Source: Pseudomonadota bacterium (GTDB lineage Bacteria; Bdellovibrionota_B; Oligoflexia; Oligoflexales; CAIYRB01). From it: a DNA stretch of 15,266 nucleotides. The stretch spans positions 1-15,266 of the forward strand of contig JANOTL010000084.1 in the NCBI GenBank assembly GCA_031416315.1, written 5' to 3'. Shown one piece after another: positions 1-15,266 of the stretch. Below the pieces are notes generated by a model. The model saw only the letters and a list, made by a program, of their open reading frames with translations, was not told the origin of the DNA and made no database searches. The position numbers and the translations under genes were made by a program. Position 1 is the first letter of the stretch; every line of letters begins with the position of its first letter.

Positions 1-133
1 CGCCTCCCCCCGGACCCGAAGGGTGGCGTCTGGATCAAGGCAGACGGCCAACAGAACCTCGTTGCCCTTCCCCGACTTGGCCAGCCCGCATCAAGCCGTC
101 CGCAGGACAAAAGCGCGCGCAGCGCCAAACGAC

Positions 134-167
134 AAGCCCCCCCCCTCGATGCGAGGGGGGGGGGCTT
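134..167 (-). terminator. GC-rich hairpin, probable intrinsic terminator of the HAMP gene (possibly bidirectional)
   Basis: AAG-C9-TCG-ATG-CGA-G10-CTT inverted repeat about 30 nt past the minus-strand stop at 197. On the minus strand it is followed by GTCGTTT, a weak U-tract. Confidence 0.6.
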
Positions 168-196
168 CGTCCGGACGAAACCGATGCTGCTAGCGA

Positions 197-715
197 TCAG
201 CTAACTTTCCCGTCGCGAGCCTTATTCAACTCATGCACCGGCCCGCCGCCATGCCGCTGCTCCATCTTCTCCGCCATCGCATTCAACTTGCTCACCAAGT
301 CATGCAATTCGTCTTTGTCGCGGATGCGGCAGCGAAGCTTATAATCGCCGGCGGAAAATTGGTCGACGAACCGCTCGATCGAGACGAGGGGGCCGTAATA
401 ACGATGTGTCAGGCGAATCAGCATCGCCAGCATGACGACCATGAACACGGTGAACATCACGCCGATGCGAATCGCATTGCTGCGAAACACGTCGTTGGTG
501 ACCAGCTCCCACTGGAGCTTCGTGTCGACCACGTTGAAGATGCCCATGACGTGCTGATACTGCTCGACGAAGGCGTTGACGAACATGTAGGCGGAGACGC
601 CTACGAACGCGGCCGAGAGGCCCAAAACGTACAGACCGAATTTGATCTGCTTGAACGGCTCGATCAGCGTGTTCTTCAGATTGCGTTTGTACTTCGGTTT
701 GGACTGGTTCACCAC
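197..715 (-). CDS. Membrane protein with two TM helices and a C-terminal HAMP domain, no output domain (about 172 aa)
   Basis: Hydrophobic segments FGLYVLGLSAAFVGVSAYMFV and IGVMFTVFMVVMLAMLI, then a HAMP signature (GPLVSIERFVDQFSAGDYKLRCRIRDKDELHDLVSKLNAMAEKM). Start moved from 961 to GTG 715 (or 712) because GGAGG lies 7 nt upstream. Confidence 0.85.
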   Translation of the reverse strand: MVNQSKPKYKRNLKNTLIEPFKQIKFGLYVLGLSAAFVGVSAYMFVNAFVEQYQHVMGIFNVVDTKLQWELVTNDVFRSNAIRIGVMFTVFMVVMLAMLIRLTHRYYGPLVSIERFVDQFSAGDYKLRCRIRDKDELHDLVSKLNAMAEKMEQRHGGGPVHELNKARDGKVS

Positions 716-737
716 GGCGCTTCCTCCCATGTGTGGG

Positions 738-764
738 GTTTCGGCGCTCGGTCCCGGAACCTTA
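738..764 (-). promoter_or_regulatory. sigma28 (FliA)-like promoter of the HAMP gene
   Basis: Minus strand reads TAAG-N15-GCCGAAAC against the consensus TAAA-N15-GCCGATAA, directly upstream of the RBS. Confidence 0.55.
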
Positions 765-806
765 GGCGGAAGGCGCCGGTCTCCCCTTGGGCGGCCACGA
801 AAAGGC

Positions 807-835
807 TTGCGCTTGGGCAGGAGCCTCGATAGGTT
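807..835 (+). promoter_or_regulatory. sigma70-like promoter of the small basic ORF
   Basis: TTGCGC(807-812)-N17-TAGGTT(830-835), 36 nt before the GTG at 872. Confidence 0.55.
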
Positions 836-871
836 CCCGCGGTACTCGTTAAAACAGCTTGGAGACCACTC

Positions 872-976
872 GTGCACGGTTCTCGCCACAGACGGAAACA
901 TCCCAAGGGACGCCGCAAGGTCGGCCGTAAGAAACGCCGGATGATGGCCAAGCGCCGCCACTTGCGCACGGTCTGA
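872..976 (+). CDS. 34-aa highly basic small protein MHGSRHRRKHPKGRRKVGRKKRRMMAKRRHLRTV; candidate small ribosomal or RNA-binding protein
   Basis: GGAG RBS 861-864, GTG 872, TGA 974-976. It has 11 Arg, 6 Lys, 4 His and no acidic residue, and is flanked by a promoter and a terminator hairpin. It is shorter than any ORF in the supplied track. Confidence 0.75.
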   Translation: MHGSRHRRKHPKGRRKVGRKKRRMMAKRRHLRTV

Positions 977-994
977 TCGCCCTCGATCGATACC

Positions 995-1028
995 AACAGG
1001 CGACCTGGCTTTGTCCGGGTCGCCTGTT
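995..1028 (+). terminator. Intrinsic terminator-like hairpin after the small ORF
   Basis: AACAGGCGACCTGG-CTTTGT-CCGGGTCGCCTGTT forms a 14-bp stem (one G-U pair) 18 nt after the stop, with an interrupted T-rich tail. Confidence 0.7.
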
Positions 1029-1191
1029 CGTGCTTGTTCGCTCCGAACCGCTCATTCCCGCCGCGATATCCCAGCCTTAGCCTTGCTCCGCCCGCGCCGA
1101 ACTCGGAATTTTCCCAGCATTTTCGCTTGGACACCCGCCCCATATCAGCGGTTTAATTCGAAAAAGATGGGGTACTCCCAAGGCGACGGCA

Positions 1192-1200
1192 TGGTATCCT
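1192..1200 (+). promoter_or_regulatory. Possible extended -10 element
   Basis: TG-G-TATCCT about 60 nt upstream of ATG 1259, with no convincing -35. Confidence 0.25.
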
Positions 1201-1258
1201 TTAGGACAAACTTCCCATCCGAAAAAAGCCCCGAGATTTGCCAAGAAAGGCGCCGCCC

Positions 1259-1951
1259 ATGCTGGATTTCATCTGCGAACTCGAAAGGGTGCTCAGCAAA
1301 TGGCCGGAGAACGCCAGCTGGAACCTCGCCCAAATCGCCGACCATACGGCTACGGGCGTCCCCCAGGTCGTCGACATCCTCTCCGACACCCTGGACCGTG
1401 AGCTCGAGGTCCACGAGGCTCTGACCCGCGCGGAAGCGATCAAGGCTCTCGACATCCTCAAAGACCGGATGTCGGGTCAGCTCCAGGCGCGTCAAAAGCG
1501 CCTCGAGGTCCGTCGTGAGAAAGCGATCCGTGCCTTCGACCTAACGATGGAGAAGGTCCGTGTCCTCCAGGGTGCGAAAAATTGGCGCAGCGCCTACAAA
1601 ACCCTGAGCTACTACGTCGGCCGCCATGAGAAAGACCTTCCGGGCGAGCTCCTCCTCAGCCTCTGCGGCGAGTGCCTGCGTTTGGGCTTCAAAGCCGAGG
1701 CGAACCTCCAGGAGCTCTCGATGTGGCTGCGCAAAGGCGTGGCCGCGAGCCTCTCCTCCGAGACCGCCCACGGCGTCGAGGAAGCCCTCGACTTCATCGA
1801 TGCGTACGGCGAGCTCTTCCAGGAAGAAAGCCAAGCCGCCCCGGGTCGCCGCCTCCTCGGCAGCGTCATGGAAGGCTTGAAGCGCGAGGCCGTAAGCCAT
1901 AACCTGGCGCCCCAGTATGAAGTCCTGGCGAAAGACCTCGGCGTCGGCTGA
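1259..1951 (+). CDS. Hypothetical all-helical protein (230 aa), possible N-terminal HTH and TPR-like C-terminal half
   Basis: AGAAAGG RBS before ATG 1259 and host-like codon use. WNLAQIADHTATGVPQVVDIL resembles an HTH and is followed by a coiled-coil-like segment. Confidence 0.75.
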   Translation: MLDFICELERVLSKWPENASWNLAQIADHTATGVPQVVDILSDTLDRELEVHEALTRAEAIKALDILKDRMSGQLQARQKRLEVRREKAIRAFDLTMEKVRVLQGAKNWRSAYKTLSYYVGRHEKDLPGELLLSLCGECLRLGFKAEANLQELSMWLRKGVAASLSSETAHGVEEALDFIDAYGELFQEESQAAPGRRLLGSVMEGLKREAVSHNLAPQYEVLAKDLGVG

Positions 1952-1987
1952 TTTAGTCCGTCGTCCCGGCTGATAAAGGAACGGGCT

Positions 1988-4537
1988 TTGGCCAAGAAGA
2001 AGAAGTCTGCGCCGCGGGCCGTCTTATCCAACAAGCTTGGAAAACTCCCGCGCGCGCTTCCCGTATCCGCGACCTACAAGCACTGCCCCGACAACGCGTT
2101 CGACTTCAAGGACACGTCGGGGCTGGGCAAGTCGCACGACATCATCTCCCAGGAGCGCGCGGTGCGCGCGATCAACATGGGCCTGGGCATCCGCAAGCCT
2201 GGCTACAACATCTACGTCGCCGGTAGCCAGGGCACCGGCAAGACGAGCGTCATCCGCACCTTCCTCGAAAAGTGGTCGGGCGACGCAGAGACGCCCGTCG
2301 ACTGGCTCTACATCTACGACTTCAACGACACGGAAGCGCCGAAGGCGATCTCGGTCGCGGCCGGCGAAGGCCGGAAGTTCAAAAAGCAGATGGAGACCTT
2401 GGTCAAGAATCTGCGCGAGCAAGTGCCTAAAGCTCTTCAGAGCGAAGACTACGAAAACGCCGTGAACGCCTATGCTTCTGCCTCCAACGAGCGCAAAGCC
2501 AAGCACTACGCCGACCTCGAGAAGCTGGCGAAGTCGATGGACTTCGTCGTCAAGTCGACGCGCATGGGCATCGAGACGATCCCGATCGTGGACGGCCGCG
2601 CCCTGACCGAGAAAGAGTACGGCAAGCTCAACGACAAAGACCGCGAGACGATCGAGGACCACCGCTCGCAGCTCGAGCCGGAAGTCCTCGACTTCGCGCG
2701 CAAAGTGCGCGCGATCGAGTCGGAGACGAGCGAGTACATCGAGGCGCTCCGCGGCGAGCTCGGCAACTCCGTCGTCGGCCAGGAGCTCGATCCCCTCATC
2801 GAGGAATACGAGAAGCGCGATCCTGCGACCCCGCAGCTCGTCGCCTACTTGAAGGAAGTGAAAGAGCACATCCTCGAGAATCTCCTCGATTTCGTCGACC
2901 TGGGCGAGGAGGAAGGCCAGCAGCAATCGCCCTGGGGCGACGAGGAGCGCGACCGGTACGTCAAATACCGGGTCAACGTCTTCGTCGACAATACCAACCA
3001 GAAGGGCGCGCCGGTCATCATTGAGACCAACCCGACCTACTACAACCTGTTCGGCCGCATCGAGAAGAACGTCGAGCACGGCATGTACCTGACCGACTTC
3101 ACGATGATCAAGGCCGGCTCGGTGCACCGCGCCAACGGCGGCTACCTCGTCCTGAACGCCATGGACGTGTTCAAGACGACCTCGGGGATCTGGGACACGC
3201 TGAAGCGCGTGCTCAAGAACCGCCAGGGCTTCATCGAGGACATGGGCGAGCAGTTCTCGCTGCTCCCGACCTCCGGCCTGCGCCCCGTGCCGATCAGCCT
3301 CGACGTCAAAGTCATCATGATCGGCAACGACGACATCTATCACATGCTCCACGACGGCGACGACGACTTCGCCAAGATCTTCAAGATCAAGGCCGACTTC
3401 GACTACAAGATGCCGCGCACCGACGAGACCGAGGAAGCCTACGCGCACTTCGTCTCGACGCGCGCGGAGCTCGAGGATCTCCTGCCTTTCTCCCGCGGCG
3501 GCGTCGCGGCGGTCGTCGAGTTCGGCTCGCGGCTCGTGGAGGACCAGCGCGCGCTGTCGACCCAATTCGGCCAAATCAAGGATCTGACGATCGAAAGCGA
3601 CTACCTCGCGCGCGCCCAGGGCGCCAAAGGGGTCACGCGCGATCACGTCGAACAGGCCTTGGACCAGAAGTTCTTCCGCCACAACCTGGTGGAAGAGCAG
3701 ATGCTCGAGATGGTGCGGCACGAGGACGTCCTCCTCTCCCTCGACGGCGAGCAGGTCGGCCAAGTGAACGGCCTCGCCGTCTACGACATGGGCGACTACT
3801 CGTTCGGCAAGATGGGCCGCATCACCTGCACGATCTCGGTCACCGACGAGGGCGTGCTCAACATCGAGCGCGCCTCGAAGCTCTCCGGCAAGATCCACGA
3901 CAAGGGCGTCTTCATCATGTCGGGCTTCCTCACGGCGGTCTTGGCGAAGAAGAAGAACCTGGGCGTCGCGGCCAGCGTCTGCTTCGAGCAGAGCTACGGC
4001 CTCATCGACGGCGACAGCGCGACCGTGGCTGAGCTCATCTCGATCCTCTCGGCGATGGGCGAGATCCCGGTGAAGCAGGGCTTCGCGATGACCGGCAGCT
4101 TGAACCAATTCGGCGAGGTGCAGCCGGTCGGCGGCATCAACGAGAAGATCGAGGGCTTCTTCAAGACGGCGAAGCTGGTGGGCAAGGGCAATGGCCCATA
4201 TTCCGTGATGATTCCGCATCAAAACGTGCCCAACCTGATGTTGCATCGCGACGTGCGCGCGGCGATCAACGAGGGCTTTTTCCAGGTGATCCCGATCCGC
4301 TCGATCGGCGAGGCCTTCGAGATCGTCACCGGCATGCCGCTCGGCTTCACGAACGTGCTGCAGAACGAGTTCCCCGCGGGCTCGGCGCTGGAGAAGATCG
4401 AGAAGCGCCTGCGCGCCTTGCGTAAGGGCAACGAGGACGAGCACAAAGAGCGGCCGAAAGCGGTCGTCAGCACCTCGAAGACGCCGAAGCAGAAGGTCGC
4501 CAAGCCTCGAGCCGCCAGGCCCCCGCGGCGCAAGTGA
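1988..4537 (+). CDS. Lon-like (LonC/YcbZ-type, peptidase S16) protease with AAA-like domain
   Basis: Walker A GSQGTGKT, NPTYYNLFGRIE, AGSVHRANGGYLVL, catalytic Ser in DGDSAT and Lys in GGINEKIEGF. AAAGGA RBS precedes a TTG start. Confidence 0.93.
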   Translation: MAKKKKSAPRAVLSNKLGKLPRALPVSATYKHCPDNAFDFKDTSGLGKSHDIISQERAVRAINMGLGIRKPGYNIYVAGSQGTGKTSVIRTFLEKWSGDAETPVDWLYIYDFNDTEAPKAISVAAGEGRKFKKQMETLVKNLREQVPKALQSEDYENAVNAYASASNERKAKHYADLEKLAKSMDFVVKSTRMGIETIPIVDGRALTEKEYGKLNDKDRETIEDHRSQLEPEVLDFARKVRAIESETSEYIEALRGELGNSVVGQELDPLIEEYEKRDPATPQLVAYLKEVKEHILENLLDFVDLGEEEGQQQSPWGDEERDRYVKYRVNVFVDNTNQKGAPVIIETNPTYYNLFGRIEKNVEHGMYLTDFTMIKAGSVHRANGGYLVLNAMDVFKTTSGIWDTLKRVLKNRQGFIEDMGEQFSLLPTSGLRPVPISLDVKVIMIGNDDIYHMLHDGDDDFAKIFKIKADFDYKMPRTDETEEAYAHFVSTRAELEDLLPFSRGGVAAVVEFGSRLVEDQRALSTQFGQIKDLTIESDYLARAQGAKGVTRDHVEQALDQKFFRHNLVEEQMLEMVRHEDVLLSLDGEQVGQVNGLAVYDMGDYSFGKMGRITCTISVTDEGVLNIERASKLSGKIHDKGVFIMSGFLTAVLAKKKNLGVAASVCFEQSYGLIDGDSATVAELISILSAMGEIPVKQGFAMTGSLNQFGEVQPVGGINEKIEGFFKTAKLVGKGNGPYSVMIPHQNVPNLMLHRDVRAAINEGFFQVIPIRSIGEAFEIVTGMPLGFTNVLQNEFPAGSALEKIEKRLRALRKGNEDEHKERPKAVVSTSKTPKQKVAKPRAARPPRRK

Positions 4538-4569
4538 GCCAGGTGGTTCGGCTAGCGACCATGGCTCAC
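4534..4569 (+). other. Intercistronic stem-loop without a U-tract
   Basis: GTGAGCCA(4534-4541) pairs with TGGCTCAC(4562-4569), with an inner TGGT/ACCA pair. Confidence 0.35.
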
Positions 4570-4582
4570 CACCCAAAGGCCC

Positions 4583-5578
4583 ATGAGCGTGACGAACGAA
4601 CCACTCGCCGACACACTGAAGTCTCGCGCAAGGCTGAAGGCGGCCGTGCGCGAGTTTTTCTCGGGGACCGGGGCCGGCTACTTGGAGGTCGACACGCCCG
4701 TCGGCGTGATCTGCCCGGGGACTGAGGTGCATCTCGGCTACTTCGAGACCGCGTGGCGCGATCACCAGAAGCGCGAGCACCGGCTGTTCTTGCGCTCGAG
4801 CCCCGAGCTGCACATGAAGCAGGCGCTGGCGGCGCTCGGAGAAGGCGGGATTTTCCAGCTCGCGACCTGCTTCCGCAACGACGGCGAGATCTCGGCCTGG
4901 CACCATCCCGAGTTCACCATGCTCGAGTTCTACGAGACCGGGACCTCCTACCACGATTTCATCGCGCGGACGGAGGCCTTGCTCACTGCGACGCGCGAGG
5001 CCTTCAAGGCGACGAAGGTGCCGAAGACTTTTCGGCGGGTGACGGTGGCGGAGGCCTTCCGCGAGTGGGCCGGGCTCGAGCTGGAAGACGAGGACCCGGA
5101 GCTGGCGCCACGCGGCAAGAGCGCAGGAATCCGATCTTTGCGCGGCGACGAGGACTTCGAGACCGCCTTCTTCAAGATCTTGATCGACCGGATTGAGCCG
5201 GGAATCGAGCGCGAAGGCGCCGTCGTCCTGCACGACTATCCGGCGTCGCAGGCGGCGCTGGCGATGGTCGAAGGCGAGGTCGCGCGGCGATTCGAGTTTT
5301 ACGTCGGGCGGGCGGAGCTCTGTAACGGGTTCCAAGAGCTTCTCGATCCCGCCGCGAACCGCGCCCGGATTCGCGCGGCGATGGCACGGCGGAAGGCGCT
5401 CGGCAGCGTCGTGCCCGACGAGGACGAGGACTTCTACGCGGCCCTCGAAAATGGCCTCAAGCCGTGCTGCGGCAACGCCTTGGGCTTCGAGCGCTGGCTC
5501 GCGCTCCTGCTCGGCCGGGACGGGATCGCGAGCGCGGTGCCCTTTCGCGCGGCGGCGCCTTATCGAGGTCACGAGTGA
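4583..5578 (+). CDS. epmA: EF-P lysine aminoacylase (EpmA/GenX/PoxA), lysyl-tRNA synthetase class II paralog
   Basis: YLEVDTP, LRSSPELHMKQALA, IFQLATCFRNDGE..HHPEFTMLEFY, RFEFYVGRAELCNGFQEL and GNALGFERWL. At 331 aa it lacks an anticodon-binding domain. Confidence 0.92.
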   Translation: MSVTNEPLADTLKSRARLKAAVREFFSGTGAGYLEVDTPVGVICPGTEVHLGYFETAWRDHQKREHRLFLRSSPELHMKQALAALGEGGIFQLATCFRNDGEISAWHHPEFTMLEFYETGTSYHDFIARTEALLTATREAFKATKVPKTFRRVTVAEAFREWAGLELEDEDPELAPRGKSAGIRSLRGDEDFETAFFKILIDRIEPGIEREGAVVLHDYPASQAALAMVEGEVARRFEFYVGRAELCNGFQELLDPAANRARIRAAMARRKALGSVVPDEDEDFYAALENGLKPCCGNALGFERWLALLLGRDGIASAVPFRAAAPYRGHE

Positions 5579-6468
5579 GGCGGGTGACGTCGACCGGGAT
5601 CGGGAGCCTGCCGTTCACGGAGTCCGAGCGCGCCTTGGACCACGTGTTCGCGCGGTACGGCTTGCCGTTTTATCCGCAGCTGCCGCAGGTGCCGCGGCAA
5701 CCTCAGCTCGCGTCATTGCCTCAGCTCGTGCGCGAGGTCCTTTCACCCGAGGCCGCCGAAGCGCTGCGGCCGGGTCGCGGGCGCCAGTTCCTGAAGCACC
5801 TGTGGCGCGACGACGCCTTCGCGGTGGTCGACGGCCTGCCGGGGTTTGGGGCCTTCGTTCGGCGCGCAAAGCTCGAGGGCCGCGGCGCCAAAGGGCAGCT
5901 CGCGGGGCCACGGACTCTCGCGGCGTTCGCGGGCGCGATCTTCGGCGACGAGGTGCCGACTGCCGATCTTCTCCTCGGTGCGCGCGAGTGGCTCGGTCGC
6001 CTGGTGCCGGCTTATGCGACGAAGCTGACTCTCGTCGTGCTCGACGACTTTTTGCTGGCTGCGGCCGCGTCGAGCGAAGATGCCATTTGGGTCAGTGACT
6101 TGGAGCACGCGTTGCGGGCTCGGGGCGTGCGGCTCGGGCTCCACTCCTGTGCGCCGTTGGACGCGGCGCGCGCGCTGGCGCGATTCTCGGGGCTGATCCT
6201 TGCCTTCGATCTGAGCGTCATCGACCTCCTTGCCGCGCGGGCGGCGATCTCGCCCCACTTTGCCGCCGGCGGCGGCTTGATTCTCGGGATTTTCGATACG
6301 CGCTCAGAGGCGCTCGACGTGCCGCGCGGGATGGACCTGGCGCGGAGAGCGTACGCGCTGATGCCGGAGTCTGCGGAAATATTCATCAGCGGGGGCTGCG
6401 GTACCGGCCTGCACGCGGCCTCCTTCGAGTACGAGCTGGCGCTGGCCCTCGCCGGCGCGCGCACTTGA
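5575..6468 (+). CDS. Cobalamin-independent methionine synthase-like (URO-D/CIMS fold) single-barrel protein
   Basis: TGIGSLP, PFYPQLP, KGQLAGP, GLHSC (HxC) and SGGCG Zn-ligand-type motifs. GTG 5575 overlaps the epmA stop (GTGA), with GAGG upstream. Confidence 0.75.
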   Translation: MRRVTSTGIGSLPFTESERALDHVFARYGLPFYPQLPQVPRQPQLASLPQLVREVLSPEAAEALRPGRGRQFLKHLWRDDAFAVVDGLPGFGAFVRRAKLEGRGAKGQLAGPRTLAAFAGAIFGDEVPTADLLLGAREWLGRLVPAYATKLTLVVLDDFLLAAAASSEDAIWVSDLEHALRARGVRLGLHSCAPLDAARALARFSGLILAFDLSVIDLLAARAAISPHFAAGGGLILGIFDTRSEALDVPRGMDLARRAYALMPESAEIFISGGCGTGLHAASFEYELALALAGART

Positions 6469-6515
6469 GATGAGACATCGAATCACCATTTTCCTGCACC
6501 TGAACGGGCGTTTTC

Positions 6516-6535
6516 GCGTGAGACGCGTCTGACGC
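6516..6535. promoter_or_regulatory. Near-perfect 20-bp palindrome, candidate regulator site
   Basis: GCGTG-AGACGCGTCT-GACGC has one mismatched pair and lies 13 nt upstream of the sigma54-like element. Confidence 0.4.
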
Positions 6536-6548
6536 CAGATGAGCAATG

Positions 6549-6564
6549 TGGCACGGTGCCTGCA
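6549..6564 (+). promoter_or_regulatory. sigma54 (RpoN) -24/-12 promoter of the lipoprotein gene
   Basis: TGGCACG-GTGC-CTGCA against the consensus TGGCACG-N4-TTGCW, with exact GG-N10-GC spacing, 36 nt before the ATG. Confidence 0.65.
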
Positions 6565-6600
6565 TTGGGCTCTCCGCGAATGACACGAGGAGGAACTATC

Positions 6601-7272
6601 ATGCGCAGAGCCACGCTCACCATCTTGACGCCCTTGATTGCCGGTGTGTTTACCTACGGTTGCACGAAATCGCCGGAAGAGAAGCGCGCTGAGGCCCAGA
6701 AAGAAGCGGCCGAAGACATCGCGGACGCCCAAAAGAAGGTCGCCGACGCCAACGTCGAGGCCAAAAAGGATATCGCCGAAGTCCAAGCGGAAGCCCGCAA
6801 AGACGTCGCCGAGGTCAATTCCGAGGTTCGCGAGGACGTCGCGGACGCCCAGAAAGACGTCGCCGAGACCCGCGCCGAGGCGAACAAAGAGATCGTCGAA
6901 GCCCAGACCGAGGCGTCCAAAGAGGTCGCCGAGATCAATCGTGATGCAGCCACCGACCGTCCCGTGACCGACGCCAACGCGTTCGTGACGACGCGCGACA
7001 CCTTCGTCACCACGGCCCAGACCCGCGTCCAGACCAGCCGTGACTCGATCGACCGCCTGGAAAAGGCGGCGAACGACAAGGCCGCGATGAACACGGTCTC
7101 GCCCGTTCTGGCCGACACGCGCACCAAGCTCACCGCCGCGGAGTCGCAGCTCCAAAACGTCAAAAACGCCACGCAAGATCAGTGGGCGAGCTTGAAAACC
7201 AACATGGAGACCAAGCTCACCGAGCTGGAAGCCTCCATCAGCACTCTCGAGCAGCAAGTCTCGGCGCACTAA
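6601..7272 (+). CDS. Lipoprotein with amphipathic helical 11/7-residue repeats (223 aa)
   Basis: GGAGGA RBS before ATG 6601. Signal MRRATLTILTPLIAGVFTYG-C has a lipobox-like TYGC, followed by EAxKDVAE-type repeats and a helical C-terminal domain. Confidence 0.85.
   Translation: MRRATLTILTPLIAGVFTYGCTKSPEEKRAEAQKEAAEDIADAQKKVADANVEAKKDIAEVQAEARKDVAEVNSEVREDVADAQKDVAETRAEANKEIVEAQTEASKEVAEINRDAATDRPVTDANAFVTTRDTFVTTAQTRVQTSRDSIDRLEKAANDKAAMNTVSPVLADTRTKLTAAESQLQNVKNATQDQWASLKTNMETKLTELEASISTLEQQVSAH
6694..6933 (+). repeat. Two diverged tandem 120-bp (40-aa; 11+7+11+11) coding repeats
   Basis: AQKEAAEDIAD-AQKKVAD-ANVEAKKDIAE-VQAEARKDVAE followed by VNSEVREDVAD-AQKDVAE-TRAEANKEIVE-AQTEASKEVAE. 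Confidence 0.75.
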
Positions 7273-7295
7273 AGCGCTGTTTCATCGCTCGAACC

Positions 7296-7363
7296 GACCC
7301 GCCGCAGCGCCTTCGTCTTCACCTCCGGGCTGAAGACCCCGGCCTCGCGGCGGGTCTTTTCTT
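7296..7363 (+). terminator. Long hairpin plus U-tract, terminator of the lipoprotein gene
   Basis: GACCCGCCGC(7296-7305) pairs with GCGGCGGGTC(7347-7356) and encloses GTCTTCA/TGAAGAC, followed by TTTTCTT. Confidence 0.7.
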
Positions 7364-7396
7364 GACGTTCCCGCGCCTTTGAGACCAAATCGCGGG

Positions 7397-8134
7397 ATGC
7401 CTCTCGCCGCGATCAGCGCCTGCCGCCGGCTGCCCGCCTCCCTAAACGACGGGGAGCGGCGCACGATGTTCGCCTTGTTCTCGCGCTATTACCGGGATGT
7501 CGCGTTCGAGACCTTCTCGAGCGATCTGAGCGAGAAGGACGTCGTCTGGGTGTTCGCGCAGCGCGGCGCCGTCGTCGGCTTCACGACGCTCCTCGTCCGA
7601 GAGAGCGAGCGCGAGGCGCTCCTCTACTCGGGCGACACCGTGCTCGAACGCGAGCTGTGGGGTTCGAAGCTCTTGCAGCGCGCGTTCCTGCGGGAGATCG
7701 TCCGCGTCAAGCTGCGGAGGCCCTGGCGGCCGGCATATTGGCTCCTGATGAGCAAGGGGGAGCGCACGTACCTCATGATGCGGCGCAACTTTCCCGTGTC
7801 CTATCCGCGCGCGGGGGCCACGGCGCCGTCGCGCCTGGCGCGCGTCATGGATGCCTTCTATGCACAGAAATTCGGCGCGGCGTACGACCCCGAGCGCGGA
7901 CTCGTGCGTTTCGGCGAGCGCCGGGGCGCGGTGCGAGAAGAGCACCTCGCCGCGCAGGCTGCGCAAAGGGAAGGCGGCGATGCCGAGGCGGCGTTTTTCC
8001 TGAAGCGCAATCCCGAGCATGCCGACGGGGTCGAGCTTGCCTGCATCGCGGAGCTGCGGCTGCGCGACGTGCCCTGGCAAATGAAGAAATTTCGGCGGCC
8101 GGCGCCGTCGCGGGAGATCGTCCTTGAAGTTTGA
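7397..8134 (+). CDS. Hypothetical protein, probable GNAT-like acyltransferase fold
   Basis: MFALFSRYY..FSSDLSEKD..VVGFTT..YSGDTVLERELWGSKLL resembles a GNAT beta4/acyl-CoA loop, then YWLLMSKGERTY and FFLKRNP..GVELACI. The start is uncertain (7379 TTG or 7397 ATG). Confidence 0.65.
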   Translation: MPLAAISACRRLPASLNDGERRTMFALFSRYYRDVAFETFSSDLSEKDVVWVFAQRGAVVGFTTLLVRESEREALLYSGDTVLERELWGSKLLQRAFLREIVRVKLRRPWRPAYWLLMSKGERTYLMMRRNFPVSYPRAGATAPSRLARVMDAFYAQKFGAAYDPERGLVRFGERRGAVREEHLAAQAAQREGGDAEAAFFLKRNPEHADGVELACIAELRLRDVPWQMKKFRRPAPSREIVLEV

Positions 8135-10913
8135 TCGCGTGCCGACGCGCCGAGATCCGCGCTGGCGTTTTTTGGCGCTTCTGGCGAGCTACGTCGTCTT
8201 CGGGATCACCTTTCTCGGCTTTAACCGCAGCCCCTTGCAGATCCTCATGGTCGTCTCGGCGACGTGCGGCCTCGACATGCTGTTCCATCACGTCGCGCGC
8301 GGGCGCAAGGACAGGACTGTGCTCTTCCCGCTGAGCTCGATGATCAGCGGCTTCGGGCTCGGAATTCTGGTGAACTACGCGCACGGGCCCTGGCTCTTGT
8401 TCGTGCCGGTCTTCTTCTCGGTGGCGTCGAAATACGTCCTGACCTTCAAAGGACGGCACGTCTTCAATCCGACTCTGATCGGCGTGACCCTCAGTCTCTT
8501 GCTCGGCGAGGGCATGATCAGCGCGTCGCCGAGCTATCAGTGGGGGGGGTCGCTGGCGATCTGCTTCTTCATCGTCGGCGCGGCGCTCTCGCTCTTCATC
8601 CGCGAGGTACGGCGCGTGCCGTTGACCCTGGCGTTCCTCGGGTTCTATTTCGTCGGGCTCGCGATCCGCGCCTACGTCATCCGTTATCACGTGCCGACGG
8701 AGACCTTGTTCTTGGGCGCGTTGACGGCCCCGGCGTTCTTCCTATTCACGTATTTCATGCTCACGGATCCGAAGACCTCGCCGCCGACGGCGCGAGGGCA
8801 GGTGCTCATGGCGTTCGTGATCGTCGGCCTCGACCTTTGGCTGCACAAGATGCACCGGCTTTCGACTTTGTTCCTTGCGGGATCGATGTACTTCGCCGGG
8901 CGCTTCGTCTGGCTCCACGTCGCAGAGCTGGTGAAAGATCCGCGGGGTGTCGGCCCGCGGCTTTCGCGATGGGCCCCTCGGCCGCTCACGGCGGCGGCGA
9001 TCGCGGCGCTCGGGCTGGTCGTGCACGCCGGGTTCATCCGGCCGAAACAAGACGCCGAGGCGCACGTGGCGATGACCGCGCAGGCGGCCGACGCGGTCGG
9101 GATCGCGGCCCGACCGAGCGACGCTCTGAGCCTCGTCGACCCGCGGATCGCGCATGTGGCGAAGTGGCTCCTCTCAATCGGCGACGCCGTGGCCTCGGCG
9201 GACGTCGACCTCGACGGGAGACAAGATCTCTTCTTCACCCTGCCCTTGAAGCAGGCCGAGGACCGCGGCGCGCTGTACCTAAACCGCGGCCACTTCAAGT
9301 TCGAGCGCGTCGAGATTCCTGAGCTCGCCCTCTTGGTCGCCGAGCCAAGGACGCACGGGTTTCCGGCCGGCGCCGTGTTCTTCGATGCCGACAACGACGG
9401 CGACCAGGATCTGCTCGTGCTCTTCGCCTGGGGAGAGTCGCGGCTTTTTCGCAACCGGCTGCTCGAGGACGGCAAGCTGAGCTTCGCCGCCGAGTCGGGG
9501 CCGTCGGCGCTTCGCGATTACACGGTGAGCGTCGCGGCGACGGTCGTCGACCTGAACCGCGACGGCAAGCTCGACGTGTTCCTCGCGAACGTCCTGCCGA
9601 CGACCTTGCCGGCGTACGACCAGCCGACGCGTTTCGACATCTTCCGGCTGCCGCAGCCTGCGCACGAGGGCGACCGGCGGATGTTCGACTTCATGCATCG
9701 GACCTGGTACGACGCGGCGAACGGCGGCGACAAGTGGATCTACATGAACGAGGGCGCAAGTTTCGCGCGGCAGAAGGCCGCAGAGCGCGAAACCTTCGGC
9801 ACGCGGTGGACTTTGGCGGTCGGCGCGGCGGATCTCAATCGCGACGGCAGCCCGGAGCTTTATCTGGCGAACGATTTTGGGCCCGATCAGCTGTTCCAGA
9901 ACGACGGGAAAGGCCGCTTTGCGGCCGTACGCGGCAGCTTCATCGGCGAGATGGGGCGCGACACGTACAAGGGCATGAACGTCTCGATCGGTGACGTCGA
10001 CGGCAACGGCCACCAGGACCTCTACGTCTCTAACGTGCACAAGCCGCTCCAGGCGGAAGGCAGCCTCTTGTGGATGAACGACGGCACCATGGCGACCGCG
10101 GGCGCCGCCGCTTTCACGGACCGAGCATCCGGGCGGAATGCGCTGAACGAGCGGCGCTTCGGTTGGGGCGCGGCGATGGGTGACCTAGACCTCGACGGCA
10201 AGCTCGACTTGGCGCAGGCCAATGGCATGGTGAACGACCGGTACGATCGCACGGCGGCCGAGGGCCAGCCTTGCGACGATTACTGGTACTACGCCGAAAA
10301 GGTGGCGCTGACGAACCCCGACGTGCACGGCTTCGCCGACCGCTGGGCCGATCTGCGCGGGCGCTGCATCTTCCCGGCCGACGCGAATCGGCTGTATTTG
10401 AACCGAGACCGCTACTTCGTCGACGTCGCGGCGAGCGTGGGCTTCGATCTGCCGAAGGACGCGCAGGGGAAGCCGAGCGGGCCGTCGCGCGCCGTGGCGA
10501 TGGTCGATCTCGACGAGGACGGCGACCTCGACCTCGTGGTCACGCATCAATTCTCGGGGCCGAGCTTCTTCGAGAACGGCACGGCGCAGGCGGACGGGCC
10601 GCACTGGGTGGGGCTGGCGCTGGAGGGCGACGGCAGGCGCTGCAATCGCGACGCGATCGGCACGGTCGCGCGGGTGCAGGACGGCGCGTATCCGGAGCAG
10701 ATGCGCGAGGTGCAGGCGGTTTCCGGATTTTCGGCGCAGGGTGATCGCCGCATCCTTTTCGGCCTTGGCGGGAAAGGCGGCGCGAGCCGGGAGGTCGCGG
10801 TGCGCGTGAAGTGGTGCGGCGACGGACCCGAGCAGGCGCTCTTGCTGCCTACGCGTCAGTATCATCGGATTCGCCAGCCGCGCGTCTCCGAGCCGATGGC
10901 GGGCACGCCATGA
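8124..10913 (+). CDS. Fusion of an UnbU/RnfD(NqrB)-like polytopic membrane domain with an FG-GAP beta-propeller and ASPIC/UnbV (CRTAC1-like) domain
   Basis: The first ~300 aa are multi-TM with GRHVFNP and FMLTDPKTSP. Seven DxD/NxDG-type motifs follow, then HWVGLALEG..NRDAIG..QMREV..SGFSAQGDRRILFGLG..VRVKW. GGGAG RBS precedes TTG 8124. Confidence 0.88.
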   Translation: MKFDRVPTRRDPRWRFLALLASYVVFGITFLGFNRSPLQILMVVSATCGLDMLFHHVARGRKDRTVLFPLSSMISGFGLGILVNYAHGPWLLFVPVFFSVASKYVLTFKGRHVFNPTLIGVTLSLLLGEGMISASPSYQWGGSLAICFFIVGAALSLFIREVRRVPLTLAFLGFYFVGLAIRAYVIRYHVPTETLFLGALTAPAFFLFTYFMLTDPKTSPPTARGQVLMAFVIVGLDLWLHKMHRLSTLFLAGSMYFAGRFVWLHVAELVKDPRGVGPRLSRWAPRPLTAAAIAALGLVVHAGFIRPKQDAEAHVAMTAQAADAVGIAARPSDALSLVDPRIAHVAKWLLSIGDAVASADVDLDGRQDLFFTLPLKQAEDRGALYLNRGHFKFERVEIPELALLVAEPRTHGFPAGAVFFDADNDGDQDLLVLFAWGESRLFRNRLLEDGKLSFAAESGPSALRDYTVSVAATVVDLNRDGKLDVFLANVLPTTLPAYDQPTRFDIFRLPQPAHEGDRRMFDFMHRTWYDAANGGDKWIYMNEGASFARQKAAERETFGTRWTLAVGAADLNRDGSPELYLANDFGPDQLFQNDGKGRFAAVRGSFIGEMGRDTYKGMNVSIGDVDGNGHQDLYVSNVHKPLQAEGSLLWMNDGTMATAGAAAFTDRASGRNALNERRFGWGAAMGDLDLDGKLDLAQANGMVNDRYDRTAAEGQPCDDYWYYAEKVALTNPDVHGFADRWADLRGRCIFPADANRLYLNRDRYFVDVAASVGFDLPKDAQGKPSGPSRAVAMVDLDEDGDLDLVVTHQFSGPSFFENGTAQADGPHWVGLALEGDGRRCNRDAIGTVARVQDGAYPEQMREVQAVSGFSAQGDRRILFGLGGKGGASREVAVRVKWCGDGPEQALLLPTRQYHRIRQPRVSEPMAGTP

Positions 10914-11692
10914 GCAACTGGCTGCGCTGGATCGTCGTGCTTTGGCTCGGGGCGTTGAGCGGCTCGGACGCGCTTGCCGACGAGCTTCCGGACGAGGTGG
11001 ACGACTGCAACGCGCTTTGGAAGAAGGACGGCTCCGGCTGCAAGGATTTGCGCGGGCGCGAGGGTCACTGCCTGTGGCATCCGCGCCGTTCGCCGCCTCA
11101 ATGGGCGCAGACGAAGTGCGACAAGAAGGACCAATGCCTCCACTGCACGGCAAAGGTGCTGCAGGGCGACGCCAAAGCGCTGGCGGCGAGCGTGGAAACG
11201 ATGTTGGAGGAGGAGGAGTTCGACGAGGCAAGAGGCGCGCTGAGCTACATCGAGTCGAAGACGGGGACGAAGAAGAGCGATCTCGCCCGCCTCTACATGC
11301 AATTCGGCTATCACCTCGCGAAGGCAAAAAAAATGGGCGAGGCATTCGACGCCAACGACCAGGCGATGCGCCTCGATCCGAATCTGCTCGAAGCTTTCTT
11401 CAACGACGCCTGCTATCAGTCGATCGATGAAAAGGCCGCGAAATCGCTCGCCGCCCTGAACCTCGTGGCCGACAAACTGACGCAGGCAAATGCCGGCAAA
11501 GACCGCTGGCAGAAGTTCCGGAAGATGATGGCCGAAGACAAAGACCTGGCGTTCGTGCGCAAAGATCCCGACTTTAAGAAGACGGCGGCGCGCTTCGAAG
11601 CGGTGAAAGCGGCGGTGCTCGCGCCGAAAGCGCAGCCGGCGCCGAAGCCTAAGGTGAAGGCGAAACCGGCGCCCAAGAAGCCGACTCCGTGA
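10910..11692 (+). CDS. Secreted protein with a small 6-Cys N-terminal domain, TPR repeats and a Pro/Lys-rich tail (260 aa)
   Basis: ATGA overlap with the upstream stop, signal peptide ending SDALA, TPR segment YMQFGYHLAKAKKMGEAFDANDQAMRLDPNLLEAFFNDACYQS, and a terminal EDKDLAFVR motif. Confidence 0.8.
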   Translation: MSNWLRWIVVLWLGALSGSDALADELPDEVDDCNALWKKDGSGCKDLRGREGHCLWHPRRSPPQWAQTKCDKKDQCLHCTAKVLQGDAKALAASVETMLEEEEFDEARGALSYIESKTGTKKSDLARLYMQFGYHLAKAKKMGEAFDANDQAMRLDPNLLEAFFNDACYQSIDEKAAKSLAALNLVADKLTQANAGKDRWQKFRKMMAEDKDLAFVRKDPDFKKTAARFEAVKAAVLAPKAQPAPKPKVKAKPAPKKPTP

Positions 11693-12039
11693 GCGACTCC
11701 TCCTTCGTGACGTTGTGGCTCGCAGCCTTCGTCTCGACCCTTGTCGTGGAGACGGTCGTCTACACGATGATGTTCCACGCAGAGCCTCGTCGCCGGGTGA
11801 TTTTCGCCGCGATCGCGGTCAACTGCCTGACGCACCCGACACTATGGTCGCTCGGCGGCTACCTGTTCTTTCAGCCGTACCTTGTCTGGATGGTGGCGTG
11901 CGAGATCGTCATCATCCTAGCGGAAGGCGCGATGATGAAGCGCATCCTGAAGGTGCCGTGGCACGATGCGTTGGTGGCGAGCCTGGTCGCCAACGTCCTT
12001 TCGGTCGCGTTCGGTTACTTGCGGCGAGCCGTGTTCTAG
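11689..12039 (+). CDS. Small 4-TM membrane protein of unknown function
   Basis: GTGA overlap with the upstream stop and four hydrophobic segments carrying TLVVE, NCLTHP, CE..AE and ANVLS. Confidence 0.8.
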   Translation: MSDSSFVTLWLAAFVSTLVVETVVYTMMFHAEPRRRVIFAAIAVNCLTHPTLWSLGGYLFFQPYLVWMVACEIVIILAEGAMMKRILKVPWHDALVASLVANVLSVAFGYLRRAVF

Positions 12040-13112
12040 GGCAAGACCCGGTCCGCGATCGCATTGGCGAGCTCCGACGGGTCGGCGGCATCGCGGTTCA
12101 CCAAGACCGCGATCATCGCGCGCTGCGCCGGGAAGCGATGGATCACGGTGCGGAAGCCGACCGAGCTGCCCGTGTGCGACTGGCGCGCGAAACCGCGGTA
12201 AGAGCCGAGACTCCAGCCGTAGCCGTACGTCGTCGGCGTTCCGTCGCGCAGCCGGCCGGGCTCGAAGATCCGGCGCATGCTGTCGACGTTGGCGAGGCGA
12301 CCGCTTTCGAGCGCCGCCTCCCAGGCGACGAGATCCAGGACCGAGGAGTAGATGCCGCCGTCGCCGCGAGTCGCGCTCGTGACGCTCTGATCGGTGCGGC
12401 GAAATCCGGAGCCGACCTGCGCGTAGCCGAAAGCGCGTTGCTCGATCGCGGTGCCCTCGCCTTGGTACACCACGCTCGCGTGCATGCCGGCGGGTTGGAA
12501 AATCTCCTCACGCAGAAGCTGGTCGAGGCGTTTGCGCGTCGCCTCTTCGAGAATGAGCCCGAGAAGAACGTAGCCGCCGTTGCTATAGGCATATTGGGTT
12601 CCGGGCGGGAACTGAGTGCGCGAAACGCTTGCGAGGAGCGTGAGCACGTCCCGGTCGCTGAGCTGCTCGGTGCGGCCCGCGGGGATGAGATCCTCGTAAT
12701 CCTGCAGCCCGGAGGTATGGTGCACGAGATGGTCGACGGTGATCGCGCGACCGTAGGCGGGAAAGCTCGGGAAGAAGTCGGTGAGCCTTTGGTCGAGCCG
12801 TAGAGTGCCGCGCTCGATCTGTTGCGCGACGGCTAGGCCGATGAACTGCTTGGTGACCGACGCCAGGCGAAAGTTGGTCCGCACGCTCGCAGCCACGCGA
12901 TCTTCGAGGCTCGCAGCGCCGTAACCGGCGCGGTGCACGACCTCGCCGTCGACGACGACCGCGACGGCGGCGCCCGCAACGGTCGCACGATCGAAGTCGC
13001 GGAAGAGGGCGTCGATGTCGGGAAGCTGCGGGTCCAGAGTGAGCTTTTGGGCCAGTGCGGACGAGCTGAGAAATAGGCTTGCCACGAGCAGCATCGCTCC
13101 CTCGATAGACAT
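12036..13112 (-). CDS. Secreted serine hydrolase, beta-lactamase class C / peptidase S12 family
   Basis: SxxK in ASVTKQF, YxN in YAYSNGGY, HTG, LVHHTSGL, and a signal peptide ending SALA. Its stop overlaps the convergent gene at CTAG. Confidence 0.92.
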   Translation of the reverse strand: MSIEGAMLLVASLFLSSSALAQKLTLDPQLPDIDALFRDFDRATVAGAAVAVVVDGEVVHRAGYGAASLEDRVAASVRTNFRLASVTKQFIGLAVAQQIERGTLRLDQRLTDFFPSFPAYGRAITVDHLVHHTSGLQDYEDLIPAGRTEQLSDRDVLTLLASVSRTQFPPGTQYAYSNGGYVLLGLILEEATRKRLDQLLREEIFQPAGMHASVVYQGEGTAIEQRAFGYAQVGSGFRRTDQSVTSATRGDGGIYSSVLDLVAWEAALESGRLANVDSMRRIFEPGRLRDGTPTTYGYGWSLGSYRGFARQSHTGSSVGFRTVIHRFPAQRAMIAVLVNRDAADPSELANAIADRVLP

Positions 13113-13377
13113 GAATTCCCCCTGGATTTGGGGAAATCATATCACCCGACGCGGAATGGGTCGCTAGCCTAGGGCCATCTCGAAGCCGGGCGCGCGCGTG
13201 CCCGGGGGACGGCCGCGCGGCCCTCGGGGAGGATCTCGAACAAGGTCGCAGCTACTTTGAAGCCGAGATATCCGCGGGTTGCCCGTGGAATCGGCTCGAG
13301 CTCGGGCTCGGCGAGGCCCATGAGATGAGCGCGGCCGCCGCTCTCTGTTTTTTGGTAGCCCTCGCTGCCGCGCGACC

Positions 13378-14121
13378 TTATGGCCACGCCGAGTATGGGA
13401 GCGGGGCGTTCTTCTTTTCTTTTTCATTCATGAACGGCGGCACCGGCGAGGCGCAGGAAAGCTTCCGAAATTCAACGCACCCGGCGACCTGGCGATCGGC
13501 CGCGGCTTTTTTACCGTTGTCGCGAAGCCGCTTTACGAACTTCTCGCAGTCCTGCGCCGTCAAGTCGCAGAGTCTCTTGTGGTGCCGCTTGATGTCTTCG
13601 TCGACGTTCTTTTTCGCGGCGTTGCGCAAGCCATCGAGGCAATACTGCCGACCCGCAGGGTTTGCGAACAGGTGCGTCTGACAAGCCGCCTCGAGAATCT
13701 CGCGCAATTCCTTGATGTCGTCAGCCTCATTGACCGCAGATGTGCACTGCTCCTGACCGCCAAGCAGGCAAGCCTTCTTGATCCAAAAGCCAAAGTCCGG
13801 ACCCAAGTAAGCGAGCACGGCGCAAGCGGCGGCGCTTTTTTTGGTTTCGCAAAGCGGCTCCAGTTTGTTGAGCGTCGCCGCATCCTGACAGGTCTGGCTC
13901 TTGCTGCAAGCCAGTGCCAAGCACGCGGCCTCGACCTTCCAGTCGCACCCGAACTTGAAGAAGTTCGCGCCGCGCCGCGGGGTATTGTGCATATAGTCCT
14001 GGGCGCCGTGGATGATGCAGTCGGTCTCGATGCCGAGCTTGCAGTCGCCCTCGTCGTTCGGCCAGGCGTATGCGGCACCGGCGAACCAGTAAAGGAGCAA
14101 CCCGATCGTGAAAGTACCCAT
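13378..14121 (-). CDS. Secreted Cys-rich Sel1-like (Hcp-type) repeat protein
   Basis: Signal peptide ending AAYA and 16 Cys in 8 pairs, several Cx7C (FFKFGCDWKVEAACLALA, WIKKACLLGGQEQC). Confidence 0.72.
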   Translation of the reverse strand: MGTFTIGLLLYWFAGAAYAWPNDEGDCKLGIETDCIIHGAQDYMHNTPRRGANFFKFGCDWKVEAACLALACSKSQTCQDAATLNKLEPLCETKKSAAACAVLAYLGPDFGFWIKKACLLGGQEQCTSAVNEADDIKELREILEAACQTHLFANPAGRQYCLDGLRNAAKKNVDEDIKRHHKRLCDLTAQDCEKFVKRLRDNGKKAAADRQVAGCVEFRKLSCASPVPPFMNEKEKKNAPLPYSAWP

Positions 14122-14188
14122 GGTTTCGACCTGGATTGGGCGTTACAACTGACATCATACTCTGCCGCTACGAAAACGAGCAAAGATC

Positions 14189-15154
14189 ATGCTTCCTGGA
14201 CTGACAGACTTGTTTCACGCGGTACTTGCGGTGAGCGTTCTGCTTGTACTCGGCGGAGTCGCCGTGATCTACCTCGGCGGGTCCGTTGTCCTCGGCGGCG
14301 TCATACTGGTCGCCGGCGCGATTCCTTTGATTTACATGGCGGCCGCGGCCGTCTCGCACAACGCAAAGACCACGGGAAATTGGCGCCGCTACGTCACTTA
14401 TCTCGACGCGATCCCCGAGCGCGAGCCTGAAGACTTGAGGAGGATCGTGCCGCCTGAAGGCTCAGTACCCCTGGGAGCCTTGCGCCAGCCCGAAACAGTA
14501 GCGGTCCCTCAGTGTCCAGGCCAAGTCTTTACGAGCGAGGATGTACCGCTGACGATTGCTGCCGCGTCCGGCCGGGCTTCCGTTTTGGCGTGGATGCTCG
14601 GTCGGCCTTCGCCGCCATTCACCTTCCACGGCGCAAGCAACTCCAGTCCCAGGCGCCCCGCCATCGCCGCCGCCCTGGTTTGCGGCCATTTCGGCGAGCT
14701 TGCTCGGGCGCTCGACGGGGTGACAGGGCGCAGTAAAGTGATCGAAGCGAAAGGCCTGGGCGTGTTCTCGGCTCTTCACTACGCCAGTTTTCTGGGTGAC
14801 GTCGCGGCTGTGAAGACGCTATTGAGCCTGGGCCTCGAGGCCGACGCGACCGCCCAAACCTTCGTCGTCTCGCCGGGCTATTCTTTGGACCTTCGGAGCC
14901 ATGACGACGGTCGGTTTCATACGGGTAAGCTCAAAGGTTGCTGTCAAATGACGCCTTTGATGAATGCCGCCCAGCGAGGCTCCCTGCCCATCGTCAAGAT
15001 GCTCCACGAACACTGCGTCGACATCGGGCGCCGGGACTCAGGACAAAAGAAAGCCCTAGATTTTGCCACGGCGGGGGGACACGGCGACGTCGCCGCATAT
15101 CTTAAGGCAGCCCGGCGTCCGCGCAATTGCTCTGGTACGGGGCGCAGTAGCTAG
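14189..15154 (+). CDS. Ankyrin-repeat protein with two N-terminal TM helices
   Basis: SALHYASFLGDVAAVKTLLSLG, TPLMNAAQRGSLPIVKML and KALDFATAGGHGDVAAYL, with an N-terminal hydrophobic hairpin. Confidence 0.8.
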   Translation: MLPGLTDLFHAVLAVSVLLVLGGVAVIYLGGSVVLGGVILVAGAIPLIYMAAAAVSHNAKTTGNWRRYVTYLDAIPEREPEDLRRIVPPEGSVPLGALRQPETVAVPQCPGQVFTSEDVPLTIAAASGRASVLAWMLGRPSPPFTFHGASNSSPRRPAIAAALVCGHFGELARALDGVTGRSKVIEAKGLGVFSALHYASFLGDVAAVKTLLSLGLEADATAQTFVVSPGYSLDLRSHDDGRFHTGKLKGCCQMTPLMNAAQRGSLPIVKMLHEHCVDIGRRDSGQKKALDFATAGGHGDVAAYLKAARRPRNCSGTGRSS

Positions 15155-15266
15155 TCTCTGGCGCGAAACCCGCCAGAGACAATCCTGTGAAACAAAGCGA
15201 CGAAGGATCTCGGCGAAAACCAACTGAAACAATTGACTCGGGTAGATACTTCGATGCGCTAAGGAT

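Follow-up and report, generated by a model that had tools for sequence, protein, structure and literature searches.

The ribosomal peptides bS22, mS38 and eL41 occupy one common pocket beside the decoding centre, and to our knowledge most bacteria appear to have no occupant of this pocket. The position of bS22 has been described as h44/h45 and H70 (PMC12123416), and in M. smegmatis, where bS22 is reported to be non-essential, its Lys16 contacts h44 (PMC10081302). Borrelia bS22 was reported as an unannotated protein with a GUG start and 61% K/R, in an account that finds only 19% identical residues among three aligned bS22 and predicts that others remain, concealed by their brevity and non-AUG starts (PMC10618245). 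Elsewhere, a conserved histidine in the N-terminal tail of eS30 is described as stabilising codon-anticodon pairing in eukaryotes (PMC11698992), and 14 viral ribosomal proteins have been reported in a paper whose main text contains no occurrence of bS22 or mS38 (PMC6375957).

We analysed a stretch of 15,266 nucleotides (the window, G000:C84:1-15266, G000 being the label of its source genome) and describe in it a gene, at positions 872-976, for a hyper-basic protein that most likely works like bS22 and is a candidate member of bS22 itself. A literature search that included the core motifs of this protein, with most subscription papers and supplements outside its scope, found no paper on the family.

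A conserved, unannotated microprotein gene

The gene lies on the plus strand (872..976), opens with GTG and ends with TGA, and is preceded by the Shine-Dalgarno word GGAG (861..864, plus strand), 7 nt 5' of the start. Translation of the window gives a product of 34 residues, of which 50% are R or K and none D or E, with a core of K12-G-R-R-K-V-G-R-K-K-R22 and a predicted helix over residues 19-33. This unit had been proposed by an earlier, sequence-only reading of the window, and its start, stop, ribosome-binding word and composition all proved correct in place. Across the whole of genome G000, a similar composition filter was passed by 6 of 10,272 short ORF starts preceded by a ribosome-binding site.

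The flanking signals differ in strength. The stem of 14 bp that the sequence-only reading had offered as a terminator was recovered by a terminator scan and by folding (995..1028, plus strand; -31.8 kcal/mol, z -5.67, with 0/200 shuffles equally stable), and it is probably an intrinsic terminator, its U-tail being imperfect; in 45/59 relatives the 70 nt 3' of the gene beat their shuffles by 3 kcal/mol or more in folding energy. The promoter put forward in the same reading, TTGCGC-N17-TAGGTT, is present on the plus strand at 807..835 but is weak, matching 6/12 consensus bases (3/6 + 3/6), and a promoter scan of the window called no promoters, this site included. Among the relatives, TTG[CA] occurs 45-80 nt 5' of the gene in 41/59 loci vs 24-29/59 in three control windows, an enrichment that lends the promoter mild support. 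Moreover, an SD-like word precedes the start in 57/59 orthologous loci, and we infer that the gene is expressed as its own short, monocistronic transcript.

Conservation of the gene is pervasive. One strong copy was found in 61/61 relatives, at 75-97% identity, with second matches appearing only at E >= 0.011, and one copy per genome was found in 99/104 genomes of the phylum (79/83 of high quality), whose record titles are those of Oligoflexia (Oligoflexales, Silvanigrellales). The dN/dS comparison suggested in the sequence-only reading, carried out between the window and its relatives over 59 loci, gave saturated synonymous sites (mean pS about 0.87) vs a mean pN of about 0.13 (0.14 when the misframed row L040 is included), and a genome of the same genus encodes an identical protein despite 16 synonymous changes. 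Orthologues are 33-36 aa long, 18/34 positions are invariant among 40 sequences, and of 59 copies 28 start with GTG, 24 with TTG and 7 with ATG, such that 52/59 use GTG or TTG. Longer overlapping ORFs (642-944 on the plus strand; 709-1143, 849-1055 and a 5' extension of 197-961 on the minus strand) were rejected because conservation tracks the 872 frame and the flanks diverge outside it. By copy retention and protein-level conservation the ORF is far beyond chance: it is a real, unannotated and strongly conserved protein gene, which bears out the earlier suggestion of a basic microprotein missed by annotation.

The family is almost invisible to annotation. Protein databases returned 7 matches among 1.84 billion representatives, all unnamed or hypothetical and 5/7 of them with false N-terminal extensions; one annotated copy is a hypothetical protein of Spirobacillus cienkowskii.

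The genomic neighbourhood is conserved over a shorter range than the gene, with synteny kept within the order and lost outside it. Upstream and divergent lies a gene for a membrane protein with a HAMP-like domain (197..730, minus strand, start approximate; PF00672 at E 0.005, below the cut-off), whose cluster is found in 40/59 loci, two shadow frames being part of this figure. Downstream are a conserved hypothetical gene of 237 aa (1238..1951, plus strand), present 3' in 47/59 loci, then a LonB-like gene (1988-4537) and an EpmA-like gene (4583-5578), both named by family scan. No ribosomal-protein operon surrounds the gene on its own strand in 21 loci, and Rfam gave no match at gathering score over window positions 1-2100. 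In one locus (L049:266-1147) the family gene is convergent with a uL13-uS9 pair on the other strand, named by inspection, and several Silvanigrellales-type loci are arranged alike.

Other features of the window and its genome were recorded in passing. A hairpin of 12 bp (C9/G9) with a T-tail at 137-163, following the HAMP gene, resembles a minus-strand terminator; at 6556-7272 a lipoprotein-like ORF of 238 aa carries repeated acidic KD/EA-rich units and has no family match above cut-off; and at 7379-10913 an ORF of 251 aa with no Pfam match overlaps a 929-aa RnfD-like / FG-GAP / ASPIC-UnbV fusion. Genome G000 also encodes a second unnamed basic microprotein (G000:C223:16456-16572, plus strand; locus L425:1501-1620) of 39 aa and 54% K+R, with GGAG before its ATG, which was matched in 3/4 other genomes tested (L426, L427 and L428, at 84%, 67% and 45% identity); it has no bS22-like motif and may be another peptide of the ribosome, or another RNA binder, that annotation has overlooked.

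Related peptides in other bacteria and in phages

The sequence-only reading had called the protein lineage-specific, a description that is too narrow because the core motif K-G-R-R-K-[VI]-G-[SR]-K-K-R-R is common to peptides of 26-43 aa from Bacteriovoracaceae, from records labelled Planctomycetota and from many phage contigs. Close homologues are patchy among genomes titled Bacteriovoracaceae (11/121 in the class, 10/101 in the order), and one was found on a metagenome contig of 72% GC that looks myxobacterial. An iterated protein search gave 150 matches at E <= 10, most of them individually weak; among the best 120 of 150, peptides clustered at 29-33 aa with a shared core and varied N-termini, and two records were labelled Planctomycetota. 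The window protein aligns to the Planctomycete types at z 7.0-7.8 and to the viral types at z 3.8-6.0, and phage forms starting MGS[VI]LKKK align to it gap-free, at z 5.1-6.0.

Pattern scans of IMG/VR yielded overlapping sets of 72 and at least 120 matches, and 176 loci with a short stand-alone ORF, encoding 95 distinct proteins. Since these proteins were selected by the core pattern, the invariance of the core among them holds by construction; their short lengths, their stops and the SD-like words before them (58/95) do not. A terminase was found in 5/5 large viral records tested, and the neighbours of the gene look, by inspection, like phage genes for replication, tRNA and auxiliary-type functions. 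Four of 72 metagenome pattern matches lay outside the family and were discarded, and a first viral pattern gave 2 matches, of which the one inspected was a chance match. Among GenBank phages, a blastn search with one phage locus found no match, and neither did tblastn with 4 queries, a result made uninformative by the low-complexity filter.

What such a peptide binds can be narrowed from its composition and constraint. Median values for the family are 32 aa, about 53% K+R and 0.5% D/E, a composition which, together with the frequency of the gene in phages, would suit a non-specific, protamine-like peptide that condenses DNA in the nucleoid or the phage capsid, the alternative named in the sequence-only reading. 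Non-specific charge neutralisers tolerate K/R exchange. We consider this function very unlikely, because single residues are invariant, particular K, R, G and H residues having stayed unchanged at saturated synonymous divergence; moreover, the phage copies sit beside the replication, tRNA and auxiliary-type genes described above. Single copy number, class-wide retention, a length of about 30 residues, a K/R content above 50% and fixed residues point instead, taken together, to a peptide buried in a pocket of conserved RNA.

An invariant basic core would suit any conserved RNA pocket, and several phage copies lie next to RNA genes, either 8-20 nt away from tRNA genes or 12 nt ahead of a same-strand tmRNA gene, so that tmRNA, tRNA, RNase P or 6S RNA might be the partner in place of rRNA. 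An RNA gene was present in 11/60 phage loci and, after dereplication, a tRNA or tmRNA gene in 14/79, in 8 of them within 150 nt, counts for which no background was computed and in which 4/8 close cases belong to one phage group. The remaining 65/79 phage loci held no RNA gene in the DNA fetched, there was no Rfam match at gathering score near the bacterial gene, and an RNA of this kind would leave the mutual exclusion with bS22, described below, unexplained; we therefore judge it a quite unlikely partner. Two of these arrangements are of interest in themselves. In a complete 328-kb phage (G388; L332:1474-1896) the family gene stands 12 nt before a permuted tmRNA, on the same strand; bS21 is encoded elsewhere in the same genome (1/5 tested). 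In one phage group (L239:1378-1661, with L229, L245, L282, L283 and L294) it is flanked by tRNA-Leu(taa) and tRNA-Gly(tcc), with gaps of 12-20 nt on either side.

Sequence, structure and distribution compared with bS22

In size and composition the window protein and the median values of the family fall within the range of bS22 (about 29-34 aa, more than 45% K/R and almost no acidic residues). Profile comparison with bS22, as suggested in the sequence-only reading, did not demonstrate homology: hhalign of the family against canonical bS22 gave probabilities of 0.5% and 1.0%, a composition-corrected PSSM test was not significant for 5/5 canonical bS22, and in a shuffle test the window protein reached z <= 0.7 against all 7 bS22. 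The phage forms starting MGS[VI]LKKK scored z 1.9-4.4 against the five canonical bS22, and Bacteroidota-type against canonical bS22 scored similarly, at z 2.4-4.8; since bL35, an unrelated control, reached z 4.3-4.5 against Bacteroidota-type bS22, values near 4 are within noise. Planctomycete forms against the Bacteroidota type gave z 2.0 for one form and 0.5-0.9 for the other.

These sequence tests are low in power, because the canonical models miss known members: a canonical bS22 profile failed to retrieve the Bacteroidota and Borrelia bS22 from the PDB, and PF08213 and NF047430 also miss the Bacteroidota type. For the same reason, the lack of a match to these two models excludes only the actinobacterial subtype. 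Pfam and NCBIfam gave no match for the window protein, for 40 close members or for 54 broad members, PHROGs gave none for the window protein, and the comparison with bTHX and bL37 that had also been suggested, here extended to eL41, found no Pfam or NCBIfam match for the 54 members. A motif over bS22 positions 11-17, written after the sequences had been inspected and with shuffle rates of 0.5-3%, was present in 7/7 retrieved bS22 (4 strict), in 166/184 family members and in 0/6 controls; its register, which is inferred, puts a 98%-conserved lysine of the family on Lys16 of bS22.

The AlphaFold model of the window protein (pLDDT 79.6, pTM 0.38) shows a short turn, an extended N-terminal half and, after Gly18, a helix over residues 19-33. 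Foldseek with this model found no match, a search that is uninformative for one short helix. Searches of PDB sequences with family profiles A1 and A3 gave no match, and an 11-residue match of profile A5 to uL3 (E 0.34) was taken as chance. Two groups of bS22 loci were noted along the way. L199 and L200 (G156 and G149) encode canonical bS22 of a divergent subtype, the middle of which is much like the family helix, a possible intermediate. L217-L222 carry Bacteroidota-type bS22, with no NCBIfam model match, on IMG/VR contigs between genes that by inspection are HU-like and RNase E/G-like, neighbours that make these contigs probably host flanks.

Searched singly, the window protein matched only eS30 in the PDB, at E 3.6-6, and among 13 targets it scored best against eukaryote-type eS30, at z 4.9. 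Its HGS word at the start recurs in retrieved eS30 sequences, and the N-tail histidine of eS30 is reported to be functional at decoding in eukaryotes (PMC11698992), which raises the idea of a compact bacterial counterpart of eS30 reaching the decoding site with its N-terminal His. This match was chosen post hoc, the family profiles retrieved no PDB eS30, the gene has no PF04758 match, and archaeal-type eS30 gave z <= 1.4. Furthermore, His2 is replaced by Asn in 4/58 correctly framed orthologues and is absent from the Bacteriovoracaceae, Planctomycete and phage forms, and we hold an eS30 counterpart to be highly improbable, the least probable reading considered here.

It is the phyletic pattern that selects bS22 among the RNA-binding readings. 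Over the phylum, PF08213 exceeded its cut-off in 3/104 genomes, and NF047430, run over 131, matched those three. No family other than that of G061 and G062 (2/2 genomes) lacks the 872-976 gene, also when sought with the broad profile, and these two genomes carry canonical bS22, with a GTG start there too. Conversely, 98/99 carriers have no PF08213 match over cut-off. The exception, G017 (8% contamination), has both genes, its bS22 lying on a short contig beside a gene unmatched across the remaining 103 genomes, and this contig is a probable contaminant. G066, G071 and G112 have neither the family gene nor canonical bS22. Among 201 genomes around G113, 5 have the family, 2 have PF08213 over cut-off and 0 have both, most having neither; the share with neither gene around G113 is put at about 90%. 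Bacteroidota-type bS22 was not found in 5/5 carriers, by a search that had no positive control. The distribution is thus complementary to that of canonical bS22, a suggestive pattern drawn from few independent lineages, namely two related genomes and two in another group.

The product might also be a novel ribosomal peptide without kinship to bS22 that sits elsewhere on rRNA, as bTHX and bL37 do, which would account for the conservation, size and charge and for the lack of significant bS22 similarity. In addition, the Atlas neighbours of the family, all below 0.9 (0.85-0.89), include L41, COX24_C and HR_L37 clusters alike. A peptide of this sort would, on the other hand, leave unexplained both the presence of bS22 in the non-carrier family and its absence in carriers, and we regard it as unlikely. 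With moderate confidence, we read the 872-976 product as a third sequence type of bS22 and predict that it occupies the 16S h44/h45 pocket. Besides the distribution, we count for this reading the housekeeping-like conservation, the phage forms starting MGS[VI]LKKK, the motif over positions 11-17, the tRNA and tmRNA genes beside some phage copies and the bS21 gene of the 328-kb phage; against it stand the profile and shuffle results and the lack of a ribosomal-protein operon around the gene. The sequence-only reading had proposed a ribosomal role and noted a loose, unreliable resemblance to bS22-type peptides; a ribosomal, bS22-type role is the reading best supported, and direct homology to bS22 was not demonstrated.

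Proposed role and comparison with described systems

As a bS22-like protein, the product would be a small-subunit ribosomal peptide and a functional counterpart of mS38 and eL41. Its basic N-terminal half, in extended form, together with the helix over residues 19-33, kinked at the invariant Gly18, would enter the pocket formed by 16S h27/h44/h45 near the decoding site. There the K21/R22 pair would touch the backbone of h44, a contact made by Lys16 in mycobacterial bS22; the C-terminal helix may extend to 23S rRNA and form a subunit bridge. Translation would be tuned rather than enabled, as with bS22, and phage versions may supply this peptide to the ribosomes of the host or replace it there, a behaviour reported for bS21.

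More tentatively, the GRRK[VI]G[SR]KKR peptides as a whole may be an undescribed third class of bS22, one that takes the place of the canonical protein in Oligoflexia and further lineages and is widespread in aquatic phages, a broader proposal that we consider possible. If true, a common and overlooked virus-encoded ribosomal protein would sit beside the decoding centre of the host, and phage copies that did enter the ribosomes of the host would form a new entry among virus-encoded ribosomal proteins. The family fits the published prediction of hidden bS22 members (PMC10618245), and the proposal is testable in cultured Oligoflexia.

Compared with actinobacterial bS22 (PF08213 COX24_C, NF047430; mS38 in mitochondria), the family shares a length of about 30 aa, more than 50% K/R, a stand-alone gene and GTG starts; some of its phage members likewise begin MGS[VI]LKK, the motif of the Lys16 region aligns, and canonical bS22 occurs where the family is missing. 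Unlike it, the family has no HMM or profile match, and the window protein has a Gly-containing GRRKVG core and 4 extra residues before the aligned motif. The bS22 of Bacteroidota and Borrelia, as described in the two reports on them (PMC10618245, PMC12123416), is likewise unannotated or 'hypothetical', 29-31 aa long and missed by PF08213 and NF047430, and its RH-K tail is similar to that of the Planctomycete-type members; size, charge, GUG start and missed annotation match what is reported for Borrelia bS22 (PMC10618245), a resemblance that we count for the bS22 reading. In contrast, the window protein scores z 0.1-0.2 against two retrieved Bacteroidota-type copies, and in the family the stretch from the conserved Val to the RH tail is shorter by a single residue. 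The likeness to eS30 (PF04758), an HGS-type start followed by a K-x-G-R-x-K-R-R-M helix, is seen in the window protein and is not family-wide, and eS30 is about 60 aa long and found in archaea and eukaryotes only. Finally, like the phage-encoded bS21 and bL12 (PMC6375957), these are small proteins of aquatic phages, and one carrier of the family has bS21; for the phage bS21 and bL12, incorporation into ribosomes is reported as demonstrated (PMC6375957); for the 872-976 family it is a prediction.

What the first reader, a model, noticed from the sequence alone, without database searches (positions are those of the whole stretch)
8124..10913. Single-chain fusion of UnbU-like and UnbV-like domains with no enediyne PKS nearby
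Seen: one continuous 929-aa ORF joins an RnfD/NqrB-like membrane domain to a 7-motif FG-GAP propeller and an ASPIC/UnbV domain. Known: enediyne core cassettes encode UnbU (E5, RnfD-like) and UnbV (E4) as separate genes next to pksE, UnbL (E3) and thioesterase E10. None of those partners is in this window, and the flanks are unrelated genes. Inference: the fusion implies UnbU and UnbV work as a physical complex with the propeller outside the membrane, used here in a different, uncharacterised envelope or lipid-modification pathway.
Basis: partly seen in the sequence, partly recalled or inferred. Interest (0 to 1): 0.85.

Follow-up and report, generated by a model that had tools for sequence, protein, structure and literature searches.

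The report
Enediyne-like membrane fusion in lipid cassette
This gene fuses relatives of two unexplained enediyne-antibiotic proteins into one predicted membrane protein, and across many bacterial groups it travels with an unstudied set of amide-forming and oxidising enzymes, so it likely modifies a lipid on the outer face of the inner membrane using a flavin wire rather than making an enediyne.

Summary
The 929-aa ORF is real: an RnfD-like membrane domain, seven calcium-type repeats and an ASPIC/UnbV domain in one frame. It belongs to a conserved family: the best 120 of 646 hits carry all three domains. No enediyne PKS, E3 or E10 was found in this 93% complete genome or in 80 homologous loci. 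The claim that its flanks are unrelated is wrong. The upstream gene (7379-8134) is a conserved GNAT-like partner and is fused to it in one homologue. The other partners (GH3 amide ligase, tandem GNAT, Rieske oxygenase, desaturases, P450, radical SAM, small membrane protein) lie on another contig. In 121 Neisseriaceae genomes the same 13 carry the intact fusion and the three partners tested, though the genes are scattered. The membrane domain lacks RnfD's FMN loop but keeps two riboflavin ligands in 105 of 105 sequences, and topology puts the propeller outside. Both domains form clades separate from enediyne E4/E5. Best reading: a flavin-wired, periplasm-facing tailoring enzyme for an unknown amide-linked lipid (about 0.5); export is the main rival. 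No structure could be predicted. This scan had already noted PKS-free E4/E5 pairs and GH3-GNAT cassettes on other DNA; none of the notes I saw linked the two.

The parts
7379..8134 (+). 'B251': conserved GNAT-like partner gene, stop overlapping the fusion's start (true start may be a few codons downstream)
   Evidence: In 43 of 80 homologous loci, and in 31 of the other 37 genomes; fused N-terminally to the U-V protein in P0189; aligns to the first GNAT domain of the tandem GNAT partner, hhalign prob 78.6, E=1.7e-5; no Pfam hit
8124..10913 (+). UnbU-like + FG-GAP propeller + ASPIC/UnbV fusion protein, 929 aa
8124..8927 (+). UnbU-like domain: predicted 10-helix RnfD/NqrB fold without the ~70-residue FMN loop
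   Evidence: Pfam PF03116; alignment to E. coli RsxD shows the gap that holds its SQAT motif; hydropathy and K/R pattern
8466..8468 (+). Asn115 codon, equivalent of the riboflavin-contacting Asn of RnfD/NqrB (NP motif)
   Evidence: Invariant in 105 of 105; aligned to the RsxD NP motif; ligand role from PMC9588780 and PMC10643135 passages
8766..8768 (+). Asp215 codon, equivalent of NqrB Asp346 / RnfD Asp248 (TDP motif)
   Evidence: Invariant in 105 of 105; alignment
8982..9035 (+). Predicted 11th helix (residues ~287-304), in the place of the N-terminal anchor of stand-alone E4
   Evidence: 17-residue hydropathy mean 1.64, above 1.5 in 70 of 105; 3.3 K/R before against 1.0 after; E4 proteins begin with a basic then hydrophobic stretch
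9051..10583 (+). CRTAC1-like FG-GAP propeller, predicted extracytoplasmic, with invariant polar and aromatic residues outside the calcium motifs (e.g. W348, H525, D584, K616, N619, H639, E645, H735)
   Evidence: (PDB 9etn, CRTAC1, E=1.4e-13)
10605..10868 (+). ASPIC/UnbV domain with Cys840 and Cys898
   Evidence: PF07593 at residues 844-905; Cys invariant in 105 of 105 close homologues, absent in a deeper sub-clade
13138..13341 (-). Frameshifted 3' remnant of the tandem-GNAT partner gene; the intact copy is on contig C73 (63250-64386)
   Evidence: 89% over 206 bases to C73:64208-64413, no other copy in the genome; translations match the partner's C-terminus across a frame change

Best explanation
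The gene encodes a single membrane protein that travels with a GH3-ligase/GNAT/oxygenase gene set across several phyla, and it likely acts as a tailoring enzyme on that pathway's probably amide-linked lipid at the outer face of the inner membrane, using a predicted non-covalent riboflavin in its RnfD-like domain as an electron wire. Shown: the fusion, its partners and their co-occurrence, loss of the FMN loop, retention of the Asn and Asp that bind riboflavin in RnfD/NqrB, and no enediyne cassette found. Inferred, step by step: (1) the GH3 enzyme adenylates a free fatty acid and joins it to an amine, as OlsH does, and the GNAT-fold proteins add further acyl or aminoacyl groups; (2) desaturases, the Rieske enzyme and optional P450, AurF-like, PAP2, hydrolase and B12 radical SAM enzymes modify the chain; (3) the 11th helix carries the calcium-stabilised propeller into the periplasm, where its conserved His/Lys/Asp/Trp residues would bind the lipid; (4) the U domain would pass electrons between that site and the quinone pool or a cytoplasmic carrier; the direction is unknown; (5) the small membrane protein M220 would be its dedicated partner. 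By extension, enediyne E4 and E5 would be the split version of the same kind of machine, acting on a polyene.
For: Partners in 80 GTDB loci: tandem GNAT 57, GH3 51, Rieske 46, B251 43, M220 43. Genome-wide, the tandem GNAT is in 21 of the 23 remaining genomes and B251 in 31 of 37. In 121 Neisseriaceae genomes the same 13 carry the intact fusion, tandem GNAT, B251 and M220; one genome with only a C-terminal fragment has none of the three. This genome has all core partners. Triple fusions B251-U-V and M220-U-V exist. N115 and D215 are invariant in 105 of 105 and align with the RsxD motifs whose RnfD/NqrB equivalents contact riboflavin. NqrB/RnfD-like subunits that lost the flavinylation site but keep a non-covalent flavin site are described for electron transfer (PMC10979944). 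A stand-alone U gene follows a redoxin gene in Metabacillus. I recognised no ferredoxin or reductase among the ORF clusters recurring in 3 or more loci (read from their first residues). GH3 motifs I-III all matched in 27 of 44 long GH3 ORFs. OlsH precedent (PMC12493201).
Against: No structure was predicted, so the pocket, topology and active site rest on alignments and hydropathy. The NqrB Asn200 position is His in this family (numbering). Conserved Asn/Asp could be structural or line a channel. No flavinylated or NAD-binding partner is encoded, unlike the Nqr/Rnf-like systems. GH3/GNAT/Rieske cassettes occur without the fusion: in this phylum B251 is in 11 of 104 genomes, the fusion in 3, so it is not needed for the core chemistry. 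One fusion-less cassette sits beside an ABC exporter. CRTAC1-type propellers have no known catalytic activity (recalled). The product is unknown and B251's GNAT assignment is weak. Kin are not independent, and several Neisseriaceae genomes helped build the profiles.
Confidence: 0.5

Rival explanations
1. The fusion is the pathway's export or presentation module: the RnfD-like domain would move the finished lipid across the inner membrane and the propeller would receive it in the periplasm, with no redox chemistry.
For: No exporter family recurs among the ORF clusters of the 80 fusion loci as far as I recognised them, while one fusion-less cassette has a MacB/FtsX ABC exporter next to it (G261). 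PMC9588780 likens the RnfD architecture to urea and ammonia transporters. The FMN needed for RnfD's full transmembrane wire is gone.
Against: G270 has both the fusion and an MMPL exporter on one contig. The fusion-less cassette of G231 shows desaturase and PAP2 genes, not an exporter, in the 11.7 kb read. Riboflavin-contact residues are invariant.
Confidence: 0.25
2. The fusion is a non-catalytic scaffold, sensor or sequestering (self-protection) protein that binds the product or organises the other membrane enzymes.
For: FG-GAP/CRTAC1 propellers are calcium-binding binding modules; the only solved relative of the propeller found is human CRTAC1. Triple fusions with M220 or B251 fit a scaffold.
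Against: Dozens of invariant polar and aromatic residues outside the calcium motifs, several shared with enediyne E4 at 25-28% overall identity, look more like a substrate site.
Confidence: 0.13
3. The gene is a displaced part of an enediyne cassette or makes an enediyne with a PKSE elsewhere.
For: Homology to SgcE4 and SgcE5; some database names read 'enediyne biosynthesis protein E4'.
Against: No E2/E3 or E10 match in the genome; the best SgcE match is 33% over 885 of 1939 aa on a contig without E4/E5. No PKS, E3 or E10 hit in 80 loci. DUF1702 in 1 of 49 fusion genomes, positive control found, and that one has no E4, E5 or PKS match in 20 kb. Separate clades.
Confidence: 0.03
4. The N-terminal domain is a subunit of an Rnf/Nqr ion pump.
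For: Pfam PF03116 above cut-off; automatic names 'RnfD subunit'.
Against: TIGR01946 scores 25 bits against a cut-off of 207. The FMN loop and its threonine are absent. No other Rnf/Nqr subunit was recognised among the recurring neighbours.
Confidence: 0.03

Closest known systems
E4 (UnbV) and E5 (UnbU) of the enediyne PKSE cassette E3-E4-E5-E-E10 (e.g. SgcE4/SgcE5 of C-1027, NZ_CP013739.1)
   Same: Homologous over both domains (26% and 28%); same FMN-less RnfD fold with HxxNP and TDP motifs; same anchor-then-propeller-then-UnbV layout and shared motif residues. Roles of E3/E4/E5 are stated as uncertain in PMC11069151.
   Different: One chain, in U-V order, while the genes run E4 then E5; separate clades in quick trees; no PKSE, E3 or E10; partners are GH3, GNATs and oxygenases; extra conserved Cys and His residues in the propeller.
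RnfD / NqrB subunits of the Rnf and Na+-NQR complexes
   Same: Predicted ten-helix fold; Asn and Asp of the riboflavin site retained.
   Different: About 70 residues with the flavinylated Thr are missing; no other subunits recognised; fused to a propeller.
Nqr/Rnf-like two-subunit systems (PMC10979944)
   Same: An NqrB/RnfD-like domain without the flavinylation site, with an apparent non-covalent flavin site, paired with an extracytoplasmic protein.
   Different: No NAD-binding domain and no NqrC/RnfG-like flavinylated partner; the outer partner is a CRTAC1-like propeller on the same chain.
OlsH/OlsI ornithine-lipid pathway of Singulisphaera acidiphila (PMC12493201)
   Same: A bacterial GH3 enzyme, and in 18 of 80 loci an alpha/beta-hydrolase-like protein with Ser, Asp and His motifs.
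   Different: Adds two GNAT-fold proteins, Rieske and desaturase enzymes, M220 and the fusion; OlsH/OlsI orthology and the amine substrate were not tested.
Human CRTAC1 (PDB 9etn) and bacterial CRTAC1-family proteins
   Same: FG-GAP propeller plus ASPIC/UnbV domain.
   Different: Membrane-tethered through an RnfD-like domain; acidobacterial CRTAC1-family proteins fall outside the fusion clade.

Membership tests
Enediyne PKSE cassette (E3-E4-E5-E-E10) | Iterative PKSE gene linked to E4/E5 | tested here: not met
   No full-length PKSE match in the genome; none in 80 loci
Enediyne PKSE cassette (E3-E4-E5-E-E10) | E3 (DUF1702) | tested here: not met
   0 in own genome; 1 of 49 fusion genomes, orphan
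Enediyne PKSE cassette (E3-E4-E5-E-E10) | Thioesterase E10 | tested here: not met
   No tblastn hit with two E10 proteins in the genome and no blastp hit in the loci
Enediyne E4/E5 proteins | Homology over both domains | tested here: met
Enediyne E4/E5 proteins | Nested in the E4 and E5 clades | tested here: not met
   Fusion clade (SH-aLRT 99-100) lies apart from the E5 clade (100) and the E4 clade (100, with one unassigned protein inside); quick trees, root unknown
Enediyne E4/E5 proteins | E4 and E5 bind each other | not testable with these tools
RnfD/NqrB | Covalent FMN on Thr in an [S/T]GA[S/T]-like motif of the outer linker | tested here: not met
   Linker deleted against RsxD; 10 of 105 have a TGAS, all near residue 75-86 in helix 3 and not in the linker
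RnfD/NqrB | Riboflavin-site Asn and Asp | tested here: met
   N115 and D215 invariant in 105 of 105, aligned; binding itself untested
RnfD/NqrB | Curated equivalog-level score and operon with other Rnf/Nqr subunits | tested here: not met
   TIGR01946 25.1 against 207; none recognised among recurring neighbours
CRTAC1/ASPIC-UnbV family | FG-GAP repeats followed by an ASPIC/UnbV domain | tested here: met
CRTAC1/ASPIC-UnbV family | Seven-bladed propeller fold | not testable with these tools
OlsH/OlsI ornithine-lipid pathway | GH3 enzyme with adenylation motifs | tested here: met
   Pfam GH3; motifs I-III in 27 of 44
OlsH/OlsI ornithine-lipid pathway | Orthology to OlsH/OlsI and ornithine as substrate | not tested
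   OlsH and OlsI sequences were not fetched; the substrate needs an assay

The most novel reading that the evidence does not exclude
U-V is a general and unrecognised class of membrane enzyme: an FMN-less RnfD module wires a periplasmic calcium propeller to the quinone pool to oxidise (desaturate to alkynes, or halogenate) hydrophobic chains. Enediyne producers use it as E5+E4 on a polyene, while cyanobacteria, environmental Proteobacteria and oral commensals such as Neisseria elongata, Kingella and Eikenella use this fused form on a GH3-made amide lipid. That would explain E4/E5 and predict an undiscovered class of unsaturated amide lipids.
Probability: 0.2. Interest if true: 0.88.

Novelty: new variant of a known kind. 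Interest (0 to 1): 0.62.

Why it matters
E4 and E5 are conserved in enediyne cassettes and their roles are stated as uncertain (PMC11069151). This family supplies a one-chain, PKS-free version in cultured strains (Neisseria elongata ATCC 25295, Massilia glaciei, Parachitinimonas caeni, Roseateles sp. NT4, Nodularia harveyana) and two residue-level predictions that carry over to E4/E5: a riboflavin pocket (Asn/Asp) and an outward-facing propeller. It also gives the widespread orphan GH3-GNAT cassette a specific add-on module (fusion plus M220) and points to an unknown lipid in oral commensals. It warns too that 'enediyne biosynthesis protein' and 'RnfD' labels on such genes are misleading.

Tried and rejected
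PDB sequence searches: the U domain alone found nothing, B251 nothing, the tandem GNAT only weak GNAT hits, E 0.03-0.75. The ESM Atlas gave no family for M220 (best 0.84, low-confidence model), and Pfam nothing meaningful. A search for split close relatives of the U domain gave 60 short proteins, six labelled partial and many on small contigs; it does not show a split form of this family. 'M208', recurring in 34 loci, is a shadow frame inside the fusion gene and was dropped, as were antisense shadow clusters. The downstream genes (10910-11692 TPR-like, 11689-12039) did not recur among the clusters listed and were rejected as partners. P0205 (U-V-AurF) and P0234 read as frameshifted and were not used as evidence. 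The Hormoscilla DUF1702 gene was fetched as a possible split cassette and proved an orphan. No RNA holder was listed; small-share runs X2, X4, X5 gave only short pieces. The promoter scan found no sigma-70 site. The careful tree did not finish; all trees are quick ones. Literature searches that found no paper on this fusion or cluster: (open-access library only). The 2024 diiodotetrayne paper is not held; I saw only its title in a reference list. Supplements were not read.
Full report
Observation. The frame 8124-10913 (+) is open for 929 aa. Pfam finds NQR2_RnfD_RnfE (36.2 bits, cut-off 27.7), FG-GAP repeats and ASPIC/UnbV, and seven DxDxDG-type motifs can be counted. The fusion is a family, not an accident: 646 proteins scored E<=1e-20 among the 8000 candidates scored, and the best 120 (self included) all carry the same four Pfam families; the other 119 are 48-56% identical. 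A scan of GTDB genomes gave 219 confirmed stretches, of which the best 80 loci were kept. They come from Gamma- and Betaproteobacteria (including Neisseria elongata, Kingella, Eikenella, Massilia), cyanobacteria, Bdellovibrionota, Verrucomicrobiota, Acidobacteriota, Elusimicrobiota, Bacteroidota and others. Distribution is patchy: only 1 of 40 sampled relatives of this genome had a match, a distant one with a stop.

Not an enediyne cassette. Real cassette genes were fetched from the C-1027 plasmid and three other records. The fusion matches SgcE5 at 28% and SgcE4 at 26%. In this 93.3% complete genome there is one ASPIC/UnbV match, no DUF1702, no tblastn hit for E2, E3 or E10, and only a 33% match over 885 of 1939 residues for SgcE, on another contig. 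None of the ORFs of the 80 loci matched the PKS, E2/E3 or E10 queries. DUF1702 was in 1 of 49 fusion-bearing genomes, with the C-1027 plasmid as positive control; that gene has no E4, E5 or PKS match in the 20 kb read. In quick maximum-likelihood trees both domains form fusion clades (SH-aLRT 99-100) separate from the E5 and E4 clades; roots are unknown, and one short protein (P0162) fell inside the fusion clade. Enediyne loci run E4 then E5, while the fusion runs U then V. Three more U-V fusions (P0276, P0326, P0293) and a fatty-acid-hydroxylase-V fusion (P0285) lie elsewhere in the trees, so the pairing has probably arisen or been kept more than once.

The real neighbourhood. Clustering the ORFs of the 80 loci revealed a conserved gene set: tandem GNAT 'A369' in 57 loci, GH3 51, Rieske oxygenase 46, GNAT-like 'B251' 43, small membrane protein 'M220' 43, one desaturase family in 29 (plus 3 desaturase-PAP2-squalene-synthase-like fusions), NTF2/DUF4440 28, a second desaturase 20, an alpha/beta-hydrolase-like protein 18, PAP2 14, AurF-like 11, hexapeptide-like 10, B12 radical SAM 8, P450 5. 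Many loci are short; among the 27 with at least 8 kb on both sides the core counts are 21, 22, 20, 19 and 20. B251 is the window's own upstream gene (7379-8134). Where a partner was missing from the locus it was usually elsewhere in the genome: A369 in 21 of 23, B251 in 31 of 37. In this genome, contig C73 (46.5-64.4 kb) holds a desaturase, NTF2, radical SAM, a P450-M220 fusion, the second desaturase, GH3, Rieske and A369, interrupted by a DUF4178/spermidine-synthase block; the hydrolase is on C39. The window even keeps a frameshifted 3' remnant of A369 at 13138-13341.

Co-occurrence in both directions. Among 121 Neisseriaceae genomes, 13 have the intact fusion, and exactly those 13 have A369, B251 and M220, although the genes are scattered; a 14th genome with only residues 725-901 has none of the three. 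These genomes are kin, and some helped build the profiles. In this genome's own phylum the link is one-way: of 104 genomes, 3 have the fusion (one frameshifted), 11 have B251, and 2 have M220, both of them intact-fusion carriers. Fusion-less GH3/Rieske/GNAT cassettes exist (G261, G231). So the fusion, with M220, is an add-on to a more common cassette. Triple fusions B251-U-V (P0189) and M220-U-V (P0185) tie both partners to it.

Anatomy. Aligned with E. coli RsxD, the N-terminal domain lacks about 70 residues that include RsxD's SQAT motif, as do enediyne E5 and stand-alone U proteins. RnfD carries its covalent FMN in this outer linker, and its riboflavin is flanked by an Asn and an Asp (PMC9588780 passages); in NqrB, Thr162, Asn200, Asn203, Phe342 and Asp346 contact riboflavin, and D346A cuts activity (PMC10643135 passages). 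The corresponding positions here appear to be S/T75, H112, N115, F211 and D215; the last four are invariant in 105 of 105 sequences. The mapping runs through RsxD motifs; NqrB itself was not aligned. Averaged hydropathy shows ten helices with K/R-rich loops after helices 2, 4, 6, 8 and 10, then an eleventh where stand-alone E4 has its N-terminal anchor. That places the N-terminus inside and the propeller outside. Two Cys pairs (717/748, 840/898) invariant in close homologues fit an oxidising compartment, though a deeper sub-clade lacks them. The propeller has many invariant residues outside its calcium motifs, some shared with E4 (W348, D584, K616 and M618 among them).

Mechanism. The partners point to an amide-linked, oxidatively tailored lipid: GH3-type OlsH makes N-acyl ornithine from free fatty acid and ATP (PMC12493201 abstract and sections 4 and 9), and no acyl carrier protein or ketosynthase was seen in these loci. 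I judge it most likely (0.5) that the fusion is a flavin-wired tailoring enzyme facing the periplasm. An FMN-less NqrB/RnfD-like subunit with a non-covalent flavin site is already proposed for outward electron transfer (PMC10979944 passages), and in NqrB riboflavin lies 11.6 A from the quinone. The enediyne parallel is that PKSE/TE releases a free heptaene that is then converted to the core (PMC9992847 passages) while E3/E4/E5 roles are uncertain (PMC11069151 passage). That the five-gene cassette yields iodinated polyynes is recalled from a paper I could not open (title seen). Export (0.25) and scaffold or sequestration (0.13) remain open. No structure could be predicted, which caps the confidence.

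Novelty. The architecture is in databases under automatic names ('RnfD subunit', 'enediyne biosynthesis protein E4'). Nine searches of the open-access library found no paper on the fusion or its cluster; the two hits I opened mention only annotation-level enediyne genes. This scan had noted PKS-free UnbU/UnbV pairs, another RnfD-CRTAC1 fusion and GH3-GNAT cassettes on other DNA; I used these as leads only, and one led me to the OlsH paper. What is added here is the link between the two, the M220 partner, and the riboflavin-site and topology predictions. Verdict: new variant of a known kind, interest 0.62.

Noticed in passing
G000:C31:55775-56932 (-), locus L002: A second, stand-alone UnbU-like gene (32% to the fusion's N-domain, also without the FMN loop) directly upstream of a gene that looks like DUF2330 (family name recalled, not scanned).
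   Followed up: partly
L093:3081-15910 (Serratia proteamaculans AGR_495 plasmid NZ_MT039191.1): E3-E4-E5 trio inside a cluster with an acyl carrier protein, two ketosynthases, SDR, aminotransferase and glycosyltransferase but no PKSE: a second non-enediyne use of the trio.
   Followed up: no
L094:10796-20915 (Sinorhizobium meliloti T073 pSymA): A complete E3-E4-E5-PKSE-E10 cassette in a rhizobium, unannotated in the record as held.
   Followed up: no
L128, L131-L133, L135 (metagenome contigs): E3-E4-E5 flanked by unusual ketosynthase-containing fusion proteins instead of a canonical PKSE.
   Followed up: no
P0285; P0276, P0326, P0293: A fatty-acid-hydroxylase-UnbV fusion and three UnbU-UnbV fusions from other lineages.
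   Followed up: partly
G000:C73:49640-51436 (L085:7641-9437): The P450 and M220 genes of the cluster are fused in one frame in this genome.
   Followed up: partly
G000:C73:52275-60131: A DUF4178 / spermidine-synthase / flavin amine-oxidase block sits in the middle of the GH3 cluster.
   Followed up: no
G000:C19:21532-26564 (L088): A second GH3 gene with a MacB/FtsX permease, an alpha/beta hydrolase and an enolase-family gene.
   Followed up: no
L115:9462-10001 (G112, Neisseriaceae): Only the C-terminal 180 codons of the fusion remain, and the three partner genes searched were not found: a pathway in the course of loss.
   Followed up: partly
L114:9085-10119 (G064, Hormoscilla): Orphan DUF1702 (E3-like) gene with no E4, E5 or PKS match nearby.
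   Followed up: partly
window 15148-15266: A ~120-base repeat found at 8 other places in the genome, several near contig ends.
   Followed up: no
window 1988-5578; 10910-12039; 12036-15154: Housekeeping and local genes: LonB-like protease, EpmA-like ligase, TPR-like exported protein with a small membrane protein, serine beta-lactamase-fold protein, Cys-rich exported protein and an ankyrin protein.
   Followed up: no
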